A DNA stretch of 64,000 nt from Vermamoeba vermiformis (lineage: Eukaryota): contig JBEWZL010000003.1 of NCBI GenBank assembly GCA_045837725.1, forward strand, positions 124,001 through 188,000, given 5' to 3'. Under the pieces are notes generated by a model. That model was not told the DNA's origin. It saw only the letters and a list, made by a program, of their open reading frames with translations, and made no database searches. Below, in pieces: positions 1 through 64,000 of the stretch (positions are counted from its first letter, which is position 1; each line of letters begins with the position of its first letter). A program made the position numbers and the translations under genes.

Positions 1-741
1 TTGATTGACTTCGATCACGCGTGCAAACTCAGCGAAGGTTTGGCCAATAATTTTTTAAATTTTCAAATGACGGGTTTAACCGACATTTTTTTCAAGTATT
101 AGGACATAGTTTTGGTACTCGAGGACATCGCGCACCTGAGCTTATTTTGACGGGAGAATACACCATCGCTGCTGAAATGTTCAGCTTTGGCGTTTGGCTT
201 ATTGAATGGGTACATTTTTTGGATATCGTAATAGTTAATATATCACTAACGATTGTATTTAGTTCTTTCAGAAGTCTGTTTCCGCCATTTTGGCGAAATT
301 CCGGCCAAACTTCTCTATCGAGCATGATGAACTCTATGCAGTTGACATGTTATTGCAAGTATTTGAAGAGTAAGGCCTACTTGAATATAGAAGTCTCATT
401 ATTAGTTGTCTCTAATGTGTTCGATCAGATATGCGGATTCAAAGCCGTATTCGGAGCTGTGGCCAAGTCATTACAGCGCATTAAATCGAATTGGAAATTA
501 TTCTGCGCCATCAAGCTATTACATTAACGAAGAACAGTTCCAGAATTTACGTGTTATAATTCGAGATTTATTGAACAAAGATCCATCGAAAAGACCGAGC
601 TGCAAAGAATTGCTGACAGATCCGAAGTACAGCGTATTTTTGGACACAACCAAGCCGACAGATTTAGTTATTCCAATCGCAAAAAGAGAAACAATCACTA
701 AACACGTTATCTATTCTCCGAATTACAAACGGAATAAATGA
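1..741 (+). CDS. Protein kinase, 3' part (5' end outside window); DFD instead of DFG
   Basis: Hand-spliced exons give LIDFDHA...GTRGHRAPEL...EMFSFGVWL...DLLNKDPSKRPSCKELL (kinase subdomains VII-XI); stop at 741. Confidence 0.8.
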
Positions 742-980
742 CACAAGCGCTATTAGTTTAGCTTTAATCGCGATCTCCATCAGATCTGGCGTCGAAAAAT
801 TTTGTCGCCATTGATCGTAATTACTTCATTCATATCTATATTTGGAAATGGCTCTGCAATGGATATTGTTCATCAGAGTAAGGCAATGACCCCAAATTTC
901 ACTTCGAAACTGATTTCCGTACGTTGAAAGGTCGGGTCCATAACGAGGTCTATTCCTAAAGATTGAGTACATGACACGCT

Positions 981-2999
981 CTATTTATTTCTTTTTACGG
1001 GCATGACAGGCATACCGTCAACAGGTCCGACAGTAATCGAGGGTCGTTTTTCAAGTTTGTAATTCGGTCGCAGCTTGAACTCAAACTGTTTGAACAATGA
1101 CCCGAGCACCACGTACTGCTCCATCATTGACAGGGACTTGCCAATGCAATCACGTTGTCCCTTGCTGAATGGCGTGTACAACGAAGGACGTCGTTTTTCA
1201 CGCTCTTCTTTCGTGAACCTGACCATAATTCGTTATTGCCTTATATGGAAATGTATAGGAGGTGTCGGGGAGTACCTTTCGGGATTGAAAACTTCGGGGT
1301 TGGGATAATACTGCGGGTTGCGATGAATCGAGTATGAGGAGTAGATCACGGGCGAACCTTTTTTGAATTTGTAGCCTTTGATTTCAACGTCTTCGTCTAA
1401 AGTACGGCCAGTACCGCCTGCTGACGGGTGTTTTCTTAGCGACTCCTGTAAGTATTGTTAGTTAAAAGTGGCAAATTTGAACCGTCTCGTATGACACGTG
1501 TCATCAAAATGTCACTTCAAAATTGACACGTGTCAATAATTTTTTCATTTGACAACGGTTTGACCGGTTGATTACGCACCTTGATAATCATATCTAAGTA
1601 CTCTAAGTCCTTGAATTGATTGGCATCAGGCATGTCATTGTCACCGAGCACGCGATCCAGTTCGTCTTGAAGTCGTTTCAGGATTGGTGGATTCTGCGTG
1701 AGTTCATAGACCGTAAATGCCATTGAATGTGCTGTAGTGTCGTGACCAGCAAATAAAAATGTAATAACATTGTCGCGAATTACTTCGTCGCTCAAGCCCT
1801 CGCCGGTCTCTGGATCCTTTGCCGTCAACAAAAGTTCAAACAAAGTCTTGCCCGAGTTTAGCGTGCTCTATAAATAGAACGTTAATTCATTTCCTAATAT
1901 GGTTAAGTTTTTGGAAAGTCCATCTGGTCAAATTTCAATTTGATTTTTCGTACCTTTGGACGCTGTCTATAATCGTCAATAATTTTTTGAATTATCACAT
2001 GCAATCGCTTGATGTATTTGCGGCATTTAATTGACGACGGGAAAATTGGCAAATATAAAATCGGAACTCGTACTGCTCGCAAAAGAAAGCTGATTCGAAA
2101 TAATGCGTGATTAGTATTAATAGCGTTATTAATATTAATATTGAACGTACTCAAGACTATATCCGATTAAATGAATTATTTCGTTGTCTTTTTCTTCCTC
2201 CAAACTGTTGAACTCGACATTGAACGCTGATTCTCCGATAAAATCAAGCGTTAAACGCACAAAAAAAGCATCAATATCAACCTATAGTATTATATTATAA
2301 TTAATAAGTATTATTGGCTTTTTCTTATTGCTAAAATTTAAAAACTTACGTATTCTGCTGTTTCAGCTTTATGCGCTAATTTGTCTAGCAATACTCGCAG
2401 CTTATTTTGTAAAATAGGTATTTGATTGCGAATATTTGTAGGAGAAAAGGCTGGTAAGATCGTGCGTCGTTGCATTTTCCAGTCTCTAAAGCTCATCTCG
2501 GTTAAAAGCCCATGTCCCATGAGTTTTGCAAGGCCGTAGTACTATTTTTAAAATTAATAAGGCTTATGTTATCGTATCGTTATAAGCTTACAAAGGAAGG
2601 CAAGCGAGGCGTGTAATTATCCATTAAAAAATATTCTGTCAGATCGGGATCTGCGATATGAATTAAAAACGGCTTTCCAAACCAAGAAAAAATTTGGAAC
2701 ACGGGTCCATATTGCTCGTGTAATCGCAATCTCCATTCCGCAAAGTCCCTGCGCCTATAATGATTGCAATTATTTTCTTTGCATTATTTAATCAAATAAT
2801 TAAATAGCTGAAACAATTAATAATTCGTTTTAAAGACTTACTTTATATGCCTAAGTGCTTCAAGCATGTTTCCATAGAAAAACGATGGCGGTGGGCCTGG
2901 GATCCGCCTTTTCCAATCCATAAACTCGAAGTATCTTTTGATTATGAAGAGCACGACAATCGTCGGCAATAATATCCATAATATCGTCGAAAAATGCAT
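981..2999 (-). CDS. Cytochrome P450, multi-exon
   Basis: N-terminal TM followed by PGPP; I-helix FLFAGHDTTAH; K-helix ESLR; PER motif; heme motif PFSKGQRDCIG. Confidence 0.95.
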
Positions 3000-3537
3000 G
3001 GTTAAGTGTGCTCTACTTACATCGAAGCTCGGGTGAATAGATGTTTTTGTCCCCTCACTAAATCTTTGGACTGGACAGGATACAGATCCAGTCTAAAAAT
3101 AGTTGCAAAAGTATATCTTGATCTCTTTATTCACCTCAATGATCAAGGTACTGCTTTGGGCATAAGACCGATCGATCTTAAGTGACAGATCGCTTTGATC
3201 TCATCCGAATTGGTGCACAACCTTAGTTCTCCCCGATAAATGGTCCTAAAATTATTAGTAAATTACTTAAATATTTCAGTAATTTTAGGTAGTGTAATAT
3301 GAGGATTAGCTCCTTATTTTACTGATAGCTGAAACAAATCTAAATTGGCGGTCCGTTTTGGACAAGTTAATTTTGCCGTATTCTGTGGTAAAATATTCTA
3401 CGTAGGATTATACGCACGATAAAGTTGCTATAAGAGAAGAGTTGGTGCGATTTGTTTCGAAATGTTCGCAACTGTTCAAAAAAACATAAAAATCTTCTTG
3501 TATTCGTTCATTCACAATCAATTCAACATACAACACA

Positions 3538-5932
3538 ATGGAACACGAATATTATTTTAATATTGATATCGTTCCAAGTGATATTTGGAGGCTGATCTTC
3601 AAACAATTGCGAACAATGACAGATCTTCGTTCTTTCAACTCGATCAACAAATCATGCCATAATTTCAGCAAATACTACATGCAAAAGCAAAAATTATGGC
3701 TTGGGATATACAGATCTCGCTTTGGATTGGCTGACACGAAATTTGTTTCTCCGATCTTGCCTTCAAAACTGTTTCATCTCAAAAAAATGCTTCAGCCAAG
3801 CCTTAATATTAGCAAAAATAATATTAACTTCAATCAACCACTCAAGATAGTCGTTATTGGCGATGGTAAATAGAAACGCAAAACGCGCGCGATAGTTTGA
3901 AACGATCGGGCGGCACAGGTCATTTATAAACCGTTGATAAAATAGGCGGAATAGGAAAGACATCATATACAAAACTTGTTTCTGGTGGGCACGTAAGTAA
4001 TAAGCAGATCTCGACAGAAAGTATTTAATTAATTAATTATTTTTTTCTTTATATCAGGTCGACAAGCGCTATATTCCAACGGTGGGCTGCGAAGTACATA
4101 AATTCACTGTCACTTCAAAATTACGACAGTTCCAAATCGTTCTTTGGGACACAGGTACACGAGTCTCGATCCATTAAAAAAATTTAAATATACTAACAGC
4201 ACTATTTCAGCTGGTCCTGAGAAATTTGGGGGGTTACGAGATGCCTATTAGTAAGTATTTGTAATTATATTATCGGTTATTAACATTACGCAAAGCATTG
4301 GCGCGGTTGGAGCGATAGTTTTATCGGATGTGACCAGCAAAATCACCATCAATAACATTCCCCATTGGCTGCGAGATATAAGGTAATGTTTATTTATAAG
4401 TAATCTAATGACGTAGTCTAATGAAAAATTAACAGGCGTGTTTGTGAGAATATTCCAGTTGCCGTTTGCGTCAACAAAATTGACACGCACATTGAAGATC
4501 CAAAACCAAGTCTTATCACTAGATTTAGATCGGCAATAACTATTGCGTGTAAAAAGAACGTGGTATGTCTCATAATAATTTTATTAATCGATTGTACGGT
4601 CGTTCTTACATTATTGTTTGGTCAGATGTTCTGCGAGATGTCAAACTGGGCCAAATTCAGCGTTCATGAACCGTTGATATGGATTCTACAGCAGCTGATG
4701 GGGTGAGTAAAATTCATACATAAATGTTATTATAAGTCTATTTATAGATGAGATTTATTGACACGAAGTTGTAGGGATGACACGCTCGAGTTGACATTTC
4801 CAGAAATGGTTAGCGAGAGACACGGGGTGGTCAATGCGGACATGATGAACGCGGCATTAAAAGCACGAAGTAAACTACTGGAATATCACATTGAAGACGA
4901 AGATGATTTTACTGGCGATCTTATTCTGACGACACAACAAGCTACTGACGCTTCGAAGGCGTTTTACGCAAAAAAAACGCAGAAAAAACGCAAAGTACTT
5001 GAAAACGTGATTCAATCGTGCTCACCACGAGTAAAAAATGTGATGGAAGCGTTGTTGACAGGTGTCAGAACTGGACCCGTACTCAGCACAAAAAACCGTA
5101 AGAATACTCTTAACTCTTAATACGATTATTATAGCTAATATTTAATGCACAAAAGATCATCCGTTGCAACAGCCATCGTTGTTATTCGTTGAAGGCCTCG
5201 AATGTCAAGAATTTCATGCCATCGAAAAGTTCAACTTTGTGCAACCACTGCTCGAGTTCTACAAACAACACGAAGACGCAATCATCATGGAGACTCAGAG
5301 CTTGATGGGACTTAGTACGTGCATAACACTACACGTGATATTATATGATAGTAACTGTTCTCTGTGTGCTTCAAGCAGGTGGTCTCGATGACATGACGTC
5401 ATCAGTCAATGGCTCGTGGAAATCGTTCTACTTTGTCGAGTCAGGACAAATCAATCGCACGAGCGCTGAAACAGCACCGTTGTTGACGCACATGCTGCGT
5501 GGTGTGTCTTCGCTGATGACATGTAGCTTCGGATACGCGTACATTTCGATCCTCGGACCACACTCACACATCACTCCTCATTGTGGCCCATGCAACATCA
5601 AGTAAGCACTCGGACCTATATCATAACGCATACTTATTGGTGCAATTAGACTGCGGTGTCATCTGCCGTTGATCGTGCCAAGTGAAGGGTGCACAATCAG
5701 AGTCGGATCCACGACCAAATCATTCAAACAAGGAGAGGTATTGTACTATTATAATTATAGTAATTTAATGGCATGCTCATGCACTATTTTTTAGCTGCTG
5801 ATCTTCGATGATTCGATTGAACATGAAGTGCGTAACGACAGTTCCTCACCGCGTGTCATTCTTTTGTTTGACATTTGGCACCCTGATTTGACACTCGATG
5901 AAATCAACAGCTTCAATACATACTTTTCTTAA
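3538..5932 (+). CDS. F-box / Ran-like GTPase / aspartyl-asparaginyl beta-hydroxylase fusion (copy 1)
   Basis: Spliced GT-AG exons give F-box-like IDIVPSDIWRLIFKQL; GDGGIGKTS; YIPTVGCEVH; WDTAGPEKFGGLRDAYY; RVCENIPVAVCVNKID; LMGDDTLEL...IEDEDDF (Ran-like tail). The same open exon (4775-5097) continues toward the AspH-like HITPHCGPCNIKLRCHLPL...FDDSIEHEVRNDSSSPRVILLFDIWHP. Confidence 0.85.
4618..4802. repeat. Near-identical inverted copy of 23958-24142 (exon + intron of F-box-Ran paralogs 1 and 3)
   Basis: Visual alignment shows ggtcagatgttctgcgag...aaaattcatacataaatgttattataagtcta...gttgacatttcca shared, including the intron. Confidence 0.85.
5019..5840. repeat. Near-identical inverted copy of about 27487-28306 (AspH module including introns)
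   Basis: ORFs 5164/5345 (+) and 27967/27720 (-) are almost identical; the introns also align. Confidence 0.92.
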
Positions 5933-6125
5933 TGGAATGCATTAATTAAATTGTTTTTTGTTTATTGGAAGCTTTTTCCGGGATCGAGCAAAAATTAGAT
6001 CCGCAATTTGATCTCGCTCCTAGAGTATAGTGAGCTAATGCTATTCTCTGCTATACATTATCAAATTCGTTATTGTTAGTACGTTCTTGTTGACAAACAT
6101 TCAAAAAGTTAAGATCTGTTCTAGT

Positions 6126-7950
6126 TTATTTCAACTTTGCGTGGTACAAGTACGGCATTTGCTCCATGAGCTCTGTACCGTATTTCTGGTCAAGAAATGC
6201 TAGGAAATAAAGCCGTTGAAGTGACGTAAGGTGAGTGAAGCATTTGTACGGTAAATTGGAGCTCGAAAACACTTCCAGCGAGGTTAAATTTTGCAGCGCT
6301 GTCAACGAAATAATCTTTTCCGTTGATTTCACGTGTGTTATACTTAAGCTCTCTAATGTCGTTATACGGACTAAACTTTGCCAAAATTCTTCTTGTTGTT
6401 CGTTTGGTGCTTGTAACGTTTTCAATGAAAGTCGTTCAAAAACTTGGGGAATAATATCTATTTGGAATCTGGTGTCCAATCGGGTCAATTTTGACAGTGA
6501 AGAAAACGTTTCGAACATTTCGGATGTAATTGAAGGCAGCTCTAGACTTTCCAAATTAGGCAATTTTGAAAAGTCAACGAATGTCTCCTGAAAAACGTTC
6601 TTCGTTTGATATGAATCGATTTTGAGTTTCTTCAGTTTGTGCAAATTTTTTACGCATGTCAAACTTGCACGTACTGTGTTTGTGAAAACCTTGAGATCCG
6701 TCAATTGCGTCAAATTCCCGATAATTCCATAATCGATTGGAACTCCATCATAATCAGAAATTTTTAGGCTTCTGCAGAGCTGTAAATCGTGTGATATCGT
6801 CTATGCTATTTGTCGCTGTAATTGAGACTCCTAATGACGTCAAAGTGACAGGCAACAACTTGACGTAATCGAATGGTCTGTTGCTCCGAATGTCAAAGTC
6901 TAATAACCTTGATAATGCTGTCAAAAACTCTAATGCGTCAGTGGGATTTTCTTCTCCAAACATTGGATCTAAAACCAAACGTGTCAAATTCGTCAACGAA
7001 GTCCAGTGACGTGTTACATCTAGCTTAAGGCAGCCATTAACGGTCAAATCTTCCAGGGCTAATTGACCAATCCCTGTCAAGTACTCGACGTAGTCAGTCG
7101 GATCTCCAATAATCAAGGACTTTAGTGCTGTCAATGCGTACAGCGGGGGCTGGATGTCATCCATTGACGAGATCCACAGCACCAACTCTTTCAATCGATG
7201 AGCTTGTGCAAGTGATTTTGTATCGTCTTTATTGCGGCTGTTTAATAGCATTACTGAAAGATATGTCAAATGACTGATACTTGGAATTTTTGAAAAATCG
7301 TCAAGCGATCCGAGGTGCAGATGTTGCACTTTGGTGTTCGAATTTAATGCTTTGACTGCTTCTGCGATATTTGCTTGGTTTAATTCTACATAAGTGAGAT
7401 TATGAAATGATGATAAGAGCTGAGAATAATTGCTATGAAAAAATTGCAAGGACTGTAGATTCGTCAATCGAGTCAGATCGGACATTAACAGGATTTCTTC
7501 CCCTGAATAATTTGTATCGCAAGATATTTTGGTAATATTCGTGAGCGCTGACAGGTGATTGATGGCTTGAGGTGTGAGATCAATTGTTTTTGTGAAGGTG
7601 AGGCTGATTGGTTTGTCGTATCTTGACAACGTCTGAACAATCTCTGGCATCATTCTCGATCGTGTAAAATACAATGTAAAAAAAAAAGAAATCAAACAAG
7701 TGGGGAGATGATTGGTTTGTCGTATCTTGACAACGTCTGAACAATCTCTGGCATCATTCTCGATCGTGTAAAATACAATGTAAACTGAGAATAATCAATA
7801 ATCTCAAATAATCTGGTGCATGTTTGACGAAGATATCGTTTTGATTTCTCATCCGTGCAAGAGTTGATAAGTTGAATTATCTCAACTGGTAATTGCTCCT
7901 AAAATTATTATTAGAATTATTAAAATATTTTGGCTTTTTATTTATACCAT
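6126..7950 (-). pseudogene. F-box-like + LRR protein, disrupted by a +1 frameshift (~6771) and a 104-bp duplication/insertion (7605-7784); may be assembly error
   Basis: ATG-only first exon, intron, then EQLPVEIIQLINSCTDEKSKRYLRQTC (F-box-like) and LTxLTNLxxL repeats. N- and C-termini are similar to the 25427-27214 gene. Confidence 0.75.
7605..7784. repeat. Perfect 76-bp direct repeat (7605-7680, 7709-7784) with a 28-bp spacer
   Basis: tgattggtttgtcgta...aatacaatgtaaa occurs twice. Confidence 0.95.
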
Positions 7951-8273
7951 TTGCGCATATAAAACCGTCGATCCACTTCTTAAACGATTCCGGTTTATCG
8001 CCTTGTCTTTGTCTCCTACACGGGATATTAAGTACTCAGCAGAGATATTAGCTATCAAGTAAGTGCAGGATCGTGTTCTCTTGTAAAATAATACGTTGAA
8101 TGCTAAAAGGCAATAACAAATCAAAACCGGACCGTTGAAAAGTCCAGAAAAATTCGGGACTACCTTTGGTCCAAACAAATTACGACAACCAAAATATTTT
8201 TCAGTGGGTTAGTGTAGCAAAAAGAATGTACGTGTAAGTAAGTTAATTTATTACATAATATTACACGTTACTG

Positions 8274-11200
8274 CTAGTCAGTGAAGAATTTAACACAAGA
8301 TTGTAAATACTTTTTGAATACTGAAGTCTCTTCTTCATCCATGCGCATATAAATCTCTTCTTTTTCTAATAACGGCTGTTTAACTGTTCCTATTCTCTCC
8401 CATTTCTCAGTACTTTCGAGCAGCGGATCTGGCAATGAAGCTCGTAGTCGCAACATATAGTTAGTTATCGGCAATACGATGCTCCATGGCAGTTTCACCA
8501 CGGACTCTAACTCCGTTACCAAATCGGGGAATTTGTTCTGATCTAAAAATAGCTTGATCATGAGTCCCATTTCTTCACTGAACACCATCAAATGTCCGTT
8601 CTTTCGCAACGCTCTGTAGACCGATTCAGCTCGCTCGTAGTCCTTTCTATCGATCAACAAGGCCAAAGTGTACGTGTACAATCTGCTGCCCAAGACCTCG
8701 AACGGGAACATGGCCGTAGATTTGGTGTAGATCTCCCACAACTCGTCCATGGCTTCGAGCAAGAACAACGATTCAGCGAACGCGCCCATGATCGCACGAG
8801 TCATTTCCAACTTCTTAGAGAGCATAGTGCCAAAGAAGCCTAAGATGGACTTGGCGTCGTGCCCTTTAACGCAGATCTGGCACGCAGTTTTGAACGCGAT
8901 AGAGTCTAACTGAACACCGTTCTCCAATAGCATCTTAAAGGCTGTGATTGCTCTGTCAGGCTCATCCTTCGAGAAATAGAAGATCAAGCGAGAATAAGCT
9001 GTCGAGTCCATCTTATGACCTTATAATTTAGTTTAGCACCTCGATCCGAAGATAAAAAAAAAAAAATAAACACTATCGTCATCTTTGTACACAGTCGTGC
9101 CACCTAAGACAGACAGAACTGCGAAACACCAATGACTTAATTTGGTAATAATAGTTCCAAAAAAGATCACTCTGAACGAAAATTGGGATACGAAAAATTT
9201 TTGACCGCAATTGTTCAACGCGAAAAAATCAATTATGGGACTAAAGATGAAGTCGTAGAAAAAGATCTATTCTTACCTTCTTGTTGAATTTGATTGACTA
9301 AATTATGCAGCGCTTTCAAATTGCCACTTTCTCCCAAAATGTCAATCATTTGAGTGTAGATCTGAATGTTCGGCTTGATCGACTGAGCAGCCATTTCGTC
9401 CAAAATAGTCTTAAGGTTCTTAGTAGTTCGATTATCGACGTTGTGCAATATGCAACTGAACAATCGCACGAAGGTGATGTCAACGGGCTTGATTTTCGCT
9501 GACTTCATTTGGTGGTACCAGTGCATAGCCTCTTCGAAATTTCCTTCTTTGGCTGAAAAAGTCACGTGATTAATAACGGTGACACGTGTCAATGATGAAA
9601 ACGCAGCGTAGGTGACTTTACCTTTAGCGCTGATAATGTTCGTGAAAGTGATCTCATTGGGCATTATTCCGGAAGCTGTCATCTCGTTCAAAATACTTTC
9701 AGCCTATAAATATGATTAGTACCCAGCACCTACTATTTACAGTAATGAAGGCACGATATAAATTTAATTTGTTGAAGTAAAAAGGTGCCGAAAAGTCAGA
9801 TCCAAAAAGTTCGAAATTTTGAACTTTTTACCTTTTGATTGGTCAAATTGCCGTGACGTTCCCAGCCCAAGATATAATCGTTGTACATGAGCACGGTGAG
9901 CGGGTATCTCTTCTCTTTTAAGTGGTTCCACAGACCTTCAAACTTTTCGAGACTTCTCTCGCCGTAGTAGATCAACATGACGCGGTACGTGTAATCGTTG
10001 AATTGAACGTCGTGCGTTCGCAAATAATTCGCGACTTTCTCGAAGTTCTCGGAATCGCTGTTACGCGAGAACAACGACAACAACGCGTTGTACGTATGAA
10101 TGCTGAGTTCCATCTTGTCCTGCATTCCATCGAAGAATTCCAACGCTTCTTTGGTCATTCCAGCGCTGCAGTACGCGCTCAAGATCTTGTTGTAGGTCGG
10201 CAAGTTCAATTGCAAACCTTCGTCACGTGCCTTGTTGAACGTCTCGCGCATCAGTTTCATGTCACCACGTTCGATGGCCATGGAGATAATACGCTGGTAG
10301 GTCACGGCTGTAGGACTTGTGATTGATTTGTACAGTGCCATAACTTCATCGTATTTGCCCATCGAGTGCAAGATTGCCAGCAACGCGTTCTGAATGTTTG
10401 TGCTCATTGGCAAGCCGCTCTCTTTGAACTGTTTGTAAACGTCGAGTGATTTTGTTACATCTCCACGTCTGAAATAACTCCACATCATTGCTCCATAAAC
10501 TCCGCCTAAAAAAGATTTCATGAATTAAAATAGATACCGAAATTGATCGAAAAATTCTAATTAAATTCTAAATATTATACGCAACGAGTATACTAATTGT
10601 TATTTAATAAAATAGTATTATGAACTCACCTCCGACTTTCATATCGTTAGCCAAATCTTTCAGTCTGAAAAAGTCCGCCCAGACCTGATCTGCCTTTTCG
10701 TACTCTTCCATATTCGTAAAGCAATTGATCATAAGCTGTATTAACATTGCCGTCGGTTTCTTGCGCAGCGCTTTCATTTCTTGGTAGATCATGCATGCTT
10801 CTTTGTACTTTCGTCGTTTGAAGTATGCATCGATTACTTGCGTGAAGAAAATAGCACCTGGCTCGAGTGAGGTATCTTGGCGTACCATATCTAACACGTT
10901 TTCGGCTTCTTGAAATTGTTCGGCCAAGATCAAGTTCTCGATCACCATTACATAGACACGCAAAGTTACTTTAGCACCTATAGATAAGAGTTAGTATACA
11001 ATTTCATATTATTTATAATTGTTTGGTAATTAACGAACAAAATGCGGTTGAGCTACAGATCAGATCGCGAGACCAACTTTACCTTTCGCTTTAGCCTCAT
11101 CTAGTGCTTCCAAAGCCTTATGATACTTGCTAGCACCCAGTAGGTCTTTGATACGTTCATATAATTTGTGACTGAAGGCTAAATCCGGTCGGTTAGAACG

Positions 11201-11634
11201 GAAATTAGTAGGGCGAATGTCCAGATCGGTGTTGTTGTTCGTTGGTAGCAGATCATCAGCGAACTCTTTTCTGAACTCCTCTGTTAGTCTATCGACCTTT
11301 ACTGCTCGTGTTTGCAAGCTCCTTGAAAATAGAGAAACCTTTGGGGCTGTAGTTGATTGGGTGGAAATTAATCCAAGGGCTCGTTTGGCTGATCTGGCAT
11401 TAAATGACCGGGAACAATTCTAAAATTAATTTAAAAAATTAGTAAAAATATATGGAGGCCGTTTGTGCAGAATTATCGCGGTTGGATAACTTAATTGAAT
11501 GTTGTAGATAATTCATGAATAAAATTTGGTTTACGAATCTGCCATAATATAATTCAAAAACTACATTTATACATTTGACATTAATTGTTATTATCATTTA
11601 TAACGTGGACACTTACCCAGCTAAGTCGTAACAT
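8274..11634 (-). CDS. Pentatricopeptide repeat (PPR) protein, probably mitochondrial
   Basis: Many 35-aa PPR motifs (TYNKILSAYCSAGMTKEALEFFDGM; PNIQIYTQMIDILGESG). First exons give MLRLSW|NCSRSFNARSAKRALG, an R/S-rich presequence-like segment. Confidence 0.9.
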
Positions 11635-12078
11635 TGTTTTAGAACTGGATCTCTGGTCTAAAGGGCAAGATTTACAAATTTACAATACAAAACATATAAA
11701 TATATATACTATTATTACAACGCGTTGCTTTCTTGAGCACAAAAAAGAAAACAAAATGTGGAAAACCAGAAAATCCTTTTTTGCCCAACCGAGTCCCACG
11801 TCACACACAATACTATGCCAAAAAGAAGAGGACAGCAGTTGTCTTAACTCTTTGAATATGACGCCGCTTATAAACGTTCTGATGGGGTCTGATTCAACGG
11901 CTAGATCCGCATTCATGAAAATTGTATCTTTTTCTTTGTATGCATGCGCAACGAGTTAATATTTGGAAAATTTGAATTTGGTTCTTACTATAATAACGGT
12001 AATTAAAATAGGTAAATAACGGTTTTAAAAGAAAAATGAAATCAATCCTTGTTAGATTCAAAGCGCGCCAAGTATCAT

Positions 12079-14196
12079 TTATTTATATTTGCCTACAACT
12101 GATTGAAGCATAGTCGCAAAGTTAAATTTGATACCTGGATACTTCAAGTACGAGAATATATGAGTCCACACTTCGATCGGAAACTCGATCTGCCCTCCTT
12201 GCTTGTGAGTTCGAATGATATTGTGGCTCAGCACCAGAGCGTTATTAATTCTTTCTTTTCTTAGTCTTTGGTTCTTCGAAATCAACGGTTCAATGCCATC
12301 AACGAGGCGTACGTCGTAGCCTTCATAAGCCGTAACAGATTCGTTTACTTGCAACGCCTCTATCAGCAATTGTCGACATGGTTCTATTTCCAAATGTGGC
12401 ATATCACAATATTGTCTGCTCTCCAATGAACGAAGTGTCGTATTAGCTTCGAGACCATTACACAGATGCGTCATGGCAAGAATATTCTTTGCTCCGTCCA
12501 ATACTAATCTCTCTAGTGTCGTATTAATGCTCAAAAGTCTTTCAAACGATCCCTCTGTATCATAGCTAATCGTTGTATAAGCTAAAGTTGTCAACGTAGG
12601 GTGATGTAGAAGTGACTCGCAGATCCACTTCGTTCCAATCGTGCCGATCGAATTGCCGGTCATATCCAGCGAAGTTAAGCTGACGTTATTTCGAAGACCT
12701 CGTGACAAGCTTTTGGCACCGTTATCTTCAATCGAGCAGTCGGATATGCGCAAGTACTGCAAGGTCGTGTTTTGCTGCAACGTGGCTGAAAAATCATTGC
12801 ATACAGTTAAGTCCATCATATTGGCTCCAAACTCTAGTGACCTCAAGCTGCTATTGACCTTCAATGCTTCCAGCACTAGGTGAGAATCTTCGTTGTTTCC
12901 AAAAAATTCGAGTTTTGTGAGAGTGCTGTTGACGCACAAAAAATCCTTGAGCTGTTGGCTCTGTATGTCACTGAAGTCCAACACTGATAAATCTAGCGCT
13001 ACTAATGTCGTGTTATGCTTCAGCGCGTTGAATAATTGTTCGCTTGTGTCCTCCGTCATATTATCAGTAGTCAAGCCGAGATCAGTCAACGTTGAATTTG
13101 TGGCCAATGGCTCAAAATGAATAGCGCCCCATTGAGCTGCAAAGTCGTAGCATTCGTTAACATGAAGGGTTCGTAGCGTCGTGTTGACTTTCAGCGCCTC
13201 CGAAATTTCTTGTATTGTTACGTCGGGCTCTATTAAACTGCTAGAGTCAAACTCCAAAGAAGTTAACGTGTGATTGTTCTTCAATATTTTTCCGAACAGC
13301 GGAAATATTTCTGAAAACGTTAACTTGAGCTCCGTCAGCGTTTTGTTGCTAATCAACGAGTCACAAAATTTTCGTTCAATGTATCGTGGATCGGGCTGCC
13401 CATTAATTTTCTCTTCTTGTCCAGTCTTTTGCTTCTTTTTGGGGGGTTCTGCTTCGTCTTCGAGGTCTTCATCATTTTCGATGTGTGAAATGGCTAACTT
13501 CTTCAGCGAGGTGTTAACGCCGATCGCTTCTACAATGTAGCGAAGAGCCTTAAAAGACCCAAATTTGGCTCCTTCCATATTGAGGTCTTCAAGTGTAGTA
13601 TTGATTCGCAAAGATTCGCTGAGCGCCAGTGCAGCTTCTTCCGTCACATCGATATACGTCGCGTCTAATCGTTTTAAAGTCGTATTATACTTCAATCCTT
13701 CGAAGAAATATTCAAATCCTTCGCTGTATAATGTATGACCGAGCGTAATAGTCTCCAATGTCGGATGCGTTCGTACAAGTCGGCCCAAGCACTTGGCTGC
13801 TTCAACTGGTGCGGCGTCGAATATGCATTCTCTAAATGAGAGTGATTTAATGCCAGGGCTTAGCTGCAGCCCTTGACAGAGTAGATCCAAGTTGATTCTT
13901 AGTTTGTCTCTGTATCCGGACTTTTGTTCGAGCCTGACGTTCTCCAAGCCAACAACTTTGAAAGGAATATTCTGTATTATTGCGTCGAGTACTTTGTTAC
14001 TGCCGTCGACCAAAAGACACTGAAATAAAATTTATCAGATTCGCGTTTAAGGTATTAATACCTTAAAAAATAAATGGATGCCGTATTGCGATTGAACATA
14101 ATTTTATAATTTAATTACTAATTCAATTAATGACATTAATTGCAGTATTTAATAAGACATCAGTTTGCTTACTTGATTTTCATCGTTTGCTTCCAT
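12079..14196 (-). CDS. RNI/NLRC3-like LRR protein with a C-terminal F-box-like motif
   Basis: 28-aa LRRs (ALKxNTTLxxLxL); C-terminal EFPIEVWTHIFSYL; short first exon MEANDENQ (14173-14196). Confidence 0.85.
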
Positions 14197-14381
14197 TGCT
14201 GCGCCTTTCTTGCAATTGAAATGATAAACTTCGATTGCGTTCTTGTCTAAAAATGATCATCTCAAAGGATTTTTCATTGAGAAAACTTTTGTGGGAAGAA
14301 ACTGGACTGAAAAAAAATAGGTCACGAAGAACCCGCTACTTATAATATATTACATTTAATTAATTCCTCCTTTAGTAGCCA

Positions 14382-16345
<1,964 letters not shown>

Positions 16346-16529
16346 CTGAACGTCGTATTTTTGCATTAAATGTTAGCCTCTAAAATGTGCAATATCTTGC
16401 TACTGCGACGTCTTCATTTGTGTGCGAGTGAAATTATAATTGAGCAAATGAACGGAGGTTACCATTGGTGGTGCAGCACAAATCCGACATTTTGTCTATC
16501 CAACAAAACACCAGCAGCACGCGACTCTT

Positions 16530-17982
16530 ATGGCTAGTAAAATTGTTAATGGTTTTGCTGGTGCAGTAGGCAACACGCCTCTAATAAAGATTGAAAGCTT
16601 GAGTAAAGCAACAGGATGCGAGATATTAGGTAAAATTTATGCAATATTGCGGTAATATTAATAATTAAACGCTTACTAATACTAAAAATACTTAGGTAAA
16701 GCAGAATTTATGAATCCTGGCGGTAGTGTCAAGGATCGTGCCGCTTTGTACATGATCGACAATGCTCGTCGTACTGGAGCCATCAAGGAAGGAGGTATTA
16801 ATTTTATATACTTATTTTAATTGTTTATACCTCTATAAGGGTATTATTTTTGCTTTCAGATACTCTCTGATTTTATATTAATTACGTTGACTAACGCGTC
16901 CATTGCAGGACTGTTAATCGAAGCCACGGCAGGCAACACGGGCATAGGCTTGATTCACATTGCCAAGCACTACAATTACCACTGTTTGTTTGTCGCGCCT
17001 GATAAAACCTCGTCAGAGAAAGTTGAGCTTCTGAAAACGCTTGGTGCCGATGTAGAATTGGCTCCAACAGTCCCTATTACCGGTAAATACACTCAATACA
17101 ATATGTCTTCCGTATTTATGTTATTAAGATATAATTTACATGGCTAATATTGAAGATCAGATCCCAATCATTTCTTCAACGTGGCTCAGCGCAAGGCTAA
17201 AGAGCTGAACGCATATTTTACGAACCAATTCGACAATTTAAGTAACTACGAAGCACACTACGAGACTACTGGACCTGAAATATGGGAAGCTACGGCACAC
17301 AAGATCGATGGGTTTACCACTTCTTCAGGTACGTGGATCTAGTTTTCTCCTCGTGTGATCTCGTGCAAACACATATCAATCGCTATTACTAGGCACTGGC
17401 GGAACGATTAGCGGTGTTTCATCGTTCTTGAAAGAACAGAACAGAAATGTCAAAGTGTCACTTGCCGAGCCTCAAGGATCCGGTCTCGTTCCCATTAAAA
17501 ACCCTGAAAAAGACGTGCTTGATTGGCGAATGAAAACAGACGAAGAGAAGAAGCTGTCGCCATCTTCAATACTCGAAGGCATTGGCAGCTCTCGGATGTA
17601 CGGAAATTTTATGAAGGCCAAAGTCGACGATGTTATCCACGTTAATGATTCCGTAAGAAATATACACACGTATTATTATTGATATAACTCTCATCTTCTA
17701 TTATATCTTTAGATTGCCGTTCATATGGGACATTACATACTGAAGCACGATGGGATCTTTTTGGGTGGATCTGCCTCATTGAATGTTGCAAGCGCTTACC
17801 TTATGGCTAAGCAAATGGGACCAGGCCACACCATTGTAACTATTCTTTGCGATGGTGGTGCACGATACGCCTCGAAGATGTACAACAAGGAGTGGCTCGC
17901 ATCCAAGAACTTGTCGCTGACTTCCGTTGAGGATTTAAGCTTTATGAGCGAAGCGGAAAAATTGAACGGCATAAAAAACTGA
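16530..17982 (+). CDS. cysK: Cysteine synthase (PLP-dependent)
   Basis: [60 protein letters not shown]. Confidence 0.93.
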
Positions 17983-18099
17983 GTTCACCAGTGAAAAACA
18001 CGTGCTTGCAAGTTCTTGTTTGGCAGTTAGTTATTTTCGTATTTTATTGCAAACGCACAACTAGTGCAATAGTATTTTTATTATTTTATTTTATTCAAT

Positions 18100-20233
18100 A
18101 TGGAGTATCCTGACTGCTTAAAGCACAAAGCTAAACGAGAGTGGATCTTAACACGAACGGCAACTGAACTTGCAGAGCGTAAGAAAATTAAAATATTTCT
18201 ATTACTTCACCGAGTATAATCGTTTTAATGCATCAGCCACGTAATTAATTAAAAATCATTAAAAAAATACTCAATTAAATTTATTGAATTCAACAACAAA
18301 TTATTTAAGCTTAGATAATACTCACCAACTTATTGTAGTAATCCAATCCCGTACCTATTCGTCTTTTGAAATCGTTTCAATCTTCGTTGAACGCATCCGT
18401 CAAGTCAATCGACGCATTAATGCCGTTGTGGTCGAGCTATTCGACGAGGCTCTGGCTCAAGCAAAGCAGGCAGACGTTCTATTAGACCAAGGAAAGCGAA
18501 TGGGACCATTACACGGAGTTCCGATAACTATCAAAGAATCTTTTTTCATGAAAGGAACACCAACCACGATCGGGCTTGACAAATACAAAAATAGAGTGAG
18601 TAGCCATAACATATTCGCAATTGTATTAATATTAACGGGTTGCCTTCAGATTGATGCAGAGGACGGTTGGATCGTGCAGCAACTAAAAGCAGCTGGAGCT
18701 ATTATTGTAGGCAAAACTAGTAAGCGCAACTATGATATATCGCTCATATATGTTGTATAACACGATTTAGATGTTCCTCAATTGCTCGCAGCTAATGATA
18801 GCGGTAATCCGATTTACGGTCAAACGTTTAACCCGTGGAATCTCGAGAGGTCACGTAAGTACTAATGCAATTTATCAACCAGTGAAGGTATGAGTACTAA
18901 CGTGAGTGCCTAGCGGGTGGTAGCACAGGTGGTGAAGGGGCTATTATTGCTGCTTGTGGCTCGCCTTTGGGTCTCGGATCTGACATCGGTGGATCCGTCA
19001 GATTTCCCGCAGCAAACTGTGGTAAGTCAAACAACACCATATCACTACATATCAAATACATCATAATTATGCGATTATAATTTTTTTTACGATAAGGCCT
19101 TATGTCGTTGAAACCTACTGCACGTCGGTTAACTATGGTGGGCCATTTCCCTTTGTACGAAGGAATGGAGGCAGTGATCGCTCAACTAGGGCCATTGGCC
19201 AAGAGTGTAGATGACTTAGACTTGATGATGCGCGTGCTGATTAAATACAACCCGATGGATCCGCTCACACCACCCGTGCCGGCCTACCCAGACATCAATC
19301 AAGTAGACGTGTCTAAATTACGTGTCGGATATTTCTTGAGCAATAAGACGTTTGAGCCGTGTCCTGCTGTCAAAAGGTCGATTCTCAAAGCCGCTGAATT
19401 ATTACGAGAGAGTGGCGCGACGGTCGAAGAGTGGGATCCGATCGACACGAAAGAAGCTAGTATGGTCGCTGTCAAACTTTTATTCGGGGATGAAGGCAAG
19501 CAGACTATTAACTCTCTTAAGGGTAGCACAGTTCATCAAGTAAGAGTTCACGATAAAAGTTAACCTAACCCGATCTAACTCCGAAATTTCTTTCAGGTGA
19601 ACAAAAGAATCCTTAGTGCCTTTAAGACTCCAAGGTTCTTAATATGGACCATGAAGCTCCTATTAAAATTAGCTGGACAATCCAAACTTGCAGATACCCT
19701 AGCAATATTCGAGAAGTTGTCGGTAAATGATTACTGGGGCCAAGTAGATAAGAGAAATAAGTTCACGAAGAGTCTTTTAGAAAATGCATTTAAGGATAAA
19801 TATGACGTGCTTTTGTGCCCATCAGATCCACTTCCAGCAGGTAAGCTAAATTTCATTTTTTAAAATCGGATCTTAAAAATTAATTTTTAAATATAATTTT
19901 GTAGCCAAGCCGGTGGACTTCAATGACGTAGCGCCGATTGCAATGGATTATATCAAGATTGCAAGCTTGACGGGAATGCCAGCGGGAGTCATCTCTTTAA
20001 CTCGCGTACGGCCAGGCGAAGAGTCAGATCGAGCGTCAAAAGACTTTTTCGACAAAGCAGCTATTAAAATAGAACGAGGCAGTGCTGGATTGCCCGTCGG
20101 AGTTCAAGTTATAGGACGCCATTGGGAAGAACACATAGTGTTGGCGGTCATGAAGTACCTCGAAAAGCGTGTTCAGTTCAACGAAGATTATCCTATGAAT
20201 AGAGATTTGTTACCGCAAGTGGAGCTCAAGTAA
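18100..20233 (+). CDS. Amidase-signature (FAAH-like) hydrolase
   Basis: [43 protein letters not shown]. Confidence 0.92.
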
Positions 20234-20667
20234 AACAATTTGAAGTTTTTCCGACGGATGCGAAATTTGGATCTAGTTCTAAAACGTACGTAACAGCTCA
20301 AAATATCAGCAAGGCTTGGAATTTTTAATTCCTTTAAATTTTTTCATTGATCATTCAAAAACAAACACAATTCAATGAAATTAGTTCATGAACGTGCAGA
20401 AAGTAATAATGAAATATGATCTATCTTTCGATTAGCTAAATATGACAATATTTGACGATCAAAAAAGACCTCCATACAAGCATGATGCAAATTTTCAAGA
20501 TATCAGCACGAAGCAACGATATCTTTGTTCGCTTAACTCATTCTTAGAATCACTCGGAGATTACATTCATTAATGAGGTTGACATTATGACAAGTGACCC
20601 GTTTTAAAAGAGATAACATGTAACGTCGACGTTATTCAATTGCAATCGTTTAAATTAGAAGCAACAA

Positions 20668-22192
20668 ATGAATCCAATAACTTGCGTAGTCTTTCTGGCC
20701 CTAGTTGGTAACTTGGTGACAGCGCTCGAGGTCAGTCATTTAAACATTTGATTAAGTTAAAAAGATTACGAATACTCTTTAAGAAATATTTTTTATATAA
20801 TCCTTGATTTAAACAAACTTATCATGATTGAAAATTAACTGATCTTTTATGCAGACGATCAAAACATCTCCAATGAGCGACACTACAAACTTCCCGTTTA
20901 TTCCTTATGGTGCATCTGCGACTAGTGGTCCCTATACTATAACATCAGGTCTCTACAAGAACTCAACATCCGACTGGGCACTCAACATCCAGAAACGAAA
21001 CGCATCCGGCTATTACACTCAAATAGCGCAGCTTGCACCAATCCCTGGCTCAATCATGGTAGCTACAAATGGAAAATGGTTCGCTGCATCTTTTATGGAG
21101 AACGGCACCGCAGTCGTGTTTCAAGTGGTCGACAACGCTATATCCAACATTTTCTACATCAAGGAACGAGATGCAGTCGTTAAAATGCTATCGGACGATT
21201 CATTGCTATTCATTAGTGATGGCAACGTGACTACATATAACTACTTGACTGATGGCCAGTGGTCCGTGGTGGATCAATCCGCCCTCACAAATTTTCAATT
21301 GCTAAGCTACCTTGGCCTGATCCACGTAACAGACACTACCATTGCATATGTGGGCACCGATAAGGTCGCCTATATGTACGTCCGTTCAGATAAGTCCTGG
21401 CAGCTCCGCTACTCGATCCCTTTGAACGGCACTACGGGTCTCTACAACATGGCTTGGAATGGAGGAGATACTTTCATCATTAGTGGAATGGAAACATCTG
21501 GCGGTGGTGCTATTTCGCTGTATCAGCTGTCTGGCAATTCTTGGAATTTCGTGCACAATTTTACTGCCGAAGATCTGGAGATTAAACCGCTGGGCTACTT
21601 AGGACTGAATATGGCGCTGCTAGACAACGACACCTTCGTCTTTTCAGCTCCATTAGATGGCGTTGTATCCGCCTACGTTGGAGGATCTGCTTTTGTTCTT
21701 CAACGCAAATCCGGTACTTGGAGCGTGACCGTCAGATTGGAATCGTCTCAAACTGATATCTATGCACTTGGCATTGGTTATAATGACCTAGATATTCTTC
21801 TCTACTCTTGCAATGTCATCAAAACAGGCGTCGAACCCTACGCTGAGTGCACTCAGCAAGTACTGGCTCGCTGCTTTTCTGCCCCAATCGACGTCACCTG
21901 CAAAGATGTGAAGCTGGACTCATGCGCATCACTCTCTTCAGTTGATTTTTCAACGCTATATACTATCAACAATCCTCTCTGCGGCAACACAGATGTGAAT
22001 ATGAAGAGCCTCAGTGCGGATTCGGAAACCATCAAGCTTGCGTTGGAATTTACCCGTTCATTTGCTGATTCTGTTACATGCGATGCTCAAGTCACGTGCT
22101 CCAATCTAGTCAAGCTCGTGAGCAGTGCTGGTCAACAATTGGTCAACGTGTTTTTAGTGCTGTTTGCTATTACAACTTCATTGCTTATTTAA
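20668..22192 (+). CDS. Secreted, probably GPI-anchored beta-rich (propeller-like) surface protein
   Basis: Signal-peptide exon MNPITCVVFLALVGNLVTALE; FG-GAP-like segments; Cys-rich C-terminal region; SSA followed by a hydrophobic tail. Confidence 0.65.
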
Positions 22193-22237
22193 TAAAGAAA
22201 ACGAAGTTAATTCGTCAAATTGAAGCTAAAGTATATA

Positions 22238-23554
22238 ATGGATGATATACTAAGCGTAGACGATCTGCGCAAACCTTCTATTTTGCGTGCAGCAGTAGAT
22301 TCGGTTGCGAATCAAACTATCAATCCTCACACTGCCCTAAATATTCTAGAAAAAATATTACAGTGGTCTATGTTGACAGACAAGGTATAATATTGTAGGT
22401 TAAGTTCAAATAATAATTTATTAGCTTTTTTTAATTTTACTTTGTTAGATCTACGATGTCAAGGAAACAGGGCTGTATAATCCCCGGAATAATCTTAATA
22501 ATTAAGAGCAACACGAAATCGATTAATACAAATCAATTCAGTGCCCAAATAATCCTCAACTGCTTAAAGATCCTTCTGAACTGCAGCAAGCAGGACGACA
22601 TTACGGAGATTTTCGGAGATTTCAAAACAGTCCTAAACACGATAAAAAATCAATGCAAAGATAATTTACAAGTCGTAGAAGCAATTGACGCTTTGCTAAT
22701 GTCTTTAACGTCTCAGAACGACTCGAAAAGTACGTGCAAATATGATCCATAGTAGTATATGAAGTATTAATTATATTTATTTAGTTAGGAGGTTTACTTT
22801 TGTTCATGAAAATGACACAAAGCAGATCTCGCTTCGGATCGGCGAACTTGAACAACTTGGCGTTGGCTGGAAAATTTGGGAAGGCGGATTAGTATTAGCT
22901 CGATGGATACAACGAAATAAGCGAAATTTCACTAATTATAGATGTCTAGAAGTTGGTGCAGGTACGTACTTGGTACATCTGCGATCCGTACAAAAAATCA
23001 GTTTTTCCTTTACATCGAATCGAAGGCTCATATTTTACTATATTTAGGGTGTGGACTATCAGGGCTATTATTAGGACATTACTGCAAAGAAGTAGTGCTA
23101 TCAGATTACACGCAAAAGCTAGTTGAAAATTTGAACGAAAATATCAAACTTAATCCGGAGTTAAATAATACGACAGCCGAATTATTAGATTGGATACAAG
23201 TCCATAAGAAAGAAAATGTACCAAATTTAGGTTTGTTAATAATACAAGCAGTCGGATCTTGTCTAATTTTCCATTTTAGGAAAATTCGATGTTATCATTG
23301 GATCTGAGGTTCTTTATTTAGAAGATGCTTCAAAGTCATTAGCGCATACAATAGACACGTATTTAACACCTAATGGAGTAGTCTACATATTATCGATGCT
23401 TCAAAAATTTCGATTAGGCTTTGATCCGTTTGTGAACGAATTGAAGACGCTTGGATTCACTGTTAATATCGCCCTGGTGGACGAAGACCTTATTAAAGAC
23501 TTTAGTGATGAGAATAATTGGGTTCTAATCACAGCAAATAGGCAGCGCGAATAA
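22238..23554 (+). CDS. SAM-dependent protein methyltransferase (family 16/METTL21-like) with a helical N-terminal extension
   Basis: GVGWKIWEGGLVLARWI, CLEVGAGCGLSG, VVLSDY, FDVIIGSEVLY. Confidence 0.85.
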
Positions 23555-23867
23555 ACGAAATCATCATGTGTTTTTGTCCTTGATTGACGCGAGACGTGGC
23601 CTTCGCCGAACCATCACTGACAAATTTTGAAGGCTCTAATGCGAAACGACACTTGTAGACCTGCTAGCTGCTTGCCTCTAATGTCCGCAATCGCCAAATT
23701 TGGAAATATCAATTTACCGTTAAAAAATTCGAGCAATGGTATTGGTGGACCTCTCGTCGGATCATGCACAAAGCCTGCATATTGAAGGTCAAATTGAATA
23801 GTTGTAGAAACTATTGGCAGCCGGCTTTCAGATCTCGAATTATGAAGCAACGTTTGTGTAAGCTCTA

Positions 23868-25192
23868 TTAACATAATTTATTGTGTTGCCTTCGTATGTT
23901 TATAGCTTCTCGTATTAATTCTAAATTCACTTGGCCGTGCAATTCGTTTGACATCGGTGGAAATGTCAACTCGAGTGTGTCATCCCTACAACTTCGTGTC
24001 AATAAATCTCATCTCCAAATAGACTTATAATAACATTTATGTATGAATTTTGCTTACCCCGTCAGCTGCTGTAGAATCCATATCAATGGTTCATGAACGC
24101 TGAATTTGGCCCAGTTTGAAATCTCGCAGAACATCTGACCAAGCGAAAATGTGCCAGCGTCAACCACAACATCGCAAACATTACAATTCATTTAATCTTA
24201 CCACATTCATGCGCTTTTTCATCATTCTTACGAGAATGCCTATCTCTCTAGTGATTTTTTTCTTGTCATCGACTTCGCTGTCCTCTTTGAAAGGCAGATC
24301 CAGTTTGTTCATGCACACGGCAATCGGCAAGACATTTTCGCTGCAATAGCGACTGGTTGTATATTATTATTATTTATCTCGATTTAACATAATATACTTA
24401 CCTCCCACTGCGGATCCAGTTTGGAACGTTTCTATTGGTTGTCCTATTTGTGTCACAAAAAACTATAAGGCCGGAAGCTCCCAAACTAATCAATGAATTA
24501 GTATTTGCATATTTAGAAGAAAATTATTCTTACTAACATAAATCCCTTTCTTGTCCAGATCTCGTTACACCTGCCAAGCGGATTTGATTAATTATGCTGC
24601 TTATTTTGGCTAAGATTATTACCTATATCCCAAAGATCGATCACAAAATCTCTATTGGGTGATTTTATAACGAATTGGAACTGATTGCTGCCCATTGTAA
24701 CCTAAGTTCGCCGATCTGAGCATTGATTAGAGAACCGGCTATTAATAGCATTTACCGTACTTGATTTCCTGAAACTAGCCTTGAGAATGTTGTTTTCCCT
24801 GTTTTTCCTGTTGGTTGGAAGCCTAGTGAACCACATCCAGCGATCGGAAAGATCTACGAAAGTTCTTACCGTCACCAATGACAATGATTTTAATTTGCTT
24901 ATTGAAATCGAATATCTCTGCTTAGGCTAAGCAATGGTTGCATTTGTTTGAGCTGGAATAGTTTTGAAGGCAAGATCAGCGAATAAATATTCGGGTAATT
25001 CATTGCAAATCGAGATTTGAGTGCTTCATGATATAATTTTTCTTGTTGCATCTCGTGTTTACAATAATAATTGCACAATTTACGGAGAAAGAGGAGAGTT
25101 CGACGATCTGTCAAAGCGCCCAGCAGATTGAAGATCAGCCTCCAAATATCTCCCGGTACGCAGTCAATATTTAAATAATATTCGTGTTCCAT
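23868..25192 (-). pseudogene. F-box / Ran-like GTPase (copy 3), no hydroxylase domain; frameshift near 24911 (pseudogene or consensus error)
   Basis: MEHEYYLNIDCVPGDIWRLIF; after the shift KIIVIGDGKTGKTTF, IDLWDIGVTRSGQE, RNVPNWIR, CMNKLD, LTGDDTLELTFPP...HNKLC*. Confidence 0.75.
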
Positions 25193-25426
25193 ACTATTGT
25201 ATATATGCGAAGTTCCACAAACGGTCTGATCACTGAACACGAAAAATTAAACTTCTAAAGCTTCTCATTTGCCCCCCGGTTTTTTTGTGTTTTTTTTTTT
25301 TTTTCTCGGGGCCCCCATATTTGTGACTTGAATCAAGGAAAAAAAATCTATCAACGTTTTCTTGTCTCGATCCTTGGCAGCTTCACACGACACCAGAATC
25401 GATTATAAATTTTCCAAAAAAATATC

Positions 25427-27214
25427 ATGGATATGGATATTATACCGCAAGACTTATGGCCAATAATAACCAGCTTTATGGACGATAAAACAAAACGGCA
25501 GATGAGACTCGCAAACACAAAATGGTTCAACGCGATTAAATACAATAACTTCAGATTATATTTTACACGAAAAGAAGATGTAGCAACAATAACAGACCGA
25601 TTATCAAAATATTCTTGGCCGATCAAGGTAGAATTTAAAAAACCAAAAATTGATGATGCTTTAGACGTTATTCAGCACTTGTCTAAGTTAACCAACTTAA
25701 CGGAATTATATCACGATGAACAAGTTGAGTGGCAGAATTCTATTTCGCAAGATCAGTGGATGCATCTCTCAACTCTCACGAACATTGAAGTTTGGTCTTT
25801 TTTAAACAGTGGACCAGTACCTATGTCGTTGCCACTTTTCGGCGTAACAGTACCTAACGAACTATTGTTTAAATTCCCCAAATTAACTCACTGGCAAGAT
25901 TCTAAAGAAGCGGTTAAATATTTGACCAATTTAAATTCGTTGCATTTGGATTCCGATCAGTCATACGAGCGTAATTCAGAATCAAATAAGGCAACGTGGA
26001 TCGTAGCATTATTAGCAAATCCGGAAAAATTAACCCAACTCCACGTCGGCACATCCATAAACCAAGCAGATGGCTACGAAGTTTTGAGCCGTTTGACAAA
26101 CCTGAAAGAACTTCACCTTTCAAATAACTGCAATGATATTACAGACCTCTCTCAATTAAAAACACTAGAATATTGCGACCTTTCTGGCCGATTCATTCCG
26201 TCACTTAGAGCAAACACGAATCTGACGAAATTGCGGATTTGGATTCCAGCTGGCTGCTCAATAGACACAAACCAGTTAACAACTTTGACAAATCTTCATA
26301 GTTTAGAGATGATAGTGTTCCCAAATGATGAGCCAGTACAATTCAACTTTTTGTCGCATCTGATCCAACTCCGAAATTTCCGTTTGGACAATAGATCCGA
26401 CTACAATAATACCTCTACACATATACCTTCATCAATATACCAATGCTTATCACCAACATTGAAAGTTTTAAAGACATCAGGCGATATTTCATTGGATCTA
26501 GCAATGATTACGCATCTGACGAATCTCGAAGAACTCAACAATCCAAGACATATTCAATATTTATCCGTATTTACCAAGTTGAAAGTATTGCATGGTTTCT
26601 ATTCACACGAAGATCAGGATTGGCGAGCACTTGGAAAATTGACAAAATTGGAACAGCTCGTCTTTTCAATGAACAATTTTAGTGGCAATATTTCAGACTA
26701 TAAATTACCAGAAATTTCAGGACTTGTTAAACTAAGAAATATGTCATGGACCTCTGATAGCCTTCCCAACCAGTTGATGCACGGATTGCAATTTCTGACA
26801 GATCTGCAAAGTTTGAATATCCACAGCCGACAGCGCGATGAAAAACCTCTAGTTCATTGGGAGGTTTTCAGCGAATTAACGAATTTGACAAATCTGTCTT
26901 TATGGATTAAAACAGATTACGATGAAATGTTTTGGCGAAACCTTGCTCCATTGACGAACATTCAAAGCCTAAAAATATTTCCTACCAGCATTGGTGGCAA
27001 TGATGGAATATTGACGATGACAGCTTTCAGAAATTTGACAGAATTGTTCATTGAAAATGAACCGGGTGATGATTTCGATGGCTGTCATTTTACGGCACTA
27101 ACTTCACTCCAATTAATTTCATTCTATGGCATCGGCAACAGATTAATACACAAAAAAGAAACGTTATTAAAGACTATGCCTCACTTATTGTGGTATAACT
27201 ACATGGACATTTAA
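25427..27214 (+). CDS. Intronless F-box-like + LRR protein
   Basis: 595-aa ORF; IIPQDLWPIITSFMDDKTKRQMRLANTKW followed by LSxLTNLxxL repeats. Confidence 0.88.
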   Translation: MDMDIIPQDLWPIITSFMDDKTKRQMRLANTKWFNAIKYNNFRLYFTRKEDVATITDRLSKYSWPIKVEFKKPKIDDALDVIQHLSKLTNLTELYHDEQVEWQNSISQDQWMHLSTLTNIEVWSFLNSGPVPMSLPLFGVTVPNELLFKFPKLTHWQDSKEAVKYLTNLNSLHLDSDQSYERNSESNKATWIVALLANPEKLTQLHVGTSINQADGYEVLSRLTNLKELHLSNNCNDITDLSQLKTLEYCDLSGRFIPSLRANTNLTKLRIWIPAGCSIDTNQLTTLTNLHSLEMIVFPNDEPVQFNFLSHLIQLRNFRLDNRSDYNNTSTHIPSSIYQCLSPTLKVLKTSGDISLDLAMITHLTNLEELNNPRHIQYLSVFTKLKVLHGFYSHEDQDWRALGKLTKLEQLVFSMNNFSGNISDYKLPEISGLVKLRNMSWTSDSLPNQLMHGLQFLTDLQSLNIHSRQRDEKPLVHWEVFSELTNLTNLSLWIKTDYDEMFWRNLAPLTNIQSLKIFPTSIGGNDGILTMTAFRNLTELFIENEPGDDFDGCHFTALTSLQLISFYGIGNRLIHKKETLLKTMPHLLWYNYMDI

Positions 27215-27389
27215 GAATAAACTTTTCATTTTCGCAATCGAATGTTTTTTTCTAGAGAAAAAGGAAATAATCGTAAGACAACAAGTAAACGCCATAATAG
27301 TGTCTAATGTACCTCTTGCTTTATGGCCAAGAGAACCAGGTTAGTGAACGACGACCCAGAGTCTGTGATGAGATGTATATTTGACGTCC

Positions 27390-29732
27390 TTAGCGCTTAA
27401 AGTACCCCCTAAAGCTGTTGATTTCATCGTCTGTCATATCGGGATGCCAGATGTCAAAAACAAGATGGACAGTTGGCGTGTCAGAGCTGTCATTACGCAC
27501 TTCATGTTCAATCGAATCATCGAAGATCAGCAGCTAAAAAAATAGTGCATTAGTATATAATTAATCACTATAATAATAGGACAATACCTCTCCTTGTTTG
27601 AATGATTTGGTCGTGGATCCGACTCTGATTGTGCACCCTTCACTTGGCACGATCAACGGCAGATGACATCGCAGCCTAATTGACCCAATAAGTATGCGTT
27701 ATGATATAGGTCCGAGTACTTACTTGATGTTGCATGGACCACAATGAGAAGTGATGTGTGAGTGTGGTCCGAGGATCGAAATGTACGCGTATCCGAAGCT
27801 GCATGTCATCAGCGAAGACACACCGCGCAGCATGTGCGTCAACAACGGTGCTGTTTCAGCGCTCGTGTGGTTTATTTGTCCTGACTCGACAAAGTAGAAC
27901 GATTTCCACGAGCCATTGACTGATGATGTCATGTCATCGAGACCACCTGCTTGAAGCACACAGAGGTCAGTTACTATCATATAATATCACGTGTAGTGTT
28001 ATCCACGTACTAAGTCCCATCAAGCTCTGAGTCTCCATGATGATTGCGTCTTCGTGTTGTTTGTAGAACTCGAGCAGTGGTTGCACAAAGTTGAACTTTT
28101 CGATGGCATGAAATTCTTGACATTCAAGGCCTTCAACGAATAACAACGATGGCTGCTGCAATGGATGATCTTTTGTGCATTAAATGTTAGCTATACTAAT
28201 CGTATTAGGAGTTAAGAGTATTCTTACGGTTTTTTGTGCTGAGTACGGGTCCAGTTCTGACACCTGTCAACAACGCTTCCATCACATTTTTCACTCGTGG
28301 TGAGCAAGATTTGGTAACAATTTCAAGAACTTGGCGGTTTTCTCCAAAGTCGCTGGTGCCGGTTGATCGGTGCTGACTTCCCGCGGTTGACAAATTGTCA
28401 TCAGAGTCGTCTTCAACGTCTTTAATATGCCGTCGCAACATCTTTTTATGCGCGAAAATTGCTGCTTTCATAATTTCGGGCTCTATTTTGGCTTGCAAAT
28501 CAGACATCAACGGAGGAAATGTCAAATCGAGAGTGTCATTGCTGCAACATGTCAATGTTAGAAAAATAGTCCTATATAGTCTATATTGAAATATTTATAT
28601 TAGTTAGGCGTACCCGGCCAACTTCTGTAGGATCCACGTCAACGGTTCATGAACGCCAAATTTCGCGTAACTAGACATCTCGCAGACCATCTGACAGCGA
28701 TGTTATAACCTCGTATACCTTATAAAACAGATCTTACTATATTATTTTTGCTTGCAAATCTCAAAACAGCAGCAATTCGGTTGACATAATAGCGAAAAGC
28801 ATTATCTGGCTGCAGATCCATTTTACTAATGCAAAGAGCAATCGGAATATCGGAACAAACACGCCTATATTTATAAATTAGACGACATTTATATGCAATA
28901 ACAAATTACCTGACATCTTTTATCCAGTAATTGCGGAAATAACTAAGATCTGACGCAGAAACTAAAAATATTGCGCCAGCGGCTCCAATACTATTGATAA
29001 AATTAGTTTTCGATTAATTAGACTAGGTATTACAATTATCATACTAATAACCGTCGCGCAGCACTCCAAATTTCTCTTGACCGTCTGCGATCCAAAATTA
29101 ATAAAATAAACGAAACAACGAGAGGGTGATTACGTGTATCCCAAAGATCGATATTAAACTCTCTGTCGATTGATGAAACTTTGAAACGGTGTACGCTGAC
29201 ACTAACAGTCTTTAAATAACTTGGCTTTAAAAATTTGGTCAGATCTTGTTGCAGGAGTTACATATACTCACCGTAGAATCGGGTGAATGGCATGATATTA
29301 ACTTCGTAAATGTTGTTTTGCCGGCGCCGCCTGTTAATGGAACTTTGTTTGAGTACTGCGCCAGATTTGTTGTCAACGGGACTTACTCTCGCCAACAACA
29401 ATGATTTTCAATGGCTTATTTGTGTCTGTATATTCGGTAGCCATATTAAGGGATAATCGCTCTATTTGTTTGAGCTTGAACAATTTTGAGGGCAAGATCA
29501 AGGAATAAATATTTGTGCCGTTTAGTCCAAACCGAGATCTGATTAGTCCATGCCATATTCTCTCTTTTTGCATACAATATTTACTATATTTATGCCATGA
29601 TTTATTGACACGGTTGAAAGAGCAAAGATCTGTCAAAACTTGAAGTTCCTTCAAGATCAACCTCCAAATATCACTTGGAACAATATCAATAATATTACTA
29701 ACGAGGTCATAATTAGGATTTTCGTGCTCCAT
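27390..29732 (-). CDS. F-box / Ran-like GTPase / aspartyl-asparaginyl beta-hydroxylase fusion (copy 2)
   Basis: [80 protein letters not shown]...FDDSIEHEVRNDSSDTPTVHLVFDIWHP...FKR*. Confidence 0.83.
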
Positions 29733-29994
29733 GGCATATATCAAGCTGTTAATTAAAAGTACTTTTTTCCTCTTTTTCGGACCCGTTTATGTTCTCTGAC
29801 CGACCAGTCACGTGCTTAAAAAAATTACCGGTAAAATCACCAAAACATTGTTGGGACAGTGGTGCAAAAGCTCAATAATAATGACATACTTATACAACTT
29901 AAACTAGCAGTATGGTTTCAGATCTCCTCCTTTGGATGGGTGGATCATTCGCCTGATCTTGTTTTGAATTGATTTCTTTATGTTATCTGTACAA

Positions 29995-31628
29995 TTAAAT
30001 AAATTCTACGCCTTCGTATCTTAAAGAAACATAAGTTAGCATAAAGGAAGTAATTGCGATCGGATCTACGTACTTGACTGAATCTGGAATTTTTTCTTCA
30101 TCCATCAACACTTCTCCCGTTTTAATATCAAAGACCATAATATCTGTATTTAAGTAAGAATAAATATTTGCACTTCATCAGTGTAATTACGACATCAACT
30201 TACACGTAGCGATGTCTCCTTTGTATTCTTCGCTCTTCAATGCTACAATTTCATTCTCGCGCCACGGGACATATTTAAATGACGAGAATCCATGCGTTTT
30301 GATCAGTTTCTGTTAGTAGGTTAAGTTAAGGAAATTTCAAAAATTGAAAATTTTTGCAAGTGCGAAGGGTGCACTTTACGCGTCCTAATCTCGCTTAGTA
30401 ATATAGTTATAAGGATACACCCACTTCGGAAACAGTGACCTTGCTGAATGCTTCATTAACTTGGATAGCTTTGTTCGCGCCGCGCTCTTCATCGGCAGCA
30501 TCATCGTAGCTTTCCTGCGAGAACCTACGAGGCAAAAACAACCAAGATCTGTCCACGGGATTCCAGCCAACAGCTTCGTGTACCATATAGGCTGGGTACT
30601 CTGTGGCAGTCTGTTCGCGCAAATAATTGTAACGGTCGGTCCAATTAATATGCTTAATTCTTCCGTCGCGATCGATGGTTTTGATCCAACAAGGATCGTA
30701 ATTGAGAATTGTCTGAAAGTTCATGTTAGTAATTTAAATAGTATGTATAATACTATGCACGTACGCCTTTATTATCCGTCCATTCTTTACCAAGGGATCC
30801 AACGTGCAAAACGTTGTCTTTGACTGTCAGCCACTCGCACTGCATCCGCGAATTAATTTTCGTTCATAATTCGAGGAAATAAGCGTACCTTAAAACCTTT
30901 ATCCTTATTTCCGTCGCCAGTAGCCAATACATATCGAGGCACAACAGTTTTTTCCTTGATGATTTCGTAGACTGGAAAAATAACCGTTAAAAAAATAATT
31001 AATAAATTCAAGATTACTAATACGCACCGATGCCAGTTCGATCGTCACAAGTCAATAACATATCGTTAAAATAAATAAGCTCGGATAATTCCATGCCTCG
31101 GCCACCTTCGTTGTATTTGGAGGTGATCTCGTACTGTCAAAAATTAGTATTAATTTTGATTAATATTAGGAATATTATTGTACGCAAAAGGGATGCAAGA
31201 TCATGTCGCGATCCAAATTTAAAAATATTTTTCGTTTTTCGGTTTCTTACCTCATCTGTCCACTTGATGGAATACTTCCTCGTGCCCGCGCTGCGAGTTA
31301 ATTTTCCATGTCTTAATTTGCCCTTCCATTTGTCTTCACCAACTTTTGACGCTGTATCCATATCTGACACAATCGCGATCTTGTATTCGGTCGAGCTTTC
31401 TTCGTAAGCCAAATAGGACCTCTGAAGCAGGTATCTAACTACATCTGTATCGCTTGGAGAATCTTTTGAAGTACTCCTTGACATTACAGCAAGAAGAACG
31501 AAGATGCCGATCACGGCTGCAGAAAGCAAGACGAATCTGCCTTTACGACCGAAGATCCCTGTAACTCTTTGCCATAACGAAGAATTCGATCGGGCCGAAT
31601 ACATTGCCTCGTCTTCTGGAGTGAGCAT
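29995..31628 (-). CDS. CANT1: Calcium-activated nucleotidase (CANT1/Cimex-type apyrase), type II membrane anchor
   Basis: N-terminal TM; IAIVSDMD, GRGMELSEL, CDDRTGI, GFKCEW, YMVHEAVGW, FLPRR, HGFSSFKY, ALKSEE, YEGVEFI*. Confidence 0.92.
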
Positions 31629-31900
31629 TCGATAAAATAACCGAACTGAAACAGATCAAAAAAAAAAAACGCTTGCTGACGTCACTGCACCAAAATTTCC
31701 AAGTTTTGATATGCGTTGGAGATATCTTTGTATGCACTGTAGGTTCTAGTTTTATGGTATTAAGCCGCTTTTGGGAGGTTGTAACGGAGCTACGGTTTTG
31801 CACAGTCAAAAATTAAATTGGGTGACCCAAAATTCAGAAAATTACGTCAAAATAATAACTTTTTCTTAAATAAAGAACACAAAACTACCGCTTCATCAAT

Positions 31901-34365
31901 ATGGCGAGCAGCGCGTTGGTCAGGTTGCTCCAGAACCAATACAAGAGTAAGTCCGGTTGCATCTTAAATTATTTGAATTTTACTAACGAGTTTGGAATTA
32001 GACATCCAGAAAGAACCCGTAGAAGGTTTGTTTTTCGAACCGGATGAGTCTAACCTTCAATTGTGGAAAATTTGGGTCGAAGGCCCTAAGGGAACTCCAT
32101 AGTAAGTTTACCTAATTAAAATTCTGAATGCAAATAAATCCAGAATAATTTCTACCGACGCGAGTTCTTCGCGTTAGTGACGTTCTATTATTTGCTTAAT
32201 TATTTATAATATTTTAAATCATGCCCGTTCCTTTCGGGCTGACCTTCTGGATGCTTACTGAGATTTCTATGTTTAGCGAAGGAGGCATCTACCAATTACA
32301 AATGACCTTCCCTGACACTTACCCTATGGAACCACCAGAGCTTCGCTTTGTTTCTGAATTCTGGCACCCTAATGGTACGTTTAAATTCCGGATTAGCTTT
32401 TTCAGGCTTAATAATTCTCTTTCTGGCCTTAACAACGTTCCGCAACAATTTTTTTTGGTACAAATAGGCATATTTTATCGTTGCAGGCCTATTAGAAATA
32501 TTTACGGAGCTATTCAAATTGAATTTTAAAATTAATTAAAAATTGCGTCAAGACTCCCACTCAAATTTTGCTCATATTAACCAGTCAAAGAATAGAAATT
32601 TATTATTAGCACGACAAAAATTATTTTGTTAGTGTCAGGCGTTACATTTATGCAAATTTTTTGAAAGCGGATCGCTAGGCGGTTGTCTGTAAAAATTGGC
32701 CCGTTGGCCTGTGGCCCAAAAAGTTGGCCTTGGCCCATCAGGCCACGTTGGGATGTTGGCCCGCCAAATTATTTTGCGCCGAAAAACTTATTTCATTTTA
32801 GTTTTCGAACTTTCTGATTTTTACACATATGTTTAACATAAAAACCAACAACGAGTATGTGGTAGTGATATTGTGACTATTTAAGTCATCATAGCGGCCT
32901 CTACACTGGCCAGCAAGCCCGTGGATGAGATCGCCAATCCTGATTCTGATCTGACTCGAAAAATTCCTCCTGAACATATTTTAATTTAAATATACATATA
33001 TATGCTTTCTCAAGGTTGTGGGTAACACAATTTTCGTAGAATTATGGCATTTTTTCAAAAATCAGCTTCGGAATGGGTACCTTTTTGCAGTCGCGATATA
33101 AACTGTATATTAAGTCGTTTATCTTGCGCGAGACCAACTTTCGAATAAATAATTTTTAAATACTTGAAATTCCGAAGTTTTTAATTATTGGCCTGATAAT
33201 TTTATGGCCCAGGCGGCGGGCCACGGGCCAACGGGCCAATTTTTACAAACAACCTCGCTAGGCAGTTTTCTTCTGGAAGTTTTTGAAAAACAACTGATTG
33301 CGTCCACTCGCTAACGAATATTATTTTTAAACAGTATATAAGGACGGCAAAGTTTGCATCTCCATTTTGCATCCGCCTGGCGAAGATGCGATGAGCGGCG
33401 AGCTGCCTGAAGAACGATGGTTGCCAACTCAAACAGTCACTACAGTCATGTTGAGCGTTATTTCTATGCTTGCTGACCCTAACATTAGCTCACCAGCCAA
33501 CGTCGATGCCTCGGTAAGTCTCGAATTTCCAAATCCGATCTTCATGCCGAAGGTTTAATATTAATGCAGAAATTTCTCGATATAGCGCTCAAATTAATAT
33601 TATTGTACTAACGGTATCATTAGGTCGAATGGAGAGATCGCCGACAACAGTTCTGCGAGAGATGCAAAGTCCTAGCAGAAAAATCCAAAAAGTACGTTCT
33701 ATAATTCGTTGCGCGATTCCTTTGCGCATTAAAAATATGTACTAACGATAATGTATCATTAGACAAGTCCCTGCACACGTTGTTATTCCTCATCCTGAAA
33801 CCAACCCCGCAGAAAAGAAAGCAGCCCTCGAGCGAAGAAAAATTCTGGAAGGTAAGAATAATATTCTTTCGGATATTCTAATGACAGAATTCATCGACAA
33901 ATATCGCGTTATAATTTATCAAATCTTTTTTGTTTGACGTGGTTTGTAACGTGACGTAATTGACTGACAAATTTATCCTTCGTAGGTGGTGATAATGACT
34001 TTATGATGGATTACTCTGACGAAGACGACGACGTCGGTGGTGATGATGACATTGATTACGATGAGATGTACGTTGACGACGATGACTTCGGATCTGATAT
34101 GGACAACGAGGACGATGAAGACGGTAGTGAAGTCGAAGAAGATGAAGAGGACAGTGAAGAAGACACGAAGAAGAAAAAGAAAGACGAGGCGCCTAAGAAG
34201 GTTGAGGCCGCTAAGACTGAAGATAAGAAGAAATTAGCGCAATCGAGCGAAGTTAAGAAAGACAAGTCGTCGAGTTCAAAGGACAAATCAAAAGACAAGA
34301 AAGATAAGAAAGAAAAATCGACGAAAGAAAAAGAAAAGTCCAAAAAGTCGAAGGAAAAAGTATAG
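31901..34365 (+). CDS. CDC34: Ubiquitin-conjugating enzyme E2, CDC34/UBE2R-like (acidic loop and acidic/charged tail)
   Basis: [48 protein letters not shown]-rich then K-rich tail. Confidence 0.8.
32681..33254. mobile_element. Non-autonomous DNA transposon (MITE, Mutator-like) in an E2 intron
   Basis: 37-bp TIRs with 2 mismatches, GGTTGT(C/T)TGTAAAAATTGGCCCGTTGGCC(T/C)GTGGCCC; perfect 9-bp TSD TCGCTAGGC at 32672-32680 and 33255-33263. Confidence 0.88.
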
Positions 34366-34856
34366 AATAAGCTAGGCTTTCGTTTTTGTTGCGAAGATCT
34401 GGATCTTCTGATCTTCGAATTTAAACGATTGATTTACGCCTTGGCTTATTTGTAGTTACATAGTAGTTTTATAGTTTTAACCCCCTCAAACCTTGTTAAT
34501 TTTTTTTCAATTGTAAAGAACTGTTCCTTGTAGAATAAACCAATTTAACGTTTTATTTAATCAATTTTCAGTTTGTGCTGCTATCATAAGCTCTATTAAT
34601 ACAATATGAGATTCGCCGTCGTCGTTGGTTACGATAATAAAGCCATCCGGAAGGTTCATTCTTTTTTCTTCTTCTTCGTTCTCGTCCGTTGGCAAAACGA
34701 AGAATCTTCTTACAATAGCAGTTCTTAGTCAAGACTAAGCTCAGAGCAAGTTTCTGAGTGGTGCGTGGCTGATCTGACTTGTTCGAGATAAACATTTGAT
34801 TTTCGCTGCAGACCTTTTGTTTTTGTGCATATTCATCAAAGAGCAACATATCAATA

Positions 34857-35672
34857 ATGGAAGGTGATAGACCAAGCCCTGCTGCCGTTCAGCAATTTCA
34901 ACAGATGAGACAAGAGCTGAATGCACTTGCTCAAACTATTGGAGAGAAAGAAATCGAAAAAAGCGAACACGAGTACGTGCAAAAATATGTATTCAGTTTA
35001 GAAACAATTATTAGGAGTTATTCAGCCTTCATAGACAAAAATCCAAAAAAATAATTGGATTCGTCTTTTAAAAAATTCAAGCGCCACTGTAAATGCCCAC
35101 ATATTTATCATAATCTATAATAATAATTTTAAAAATATTTACATGGTTAATTTTAATGTCTGTAGCCGAAACCAAAAGATCGTGACCAAATCTCTTGTAG
35201 ATCGCCTTCAGTACTAACAAGCTTTCGATTATAGATTGGTCATTAAGGCTATTGAAAATCTTGATAAGAACAGACGATGCTGGCGATTAGTTGGCGGCGT
35301 TCTCGTCGAGCGAACAGTTGGTGAAGTCTTGCCTGCTGTACAGAAAAACAAAACCGATGTAAGTGCCAAATATTCCTTAATATACAATACAAGATATTTT
35401 TGTAGTTCGTAAGGACGTTTATTCTATTTTTTCAGATCCTGTGTAACGAGATTGAGATCATGAATCTACGTAACTCGTTTGCTAATTGCTTTATTTACCA
35501 AATATAGATCACCAAAACTATCGACCTTTTGACCGAACAATTAGAGAAGAAAGAAAAGGCTCTGACAGAGTTTGCTATTAAATTCAAATTGGTGCGCAGT
35601 GTTAACGAGGATAAATTGGAGGCCACACAACAGAAGAGCAATACTAATAAGACTACTGGTGTATTGGCTTAA
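34857..35672 (+). CDS. PFDN2: Prefoldin subunit 2
   Basis: SEHELVI...RRCWRLVGGVLVERTVGEVLPAV...GVLA*; 3 exons. Confidence 0.92.
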
Positions 35673-35960
35673 TTTTGTAGCAATATCTGCGTATTTTGTT
35701 TAATATAAAAAAACTTCTCCTGAGATCTTTGTAGCGGAGACTTTTTGCTGCCGGATTCGAAAGAAAACGATCGCTTTTCACAGTTTTTATCGTTATAATA
35801 GTTTATTAAGCCAATCTTTGGTCGTGTTTAGCTATTTCAAATGAGTTGCCAACCTTTCAGAGTGAGCTTCATTTCCCGCTTTTTTGGCCAATTATTCCCC
35901 AATTTAATTTCCCACTAACAGTTGGACACAAGAACACAATCAAACAATAAATTTTAAAAT

Positions 35961-38131
<2,171 letters not shown>

Positions 38132-38742
38132 ACGTTATAAATTAAGTTTAATTGAATAGGCTGCCCTACCTAGTTTTTCCAGAGGATCTGCTTCCTAACG
38201 CGAACAACTGACGCTTGATTCATAGAAGATTGCAAGCAAAAGCCCAAGAAGATCTTAATTGGTAATAACTCCGCTCGCTCGGCTCGTAACGGTAATAAGC
38301 CAAAATAGGAAAACTCGTTACAAATTAAATGGATCTTAACTTTTTTTAGAATGGCAACACGAATTAATAAGAGGAATGAGAGCTCGTTAGTCCGATAATA
38401 TCATGTGATAGGGATGCATCAAATATGAAATGACGGTTACTCAAGGTAAGCCGATTTATGACAGCATTAATTAATTTGTATTGATTGCGAAATATGGACC
38501 GACATTTGTTTACTGATTACGCTGTTGATGTTAATCGCAATTTATCCATTTAATGAAACTAAGCGACGCACAAGAAGATCTTTTTTTTTGGGGTTCGACT
38601 TTATCCCCGAAAATCCTGTCAAATTGTGTCACCATTTGTGCTACGACCAAGTTTAGAAGACCGTTCTTCGATATACTTCATTCATTCGCATTTGAAACAC
38701 AACAAGGCTTTGGCACCTTTAAAACCTTATCAAGATCTAAAA

Positions 38743-40607
38743 ATGACCAACGGATTCAGGAACGTACTGGTGACTGCATTGACAGTACTTTGTCTAATAA
38801 GCCAGTCGCAAGCAAATGTGATATTAATATTACGCGATGGCAGTCAAATAGAAATGGAGAGTTATCAAATATTTTATCCTGGTACGTACGAGATCACATC
38901 TGGCCGAATAAATTGCAACAATTTATCGGCAATCTTGGTAACTCAAAGCGACTTTATTAATAGTATACTTAGGCAGTCCTGCTGAGCCCTTGACCGAACC
39001 AATCAACGCCGAATTAGTCAATTCTGCAATTGAAGGGAGTTCTTTCTTTGGACCGACGATGTTGCTATGGAAGACGTTATATTTGAGGCTCAAAAAGCGG
39101 GCAGCGTAGGAGCAGTAATCACCTCGAAAATTAGTACGTAGTATTATTCAATCGTTTTCTGTATTGTGCCATAATCGTACACATCCTTCTGGATTTACTT
39201 TGCGTGCACCCGATCCGATTTTTCGGCGATTTCTAATACCTTCATAGGCGTCGGTGGATATCTAGGCTATCATGTTAACCAGCCTAACATTGCACGTCAA
39301 ATTACTATTCCAATTACCGAAGTTGGCGGTTCGAAGCAGCGAGATTTGCTTTGGAAACTCTACAAAAATGACTCGATTGCCTCTGCTACTATATTGCCTG
39401 ATTGTACGTAAATTGAACAGACTAAAATAAGCGTTCATTAACCCTTAATTTAGCGGCAGAAAATCCTTGGTTTATCGTCATGTCCTCGCCTTGGCAGTTT
39501 GTCTGGATCGGTAGGATAATCATATTATGGTACACATTCATTAATATCGATATCAATAGCATTTATGGTCGCGTTCTCGGTCGTCAACATCATTTTGGCG
39601 GTCATCAAAATGTTTCAATTTGTCAGATCTTACGGTGGTTGCAAAAATGCTATTGTTTTCTATATCTTGCCTATTGAAATATTTTCAAATGTTAGTAAGT
39701 TGGCTTAAATTCTATTATTTCCTTATTTGGCAAAATTTCTAATTCGACTGATCCACTTTCTAGTACGCATTCTAGCCTCGTTGGATATGTTCGGTAACAA
39801 CCGATTTTACCCGCATTGGCTCAGTACTGCCCTTGGTGAGCTTAGCTTCCCTTTTGTGCTCGCGTCACTGCTGCTGTTCATTTTATTTTGGCACGAAATG
39901 ATGACGACTGAAGCGGTTGTCATTCATCCGTTCATTCACAAAATGAGAATTCCTTTCTACGTCATTTCAGGCTTCGTGCTAGCACTTCAAATCATACGAA
40001 TCATAGTCTTTAGTCTTAACGTTATGGACGGATCCAGCTTCATCACGTGTAAGCCGTTCATTGACACGTGTCACTTTTTGACAACAAAAACTAACCTCGT
40101 TTTTCAGCGATTGTCTATTTAGCCCTTGCTCTATTTATCGTCATATTCTATTATATTACTGGAATTAAGCTTATCAAAAGACTGCGACTAAGCAAGAAAA
40201 TGGGTCGTGCTGTTAGCCTACGTCGGGCAAGTTGCAATTCATTAATTTCTTAGCAATTCAATCTAATCATATTACCTATAGTCTACTATTAAAGTCCTCA
40301 TCAACGGCTTCCTTATCTTTTCATTCGTCGTGCTTACCATTGTCTTTACTATGGGCTCGGAATCTTCGCCTGCCGGTCAGTAGAAATTAAATGCAAAGCG
40401 TTTTTTTCGCATTCTGACGACAAATTTTTTCAAGGCTGGGTGACAATGTGGTTCATATTATTTGCACTTCTAAATGCCACGTCGCTGGTGAACATTTTGG
40501 CCTTCGAATCTGCCGCGTCGAAGAAGACCCCGTCAGTTGAGCGATCAACTGAAAAGCAGCTCTCTAATCTCGGAACATCATCTGCTAATAGTAATAGCGC
40601 TAACTAG
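38743..40607 (+). CDS. Signal peptide + PA-like domain + multi-pass (about 7 TM) membrane protein
   Basis: Signal-like N-terminus; CYEDVIFEAQKAGSVGAVI (PA-like); ENPW followed by several hydrophobic helices (LLFILFWHEMM). Confidence 0.65.
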
Positions 40608-41323
40608 AGTCGCGTTAAGCCACCGCAAAAAATTTAGGCCGAAAAGTTGCGCGGTTTTTTCTGCCTTGGGACAACAACGTTGAATTCTTGTCGAGGTTAA
40701 ACGAAAAAAAGTTAATTTATTTGCAAAAACGAGTGTATATAAACATACTTCTTGCTTCGACATGAGTAGATTAGGGAGAAGGGGTAGTCATTGGAATAAA
40801 ATATGAAAATAAATCAAAAGAATTACTTGAAACGTTTTGCAGTCGCCTCATTCCAGAACAACCAACAAAAAAATGCCAAAGGAAAATCAGAATAATTCCG
40901 GAATTCTGATTATTTTACACACGCCCACTTCGAACCAGACCCGGAAGTGACTCGTTTCTTCAACACTGTCCGCACTGAAAAACTAATCGATGCGAAAGCG
41001 TCGATCCTTTTGCCTATTTACAACTAGCACGCAAAATCCCAGAAATTTTAACAAACGTAGTCCCAACCTCTTTAAAATATGGGGCGAGGAAGTAATAAAA
41101 AGGCCGAGGAAGGTGGCAAACTTCGGTTTCTCACCTATTTTTTAACCAGCAGTCCTAAGTTCAACACTATCTTATCGATCTAATTCTGGCAGGACTCGCG
41201 TCAGTTTATTTTTTCTGGTTCGGTGATCAGACCGTTTTACATGGAACGGGTTCGCACTTACTGACGCAAAATTTAATAAACGTTTTTTCTCTCAGTTTGG
41301 TTTAGTTATAATTTGCAAAAGAA

Positions 41324-42835
41324 ATGGAACACAAGCAAACGCCCAGAAAAATTCGAGTGACCATCGTCAACTTTCAAGGTGGCGCTAAGAAAGTCATCGT
41401 GGTTGATTCTGGCAACTGGGATTCGCTCATCCATCAAGCAGCCGATAAATTTCGCATAAGAAGAGGTAATTTGACATTAAAATAGCGTTTTGAATATTAA
41501 ACAATTCGGACTACGCAATAGTAATTGTTAGACATTTTTAAAATAATTTATTTTCATTTGAGTAAATTATCTTAGGGCTGTAACACTGAAAAATTGTTTA
41601 ATTATGCTAGTACATACAATATAAAATTATTTAAAAATATTATTGAAGCTGTTGAACGTCGATCTCATTAATTTCTCAGATCAAATCCGCTTGCTTTCCG
41701 ATTGGTCGCGAGAAGAAATTCAGCGCAAAGATTTCACCGAAAATATCCGATTGGATGCTGATGGAGGGTTGAAATTGATATTAATGGAAGACGCAATTAA
41801 AAAACAACATGATCTAAAAGGCGTTCCATTGACACGTCAGACAAAAGTCATGCAAAGTGTTCCATCAACTAAGCCGTACAAAAATAATTATACGAAAGTT
41901 ATTAAGACTAAAAAAGGCAAAAAAAATCAGCCAGAAACAATTTTGGATCGCACCTTCGTGCTTGACGAGACTTTACCACCCTTAGAATATGGTTCGTATA
42001 CTCCAAATTTATACCGTATACTTCTTATCTATCATATAATGATATTATTGTATTTTTACCGTTCAGGCTCGTATTAACGCAACATTTTTGCAGATGAGCG
42101 AAATCTCGGAGAGCGAACGAGACCGCACGGTTTATTCGAAATTTTGCCTTTTTTGTACTTAGGCGAAGAAAAAACAAGCAGGAAAAGAGAAATGTTAGGC
42201 TCATTAGGCGTCACTCATATTCTCAATGTAGCCGCTCATTGTACGAATCATTTTCCGGATCACTTTACGTACTTGAAGATCAGTTTATATGACGATATGA
42301 GACAAGACCTACTAGACCACTTTCATACCGGCATAATGTTCATTGGTAAGTCCAATCCAGACTAACACGGTACCGTTCAGTGAAAAGTATATACCAAGAA
42401 AATTTTTTTTTCGAGATCCGCTGGCAATCGGCTGCTAACGCTCGTATTAATTATAATTATAGAGGATGTAAGAAAATCTGGTGGAAAAGTTCTCGTTCAT
42501 TGTCAAGGAGGTACAGCAAAAAAAAATCATCTGTTTGTTGAGTTTGATCATTTTTACGTGACTTTCCTAATTTAGGCATCAGTCGTTCCACGTCATTCAT
42601 CATCGCGTATTTAATGAAAGTATACAACCAGCCGTTCGAATACTGTCACAAATTCTTACGCAGCAAAAAGAGTTCGATTAAACCGAACGATAATTTTTTG
42701 CAACAACTGCGGCAATGGGAAAACGATCGCTATAAATTCTCATTATTGAAACAAGCATTAGACGAACTTGAAGCTGAAGAAACAAAATCGAACGAAGAAG
42801 GTTTGGATAATCAAGGAGTCACAGAAGATGAATAG
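41324..42835 (+). CDS. Dual-specificity protein phosphatase
   Basis: EILPFLYLG, VTHILNVA, KVLVHCQGGISRSTSFIIAYLM, IKPNDNFLQQL. Confidence 0.9.
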
Positions 42836-43116
42836 TAGATCGCTAAAAAACACCTAGTCCTAATAAGGAAATAGCCATCATCATGTTTTACCCGATAAGG
42901 CGTGAATCCTACCAATGATACTATGATGCGTAACATACTCATCTCGGATCCAAAAATCCTTGCAGAACAAGAGTGCTGTAAATCTTCGATTAAAGTATCT
43001 AACTTTACACTGTACGAATTTTTCAACTTCACGAAATAGATTTTCACTGAAGACAGCATTATTTACATTCAAACAAGTGGTATTGCGGCAAGAAAGGAGG
43101 AAGCGCTGTGGTCTTA

Positions 43117-45544
43117 TTAAACAATTGCTAGCAAGGTCGCCAAAGCCGTAGCGTGTACCATCCCGATCGACAGAATTGTCGTGCTTGAAACACCCGTCAA
43201 CACACTACGGGATGAAGGCACTCGCGTTGGAGACAACACTGGGGAAGTTGCAGGAGAGCTGGCTGGTACTTGAACGGGTGTATCAGCAAGCGGTGATTTG
43301 TTGGCAGGACTAACGACTGGCTCGGAATTAGGCACACTGATTGGCGCAGCTGGAATACTCGTTGGTGCTGCAACTGGTGAATCATCATGTGTTGGAGAGT
43401 TGAACGGTGTGGCCAAAGGCACTTCAATTTCTGGCGAGTCGATAGGCACAAGTGGCTCGGCAACAGGGCCGTCACAACTGGGTGTATTGCCAGTCGGTGT
43501 CTCAACTGGCGCATCAATTGGAGAGTACAATGGCGGCACGTCAACTGGTGTCGTTTCTGGTGATTCTACAGGCGATTCATTTGCAAGCGGAGTATCAATT
43601 GGGGAGCACTGCTCGGCGTGTCCCAAATAGGCGAATCAATGGGTGGTTCAATCGGATTTGGTTCCGTGAAGGTGATTCTATTGGTAATTCAATTGCAAGT
43701 GGAACATCAATTGGTGTGTCAATAGGAGCACTAACTGGTGAGTCTAATGGAGGACTGATTGGTGAATAAATCGGAGTTGGTTGAGGAGAAGGTTCTGCGA
43801 CCGGGGCAACTGGAGGACTGATTGGTGTAGTTGTTGGTGAATCAATCGGTGTGTCGATGGGCGTTGATTCGGGTGAAGGTTGGGGTGAAGGACTGAGAGG
43901 TTCGGCAACGGGCGATCCATCTACAGGAACATTCGCTGGCGCGTCAGCAGGAGTGTCAACCGGAGTACTAAGAGGTGAAGCACTGAAAGGTGTATTGTTA
44001 ATCGGTGGTTCTGGCGTGTCAACGGGCGTACCAAGTGGTGAGGCTTCGGGTGAATCGCTAGTAGGCGTTTGGTTTGAAGGCGTGTCGGTTGGCACAAAGC
44101 TTGGAGCGTCACTTAACGGTGCTTCAATTGGTACAAATGACGGTGAATCCACTGGTGAATCAATTGGCACGTTGTTCAACGGCACCGAAACTGGAACGTC
44201 AACAGGAGAATTGACAGGTACATTAACTGGAGAATTTACTGGTGGACTGGCAGGTGCTTGAACAGGCGCGGTAACTGGTGTGATTGCAACAGGTTCGTTG
44301 ACGGGAGCGTTTTGGGGACCGATAGATCCAATTGGAGTTTCACAGGTTCTGAACAGGATATTAAAAAACATGAAATTGAACCTTTGCCTGTATATTACAC
44401 TTACATATTCACGTCACACATGCCCGTATCTGGATTGCACGTGTAAGTTTCGCAGCTGGTGTCACACGGACATGAAGTGAAGCACGGTATTGTGTACACT
44501 GCCATAGAGTTCAGAGTTGCGCTTTTAATGCCACCGATTATGTATACTGAGGGACCGATAAGCGCTACAAAAGCGCCGCTCAATGGAGTCGGAAGAGTTC
44601 CGTTGACAGCCCAAGTGTCACTCGCAACGTAATACCGAAGAATGGTCGATTGCAAGCCATCGAAAAAGAAATCTTGATCGTTTCCTCCAAATAGCCAGAT
44701 AGCATCCGATGTAGCGAACCCTCCTGCATAGACTCTCTTCGGTGGGCTTTGAAGAGTTGACCAGATCTGGTTTGACAGTTTTGTCAAGTAAGTTCCAGCA
44801 ACGTAGATCTCGCTGTTCTTAAATACACCCAGTTGGCCATAGATGTTATACAATGGTTTGGAATCGTTTGCGTAAGAGTCCGTAACAGGATCATATATCC
44901 AATGGCCGTAGTTTTGGGTCGGATCGTTCGCAACGAATCCGTTAATGATGTGGATCTTGTTCGTGTCGCTGTCCCATACGCAAGTTGGGGCCAAACGATG
45001 ATAAGGCATAGTGCCATATTCCCATTTCTGCGTTGATATCGTATAAGTACCTCGTACAGCTGAATAGGCCACGCCAGTATAACCACCTAACATTTAACTT
45101 CAGGTTAGACCTTGTCGGAAATTTATTCCGGAATAGCTACCTATAATATATATTAATATACTTACCAAATACGTCAATCTTATTAGAACCATCATATACT
45201 GCACAGGCTTCTTCTATGGTAGATTGATAATTCGGATGTGAAGTCCATGTTTTCGTGCGGACGTTGAATTCGCGCACAGCATTCGTTATCGCATATGAAC
45301 TAATGTTAGTGATACCACCAACGAAGAATAAGGACTCTCCGACAACAGTGCTCGCCGAAAAAGCCACGCCTTCAGCCAAATCTGGTAACTGGACGAAGGA
45401 ACAGGAGGCAGCAGAGCAAAAAACTATATTTACAATCCGTTAATTACTAATAGTAGGCTTTTCCGCTGAAAAAAAGGATTTTCGAAATGAGATCCTGCCG
45501 CAGATCATCTTTGACTTACGAATGGAGAGTAGCAATATCTTCAT
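43117..45544 (-). CDS. Secreted Kelch-repeat protein with Pro/Ser/Thr mucin-like stalk and GPI-like tail (apparent indels ~43600-43670)
   Basis: MKILLLSI|LFCSAASC signal; GG..Y..W Kelch repeats; small Cys-rich motif; [ST]P[IV][DE] repeats; hydrophobic C-terminus. Confidence 0.8.
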
Positions 45545-45937
45545 TATAGACCGATCCTGCATTATTACAATAACTCTATCTTGTGGTGCTTCGTTTCAAT
45601 TTAAACTTAAGTTAAATTGCAACAACAAGATTCTCCAGGTGTCAACGTGCTATGACATTTCAGTTGCTGTTGCTAACTATCGGACGAATTTAAGACTTAC
45701 CGATGCACCTATTGAATTGCTTCCCTAGTACTAAGATGATTTGTTGTACGCAGTGTACAATCCGCCTTCGCGAGATCCAGATCGGGATGCAGGTACGAGA
45801 CTTTTGCTACTGACGAAATACTGTGGAGTATAATAGAGCATTATCTTACCAAAAACCATTTATTACAAGTGAGTGTCAGATCCAGGTTTTAACCATGTAA
45901 CGACAATCGATGGATTTCCATATAAGGAAATATTACA

Positions 45938-46880
45938 TTAATAACTAATGTTAATAATCTTCTCTGCATATTCGTTCGTAGAAAATGCGATCAAGCTGTG
46001 CGCCACATCAGCTGTCGATTGGAATAAACCATTTTTCAAATGACCATCAATACTGTAGCGATATTTTCCTTTGTAATAACAACATTAGTACTGATGATCA
46101 TTCCTAGTAATATTTAAGGGCCATACCAGTCACTCGTCCTTCAAAAAATCCTCCCGCTCGAATAATCGTCCAATTTAACCAACTCGACTCGGCGATAATC
46201 TTGTCTTCCATAGTCTTCAAATCAGCATATATATTCTTAAATATTCTTCGTCTGAATATGTGTTCATAGAACCATGGGTGCTCGTTGTGCTCGTATAAAC
46301 CGGATGTCGACAGAGAAACTAATCGGGTAACGTTTTCTTTCTTCATTGCTCGCAAAATCTTGATGATACCTTATATAACACATTAACGATATATTAATTT
46401 TGCTTCAGCCTTACTTTCTGTTACAAATGAATTGTTGTTCAAGTCCGGATTCGCAAGGCAGTTGAATACCAAATCTTAGAAATTTATCGATTAGCTAGAG
46501 CGCATTAAATATACGTTATTAATATTACCTGCTCCATGAAGAGCATCTTGTATGCTTGATTCATCGTCACTGTTCAGATCTGTTTTGACAACTCGAAGAT
46601 TTTCGTGCTGGATCGTGATTGCTTCGGGTCTTCGAACTGCAGCTACAACTTTGTAGCCTTGTTCTAGTGCCAATTTAATGGATGCTGTACCACTAGCACC
46701 TAGAAAGAAGTTAGAAATGAAATTTCTGGTAGATCGAATCTGGATCTTACCCGTCGCTCCAAAGATAACAATAGTCTGATTATTGCTTGCTGGCAGAGGA
46801 ACGACAGGTGTAGCTTCAAGAGGGTTTGGCTTGATGCGGCTCAAAGTCCATTGAAACGTTCTTATTAAAGCCCACGACAT
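45938..46880 (-). CDS. NAD(P)-binding flavin reductase/BLVRB-like oxidoreductase
   Basis: IVIFGATGASG, AAVRRPE, WTIIRAG, STADVA. Confidence 0.85.
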
Positions 46881-47613
46881 ATTTTGTTATTCTGATTTTC
46901 TTGCTTGTGTGTTTGATTGATTGTGCAAATAACAGCTGCCACCATATTTATGTTAAGGTCGGCCCGTAACATGGTTTTTACGCCATCCGTAATTCACCGA
47001 TTGGGTCCGCATTTCACCGAGTAAGACATTTTTTTCTGATCTTCAAGCAAATCTGTTAGAGAGCGGGCAAAAAAATTACAAATTAGAAAGTCATGATTTT
47101 AATTGTAATGGAGATTAAAGATTTAGTATAAGGTAAGGAATCAAAAGCGATTTCCTTTTTGATTAAATTAATCAGCAAAGAAATTAGTGATTTGCGAATG
47201 CGTGCTGCTGCAAGCATCTAATCACAATAAATATGATTTATAATGCGAAATGAAAATGCTGTAATTAGCCGGGTGCTAAATCTACTACGCGAACGTGCAG
47301 CAGGCTTTTAATTTATTTCTTGTTATATGTACCTTTATTTTCACGTCAGCATGCTTAGCACTAACTAACTCTTGGTAACAAACCTTGCAGGCAAGATCTG
47401 TGTTATCGTGGATGTTCGAAATCATTTGTAGGCAATTTTCTGCTCTCCGAGAGGCACTCATGCGGCGCTAATAGCAATATAGCTATTTTAATATGATATA
47501 TCGGACATCGTATTGGTCCGGACAACAGGAGGACGTGGCAGATCAGTGACGTGTCAGGCGATAAAAATATCCAAGCCACCAAGCTCAGTTTTAAGTCATT
47601 CAAAGCTTGGCCA

Positions 47614-48355
47614 ATGGAGGCCATCAATCAGCTAGTTGATGGAGTCAGGTGGTTAGATATTAGGCGAAAGATCATCAAGCCTGTAGTTAGTTTTGGCCTT
47701 GTGATCTCGGCTGCAGTATTCATCTACAACGCTTTAAAGATAATTGCGTACACTGAAGGGCCGATCACTGTTGTATTAAGGTAAAAATATCACTTATTAA
47801 GAGAAATAAGCTCTTGGCTTAGTTTCAAAAATCGGATCTGACGCTTTTTAAAAACAGTGAAAGCATGGAGCCAGGATTTTATCGCGGCGATATTTTATTT
47901 TTGTATCACAGCTCAGCGCCAGTTACTGTCGGCGAAATCATTGTCTTCAAAATCCCAGGCAGAGAAATTCCCATCGTGCACCGAGTTTTGCAAATCCACC
48001 AATTGTAAGTAAGCACTATTCAATGAACGAACCCTAGACTTAATGTCATTCTTAATAGAGATATTGGTGACGCCCTGATACTGACGAAGGGCGATAACAA
48101 TCCTGGAGACGACAGATCCATTTATTACGAGACAGATCCAGCCCTTCATTACCTGACGAACGAGCACATTATGGGTCGAGTATACGGGCAAGTATATATT
48201 AATACGTGTCCGTCACTATCAAACACTAATCGTTGTTGTGCAGGTACATCCCGTACGTTGGCTATGCTTCGATCGTTATGAACGACTACCCTATGGTCAA
48301 GTTCATATTATTGGGCATAATAGCGTTGTACACCATAATCCTAGACAGAGAATAA
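47614..48355 (+). CDS. SEC11: Signal peptidase complex catalytic subunit SEC11
   Basis: [54 protein letters not shown]. Confidence 0.93.
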
Positions 48356-48805
48356 AGACTTGTTTGCGTAGCGAACTTATTGAACACCTCCAACAGTACC
48401 GTAACCTTTGCTTAGCAGCGAACTGACTTGATGCATTGGATAGATATAATATTATCGTAGATTGAGTATATATGTATAGCAAAAGTCTATTTTAGGAAAT
48501 GCAAAGCCAAGGCACGTAGTGCGGCTTGGTGTCAGGTCAAAAAAAAATCTCGGTTCAATTTCAATTACTAAACACAAGGCCACAATATAAAAGTAAGTTG
48601 CGAATAACTATTGGACGTAGTATTAATGGCGAAATAATACAAACAACTTTCGTTCAGATTTGCCAGATTAAATTTAAGAATGTGAGATATTAATAATTGA
48701 ATTAATTTATTTTGTTATTTATACTCGTTTAATACGCTGCATTACTTGTCATTTATTATTTATTACGTGACGAAGATTTTTTGTTGATAAGTTTTATTAT
48801 TTCAG

Positions 48806-49749
48806 ATGTCGAAAGAAAAAGTTGATTACTCAGATGACGGTAAGTCAGAGCTCTTTAAATAATAATTATCACCGAGATAATATGTAATTGTGGTATAGAT
48901 CTCGAGCATATCAATATCAGAAATTCAAACTTAATTCAATTTAGCTCGATAGATTGCGCTTAATAGCGTATTGAGTAATAGCATTTCTTAAGTGTCTCGG
49001 CTATTTTATTTTAAATGCCTCACGATAATGAGACCAAATTTCTAACGCGAGTGATCAATTAGGTCGTCTTTTGTTGGACGCCGCCAAGCGAGGCAACATG
49101 AGCTTGATGACCACTCTCATTAAAGGTACGAGTACAATTACTAGTCTTATATTTGGCGAATGGGCTACGCATTCGAATGCCGCATCTGTTGCTAACGAAC
49201 TTGAAAACAATAGAAAACACCAATATGAACCCTAACCCTCAAGATGGATTGGGCAATACTCCTTTGCATTACTCAGCTCAAGCTGGTCACGCAGGTACGT
49301 AATACAAGCGTAATACAGCGAGCTGGATCCGACCCTAACTTATTTTCTTAGATACCGCTACTATGTTGCTTAAGGAACTTAAAGCCGACCCCAACGTCGC
49401 TAACTTTGCTGGTGATACTCCTTTACACAAAGCCGTTGCTGAGAATCACCTCAACATGATTAAACTTCTCGTCGAGGTACATCCACTTTTGAGACCTGCA
49501 CAAACAATTGTTTTAATTAATTACGTATAGAGTGGCGCTAAAGTTGATGTGCCCAACAAGAAGAAGCAAAAGCCTACCGATATGTGCAAGAGCAAAGATG
49601 CTAAGAATATTTTGGCTATGCCTCAAAAGGGTACGCGCGATCCGTTGAAATTTCTTTTGACATTGGTCCTAATCGCTTTGAATATAGTTAAGGAACTTGA
49701 TATCGATCTCTCTGATATTGCCGACGAAGGAGACGTTGACTCCGATTAA
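48806..49749 (+). CDS. Small ankyrin-repeat protein with acidic tail (resembles OSTF1 without SH3)
   Basis: LLDAAKRGN, DGLGNTPLHYSA, GDTPLHKAV, DIADEGDVDSD*; 6 coding exons. Confidence 0.85.
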
Positions 49750-50096
49750 AAGACTTTCATTGTAAGAAACGACCAGATCGCTTCTCAAATAAATATTGTA
49801 CAACAAAATAATTAGTATATAATGCCCGTAGTGAACAACATTACTTGCTTAACTTTGATGGAGGTACAAGTGTTGTATAATAATCCACTCGAACTTGTTG
49901 TTGAGGCATTGTGCGCAGCAACATGGAATTTGTAAGCAAAGAAACGAATCTGAGATTTAAACTTGTGTACAGTAATGATAAATTATTTATTATATAATAG
50001 TAACACAATCGAATATTCAAGCGAGGTAAAATTGAAAAACAGACCAAACCTGTTCGATCTCTTTCGCCTCGCCTGATTATTCGTTAAAAAACTCGC

Positions 50097-50459
50097 TTAT
50101 CGATCCCACATGAACAACTTTGAAACAAATTCATCATATTGAACATAACCAGATTGGCTGGGATCACCTTCGTACAAAAGTTCTTCAATCTGGATGAGAT
50201 TCGAAAATTAGCTCCGTAATTATCCGACTGATGAATTGCACTATAAACATACTTCGTTAGGATCCATATATTCGCCCAATTCATTCAAAACTTGTCTGAG
50301 TTCGTCGGTAGTAACGTAACCTCGACCTATTCGGCGTCAAAAAAAAAAATCAGCAAAATAATCTTAAAAATATGGAAATAATTATATTTCAGCATTACCA
50401 TCCTTGTCGAATACACGGAAGGCTTCGAGTACTTCTTCTCGAGTGTTAATATGGTTCAT
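50097..50459 (-). CDS. 75-aa single-lobe EF-hand protein; probable myosin-I light chain
   Basis: Three exons give MNHINTREEVLEAFRVFDKDGRGYVTTDELRQVLNELGEYMDPNEIEELLYEGDPSQSGYVQYDEFVSKLFMWDR*. An in-frame stop lies in the upstream exon, just before the 5'-UTR intron. Confidence 0.85.
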
Positions 50460-51117
50460 CTGTAAATTGAATTAGAAAAATAAGTTATTTGCTTCAGCCT
50501 GCTAGTATAAACGTAATTTAAATAAATTTAGAAGTTATTTGTACTACACGAAAAACGCACGATGTTGTAGAGCGAAAGCGTAAAGAAAACAGAAAATCAA
50601 CGGCCGATGCCATCCGTTGTCAATAAAATCTTCGTGCTAATTACCTTTTATACTTGGCTTCTTGACACTGAATATGTACAAGTTAACGCCTTATGATTGA
50701 AATGCTTGACAAAATCTTTGGTCGGCAATAAAGCGTAATCTTTTATTAAATTTATCAATCCGAAGATTTTTTGTGTCTGATTCTACTCGGTTTTCTTTCA
50801 AACTCGCTCCTCGCAGCATTAACTACAACAAATTCAATAAGGACCTGTTTGTTGTTTTATTTATTTGCTCCAGAATCTTTTTCGAATCTTACAGGTAAGA
50901 AAAACCTTCGTAATTAAACGAAAGAAAAATGCTCTAGGCTTGCCCATTCGATAAATAGACTAATAATAATAAATATACTCGACCCACGAGCTAATACTGC
51001 GAACTGCTAATTATTTTAAATTAAAAAGATATTTCGGATGGGCTTCGATATTCCCACGTCAAACTTCCCGTATGACAAGCTAACGTATTATTACTACAGA
51101 TTTTAGAGTAGTACAAA

Positions 51118-54100
51118 ATGAGCGCTTGGGGTGTAAGTAGTAAACGATTAATGCTCAAACGGATGCAATTTCGCTAATTGAAGAAAAAGATTACTTTCGA
51201 ATAAATTATGGTGACAATAATACTACGGAATAATCTGGCGCGAGTTTAAACGCGCCGTTTAAGAAGGACTGATGATTATTCTTTTTAACGGTCAGATGCT
51301 GAGTTTGACTTCTAATTTTGAAATATTTAGGACGCAAAACCTGTGTGGAAGGACGTCATGGTCCAAGAAGGTGTTGATGATATGACCCTTCTTTCTAAGG
51401 TACCATATTTTCTAAATTAAATAATTTTTTTTTGCTTTTCTCGTTCGCCTACAATACTAAACAACGCCTTATTAGATTACCAATGAGCAAATTTCAGCTA
51501 ACTTGGAACAACGTTATTATAAGAACATTATTTATGTAAGTACAAAACGTATTGCAAAGCAGATCGAGCGAACCAAACCTAATTGAATTTATTTTGCTGA
51601 AATCAGACTTATATCGGAGATGTGTTGATCTCTGTCAACCCGTTCCAACAGCTCCAAATTTACTCCGATGAGATTCTTTGGGCTTACGTGGGCAAGCCTC
51701 GTATCGAATTGCCTCCGCACATCTACGCTATTGCTGAAGAGTCTTATCGTTCTATGACTGCTGAAAACTTCAACCAATGTATCATTATTAGGTTAGCATT
51801 TTATTAACTGTTAGTTCAAGACGTCTAATTCTATTACTCTGACAAATTCTGGCGCGATCTGGATCTAATATTTTCTTCTTAATAGTGGTGAATCTGGTGC
51901 AGGAAAGACTGAAGCTGCTAAGAAGGTCATGCACTACATTGCTACTATTACTGGTGGCTCTAACCCTAAGATCGACAAAGTCAAGAACGTCATTGTCGAA
52001 TCCAACCCTCTCCTTGAAGCCTTCGGTAACGCTAAGACTTTGAGAAATAACAACAGCTCTCGTTTCGTACGTAACATACGATTAATATATTTTTTTAGCG
52101 CTGAATTAATATTTAAATTTTTTCTGGTAGGGTAAATACTTCGAGATTCAATTTGATCGCGACGGTAACCCTGACGGTGGTCTGATTACGAACTGTATCC
52201 TTATTAACATAATTATGAATACACGGTGCTATTCTAAGCGCTAAGATCTTGTTTTCCTTGACTTTATTTTGCAAACAGATCTGCTCGAGAAGTCTCGTGT
52301 CGTGTACCAACAAGCTGGTGAACGTAACTTCCACATCTTCTACCAACTCACTAAAGGTGCTACTCAACAAGAGCGACGTAAGTATAAGAAACTAGGTCTA
52401 TCGATGCATTACTAACGACACGCATGTCCTTAGAACAATTCAAGTTGATGGGCCCTGAGAAGTACTTCTACACTAACATGGGTCAATCTCTGAACGTTCA
52501 AGGCATTGACGATGTTTCTGACTTCCAAGAAGTTCGCGTAAGTATTCAAAACAACATTATTAGTTAACACTGCGTCATTTGTTTGTCAAGATCCGATTTT
52601 AATATTTTTTGTGAATTACAGCAAGCCATGAATGTCATGGGTATCACTCCTGGCGAGCAAGCTGGTATCCTAGCCTTGTTGGCTGGTATTTTGTGGCTCG
52701 GTAACATCGATTTCAACGAAAAAGCCGACGCCGTCTCCGTCAAGAATATGGACGGTAAGAGATCCAGATCTGCAACCAACGAATCCAAATTCAAAACTTT
52801 TGACACTAATGATCGCGCGAGGTACTAATTCTTGTTTTTTTCAGCTTTGGATCAAGCCGCTGCTCTTCTCAAGGTTCAATCTTCGTTCTTGAAGAACGTG
52901 CTCGAAGAGCGTACCGTCGAGACTAAGCACGGTGCCAAGCGTGGTACTACTTACAAGGTGCCGTTGAACAAGATTCAAGCCATTGCTGGTCGTGACGCCT
53001 TGGCTAAGGGCATTTACGACAGAATCTTCGACTGGTTGGTCGCTAGAATTAACGCTGCTATGCACAAACAAGGTCAGTTAACAATTAATTTCCGCGAATG
53101 AAAACTCCGTATCAGTATTTTAACTTTTTTTACTATTTTTAGAGACTGGCTTGACTATTGGTGTGTTGGACATTTACGGTTTCGAAATTTTCAACAAGAA
53201 CGGTTTCGAGCAGTTTTGTATCAACTACGTCAACGAAAAGTTGCAACAGATTTTCATCGAATTCGTGCTCAAGCAAGAACAGGAAGAATACGTGCGTGGT
53301 AAGTAATCCTCGTAAAATCATTTGTTACGACGAGTTGCTGATCCTGCGTCATTTTATAGAGGGTATCAAGTGGGAGCCTATTCAATACTTCAACAACAAG
53401 ATTGTGTGCGACTTGTTCGAAGGCAAGAACCCTCCTGGCTTGATGGCTATTCTCGACGACGTCTGCAGATCCGTGCACGGTGTTGCTGAAGGTGCTGACC
53501 AAGCCTTGAGTCAAAGATTGACTGGTTGCTCTGGCAACAAGCACTTCGACATGCGTGGCAAGGCTTTCCTCGTGCGCCACTACGCCGGTGATGTACGTAA
53601 CGGTCAATTGACACTTTTTTTTTCGATGTCAAGTGTCACTTTGGCTAACTGTTTGTATTACTGTAGGTGACTTACGAAGTCTCTGGTATGGTCGAAAAGA
53701 ACAAGGACGTGTTCTTGAAGGATCACTTGGAGTTGGTCAAGTCTACTGATAACCAGTTCTTGGGTGTAAGTATTGAATTTGAAGCGGATGCGAGCCACTT
53801 CATGGCAATCACGTGACGAGTCTAACGTTATTGCTTTAGTCTCTCTTCCCTGAAGACGTCGATGAGGACAACAGAAAGCCTCCTTCCACCGCCGGTTTCA
53901 AGATCAAGGTAAATCAGATCTAATTCAGGTTCCACAAACGATACTGACCCGAACGTTCTTCTGTAGACTTCTTGCGGTGAATTGGTTGCCAAATTGAGCG
54001 CTGCTCAACCTCACTACGTTCGTACTATCAAGCCTAACGACAACAAGGAGGTATGTTAAATTTGACTCGATCTGAAAAAAATATTCGCAACGGCTAATTC

Positions 54101-56186
54101 GGATCTTATTTTTAGCCCAATAACTACGACAAACAACGTGTGTTGCATCAAGTCCAATACCTCGGTTTGTTGGATAACTTGAAGGTCAAGCGAGCTGGTT
54201 TCGCCTATCGTACGACTTTCCCCAAGTTCATGGAGCGCTACTACCTGATCTCCGGTTCCACTTCTTATGCCGCTCAAAAGATTTGGAAGGGCAACGATAT
54301 CGATGGTTGCAAGGCCATTTTGAAGGATCAGCCCATCTCTCCCGATGAGTGGCAGATCGGTAAAACTAAAGTTTTCATTCGCCATCCGGAAACTGTAAGT
54401 CACTCTTTAGGTTCGTCTCTGAGCAATACTAACCCTATACCGATATAGTTGTTCTATTTGGAAGACTTGAGAGTTAACTACTGGCACAACATGACGGATC
54501 GAATCAAGTACGCCTACCGCAACTGGAAGAGCTACAAGCACGTTGCTGCCAACCGTATCAAGAACGCTTTCCGATCTTTCAAGACCTATCGCGTTGCTTG
54601 CGCTGTCACTATTCAACGTGCCTACCGCTCGTTCATGAACGTCGCTCCCACTGCGGATTTGAGAGTCAGCAATGAACGTTTCATTCAAGGCAAGAAAGAA
54701 CGCCGTAGATTGTCCGTCACTTCTATTCGAAGATTCTTCGGTGACTACTTGGACATCAAGTCAAAGAGACCTTATGTTGACGTTATGGGCCCTGGCGGTA
54801 AGAACACATCCGGATTTTTTCGTCGACTGAAGAATCTTTTCTAACTTTCAACTTCAATTTAGCCAACGAAGAAGTTATTTTCAGCTTCAAGTGTAACGTT
54901 GTCGTTCACCCTGGTCTCATTGGCAAGAAGAAATTGTCGCCGCGCATCTTGATCTTGACTCACCAAGCTCTTTACTTGATCATGATTATTAACCAGAAGG
55001 GTCAAATCATCAACAAACTCGATCGTCGTATTGAGCTTCAAAACATTAGCGGCGCTATGATGAGTCCTTTCGCCGATAACTTCATCAGTAAGTCAACTAT
55101 CCACTACATCCGCATAACAATTTATTCTAACTTTTATTTAAAGTTCTCGTTAACCAACTTGAAATGTGGGACGTTGCTCTTGAGCTCGAATTCAAGACTG
55201 AGTTGTTGGGTTGGTTGACCTACAAGAACAGTGCTATTGGCAACAACATCCAATACATGGACAAGCTCAAGTACAACAAGAAGAAGAAGAGCAAGGAGAA
55301 CATGAAGTTCCTCAAGGACGATGCTACCTTGGGTACTGCTGACGGTTTGTACAAGAACAACAAGATTAAGATCGCTACTGGCTTGCCTCCCAATACTCGT
55401 AAGTACCACGACGCAAGTTTTATGCGAACTTTCCTAACATTCTGCAGCTATCGCTGAGTTCCGCAGAAAACAAGGTCAAGAGCTCCAGAGACCTATTATC
55501 AAGCCTGATGATCCTATCGTCATTCAAAAGAAGTCAGGCTTTAGCACAGTTGCTCGTGGTCGTGCTCCTCCTAGATTAGAGTCTGGTGGTGGTGCTGCTA
55601 ACAACAGCGCTCCTGCTCCCAAGAAGGCTATGGGTGGCGGCGCTGGTCCCAAGAAGATGGGAGGCGGTCCTGCCCCTGTCGGTGCTGGCCCCAAGAAGAT
55701 GGGTGGTGGCCCTGGTCCATCCGCCGGTGGTCCTAAGAAGATGGGTGGTGGTCCTGCCCCTGTCGGCGCCGGTCCCAAGAAGATGGGCGGAGGTCCTGGT
55801 CCTGCTGCTGGAGGCCCCAAGAAGATGGTTGGTGGCCCTGGTCCTTCTGCTGGTGGTCCCAAGAAGATGGCCGGAGGTCCTGGTCCCGGTGGTCCTAAGA
55901 AGATGGGCCCTGGTCCTGGCGCTGGTGCTCCCAAGAAGATGATGGCTGCTGCTCCTGCTAGGCCGCAAGGTAAGCACTGATGACGTTCTTTATGACCTCC
56001 GAGTATATTTGCTAACTCGATCCAGTTCGTGCCTTGTACAACTACGTTGGCCAAGAAGAGGATGAACTTACTATTCAAGCTGGAGATATCATCAGTCTCA
56101 TCAACAGCGACAATCCTGACTGGTGGGAGGGAGACTTGAACGGTAGAGTTGGTGTCTTCCCTGCCAACTACGTTGAGAAGGTTTAA
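51118..56186 (+). CDS. Long-tailed (amoeboid) myosin-I heavy chain: motor, IQ, TH1, GPA-rich TH2, SH3
   Basis: [35 protein letters not shown]-site [16 protein letters not shown] repeats, SH3 [18 protein letters not shown]. Confidence 0.96.
55617..55950 (+). repeat. Coding tandem repeat (about 42 bp / 14 aa, [14 protein letters not shown]) in myosin TH2
   Basis: About nine PKK[MA] units in ORF 55630-55980 and immediately upstream. Confidence 0.9.
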
Positions 56187-56379
56187 ACGCCTGCAAACTC
56201 GATCCGTATGCGCAACAATTTTAATTGCTTTTGTACTTTAAATTGCTCGAAATTATTTAATAAATCAATCTAATCTTTTCGAATCTAATCTTTTTAGCTT
56301 TTCTAAGTAATTATTGCCGAAGTTGAACAAACTTTTCTTCGCAACCTAAAATCACTTTGTTTCCTTCTGACTACCACAA

Positions 56380-59300
56380 ATGAGCAGGGCAAGAAGAAAG
56401 CTAAAGGTAAGCATAACGCTATTTGTTTGAGCGCCTGACTAACCAGCTGGTGGCAGATCGGATCTGAAGAGGAGGCTGTACCGAGTATCGACTCAGAAGA
56501 TGATTTCGACATTCCCCGCCCTAAAAAGAAGCCAGTAACGCGCAAGAGAAAAAGAGAGGAGAGCGAGGAAGAAGACTCGGATCTTGAGTCGGATGAAGCG
56601 CCAAAAAGAAAGAAAAAAAGAGCCAAAGCAAAAGACGACAGTTACGAGGAGGTAGGTCACATAAATAATATCGTAACCCCTTACTCTTTTACCGAAAATT
56701 TTCGACGAAATTAGGAGGAGCAGCAAATGGCGGTCGAAGAGGTACTACAACGGTTAATGACGAATCGACTAACCTATGTATAGGAATTTCATATTGAAGA
56801 TAACGACCAAGATTGGTACCAATGCGAACCTTATGTCATTTGGTGCACACGTGACAAAGAGCATGAGGGGATCCAACACGAGGAAGTGAACCACGTTCTC
56901 TTTATGAAATTGTCAAAGTATACTAAACACTACTTGGTACTTTGAAACGATTAAACGTGTATTTCTCTTATTAACGACTTCACGTAACAGCTTTTCAACA
57001 AATCCAACCAGTTGATCGCAACCTGCAACTTTGACAACGGAGCAACAATTCATTACCCTTTTAATATGGCGCCATATGTCGAGCAATCTAGAGCTAAGCT
57101 TGCCAAAGGTGCGAATAGCAAGTCTTAAAGCTTAAAGAGATTCTAAGTCAGATTATTAGGAGCTTCCAAGGCCACGATCGAGGCAGCCAAGTTATGGAAG
57201 TTTAACGTCAAGTTTAAAAGAAGTACGATAGACTTATTCGAGTGGGACCTTACTACATTTATCAACAAAGCTCGGTAAGCTTCAATAACATTTCATGGAT
57301 CACTAACCTCCGATCGGATCTCAGCCTTGAGAAGTTGCGGCGAGAGAGTCAGCCTATTCCACACTACAAATTAGTCGTCAAAGCACTGGCAAGGGGGGCA
57401 AATAAAATATCACTAACAAACATCATCTCTAATCAACTGCATGACCGACCAAGCACTCCGTTTGTAAGAGCTAAAATGTCTTTATTTTGTTCTATTACTA
57501 ATAACGCATAGAAAATTGATATTCCCGAGAAACAACCGCCTGGATTCCGAACAAAATTGTTCAAGTATCAACTCGACGCCGTTAGCTGGATGAAATTAAT
57601 CGAAGAGAAGTCTAAAACAGCGCTATCAACAACCTACACGATGAAAATTCCTACGACTAATTGCACCGTTGATCTCACCGATGGCAGCATTCTCGTCGCT
57701 AAAGAAGGCGAGGACGAGACATCGATGGCGTCCAAGATTGAGTTCTCGTTCTCTGGCGGAGTTTTGGCGGATGAAATGGGCCTTGGCAAGACAGCTGAGG
57801 TGTTGGGCTTGATCTTGGCCAATCCGCGGCCTTTGCCATTGCCTCCGCACGATTCTCACATTCACACAAAGGCAACGCTTGGTAAGATTATGTCGTTATC
57901 ATAGGAGTTATAACTAATATGGTGTTAGTGATATCGCCTAATCACCTCGCCAAACAGTGGGTCCAAGAGGCGCAAAAACACATATCGAAGAAATTCAAAG
58001 TCCTTTTAATCACTACTATGCCTCAATACGAGAAAATTACTTACGCCGACATTCAAAACGCTGATATGGTCGTTGTGTCCTTTCAATTTCTCAAAAATCC
58101 TTCATTTAATAAGGTTTCCGTCGTAGAAACTGATATGAGAGGTCGTAGCGTCGAAATGAAGGACCGTTTTCTTGGAAAAGAGCCCGTCTTAGAATATCTT
58201 TACACGGTTAGTTAACGCAAAGCTGTCAAATTCGCTTTACTAACGGTCTGATAGAAAAAAATCATCTTAGATAACCAAAATTGGAAAAATAAGACTGGCT
58301 TCGCATTCGATCATTTCCACTGGCACCGAATCATCATTGACGAAGGCCATGAAACGACCGATAAGAAATGGAACTCTGCAATGTTTGTCTATCCATCTAG
58401 CTACAGTTGGTACGTCACTGGGACGCCATTTCCGTCGAACTCGGCGAAGAACAGTAAGTGTTTAACAATCCAATGAAAAGTTCATTAAAACTTACGATTT
58501 TCAGTGGCCTTCAGCATTACGAAATTTCACAGAAAAACTCCAGTTCATCCACTCGTATTCAAAAAGGCTATCACGGAAAATATTACCCAACTCGGCGAGA
58601 AGTTGTTCGTTGATAACTTGTTTTGGCGAAACACGAAAGAAAGTGTCAAGAACGAGATGAAAGTACCCGATGTAAGTATCTTATTGTTAATAGTTTCAAC
58701 TTCTTTAATATTGGTTATAGATCGTCGAAGAGTTAATCTTACTAGAGTTCAGTGAAGTTGAACAAGCGATGTACCGTGACGCGCAAGGTGACTTGGAGAG
58801 ACAACGTCAAGTCTGCTGTCATTTGCAGATCAGCAAGAAGGACGAGGCCGTGCTTGGCGAGGCTCGCAAGACTCTCGATGAAGTTCGCAAACTCATGATT
58901 GAGAATAAGGAGTCGTTGATTAGAAGCCTTCAAAAGAGCATTTGGGAAACTGAAGATACGTTGAGATCCGACACGGAGAAATTATTGAAGACGACAGATA
59001 AGAATAAGGTAACTACAATACTAAAATAATAATATAGCGTTTAATTGTACTGATTAAATTTGCCAGATTATGGCGATAGAGATACAAATTCAAAATACGA
59101 AGGTCCGTTTGGCGCAGTTGAAATCAGACTTGAACAGACAATCATCCGTTCTCCGCTTTTTCCAAGCGATTGTGCCTAATGAGCCGCAACAACAAGAGTG
59201 CACGATCTGCTTTGACGAGATGAAGTTCGCTTCAATCACGCCTTGCGGTCACATGTTTTGCGATAGTAAGTAGTGCTGGTCAGTTACGGGCGTATGACTC

Positions 59301-60488
59301 AATCTTGATTTTAGCGTGCATTAAGGAAGCCTTGAAGACTAAGGCAGTATGCCCGATGTGCCGTGAAAAAGTTACCGTAGACAAAGTGACGCTTCTGAAG
59401 CAGGTACGTACATGAATCTTGCGTACTTGGTGAAATTTGTGACACACGTGGTTAGGCCGAGAAGAAAGAAGAGCCTAAAGAAGACGCGCCTAAAGATTTG
59501 AAGAAGTTGATTGAAGCTCACGGCACGAAGATGGCACACTTAATTACGTACCTAAGAACTCTTTGGGCGAACAAAGAAACGAAGAATTCTCAAGTCATTG
59601 TCTTCTCGCAATGGGACAACATGTTACGTAGAATTGGCGAGACGTTAGAAGAGAACGGCATTGAAAATGTTTTTGTTCGAGGAAATGTTCACATGCGCAA
59701 TGCGGCCATTTCAAAATTCAAGAGCAGCAAGAACGTTAAAGTCATCATGCTTTCGCTTGAGAACGCAGCCTCGGGCATAAATTTGACGGAAGCGACACAT
59801 GTCATTTTGATCGACCCTGTTGCGGGCACTAAGGCTCAGGCTCAAGCGATTGAAGGACAGGCTATTGGTCGTGCACATCGTCAAGGCCAGGACGTAAGTC
59901 TAATACAATAGACGACATTGCCATTACCTCCATAATAACGTTGAACATGTAGCATCAAGTTACTGTCGTGCGTTTCATCGTTAAAGATACTATTGAGCAC
60001 GAGATCTACAAAAGAAACACGGAGGTCGAGGAAGAGAATAAAGAAGAGCATAGCACGATGAACTTAAGAGAGAGCAACTCCAACTTGCGCAAGAGTATTG
60101 ATAACTTGTCGAGCCCAGTGCCCGTGTTGAACAACAACCGAAACAACAATAACAACGACGGACTCAGTCACTCGCCTACGAAGCTTTCTAAGAGCGGGTC
60201 TCATTCTCGATTGAATAATAGTGCTGGTAGTAATAACAAAGAGCGTAAAGAGAAGGAGGAGGAGTCTGGATCTGAAGAAAAGAAGCCGTTGAAGAGCGGA
60301 TCCAACGCTAACTTGAAGAATAATAATAGCGTCAACCTTAAGAAGAGCTCAAGTAACATCCCTACTAAGAAGAAAAAGTCTGAAAGCTCGTCATCTAGCG
60401 AGAGTGACAGCAGGAATCGGATCCAGCCCCGAAGCGAAAGACGAAACATGCTTCGAAGTACGACTCGAGCGAAAGTGATTTCGATTAA
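56380..60488 (+). CDS. SNF2-family helicase with RING finger (RAD5/RAD16/SHPRH-like)
   Basis: GGVLADEMGLGKT, RIIIDEGH, TGTP, RING CTIC..CGHMFC..CPMC, VIVFSQW, GINLTEA, QAIGRAHRQGQ. The natural end (YDSSESDFD*) requires a 1-nt correction near 60410; the uncorrected stop is at 60597. Confidence 0.9.
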
Positions 60489-60625
60489 GATGACTTGTAT
60501 ACGGGTAGTATACAAAAGTATTTTGGGGTTCAGTGAAACAGCAAGATCCAAAAATGGAAGCTTGCAAAAAACGAATCTTTGTAGTTATTTTTTATAAACG
60601 TTGGCAACAACTAACGGTATACGCC

Positions 60626-62509
60626 ATGAAACCGTACTTATATATTATATTATTTATTTTATCGATTAAATTGGTTCAAGGAGATTTTATTGCAGCATCT
60701 CCTACGATCGAGCCTACAGCTTTCTCTGCTTATGGAAACGGGGCTTCTGTCGAGAACTCAACAATAAGATTATCATTAGGCTCTGTAAATACGGGAGGTA
60801 GAGTCACGTATAACACACCTCAAGACATTTCGAACGGTTTCGTGACAGAGATCGAATACCAAAGTTTCGATTGTGATAATGCTCAATGGAAAGGCGCCGA
60901 CGGGTAATATTTAATTAATAATATTTCATACTTATTGGTCTTTAAACCGATTTATAAAACTTGTTGATTTTAATTTTTTAATTGTCAGATTCACTTTCTT
61001 CATGGGACCGAATGTTGGTGCAGCTCCGGATATCATGTTTTATGGCAGTGATTTAGCAGTATCTGATTTATCCAGTGCTGTCTCTATTGCATTTTACATC
61101 AGCGGAGATCCCTATCCAATTGAACCAACTCACGTTGTATTCTGCGGCGTGTAAGTAGTTATTATCTAAACGAACTTATATACATTAATATCTTATATTA
61201 AGACACTATAAAACCCATTGCTAACGTTCTTTTGCAAGTAATGCTTTCGCGAATCTAACCACACCAATCACTTCGCCGCACTGCACGGCTTTTAATGCCC
61301 CTGATCTGGTCAATATAAGATGCACTAACGATACACATCGATTTCAAATTCGGTATATTCCGCCCAATACTTGGCAGGTAAAGACTGAAAAAAACTTGGA
61401 TCAACGGATCGGAGATCTTTCCGAAACATTTTGCTAACTAAATTAAACGTTAGGTCATGTTAGACGGCAAAGAGATAGCAGTATATACCAACTTATTAGT
61501 GTCCGAGTATTTCAAAGAGACTAGCATTCAAGTCGGACTTAGTGGTGGCACTGGCTCTGGATTCATGCGCCAAGACATCACTTATTGGTCGTTTAGCACC
61601 GCTTTCGGAGTTATTCCTTATTTGGAATGTTTCGAGGACTTCGAGAACGGAACTTTCCGAGCACATCTCGGATACAAAAATCTCGGAGTTGCTCCTGTAA
61701 CTTTAGCTGTCGGATCTGCTGACAACAACGTGACGCCACCAAGTTATTCCGCTAATTTTCCGTCAACATTTGCACCTGGAAGAACGTGTAAGGATGTTTA
61801 CGCTAATTTTCTTGGAAAATATTGCGTATTAATCATTTTTGCAGTTACGTATCCGTTGGCAGCAATTCAACTCGATTGGGACGGATCCGAAATTACATGG
61901 CAATTGACGGATTATATAGTGACGTTTAGTGGCAATATGACAAACCGATTATGCCCTAAAGACATCAAAATGGATTTCCAATTCACTTCGCCGACTGTTG
62001 TGCCAGATCCAGAAGTCACCGTCATCGTCCACAATTTTGCAAATTTCAGCGATATTTCACCAGTGCGAGTCATTTGCATTATGATCAGTTACGGCAACCC
62101 TGTTAAACGACAAACCAGTGCTGTCGAAGCTGAACTTCAAGTCCTCGTGACAGCTGCAAACGGAACTTTAATTGACGAACCATCAGCGGAACAAATTGTC
62201 TCAGAATTCGTTTCAAGTGCCAATGCCAACAAATCGATCGCAGATCCAATCTTAAATCCAAACTCCGATGAAGGTCGAGAATTAATTGGTACTAAGCCAC
62301 TCAACGGCAATGAACTGCCCGGAACAGTTCCGTTAGGGCAAGTCCGACCTCCAACTTCCAGTCCGAGCATCGATAACGGACCAATCAGCAACGAGCCTGC
62401 TGCAACTGTGCCTGTCAAAACTCCGGCGTCAAAAATTATGTCAAGTGCCTCTCAAGCATTCTTTTCTGCCTACTTAGTTGGATTCATATTGTTCATGCTG
62501 CTTCATTAG
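60626..62509 (+). CDS. Secreted L-type (legume) lectin-like surface protein with GPI-like tail
   Basis: Signal peptide; GRVTYNTP..GADGFTF..VGLSGGTG..ITYWSF; second module PYLECFE..TFRAHLGYKN; Pro-rich stalk; SSA followed by a hydrophobic end. Confidence 0.75.
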
Positions 62510-62555
62510 TGGAGGGTAGATGATTTATTGTTAAAATAAATGTAAATGTCAGCAG

Positions 62556-64000
62556 TTAATCTAATTTGCAGCCTGCAGGTTCTGTCAAAAGCACGTCATA
62601 ATTCTTAACCATATCTGATGGCAGTCTGCTGAATGGAATTAAAACAATTGGCATGTTGCAATGTTCCTCTTTTTCATTGTAATTGTTGACCTCCATGATT
62701 GCATCTGACGAAAATCCAGCTGCCCAAATCACCTGCAATTTGTCAGTTGCAAGCTCAATCGTACTGATAAGAACTTACACAAACTATTGGGCTCCAAGGT
62801 TCTAGTTTTCTTAGTGAAGGAAGACTAGTTTCAACATCTACAGAGCCCAGCACTTTGTTCCAATTCTTTGATTGCCATTCTGACATGACATAATTGTTAC
62901 CAACTGTGCGAAGCAAGGCCAATCCATCAGGCATTGCATGGTCTTCAACCTCAACAAATTTTTGCTCCAAATGAGTGAATGGTTTGGCAAGCAGTTCTAG
63001 GGAAGTCAGGCCAAATTCATCTGCATCTCCACAAATAGTAGAGTCTAGACAGCATTCATAGGCAATTGAAGACTTGTGGAATGCAGATCCTTCAACTGCA
63101 AGTTCTGTGATTAGTGTGCCATAATTGCTTAGAACCAACATCTTTAGCAGATCTGGACCTTTGCTAATTTGAGGTTGATGAGCATGCTGCAAAGCCTTCA
63201 TCAAAAATCAGTTTGTGGAAAAAAACATTCAGGGTTAGTCAAACCAAGCTAACCATCACTGCTAGGGCCACAAGCCTAAATAAAAAGTTAAAAAGAATTG
63301 AAATAAAAAAGAAAAAAGACACGATTAATTTTTCTAAAACACAAAAAAAATACGGGGAATCATTCCTTTTAACGATTGGCATTTTTTGGCTTTTTAGGCA
63401 ATAATTGACCTATATACAGCATTGCAACATATATTCAGTAATAAATATCAATGAATATACCTGCTTAGCTCAGTACAGTGCGTCTGATTAGTAAGGAAAG
63501 ATGATGTCTTTGCAAAACGTTTATTTTTGCAAAGATACAATGCTCATCAATTAAAAAACAGATAATCAAAGCAAGGAGAAATTGTTGTGGCCCTAGCAGT
63601 GATACCTTCACATGCTTTTTTACTCCAGCAGAAGAAGCAATGTGTTTCAACATCCACCAATCAGAAACTCTCCATTTTTGCTTGGTATTGACTCCTGCTC
63701 CCAATTGCTGCATTGAAACAGTGGGTACATAGCTTAAATTCATCTTTTCAACATTGATTTGGTGGGTGATTTGCAGGAAGCCATTATGAAACAAAGCAGC
63801 ATAGATCATATCTTGATAAAGCTGTCTATTGTTAATAGAGATTCACGAAGGGTGAAATCATACATACTGCTTTGTTATCTGCTGCTAGTCTTGCCACATA
63901 ATCTCTTGCATACATTTGACAAAGTGCACCAGCATCAGCCCAAATGTCTGCTTTGCTGTTTGCCAGCTGTTGTTTTGTTGGTTTGCACTGAGCTGCAAAT
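62556..64000 (-). CDS. Unidentified spliced gene, 3' part (continues beyond window), in a CpG-depleted block
   Basis: Open segments with GT-AG junctions (ADNKA|LYQDMIYAALF; KLEPWSPI|VIWAAGFS); no recognised domain. Confidence 0.5.

Follow-up and report, generated by a model that had tools for sequence, protein, structure and literature searches.

A multi-exon amoeba gene joining an F-box-like region, a Ran-derived GTPase and an AspH-type hydroxylase

A gene at positions 3538..5932 (plus strand) of the window, by which we mean the whole analysed 64-kb stretch of eukaryotic DNA (G+C 39.7%, zero N), joins an F-box-like N-terminal region, a Ran-derived GTPase and an AspH-type 2OG/Fe(II) oxygenase in one polypeptide. 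That this fusion is a real gene we regard as practically certain. The gene, called here copy 1, belongs to a multi-copy family from a Vermamoeba-like amoeba (Tubulinea). Few stand-alone proteins of eukaryotes are as conserved as Ran, and hydroxylases of the AspH type have been described in the ER lumen and in bacteria.

Gene structure and transcripts

The coding region of copy 1 consists of 12 exons and specifies 577 aa plus stop. Exons 1-6 were placed at 3538-3865, 3946-3992, 4058-4154, 4211-4250, 4296-4382 and 4436-4562, and exons 7-12 at 4626-4702, 4775-5097, 5156-5314, 5379-5601, 5650-5737 and 5795-5932. The original prediction of one canonically spliced gene gave the borders 3538 and 5932 and the linking exon 4775-5097, all of which are reproduced exactly by this model. 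Every one of the 11 introns (46-82 nt) has GT..AG ends, and the spliced coding sequence of 1734 nt is divisible by 3 and contains no internal stops. Its translation includes PEKFGGLRDAYY, RVCENIP, GDDTLEL, EDEDDF, HITPHCGP, LRCHLPL, FDDSIEHEV and FDIWHP. Exons 10, 11 and 12 translated singly scored 46.6, 29.9 and 41.1 bits against the Pfam family PF05118 (gathering cutoff 22.6 bits), occupying its profile positions 34-97, 100-127 and 129-157, respectively. Since these segments are consecutive, they provide independent support for the splice sites, and the combination of 11 in-frame canonical introns with ordered profile matches is far beyond chance. An Rfam scan of the window gave zero matches.

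RNA was mapped from runs X7 and X9-X11, with X1-X6 and X8 (5-16% of sampled words) left out. Copy 1's own RNA support is limited to three short X7 contigs, located at 3544-3704, at 5015-5097 and across the junction of 5601 with 5650 (intron 10, GT..AG). The reads found on copy 1 numbered 34 in X9, 41 in X10 and 32 in X11, of which 32, 38 and 32, respectively, were only 95-99% alike, mostly with only partial overlap, and should therefore come from paralogues or another strain. Three X10 reads of a paralogue continue past 4702/4703 into sequence resembling exon 8; the junction of exons 8 and 9 is spanned by five X11 reads, and X9 gave four loose ends there. Continuity of RNA across 4775-5200 was registered in reads and ORFs of relatives and paralogues, while no read or contig of copy 1 itself in runs X7 and X9-X11 bridges this interval.

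Transcript ORFs passing without a stop from the Ran part to the hydroxylase were found in Vermamoeba (P0002, 375 aa, exon 5 onward), Vermamoeba vermiformis (P0400, 568 aa, full length) and Rhizamoeba saxonica (P0388, 470 aa), as well as in P0243 (350 aa). Two metatranscriptome ORFs, P0390 (482 aa in a 1854-nt contig) and P0394 (434 aa in a 1877-nt contig), also extend from Ran to hydroxylase. The first 278 residues of P0400 coincide with the ORF P0005 and its last 143 with P0002; P0400 may be a Trinity mosaic. In the relatives, transcripts connect the Ran tail with the hydroxylase, as was expected for the gene. This bears directly on the explanation that the splice model mistakenly fused two adjacent genes, one for F-box-Ran and one for a stand-alone hydroxylase. 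At least six transcript ORFs of different sources cross the exon 8/9 junction, exon 8 alone holds in one frame both the Ran tail and a conserved pre-oxygenase helix, and the first Met past the junction comes only after about 40 residues of the sequence aligned with the human oxygenase. By these properties the artefact is largely refuted and has to be considered extremely improbable, even though retention of intron 8 would lead to a stop at 5118-5120 and P0005, a Vermamoeba isoform ORF, ends in the linker, being together with copy 3 (see below) one of the short forms without hydroxylase.

Modules of the fusion protein

The Ran-derived GTPase occupies approximately residues 100-313 (3835..4910, plus strand, exons 1-8) and ends with the acidic tail EDEDDF (4893-4910). 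Residues 101-313 of P0400 align to Ran 11-215 of 216 with an E-value of 3e-50, the C-terminal extension and the acidic tail included, and the best non-Ran GTPase for this protein, Rab35, gave only 1e-18. Copy 1 aligns to Ran in the same manner, so that both the predicted Ran ancestry and the predicted acidic tail were recovered; by alignment the module is a Ran paralogue over its whole length, tail included. Among the 120 listed database matches of P0005, which is an F-box-Ran ORF, the 119 besides itself cover the GTPase part only, and nearly all named ones among those listed are Ran/Gsp1 or GTP-binding nuclear protein. The P-loop (G1), switch I Thr, DTAG and NKID (NKxD) are all kept in copy 1, together with the EKFGGLRD segment of switch II, the basic KKN patch, the C-terminal helix and the acidic tail; the G5 motif SAK is replaced. 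The module differs from Ran/Gsp1 in being about 40-49% identical to canonical Ran and in having an 8-9-residue insert after NKxD, and it has another module on either side, whereas canonical Ran stands alone.

At the position of Ran Gln69 copy 1 has the codon CCT for Pro (4216..4218, plus strand, within WDTAGPEKFGG). Pro is also present there in P0400, P0390, P0394 and Rhizamoeba P0388, and copy 2 has Gln. The module probably holds a GTP-like state that is not switched off by hydrolysis, although Pro in switch II could instead wreck the switch rather than lock it. A Ran tree of 34 rows, built by a quick method with 27 of the 119 listed Ran matches of P0005, united five Vermamoeba-type rows in one starred clade and put the Ran part of the family on a very long branch (stem of 5.12 changes per column). 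The Rhizamoeba row (end branch 9.6) and the row of P0243 also form long branches of unsure placement, due to which a single origin of Ran-AspH is neither shown nor excluded by this tree.

The rest of exon 8 (4911..5097, plus strand) encodes a linker of roughly 60 residues, which carries a basic cluster KKTQKKRK, possibly NLS-like, and a conserved SCSPRVKNVMEALLTGVR helix ahead of the oxygenase. A similar pre-domain segment is present in the stand-alone relative P0004, and this part of the linker therefore belongs to the hydroxylase module. The oxygenase itself is encoded by exons 9-12 (5156..5929, plus strand), as delimited by PF05118 and by alignment with human AspH. In P0400 it scored 145.8 bits against PF05118 and matched human AspH with E of about 1e-31 to 1e-32, ungapped across 135 residues. 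Copy 1 retains each of the six residues that contact the metal or 2-oxoglutarate, namely the equivalents of Ser668, His679 (5579-5581), Arg688, His690, His725 (5822-5824) and Arg735 (5852-5854). Lys666 of human AspH is, by reading of the aligned sequence, not kept. In AspH, His679 and His725 make up the two-His Fe site, and Ser, Arg, Arg and His hold 2-oxoglutarate and the substrate carboxylate (PMC6817910). With the profile score above cutoff and these contacts preserved, the hydroxylase domain of the original prediction stands: by its sequence, the C-terminus of copy 1 represents a 2OG oxygenase of the AspH type whose active site is intact, and it is likely to be catalytically active.

In all four long ORFs (P0400, P0390, P0394 and P0388) Pfam registered Ras together with Asp_Arg_Hydrox, and no TPR was detected by it in any of them. 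The usual partner of AspH-type oxygenases is TPR, according to the Pfam annotation of the database matches and to a scan of 10 proteins, 4 of which carried it, and the TPR domain of AspH contributes to substrate binding (PMC6817910). Inspection of the N-terminal sequence and the Pfam scans showed neither signal peptide nor membrane anchor nor TPR. In this respect the family differs from animal AspH, including the human enzyme, which is ER-luminal, membrane-anchored and equipped with TPR. Location in the ER lumen is for this reason not expected for the fusion protein, and the EGF-domain substrates of AspH are accordingly unlikely. After amoeba-type proteins the nearest hydroxylase matches are alphaproteobacterial TPR-AspH proteins with 31-47% identity; since the database was mostly bacterial and human AspH matches at E 1e-31, a bacterial origin of the hydroxylase is no more than a possibility.

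The F-box-like motif (DIVPSDIWRLIF...INKSCH...LW, about residues 10-60; 3565..3717, plus strand) lies in a conserved N-terminal region comprising residues 1-95 (3538-3822, plus strand). Between copy 1 and P0400 this region is 77% identical, compared with 67% for the Ran part and 85% for the hydroxylase. Of the profile matches anticipated for F-box, Ran and AspH, the latter two were obtained and the first was not, as none of the five family N-termini reached the Pfam cutoff (PF00646 or PF12937). Copy 2 alone showed sub-threshold similarity, to F-box-like (E 0.0022, 18.2 bits at a cutoff of 24.3) and to F-box (E 0.0088, 16.4 bits at a cutoff of 20.5), and the other four gave no Pfam F-box match at all, with nothing at E<=10 for the N-terminus of copy 1. 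P0400 yielded no F-box at E<=0.1. The N-terminal profile compared with PDB sequences revealed no F-box, producing two chance-level matches (E 0.81 and 0.98). AlphaFold outlined helices 13-26, 29-39 and 46-60 with low pLDDT of 32-60, which was the range for the head within the full-length model, and the head modelled alone had a mean pLDDT of 52.8. Foldseek found zero matches at E<=0.001 with this low-confidence model, and seven matches, all with E > 3, were rejected as meaningless. In the ESM Atlas all named matches of the head were F-box clusters (best 0.88), which can be taken as a lead only, and whole P0400 gave nothing usable there.

F-box followed by LRR is a classic layout. The N-termini of two neighbouring LRR genes have sub-threshold Pfam F-box matches (E 0.0021 and 0.047), and the heads of the LRR genes resemble the head of the copy 1 family (tblastn, E 0.015). 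The N-terminal module may be described as a conserved helical region with a putative divergent F-box-like motif and is the weakest part of the architecture. Binding of Skp1 by this head appears somewhat more probable than its failure to do so.

Copies in the window and relatives elsewhere

The predicted recurrence of the architecture at 27390..29732 (minus strand) was reproduced as copy 2, a gene for 582 aa with 12 exons and GT..AG at all introns. Its exon layout follows copy 1 exon for exon, with equal length in 8 of the 12. The GTPase motifs of copy 2 are more worn (GESGAGKT, SKMD) and the equivalent of Arg735 is replaced (…DTPTVHLVFDIWHP), so that possibly not every copy is an enzyme. A further copy 3, not mentioned in the original prediction, was found at 23871..25192 (minus strand). 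It has the N-terminal motif and a degenerate Ran-like domain, with a frameshift of exon 1 near 24905-24925 and a stop soon after DDTLEL…NKLC; no acidic tail is present, and tblastn with P0002 detected no hydroxylase remnant downstream. Judging from these lesions, copy 3 probably represents either a pseudogene or a short form. Positions 5038..5800 of copy 1 share with copy 2 (about 28270-27500) a gene-conversion tract, in which identity counted per 100 bases is 95-99% at the nucleotide level, introns included, against 36-79% in the remainder of the genes. The high identity of the two hydroxylases is consequently explained by gene conversion and not by selection alone.

Outside the window, the metagenome locus L001 matches query residues 1-568, that is, the whole architecture. 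Its single gene is flanked by orthologues of the window segments 29977-32206 and 19673-20241, which makes copy 2 its positional orthologue; this comparison rests on tblastn pieces. The Ran-hydroxylase of Rhizamoeba, which we take to represent a different order of Tubulinea, has 25-33% identity and keeps the catalytic residues. The 58 pattern matches in viral contigs contained no relative, thus giving no sign of a giant-virus copy. Based on these sequences, the combination has been conserved across two or more lineages of lobose amoebae.

These data allow one to weigh the supposition that the family is young and partly decaying, with duplication and gene conversion keeping it in existence and selection maintaining little or no function of the three-part combination. 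It would account for the frameshift and truncation of copy 3, the worn GTPase motifs and absent Arg735 equivalent of copy 2, the very long branch of the Ran part (stem 5.12) and the contribution of conversion, which includes introns, to the identity of the hydroxylases in copies 1 and 2. However, the 12-exon frames are intact in copies 1 and 2 and, by tblastn pieces, in L001, the Ran-hydroxylase of Rhizamoeba has retained its catalytic residues despite low identity, and expression was observed in several transcriptomes. We consider this supposition very unlikely.

Possible function

F-box and 2OG oxygenase occur in one protein in KDM2A/KDM2B (FBXL11/FBXL10), a pair of LRR-containing histone demethylases of the JmjC class. 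In the PHD-VHL system, which couples hydroxylation to ubiquitylation, PHD and VHL are distinct polypeptides, the latter not belonging to the F-box proteins. Both can serve only as analogies for the fusion protein. The best functional analogy is JcdI (Fbxo13) of Dictyostelium, the one amoebozoan F-box dioxygenase that has been studied, in which a divergent N-terminal F-box-like sequence is combined with a C-terminal non-haem Fe/2OG protein hydroxylase. Its binding to Skp1 via the F-box-like motif was shown experimentally, the F-box seemed to control JcdI's own level, and the oxygen-sensing phenotype required enzyme activity, not the F-box (PMC9485057). The claim that no F-box-Ran-hydroxylase has been described agrees with the literature searched, where no description of such a protein was found, but a two-domain precedent for the F-box and 2OG oxygenase pair does exist in JcdI (PMC9485057). 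JcdI has no GTPase module and its oxygenase differs, since the catalytic domain of the JcdI/JcdH type is JmjC (JmjD6-like) placed between H1/H4 homology segments (PMC9485057), whereas in the fusion protein it is of the AspH type: Pfam found no JmjC in P0400, P0390, P0394 and P0388 and gave PF05118. Judged by domain content, the fusion protein would work like JcdI at most and is not a JcdI/JcdH-type member.

In our best reading, to which we give even chances, the gene encodes a protein hydroxylase that is guided by its Ran part and tethered to Skp1/SCF. The product would be a cytosolic or nuclear Asp/Asn-type protein hydroxylase, where the Ran-like module occupies the place of the TPR substrate-binding module of canonical AspH and most bacterial homologues. 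In its GTP-like form this module would act as a recognition device bringing a Ran-binding partner to the active site, and a karyopherin, RanBP1-type domain, NTF2, RCC1 or RanGAP may be considered as candidates. Substrate recruitment by the Ran module, taken separately, is conceivable, with chances slightly below even. The F-box-like head would tie the enzyme to Skp1/SCF, and this tie may set the enzyme's own level, as in JcdI, or serve for ubiquitylation of the bound partner. The full-length AlphaFold model (pTM 0.50) has low interdomain confidence, and the domain arrangement in it is unreliable.

The same three-module anatomy also underlies another reading, in which the protein is an SCF substrate receptor using Ran as bait for karyopherins or pathogen RCC1-repeat effectors and coupling hydroxylation to ubiquitylation in a PHD/VHL-like manner. 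Replacement of the catalytic Gln by Pro would suit a constitutive RanGTP-like bait, and neighbours with F-box-like and LRR parts are a typical context of substrate-receptor families. However, the F-box is unproven, having reached no Pfam cutoff and no PDB-profile or Foldseek match, the JcdI phenotype depended on enzyme activity instead of the F-box (PMC9485057), and nothing ties the family to Legionella, which makes this reading unlikely. Alternatively, the protein may be a self-contained regulated enzyme with the Ran-like part sensing nucleotide or partner instead of recruiting substrate, for instance as a tail switch gating the oxygenase, and with the head setting abundance via Skp1. Preservation of the Ran tail, basic patch and switch II segment, the direct passage of the tail into the pre-oxygenase linker, the best conservation of the hydroxylase among the modules (85% to P0400) and the precedent of JcdI (PMC9485057) are in line with such regulation. 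Pro at the catalytic position, however, probably leaves no GTPase cycle to sense, and the low interdomain confidence of the model deprives the idea of structural support, so that we regard it as distinctly unlikely. The most elaborate scheme, in which a karyopherin or RanBP is trapped by a Ran mimic locked in the GTP state, the oxygen- and 2-oxoglutarate-dependent AspH domain hydroxylates Asp/Asn of this partner and the F-box passes it to SCF, all within one polypeptide, is a long shot. If it were true, oxygen or metabolic state would directly tune nucleocytoplasmic transport of the amoeba, and the family would provide the first cytosolic class of AspH-type substrates and the first Ran paralogue used as substrate receptor.

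Were the F-box to prove spurious or the enzyme to lack activity, the fusion would be a lineage-specific curiosity. What the family presents is a complete Ran, predicted to be hydrolysis-dead, inserted between a probable handle for ubiquitin ligase and an apparently intact hydroxylase. Should the Ran module prove to be a recognition device, the amoeba would offer a testable entry to Asp/Asn hydroxylation in the cytosol or nucleus and to oxygen/2OG control of nuclear transport factors, and would add to the F-box-tethered dioxygenases in oxygen sensing of protists.

Gene model and modules of copy 1

The DNA of the window is eukaryotic and AT-rich (39.7% G+C) with short introns; the segment 52001–56000 reaches 45.5% G+C against 37–42% elsewhere in the window. 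Copy 1, at 3538–5932 of the plus strand, comprises 12 exons with 1734 coding bases, giving 577 residues without internal stops, and all 11 introns (46–82 nt) have GT..AG borders. The exon assumed in the original prediction to link the Ran part with the hydroxylase is exactly exon 8 (4775–5097), and all motifs quoted there are present in the translation. Translated singly, exons 10, 11 and 12 each matched the Asp/Asn beta-hydroxylase family PF05118 (Pfam) above cutoff, at profile positions 34–97, 100–127 and 129–157, respectively. Since these positions are consecutive, they independently check three splice junctions. The original observation was confirmed, and its proposed interpretation was borne out in part.

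The C-terminal module is an AspH-type hydroxylase, as predicted. It was aligned with human AspH over 135 residues without gaps, and equivalents of Ser668, His679, Arg688, His690, His725 and Arg735 were registered in all six cases. These residues make up the two-His metal site and contact 2OG and the substrate carboxylate (PMC6817910). The nearest relatives without the Ran part are P0004 and P0244 (JGI, contigs of about 1 kb), stand-alone hydroxylases 42–43% identical to this module; P0004 also has a similar pre-domain helix. The reverse order was found in P0007 (271 aa, NCBI/JGI, contig of 4325 nt) from an unrelated organism, where an AspH-type domain is followed, at the truncated C-terminus, by the beginning of a Rab-like GTPase; this could mean that hydroxylase and GTPase were paired a second time, independently, or that two genes were read through as one.

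Ran derivation of the GTPase also stood. Residues 101–313 of P0400, a Vermamoeba vermiformis transcript ORF, cover positions 11–215 of the 216 in Ran, including the acidic tail, with E = 3e-50, while the top non-Ran GTPase, Rab35, gave only 1e-18. Among the 120 matches listed for another such ORF, P0005, all 119 non-self ones were confined to the GTPase part (47–77% of the query), nearly all those with names being Ran/Gsp1 or GTP-binding nuclear protein; the precomputed Pfam column for these 119 contained neither PF05118 nor an F-box family. The alignment revealed retention of the P-loop, switch I Thr, DTAG, EKFGGLRDxYY and NKxD, as well as the basic KKN patch, C-terminal helix and acidic tail, together with loss of SAK and an insert of 8–9 residues after NKxD. 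Copy 1, the three Vermamoeba-type ORFs and Rhizamoeba all have Pro instead of the catalytic Gln, without which Ras-like GTPases do not hydrolyze GTP.

The F-box is the weakest claim of the three. No Pfam F-box match was obtained for the N-termini of copy 1, copy 3, P0400 or the metagenome contig L001, and for copy 2 both F-box-like (E = 0.0022) and F-box (E = 0.0088) fell under their cutoffs. A profile of the N-termini found no F-box among PDB sequences, and Foldseek with the head model, predicted by AlphaFold at low confidence, found nothing. However, the motif VPxDIWRLI…L.DL…[IV]NKS[CW] is correctly placed for an F-box, three helices predicted at the same low confidence fit this fold, and the best named ESM Atlas clusters were all F-box (top score 0.88, a lead only). 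Between copy 1 and P0400 the head is 77% conserved versus 67% for the Ran part. Neighboring LRR genes at 7898–6126 (minus strand) and 25427–27215 (plus strand; a single stop-free frame of 595 codons) carry a similar divergent motif at their N-termini (Pfam F-box E = 0.0021 and 0.047, below cutoff), which is the classic F-box-LRR layout.

Transcripts of the three-part gene

Exon 8, used as the sole query for longer proteins, gave one match among 290 candidates: in EukProt EP00029 (Vermamoeba vermiformis), a Trinity ORF runs from the Met of exon 7 to the hydroxylase end. Cluster look-up added isoforms i5 (P0002, 375 aa, exon 5 onward) and i3 (P0400, 568 aa, the whole layout), metatranscriptome ORFs P0390 (482 aa, contig of 1854 nt) and P0394 (434 aa, contig of 1877 nt), and Rhizamoeba saxonica ORFs P0254 (376 aa) and P0388 (470 aa). 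Residues 1–278 of P0400 are identical to P0005 and its last 143 to P0002, so P0400 may have been assembled from different paralogues; P0005 (350 aa) has an ORF that stops within the linker. An exhaustive HMMER search with P0002 gave 6670 matches, and 10 of the 150 listed were scanned with Pfam: Ras plus hydroxylase was found in two (P0243 and P0254), TPR plus hydroxylase in four, hydroxylase only in three and Ras only in one. The Ran tree is compatible with one origin or with several for the Ran-hydroxylases of the Vermamoeba type, of Rhizamoeba and of P0243.

RNA support for copy 1 itself is thin. Contigs from run X7 map to 3544–3704 and 5015–5097, and one splices 5601 to 5650. Runs X9, X10 and X11 gave 34, 41 and 32 reads, which argue for a paralogue origin because nearly all are 95–99% alike and only partly overlap the gene. 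In three paralogue reads of X10 the end of exon 7 continues into exon-8-like sequence, and in five of X11 a variant exon 8 end is joined to exon 9. These reads show the same junctions as in the copy 1 model.

Other copies and their history

The predicted recurrence at 27390–29732 (minus strand) was reproduced: copy 2 has 12 exons matching those of copy 1 one for one and encodes 582 residues. Over ~5038 to ~5800 (28270–27500 in copy 2) DNA identity including introns is 95–99%, while outside it is only 36–79%. This ~0.8-kb tract over hydroxylase exons and introns is, by its sequence pattern, a recent gene conversion between the two copies. In the last 100 coding bases identity drops to 68%, and it is here that Thr replaces the Arg735 equivalent in copy 2. 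The substitution R735W is a disease change likely to disturb 2OG binding (PMC6817910).

Copy 3 (23871–25192, minus strand), absent from the original list, was detected by tblastn with relatives. Its N-terminal region resembles that of copies 1 and 2, with a frameshift in exon 1; the GTPase is worn, with degenerate switch II, a stop follows shortly past the DDTLEL helix, and the acidic tail is missing. No hydroxylase was found downstream. Probably this copy is either a pseudogene or, like P0005, a short form.

A scan of metagenome contigs retained 80 loci, 79 of which matched the hydroxylase part only. The remaining one, L001 (5643 nt), matched residues 1–568 in pieces split by introns. Its flanks, 1–2261 and 5018–5632, align with window positions 32206–29977 and 20241–19673 at 73% and 71% identity, respectively; by position, its gene is thus the orthologue of copy 2 in another, related species. 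L001 carries one F-box-Ran-hydroxylase gene, while the same interval of the window holds copy 3, an LRR gene and copy 2, which points to local expansion in this lineage (three family members versus one). Close beside copy 2, at 30310–30402 (plus strand), lies a gene for tRNA-Phe (GAA), whose 93 bases leave room for an intron.

Possible function and novelty

Based on the observed anatomy, conserved catalytic residues, Gln to Pro replacement and expression in relatives, one can assume how this protein might act. With no visible signal or anchor, it would be cytosolic or nuclear, and the linker contains a basic cluster, KKTQKKRK, that resembles a nuclear localization signal. In animal AspH and most bacterial homologues, the place of the Ran-like module is taken by the TPR domain that binds substrate; the Ran-like module is therefore likeliest to be the recognition module, which would be aimed at Ran-binding proteins. 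The head may dock on Skp1 by analogy with Dictyostelium JcdI, the only studied analogue, in which a similarly divergent motif mediates Skp1 binding (PMC9485057). The oxygen-related phenotype of JcdI requires enzyme activity, while the F-box is dispensable and seems to set the enzyme level (PMC9485057). The original prediction saw here an SCF receptor with Ran as bait. Given the TPR-like position of the Ran module and the JcdI analogy, we rank this lower and prefer a putative Ran-guided hydroxylase tethered to SCF.

F-box and 2OG oxygenase are combined in KDM2A/B. JcdI provides one more precedent for this pair (PMC9485057). No description of a three-part F-box-Ran-hydroxylase was found in the literature searched, in line with the original claim. 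The three-part form was registered in Vermamoeba-type organisms, and Ran-hydroxylases also in Rhizamoeba and P0243. Three aspects appear to be new: the attachment of an AspH-type hydroxylase to a Ran paralogue, the joining of all three parts, and the occurrence of this combination in Tubulinea.

Follow-up and report, generated by a model that had tools for sequence, protein, structure and literature searches.

The DNA analysed here (the window) is a stretch of 64,000 nucleotides from Vermamoeba vermiformis, and all positions below refer to it. Its segment 3841-4800, in which an earlier note had recognised a Ran-like domain, is the middle of a 12-exon gene on the forward strand (copy 1; 3538-5932) that encodes a protein of ~577 aa (open spliced frame of 577/578 aa). 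Exons 1-6 lie at 3538-3865, 3946-3992, 4058-4154, 4211-4250, 4296-4382 and 4436-4562, and exons 7-12 at 4626-4702, 4775-5097, 5156-5314, 5379 (or 5376)-5601, 5650-5737 and 5795-5932, separated by 11 introns of 45-79 nt, all canonical GT-AG. Copy 1 is collinear with P0002, a transcript-derived V. vermiformis protein of the same layout, with none of the 11 junctions interrupted by an indel and identity at 427 of 567 residues (75%). Two further copies lie on the reverse strand, one intact (copy 2; 27390-29732) and one a pseudogene (copy 3; 23868-25192), and the locus is interleaved with LRR genes.

In the protein encoded by copy 1, the F-box-like head is followed by a complete Ran-like domain, acidic tail included, and this in turn by an AspH-type Fe/2OG oxygenase. 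The earlier note had not recognised this setting of the domain between head and oxygenase, which alters the question. Exon 1 (3538-3865) encodes the first half of the P-loop, preceded by the F-box-like head (approximately residues 10-50, IVPSDIWRLIFKQL...NKSCHNF), while the core of the G domain extends from the end of exon 1 to exon 7 (3859-4702), as placed by alignment to Ran and by the Pfam Ras match of the homologue P0002 (residues 102-266; 7e-32). Exon 8 (4775-5097) encodes the Ran C-terminal helix, the acidic motif DEDDF (4896-4910; the counterpart of Ran DEDDDL, with the alignment reaching Ran residue 215) and then a linker with the conserved SCSPRVKNVMEALLTGVRTGP at its end. The oxygenase domain occupies exons 9-12 (5156-5932) and was assigned by Pfam PF05118 (Asp_Arg_Hydrox, residues 406-554 of P0002; 1e-42), with residues mapped through 5apa_A. 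A full-text literature search (subscription journals and supplementary files being outside its scope) returned no paper on this combination of an F-box-like head, a Ran without its catalytic Gln and an AspH domain, or on a DTAGP G3 motif.

Once the short GT-AG introns are removed, every motif string that the earlier note had reported is present, and alignment to four canonical Rans places these strings at Ran G17-T24, D65-Q69, N122-D125 and S150-K152. In copy 1 they are GDGGIGKT (3859-3962, split by an intron), DTAGP (4148-4218, split by an intron), NKID (4473-4484) and SNW (4641-4649), with the switch I Thr in PTVG at 4076-4087, all on the forward strand. The CCT codon at 4216-4218 places a Pro at the position of the Ran catalytic Gln69, and the reported loss of this residue is thus borne out. 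Copy 2 reads GESGAGKT and DTHGQ (29140-29077), SKMD (28827-28816) and SSY (28675-28667), and copy 3 reads GDGKTGKT, DIGVTRSGQ (24629-24551), NKLD and SNW, a string that depends on the splice model used; both are on the reverse strand. The GKT of the P-loop is, as had been stated, kept in all three copies.

The Ran derivation of these domains, also claimed previously, is well founded: a phmmer search of PDB with P0002 gave Ran at E 3e-50 over Ran residues 11-215, with Rab-35 (1e-18) the best non-Ran GTPase listed, and Ran is the nearest small GTPase along the whole length of the domain, its C-terminal extension included. Canonical Ran (PDB 1byu and 1i2m; the Ran portions of P0029, P0037, P0047 and P0016) is by far the best match, at approximately 44% identity for copy 1, and shares with the domain GxxxxGKT, Y39/T42, DxxG, EKFGGLRD.YY, NKxD, the C-terminal helix and the acidic DEDD motif. 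In contrast to canonical Ran, Q69 is Pro, SAK is SNW, 7-9 extra residues follow G4, the basic patch HRKK is reduced to ..KK, and the acidic motif is internal rather than C-terminal. None of copies 1, 2 and 3 has the combination of the catalytic Gln69 in DTAGQE and a G5 SAK, and the domain, unlike Ran, which stands alone at ~216 aa with DEDDDL at its end, lies inside a protein of 577 aa. Because it is embedded between two other domains, multi-copy and altered at Q69/SAK, the Ran-like domain is not a Ran orthologue, and these genes are ruled out as Ran genes of nuclear transport, in line with the earlier view. Normally Ran stands alone as a single switch and is extremely conserved, whereas here a whole Ran with its tail has been captured in a larger protein. 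Copy 1 keeps G1, T42, DxxG and NKxD, and a GTPase fold (the Ras match of P0002) is combined with the loss of a catalytic residue (for class i of the pseudoGTPase scheme, see the available part of PMC12490416). From its motifs, the most economical reading of the Ran-like domain would be a hydrolysis-dead or pseudo-GTPase binding module; this part of the earlier proposal of a GTP-locked or pseudo-GTPase module stands, whereas the accompanying idea that the modules are diversifying is not supported, as set out below.

Copy 2, a more derived paralog, is intact, with an open spliced frame of 582 aa over 12 exons and 11 canonical introns. It keeps the Gln and has His in G3, Ser in G4 and Ser in the P-loop at Ran G19 (G19S), a change overlooked in the earlier note, at the Ras G12 equivalent and the position of the classical GTPase-dead mutants (Ran G19V, Ras G12). 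The laboratory mutants Ran Q69L and G19V and those of Ras Q61 and G12 are altered at the same positions as copy 1 (Q69P) and copy 2 (G19S); unlike these mutants, the substitutions in copies 1 and 2 are natural and conserved. Copy 3 is certainly a dead copy. It is truncated and carries a +1 frameshift in exon 1 (an extra base at 24907), which recurs in a Logan contig from the DNA run X1 (24667-25204; 0 differences, 0 gaps), a run that is possibly the assembly's own source. Switch I and switch II are shortened, G3 holds a 4-residue insertion, and the frame terminates at ..RRQHNKLC without the acidic tail or the AspH part; a tblastn search downstream of the copy found no AspH match.

The family evolves through tandem duplication and pseudogenisation, with gene conversion acting on the oxygenase half. 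A tract common to copies 1 and 2 (5008-5707) is 94-100% identical at the nucleotide level, introns included, with a dS of 0.09 in the converted codons, whereas identity upstream of it (windows within 3538-5007) is 37-75%; the oxygenase half has been homogenised by gene conversion. A short tract at 4648-4767 (the end of exon 7 and intron 7) is 95% identical to copy 3. Outside the converted tract, dN/dS is 0.18-0.32, and for the Ran core of copy 1 against copy 2 it is ~0.18 with dS saturated.

These data bear on whether the copies in the window are decaying relics, with functionless motif changes in copies 1-3 and the only working member elsewhere, in a P0002-like gene. The transcript data lean this way. 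Three RNA runs were placed on 23500-29900, with copy 1 judged only through its near-identical exon 9, and yielded no reads that could be assigned to copy 2 or copy 3. In copy 2 the depth in the three runs was zero over exon 9, where it and copy 1 differ at only 3 of 159 nt (98% common). The placed reads all match the P0002-like paralog, with 8 of 9 read variants differing from copy 1, and the same runs carry this paralog's spliced joins ..G/DDTLELTFPP and ..GPLIAKN/RHPLQ (loose ends, translated by eye). However, the RNA strain may differ from that of the assembly: a neighbouring LRR gene had no reads in the three runs either, so a divergent RNA strain is indistinguishable from silence. The death of copy 3 and the missing 2OG-binding Arg of copy 2 (below) would also suit decay, but copies 1 and 2 are each open over 12 exons with 11 canonical introns, the dN/dS values above indicate constraint, and copy 1 shows the consensus motifs of the family, the same in kind as those of the expressed P0002. 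In addition, P0159, a variant ~95% like the copy 1 stretch, keeps its frame intact in exons 7-8. We consider this relic reading improbable.

The family has so far been found in Vermamoeba, in Rhizamoeba, which belongs to another class of Tubulinea, and in a few metagenome contigs. Pro occupies the Gln69 position in 6 of the 8 members with a visible G3, namely copy 1, P0002, P0270, P0263 (DTASP), the Rhizamoeba member P0259 (DPAGP) and L001, the exceptions being copies 2 and 3. DTAGP recurs in independent sources, comprising the transcript assembly (P0001/P0002), two JGI metagenome proteins and the metagenome contig L001, which excludes sequence error in copy 1, the possibility that had been raised against the observation. 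G5 is altered in all family members, with SN[W/Y/H] in place of SAK a conserved family trait. The presence of Pro at Q69 in six of eight members, that of Rhizamoeba included, marks it as a conserved trait rather than decay of individual paralogs; the captured Ran was stripped of its catalytic Gln and has been kept so across two classes of Tubulinea. The claim that the motifs degenerate differently in each paralog through diversification is consequently not supported, given the family-wide Pro and SN[W/Y/H] and the low dN/dS of the Ran core, and the most aberrant of the three copies, copy 3, is simply a pseudogene. Five Vermamoeba-type members retain G1, the switch I Thr, DxxG, NKxD and a nearly unchanged switch II (EKFGGLRD.YY). 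In the Rhizamoeba member, by contrast, the P-loop is entirely absent, and cycling therefore cannot be essential to the family.

The oxygenase domain is well defined. Two exon pieces of copy 1 score 47.1 and 41.1 bits against PF05118 (cut-off 22.6) and P0002 scores 145.8 bits, while human AspH (PDB 5apa, 5jqy) is matched at E 6e-32 to 1e-31 over ~190 residues. Copy 1 and P0002 both contain the counterparts of human AspH S668, H679, R688, H690, H725 and R735, comprising the two-His Fe(II) site (H679, H725), the RXS 2OG site (R735, S668) and H690/R688 (residue roles as given in the available part of PMC6817910). Copy 2 lacks the counterpart of R735, the 2OG-binding Arg (..SSDTPTVH.., 27479-27465, reverse strand). 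The residue K666, which contacts the substrate Asp in human AspH, is Tyr here, and the N-terminal neighbour of the oxygenase is the Ran-like domain. The human-type architecture has a membrane anchor and a TPR clamp and acts on EGF-domain substrates; for P0002, Pfam returned no TPR and no family beyond those of the GTPase and the oxygenase.

A complex prediction supports a model in which the switch face of the Ran-like domain docks onto the oxygenase. Residues 95-330 of P0002 were modelled with residues 365-568, with GTP and Mg included and alignments not used, and the median docking score was 0.66 against 0.08 for the best of 3 controls, in a setting (two pieces of one chain plus ligands) that is outside the calibration of the test. 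In that calibration 51 of the 78 solved complexes attained the score mark, compared with 2 of the 108 mismatched pairs (39 of 65 and 2 of 126, respectively, for eukaryotes). The runs agreed in at least 70% of contacts, with a partner pLDDT of at least 89, and the predicted interface pairs residues 133-139 (Ran 43-49) and 164-165 (Ran G74 and L75), among others, with 373-381 and 559-568. AlphaFold2 on the whole of P0002 (7 sequences) was uninformative on domain packing (mean pLDDT 45.2, pTM 0.34).

The F-box assignment of the head is weak for this family. No match to the Pfam F-box families (PF00646/PF12937) was found in the heads of copy 1, copy 3 or L001. The head of copy 2 matched the F-box-like family PF12937 at E 0.0019 (18.3 bits, cut-off 24.3) and PF00646 at E 0.0078, and that of P0256 matched F-box-like below threshold (E 0.056). 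Alignment of the head to the Pfam F-box of P0225 by hhalign fell in the right place at a non-significant probability of 0.1%, and a search of PDB sequences with the head profile found no F-box protein, only LRS4 at E 0.4. In the ESM Atlas, residues 1-100 reached 0.79-0.85 at best, with F-box clusters at 0.79-0.83, all under the 0.9 lead level, and an AlphaFold2 model of the head (4 sequences; mean pLDDT 56.4, pTM 0.31) was too poor for a fold search.

The explanation we favour, and consider slightly better than an even bet, is that a non-cycling Ran module has been built into a hydroxylase/SCF adaptor. The module would bind guanine nucleotide without hydrolysing it, so would not cycle, and may be a fixed partner of the oxygenase, in a structural or regulatory role. 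The face of the module made up of switch I, beta2 and switch II is predicted to lie against the conserved first strand of the oxygenase domain (QPSLLFVEG) and against its C-terminal end, which would place the module in the position held in human AspH by the TPR substrate clamp, while the F-box-like head probably links the whole to Skp1/SCF. The nearest analogue in logic may be the RhoBTB proteins, in which an atypical, non-cycling small-GTPase domain is fused to a cullin-ligase adaptor, although there the GTPase is Rho rather than Ran, the adaptor is BTB/Cul3 rather than F-box/Skp1, and an oxygenase is lacking. Similarly, KDM2A/KDM2B (FBXL11/FBXL10) carry an F-box and a 2OG oxygenase on the same polypeptide, but the latter is a lysine demethylase of the JmjC and not the AspH type, accompanied by LRR and CXXC domains and not by a GTPase.

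Alternatively, the Ran-like domain may still be a switch, with Pro69 abolishing only the intrinsic reaction while a dedicated GAP provides the catalytic residue in trans, as RapGAP does for Rap, and a GEF reloads the domain, a reading that we regard as unlikely; that its nucleotide state turns the oxygenase/F-box unit on and off is, in our view, no likelier. The motifs retained by the five Vermamoeba-type members and the preserved C-terminal acidic switch element are those expected of a switch, and the predicted contact with the oxygenase, being on the switch I/II face, would be nucleotide-sensitive. There is also a precedent in Rap, a small GTPase without the Gln that can nonetheless be switched off by a special GAP (Rap-RapGAP; described in the available part of PMC2265111). 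However, a working switch is difficult to reconcile with a Rhizamoeba member without a P-loop and with a G5 altered throughout the family. Copy 2, moreover, has Ser at the G12-equivalent position, and substitution at Ras G12 blocks GAP action.

A parallel association of the same three domain kinds occurs in a separate metagenomic family, in which 4 of 4 members (P0225, P0272, P0273 and P0274; P0225 was compared together with P0260) comprise AspH, an F-box-like domain and a Rab1-like GTPase. Here the F-box-like domain is significant in Pfam (8.6e-10 to 2.6e-11), and the catalytic Gln is again replaced by Pro in three of four members (WDTAGPERF). In contrast to the Vermamoeba family, the AspH domain comes first, followed by the F-box and then by the GTPase, which is derived from Rab1 (Rab1 E 3e-42), the proteins have a CaaX-like end, and the ORFs are GC-rich and intronless. 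Recurrence in a second, independent family is a hint of the Rosetta-stone type that hydroxylation of protein Asp/Asn is functionally linked to SCF-type adaptors and to locked small-GTPase modules. Substrates of cytosolic AspH-type oxygenases outside EGF domains are poorly known, and such a link, if it holds, would offer these enzymes a testable partner and mode of regulation, as well as adding a Ran-derived member to the pseudoGTPases.

Ran and Rab1 are both small GTPases that are manipulated by intracellular bacteria and giant viruses of amoebae, Rab1 being another classical target of bacterial effectors. The Ran-like domain could be read as a decoy or bait, in which a locked Ran mimics active Ran and catches Ran-binding factors of pathogens or viruses to be marked by the F-box and oxygenase, an idea, sharpened from that of the earlier note, to which we assign little probability; the associated proposal that the paralogs diversify under host-parasite conflict is just as doubtful. 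It would fit a tandem multi-copy family with birth-and-death features (one pseudogene, tracts of gene conversion, and functional motifs that are altered differently from paralog to paralog), set among LRR genes and paralleled by a family using Rab1. Effectors of bacteria that live inside amoebae, moreover, target components of the Ran cycle, according to the available portions of PMC3777869 and PMC7157520; the portion of PMC6178616 available to us contains no passage on Ran or Rab1. However, selection in the Ran core is purifying overall (dN/dS 0.18), the supposedly degenerate residues are conserved across classes of Tubulinea, and a search of viral contigs with P0002 gave 15 pattern matches and 0 relatives. 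A decoy would also leave the oxygenase unexplained. The broader notion of amoebal SCF-coupled GTPase baits, with hydrolysis-dead Ran and, in the parallel family, Rab1 copies wired to an F-box and an Asp/Asn hydroxylase, is likewise unlikely; were it true, proteins that grip the active-state GTPase would be hydroxylated and/or ubiquitinated, amounting to integrated-decoy, cell-autonomous immunity in a protist.

In the Rab1-like family, the three members with Pro in G3 also have a degenerate G4 (GLKAG).

The interval 3841-4800 belongs to a gene at 3538-5932 on the forward strand (copy 1), whose 12 exons splice into an open frame of 577/578 amino acids. It comprises a helical head (residues ~1-100) with a core, IVPSDIWRLIFKQL..DLRSFNSINKSCHNF, that is F-box-like in appearance, a Ran-like G domain (residues ~101-315) and, after a linker, an aspartyl/asparaginyl beta-hydroxylase (AspH) domain (PF05118; residues ~375-577), for which the exon pieces reached 47.1 and 41.1 bits (cut-off 22.6). 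Copy 2 (29732-27390, reverse strand) is an intact paralog of the same layout, with 12 exons and 582 amino acids. Copy 3 (25192-23868, reverse strand) is a paralog whose exon 1 is frameshifted by +1 and which stops shortly past the G domain, with no acidic tail or oxygenase part. The frameshift is no evident assembly error, as a contig from a DNA run that is possibly the assembly's own source matches 24667-25204 with 0 differences and 0 gaps. The DNA of the window is eukaryotic in character (~39% GC, GT-AG introns of 45-79 nt).

A search of 5.8 billion proteins with exon 1 of copy 1 returned, among 20 candidates, a single protein, a V. vermiformis transcript (EukProt EP00029). Its longer isoform, P0002 (568 aa), carries both Pfam Ras (7e-32) and Asp_Arg_Hydrox (1e-42) on one chain and is collinear with the copy 1 model, sharing 427 of 567 residues and showing no indel at any of the 11 exon junctions. 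In a PDB search, its G domain matched Ran at 3e-50 over Ran residues 11-215, including the C-terminal helix and acidic tail, while the best non-Ran GTPase among the matches listed was Rab-35 (1e-18); the C-terminal part matched human AspH (6e-32). Ordinary Ran or Ran-containing gene models made up 117 of the 120 near-length matches listed for P0002, the rest being P0001, P0003 and P0004. An exhaustive representative search gave 37,075 matches at E <= 0.001, and Pfam was run on 10 of the 150 listed: two were partial GTPase-plus-AspH chains (P0130, and P0205 from Rhizamoeba saxonica), one combined AspH, F-box-like and Ras domains (P0225) and seven were multi-GTPase proteins lacking AspH. Cluster look-ups added a Rhizamoeba protein (P0259, 470 aa) and two JGI metagenome proteins (P0263 and P0270), and one of the 80 AspH loci kept from a metagenome scan, contig L001, held a whole head-Ran-AspH gene. 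No relatives were found in the viral contigs searched. Within Tubulinea, Rhizamoeba falls in another class than Vermamoeba. Searches of full-text literature (outside subscription journals and supplementary files) found no description of this architecture or of a DTAGP G3 motif, and the 10 of 28 'DTAGP' matches listed were all dTAG-degrader or k-mer papers. The protein fits a known kind, that of atypical small-GTPase modules inside larger proteins.

Every motif string that the earlier note reported for the three copies was present in the spliced sequences when aligned to canonical Ran. The G1 motif (GDGGTGKT in Ran) reads GDGGIGKT, GESGAGKT and GDGKTGKT in copies 1, 2 and 3, respectively; G3 (DTAGQ) reads DTAGP, DTHGQ and DI-GVTRS-GQ; G4 (NKVD) reads NKID, SKMD and NKLD; and G5 (SAK) reads SNW, SSY and SNW. 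The switch-I Thr is present in all three. Copy 2 additionally has Ser at the position of Ran G19, a point that the earlier note had not made; G19 corresponds to Ras G12, and the Ran mutant G19V is GTPase-dead. The same note had read the paralogs as degenerating or diversifying, which is not supported, since the changed residues are the family consensus. Gln69 is replaced by Pro in six of the eight members with a visible G3 (copy 1, P0002, P0270, P0263, P0259 and L001; DTASP in P0263 and DPAGP in P0259), the exceptions being copies 2 and 3, and G5 is SN[W/Y/H] in seven of eight (SSY in copy 2). Switch II (EKFGGLRD.YY) is nearly unaltered in the Vermamoeba-type members, and Nei-Gojobori dN/dS between copies 1 and 2 was 0.18 for the Ran core, 0.32 for the head and 0.27 for the tail and linker, ratios that are rough because dS is saturated. 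The family thus appears to conserve a non-catalytic state, with neither free decay nor wholesale diversification. Set beside this conservation, it is improbable that the domain serves as bait for pathogen factors, a reading favoured by effectors of amoeba-infecting bacteria that reportedly target the Ran cycle (PMC3777869, PMC7157520).

The Ran-like domain keeps its nucleotide-binding motifs and switch II, but the residue needed to position the attacking water is missing; the standard GTP-locked form of Ran is Q69L. The module is therefore inferred to hold nucleotide without cycling. That it still works as a switch with the help of a dedicated GAP, as reported for Rap (PMC2265111), is unlikely, if somewhat less so than bait. 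In P0259, the most distant member, residues ~17-30 read ..VSIKYTLYDTS.. at the P-loop position and GxxxxGKT is gone, so that, barring a transcript-assembly error, this protein has apparently lost the ability to bind nucleotide. The loss speaks against a need for nucleotide cycling in the family.

The oxygenase half was mapped via PDB chain 5apa_A. Copy 1 and P0002 retain counterparts of human AspH S668, R735, H679, H725, R688 and H690 and have Tyr at the counterpart of K666, a residue that contacts the substrate Asp; copy 2 lacks the Arg at the R735 position. In PMC6817910, S668 and R735 bind the C5 carboxylate of 2-oxoglutarate, H679 and H725 are the sole two metal ligands, and the patient variant R735W likely interferes with 2-oxoglutarate binding. 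When P0002 residues 95-330 were folded together with residues 365-568, GTP and Mg being included, the prediction had a median score of 0.66 versus 0.08 for the best of three controls. In calibration, 51 of 78 solved complexes attained this mark, as did 2 of 108 mismatched pairs (39/65 and 2/126 for eukaryotes); the present test departs from that calibration in that both partners were cut from a single protein, ligands were added and alignments were unused. Runs shared at least 70% of contacts, with partner pLDDT of at least 89. The modelled interface joins beta2 just past switch I (133-139, IGVEVHK; Ran 43-49), switch II G74/L75 (164-165) and beta1 and beta3 residues to the conserved first strand (373-381, QPSLLFVEG) and C-terminal end (559-568) of the oxygenase. 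The model supports binding between the two domains, in which the Ran module would turn its effector face on its own oxygenase and occupy the place of the TPR clamp in human AspH.

The head may in turn link the unit to an SCF ligase. Pfam gave no match on the copy 1, copy 3 and L001 heads, and sub-threshold F-box-like matches at the expected place in copy 2 (E 0.0019; 18.3 bits versus a 24.3 cut-off) and in P0256, a V. vermiformis transcript (E 0.056). A head profile found no F-box protein among PDB sequences, and hhalign aligned the head precisely with the F-box that Pfam marks in P0225, but not significantly. Given these weak matches, the head is termed F-box-like and Skp1 binding is putative. 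A separate family of metagenome proteins from outside the window (P0225/P0260, P0272, P0273 and P0274; continuous ORFs of 550-715 aa) combines AspH, a Pfam-significant F-box-like domain (8.6e-10, 3.4e-9 and 2.6e-11; P0273 counted on a precomputed Pfam entry), a Rab1-like GTPase (3e-42) and a CaaX-like end; these four come from P0225 and its relatives, with seven matches at E <= 1e-10 among 8000 candidates. Three of the four carry WDTAGPERF, with Gln changed to Pro, and GLKAG at G4. That the three domain kinds recur here in a changed order, with a different GTPase and again with Gln replaced by Pro, speaks for a functional combination. In logic, the closest parallels are RhoBTB, an atypical Rho domain with a cullin adaptor, and KDM2A/B, an F-box with a 2-oxoglutarate oxygenase.

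Expression was assessed by placing reads of three RNA runs, which share a species label with the best-matching DNA run, on 23500-29900 (copies 2 and 3), with ~46-48% of each run read. Each run placed 96-120 reads, nearly all of which were 95-99% alike and overlapped the stretch only in part. Translated by eye, the overhanging read ends (KQFQTLTDLR, DDTLELTFPP, GPLIAKNRHPLQ) are P0002 sequence and include the joins of exons 7/8 and of linker and AspH in spliced form; a fourth, P0002-like paralog is therefore expressed, and the fusion exists in mRNA. These runs gave no support for transcription of copies 1-3, copy 1 being judged via exon 9. Eight of nine read variants differ from copy 1, and depth was zero over the copy 2 exon 9, where only 3 of 159 nt distinguish it from copy 1. 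The window copies could accordingly be relics, an improbable reading given the intact frames of copies 1 and 2; an alternative to silence is a divergent RNA strain, because these runs likewise gave no reads on the leucine-rich repeat (LRR) gene that lies between copies 3 and 2. Copy 1 5008-5707 and copy 2 ~27620-28320 share 94-100% nucleotide identity, introns included, with sharp boundaries and 37-75% identity upstream of 5008, the mark of recent gene conversion. A second, shorter tract links copy 1 4648-4767 to copy 3 ~24000-24120 (95%, introns included). Separately, the V. vermiformis transcript P0003 is labelled an isoform of the P0002 gene and differs from P0002 across the tail and linker, and P0256 is a different head, so that the transcriptome contains a minimum of two or three additional expressed paralogs, or Trinity chimeras of these.

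The LRR gene is a single 601-aa open frame at 25409-27214 on the forward strand (LRR_14, 4e-13), whose start (MDMDIIPQDLWPII...) has a weak likeness to the F-box-like head (tblastn E ~0.1). Further LRR-type frames lie beside copy 1 (6126-7794 and 12079-14031, both reverse), making the locus rich in LRR genes. Upstream of copy 3, 25212-25425 holds an A run and low-complexity DNA, where DNA-run word depth peaks at 3942 versus ~690; repeats at 25272-25317 were skipped in read placement. Cytochrome-P450-like exons (..FLFAGHDTTA.., ..PFSKGQRDCIG..) and PPR-like helical-repeat frames, both recognised by eye, together with a Kelch-repeat frame (Pfam 4e-8), occur at 981-2154, 8274-11317 and 44401-45093 (all reverse) and are ordinary eukaryotic genes.
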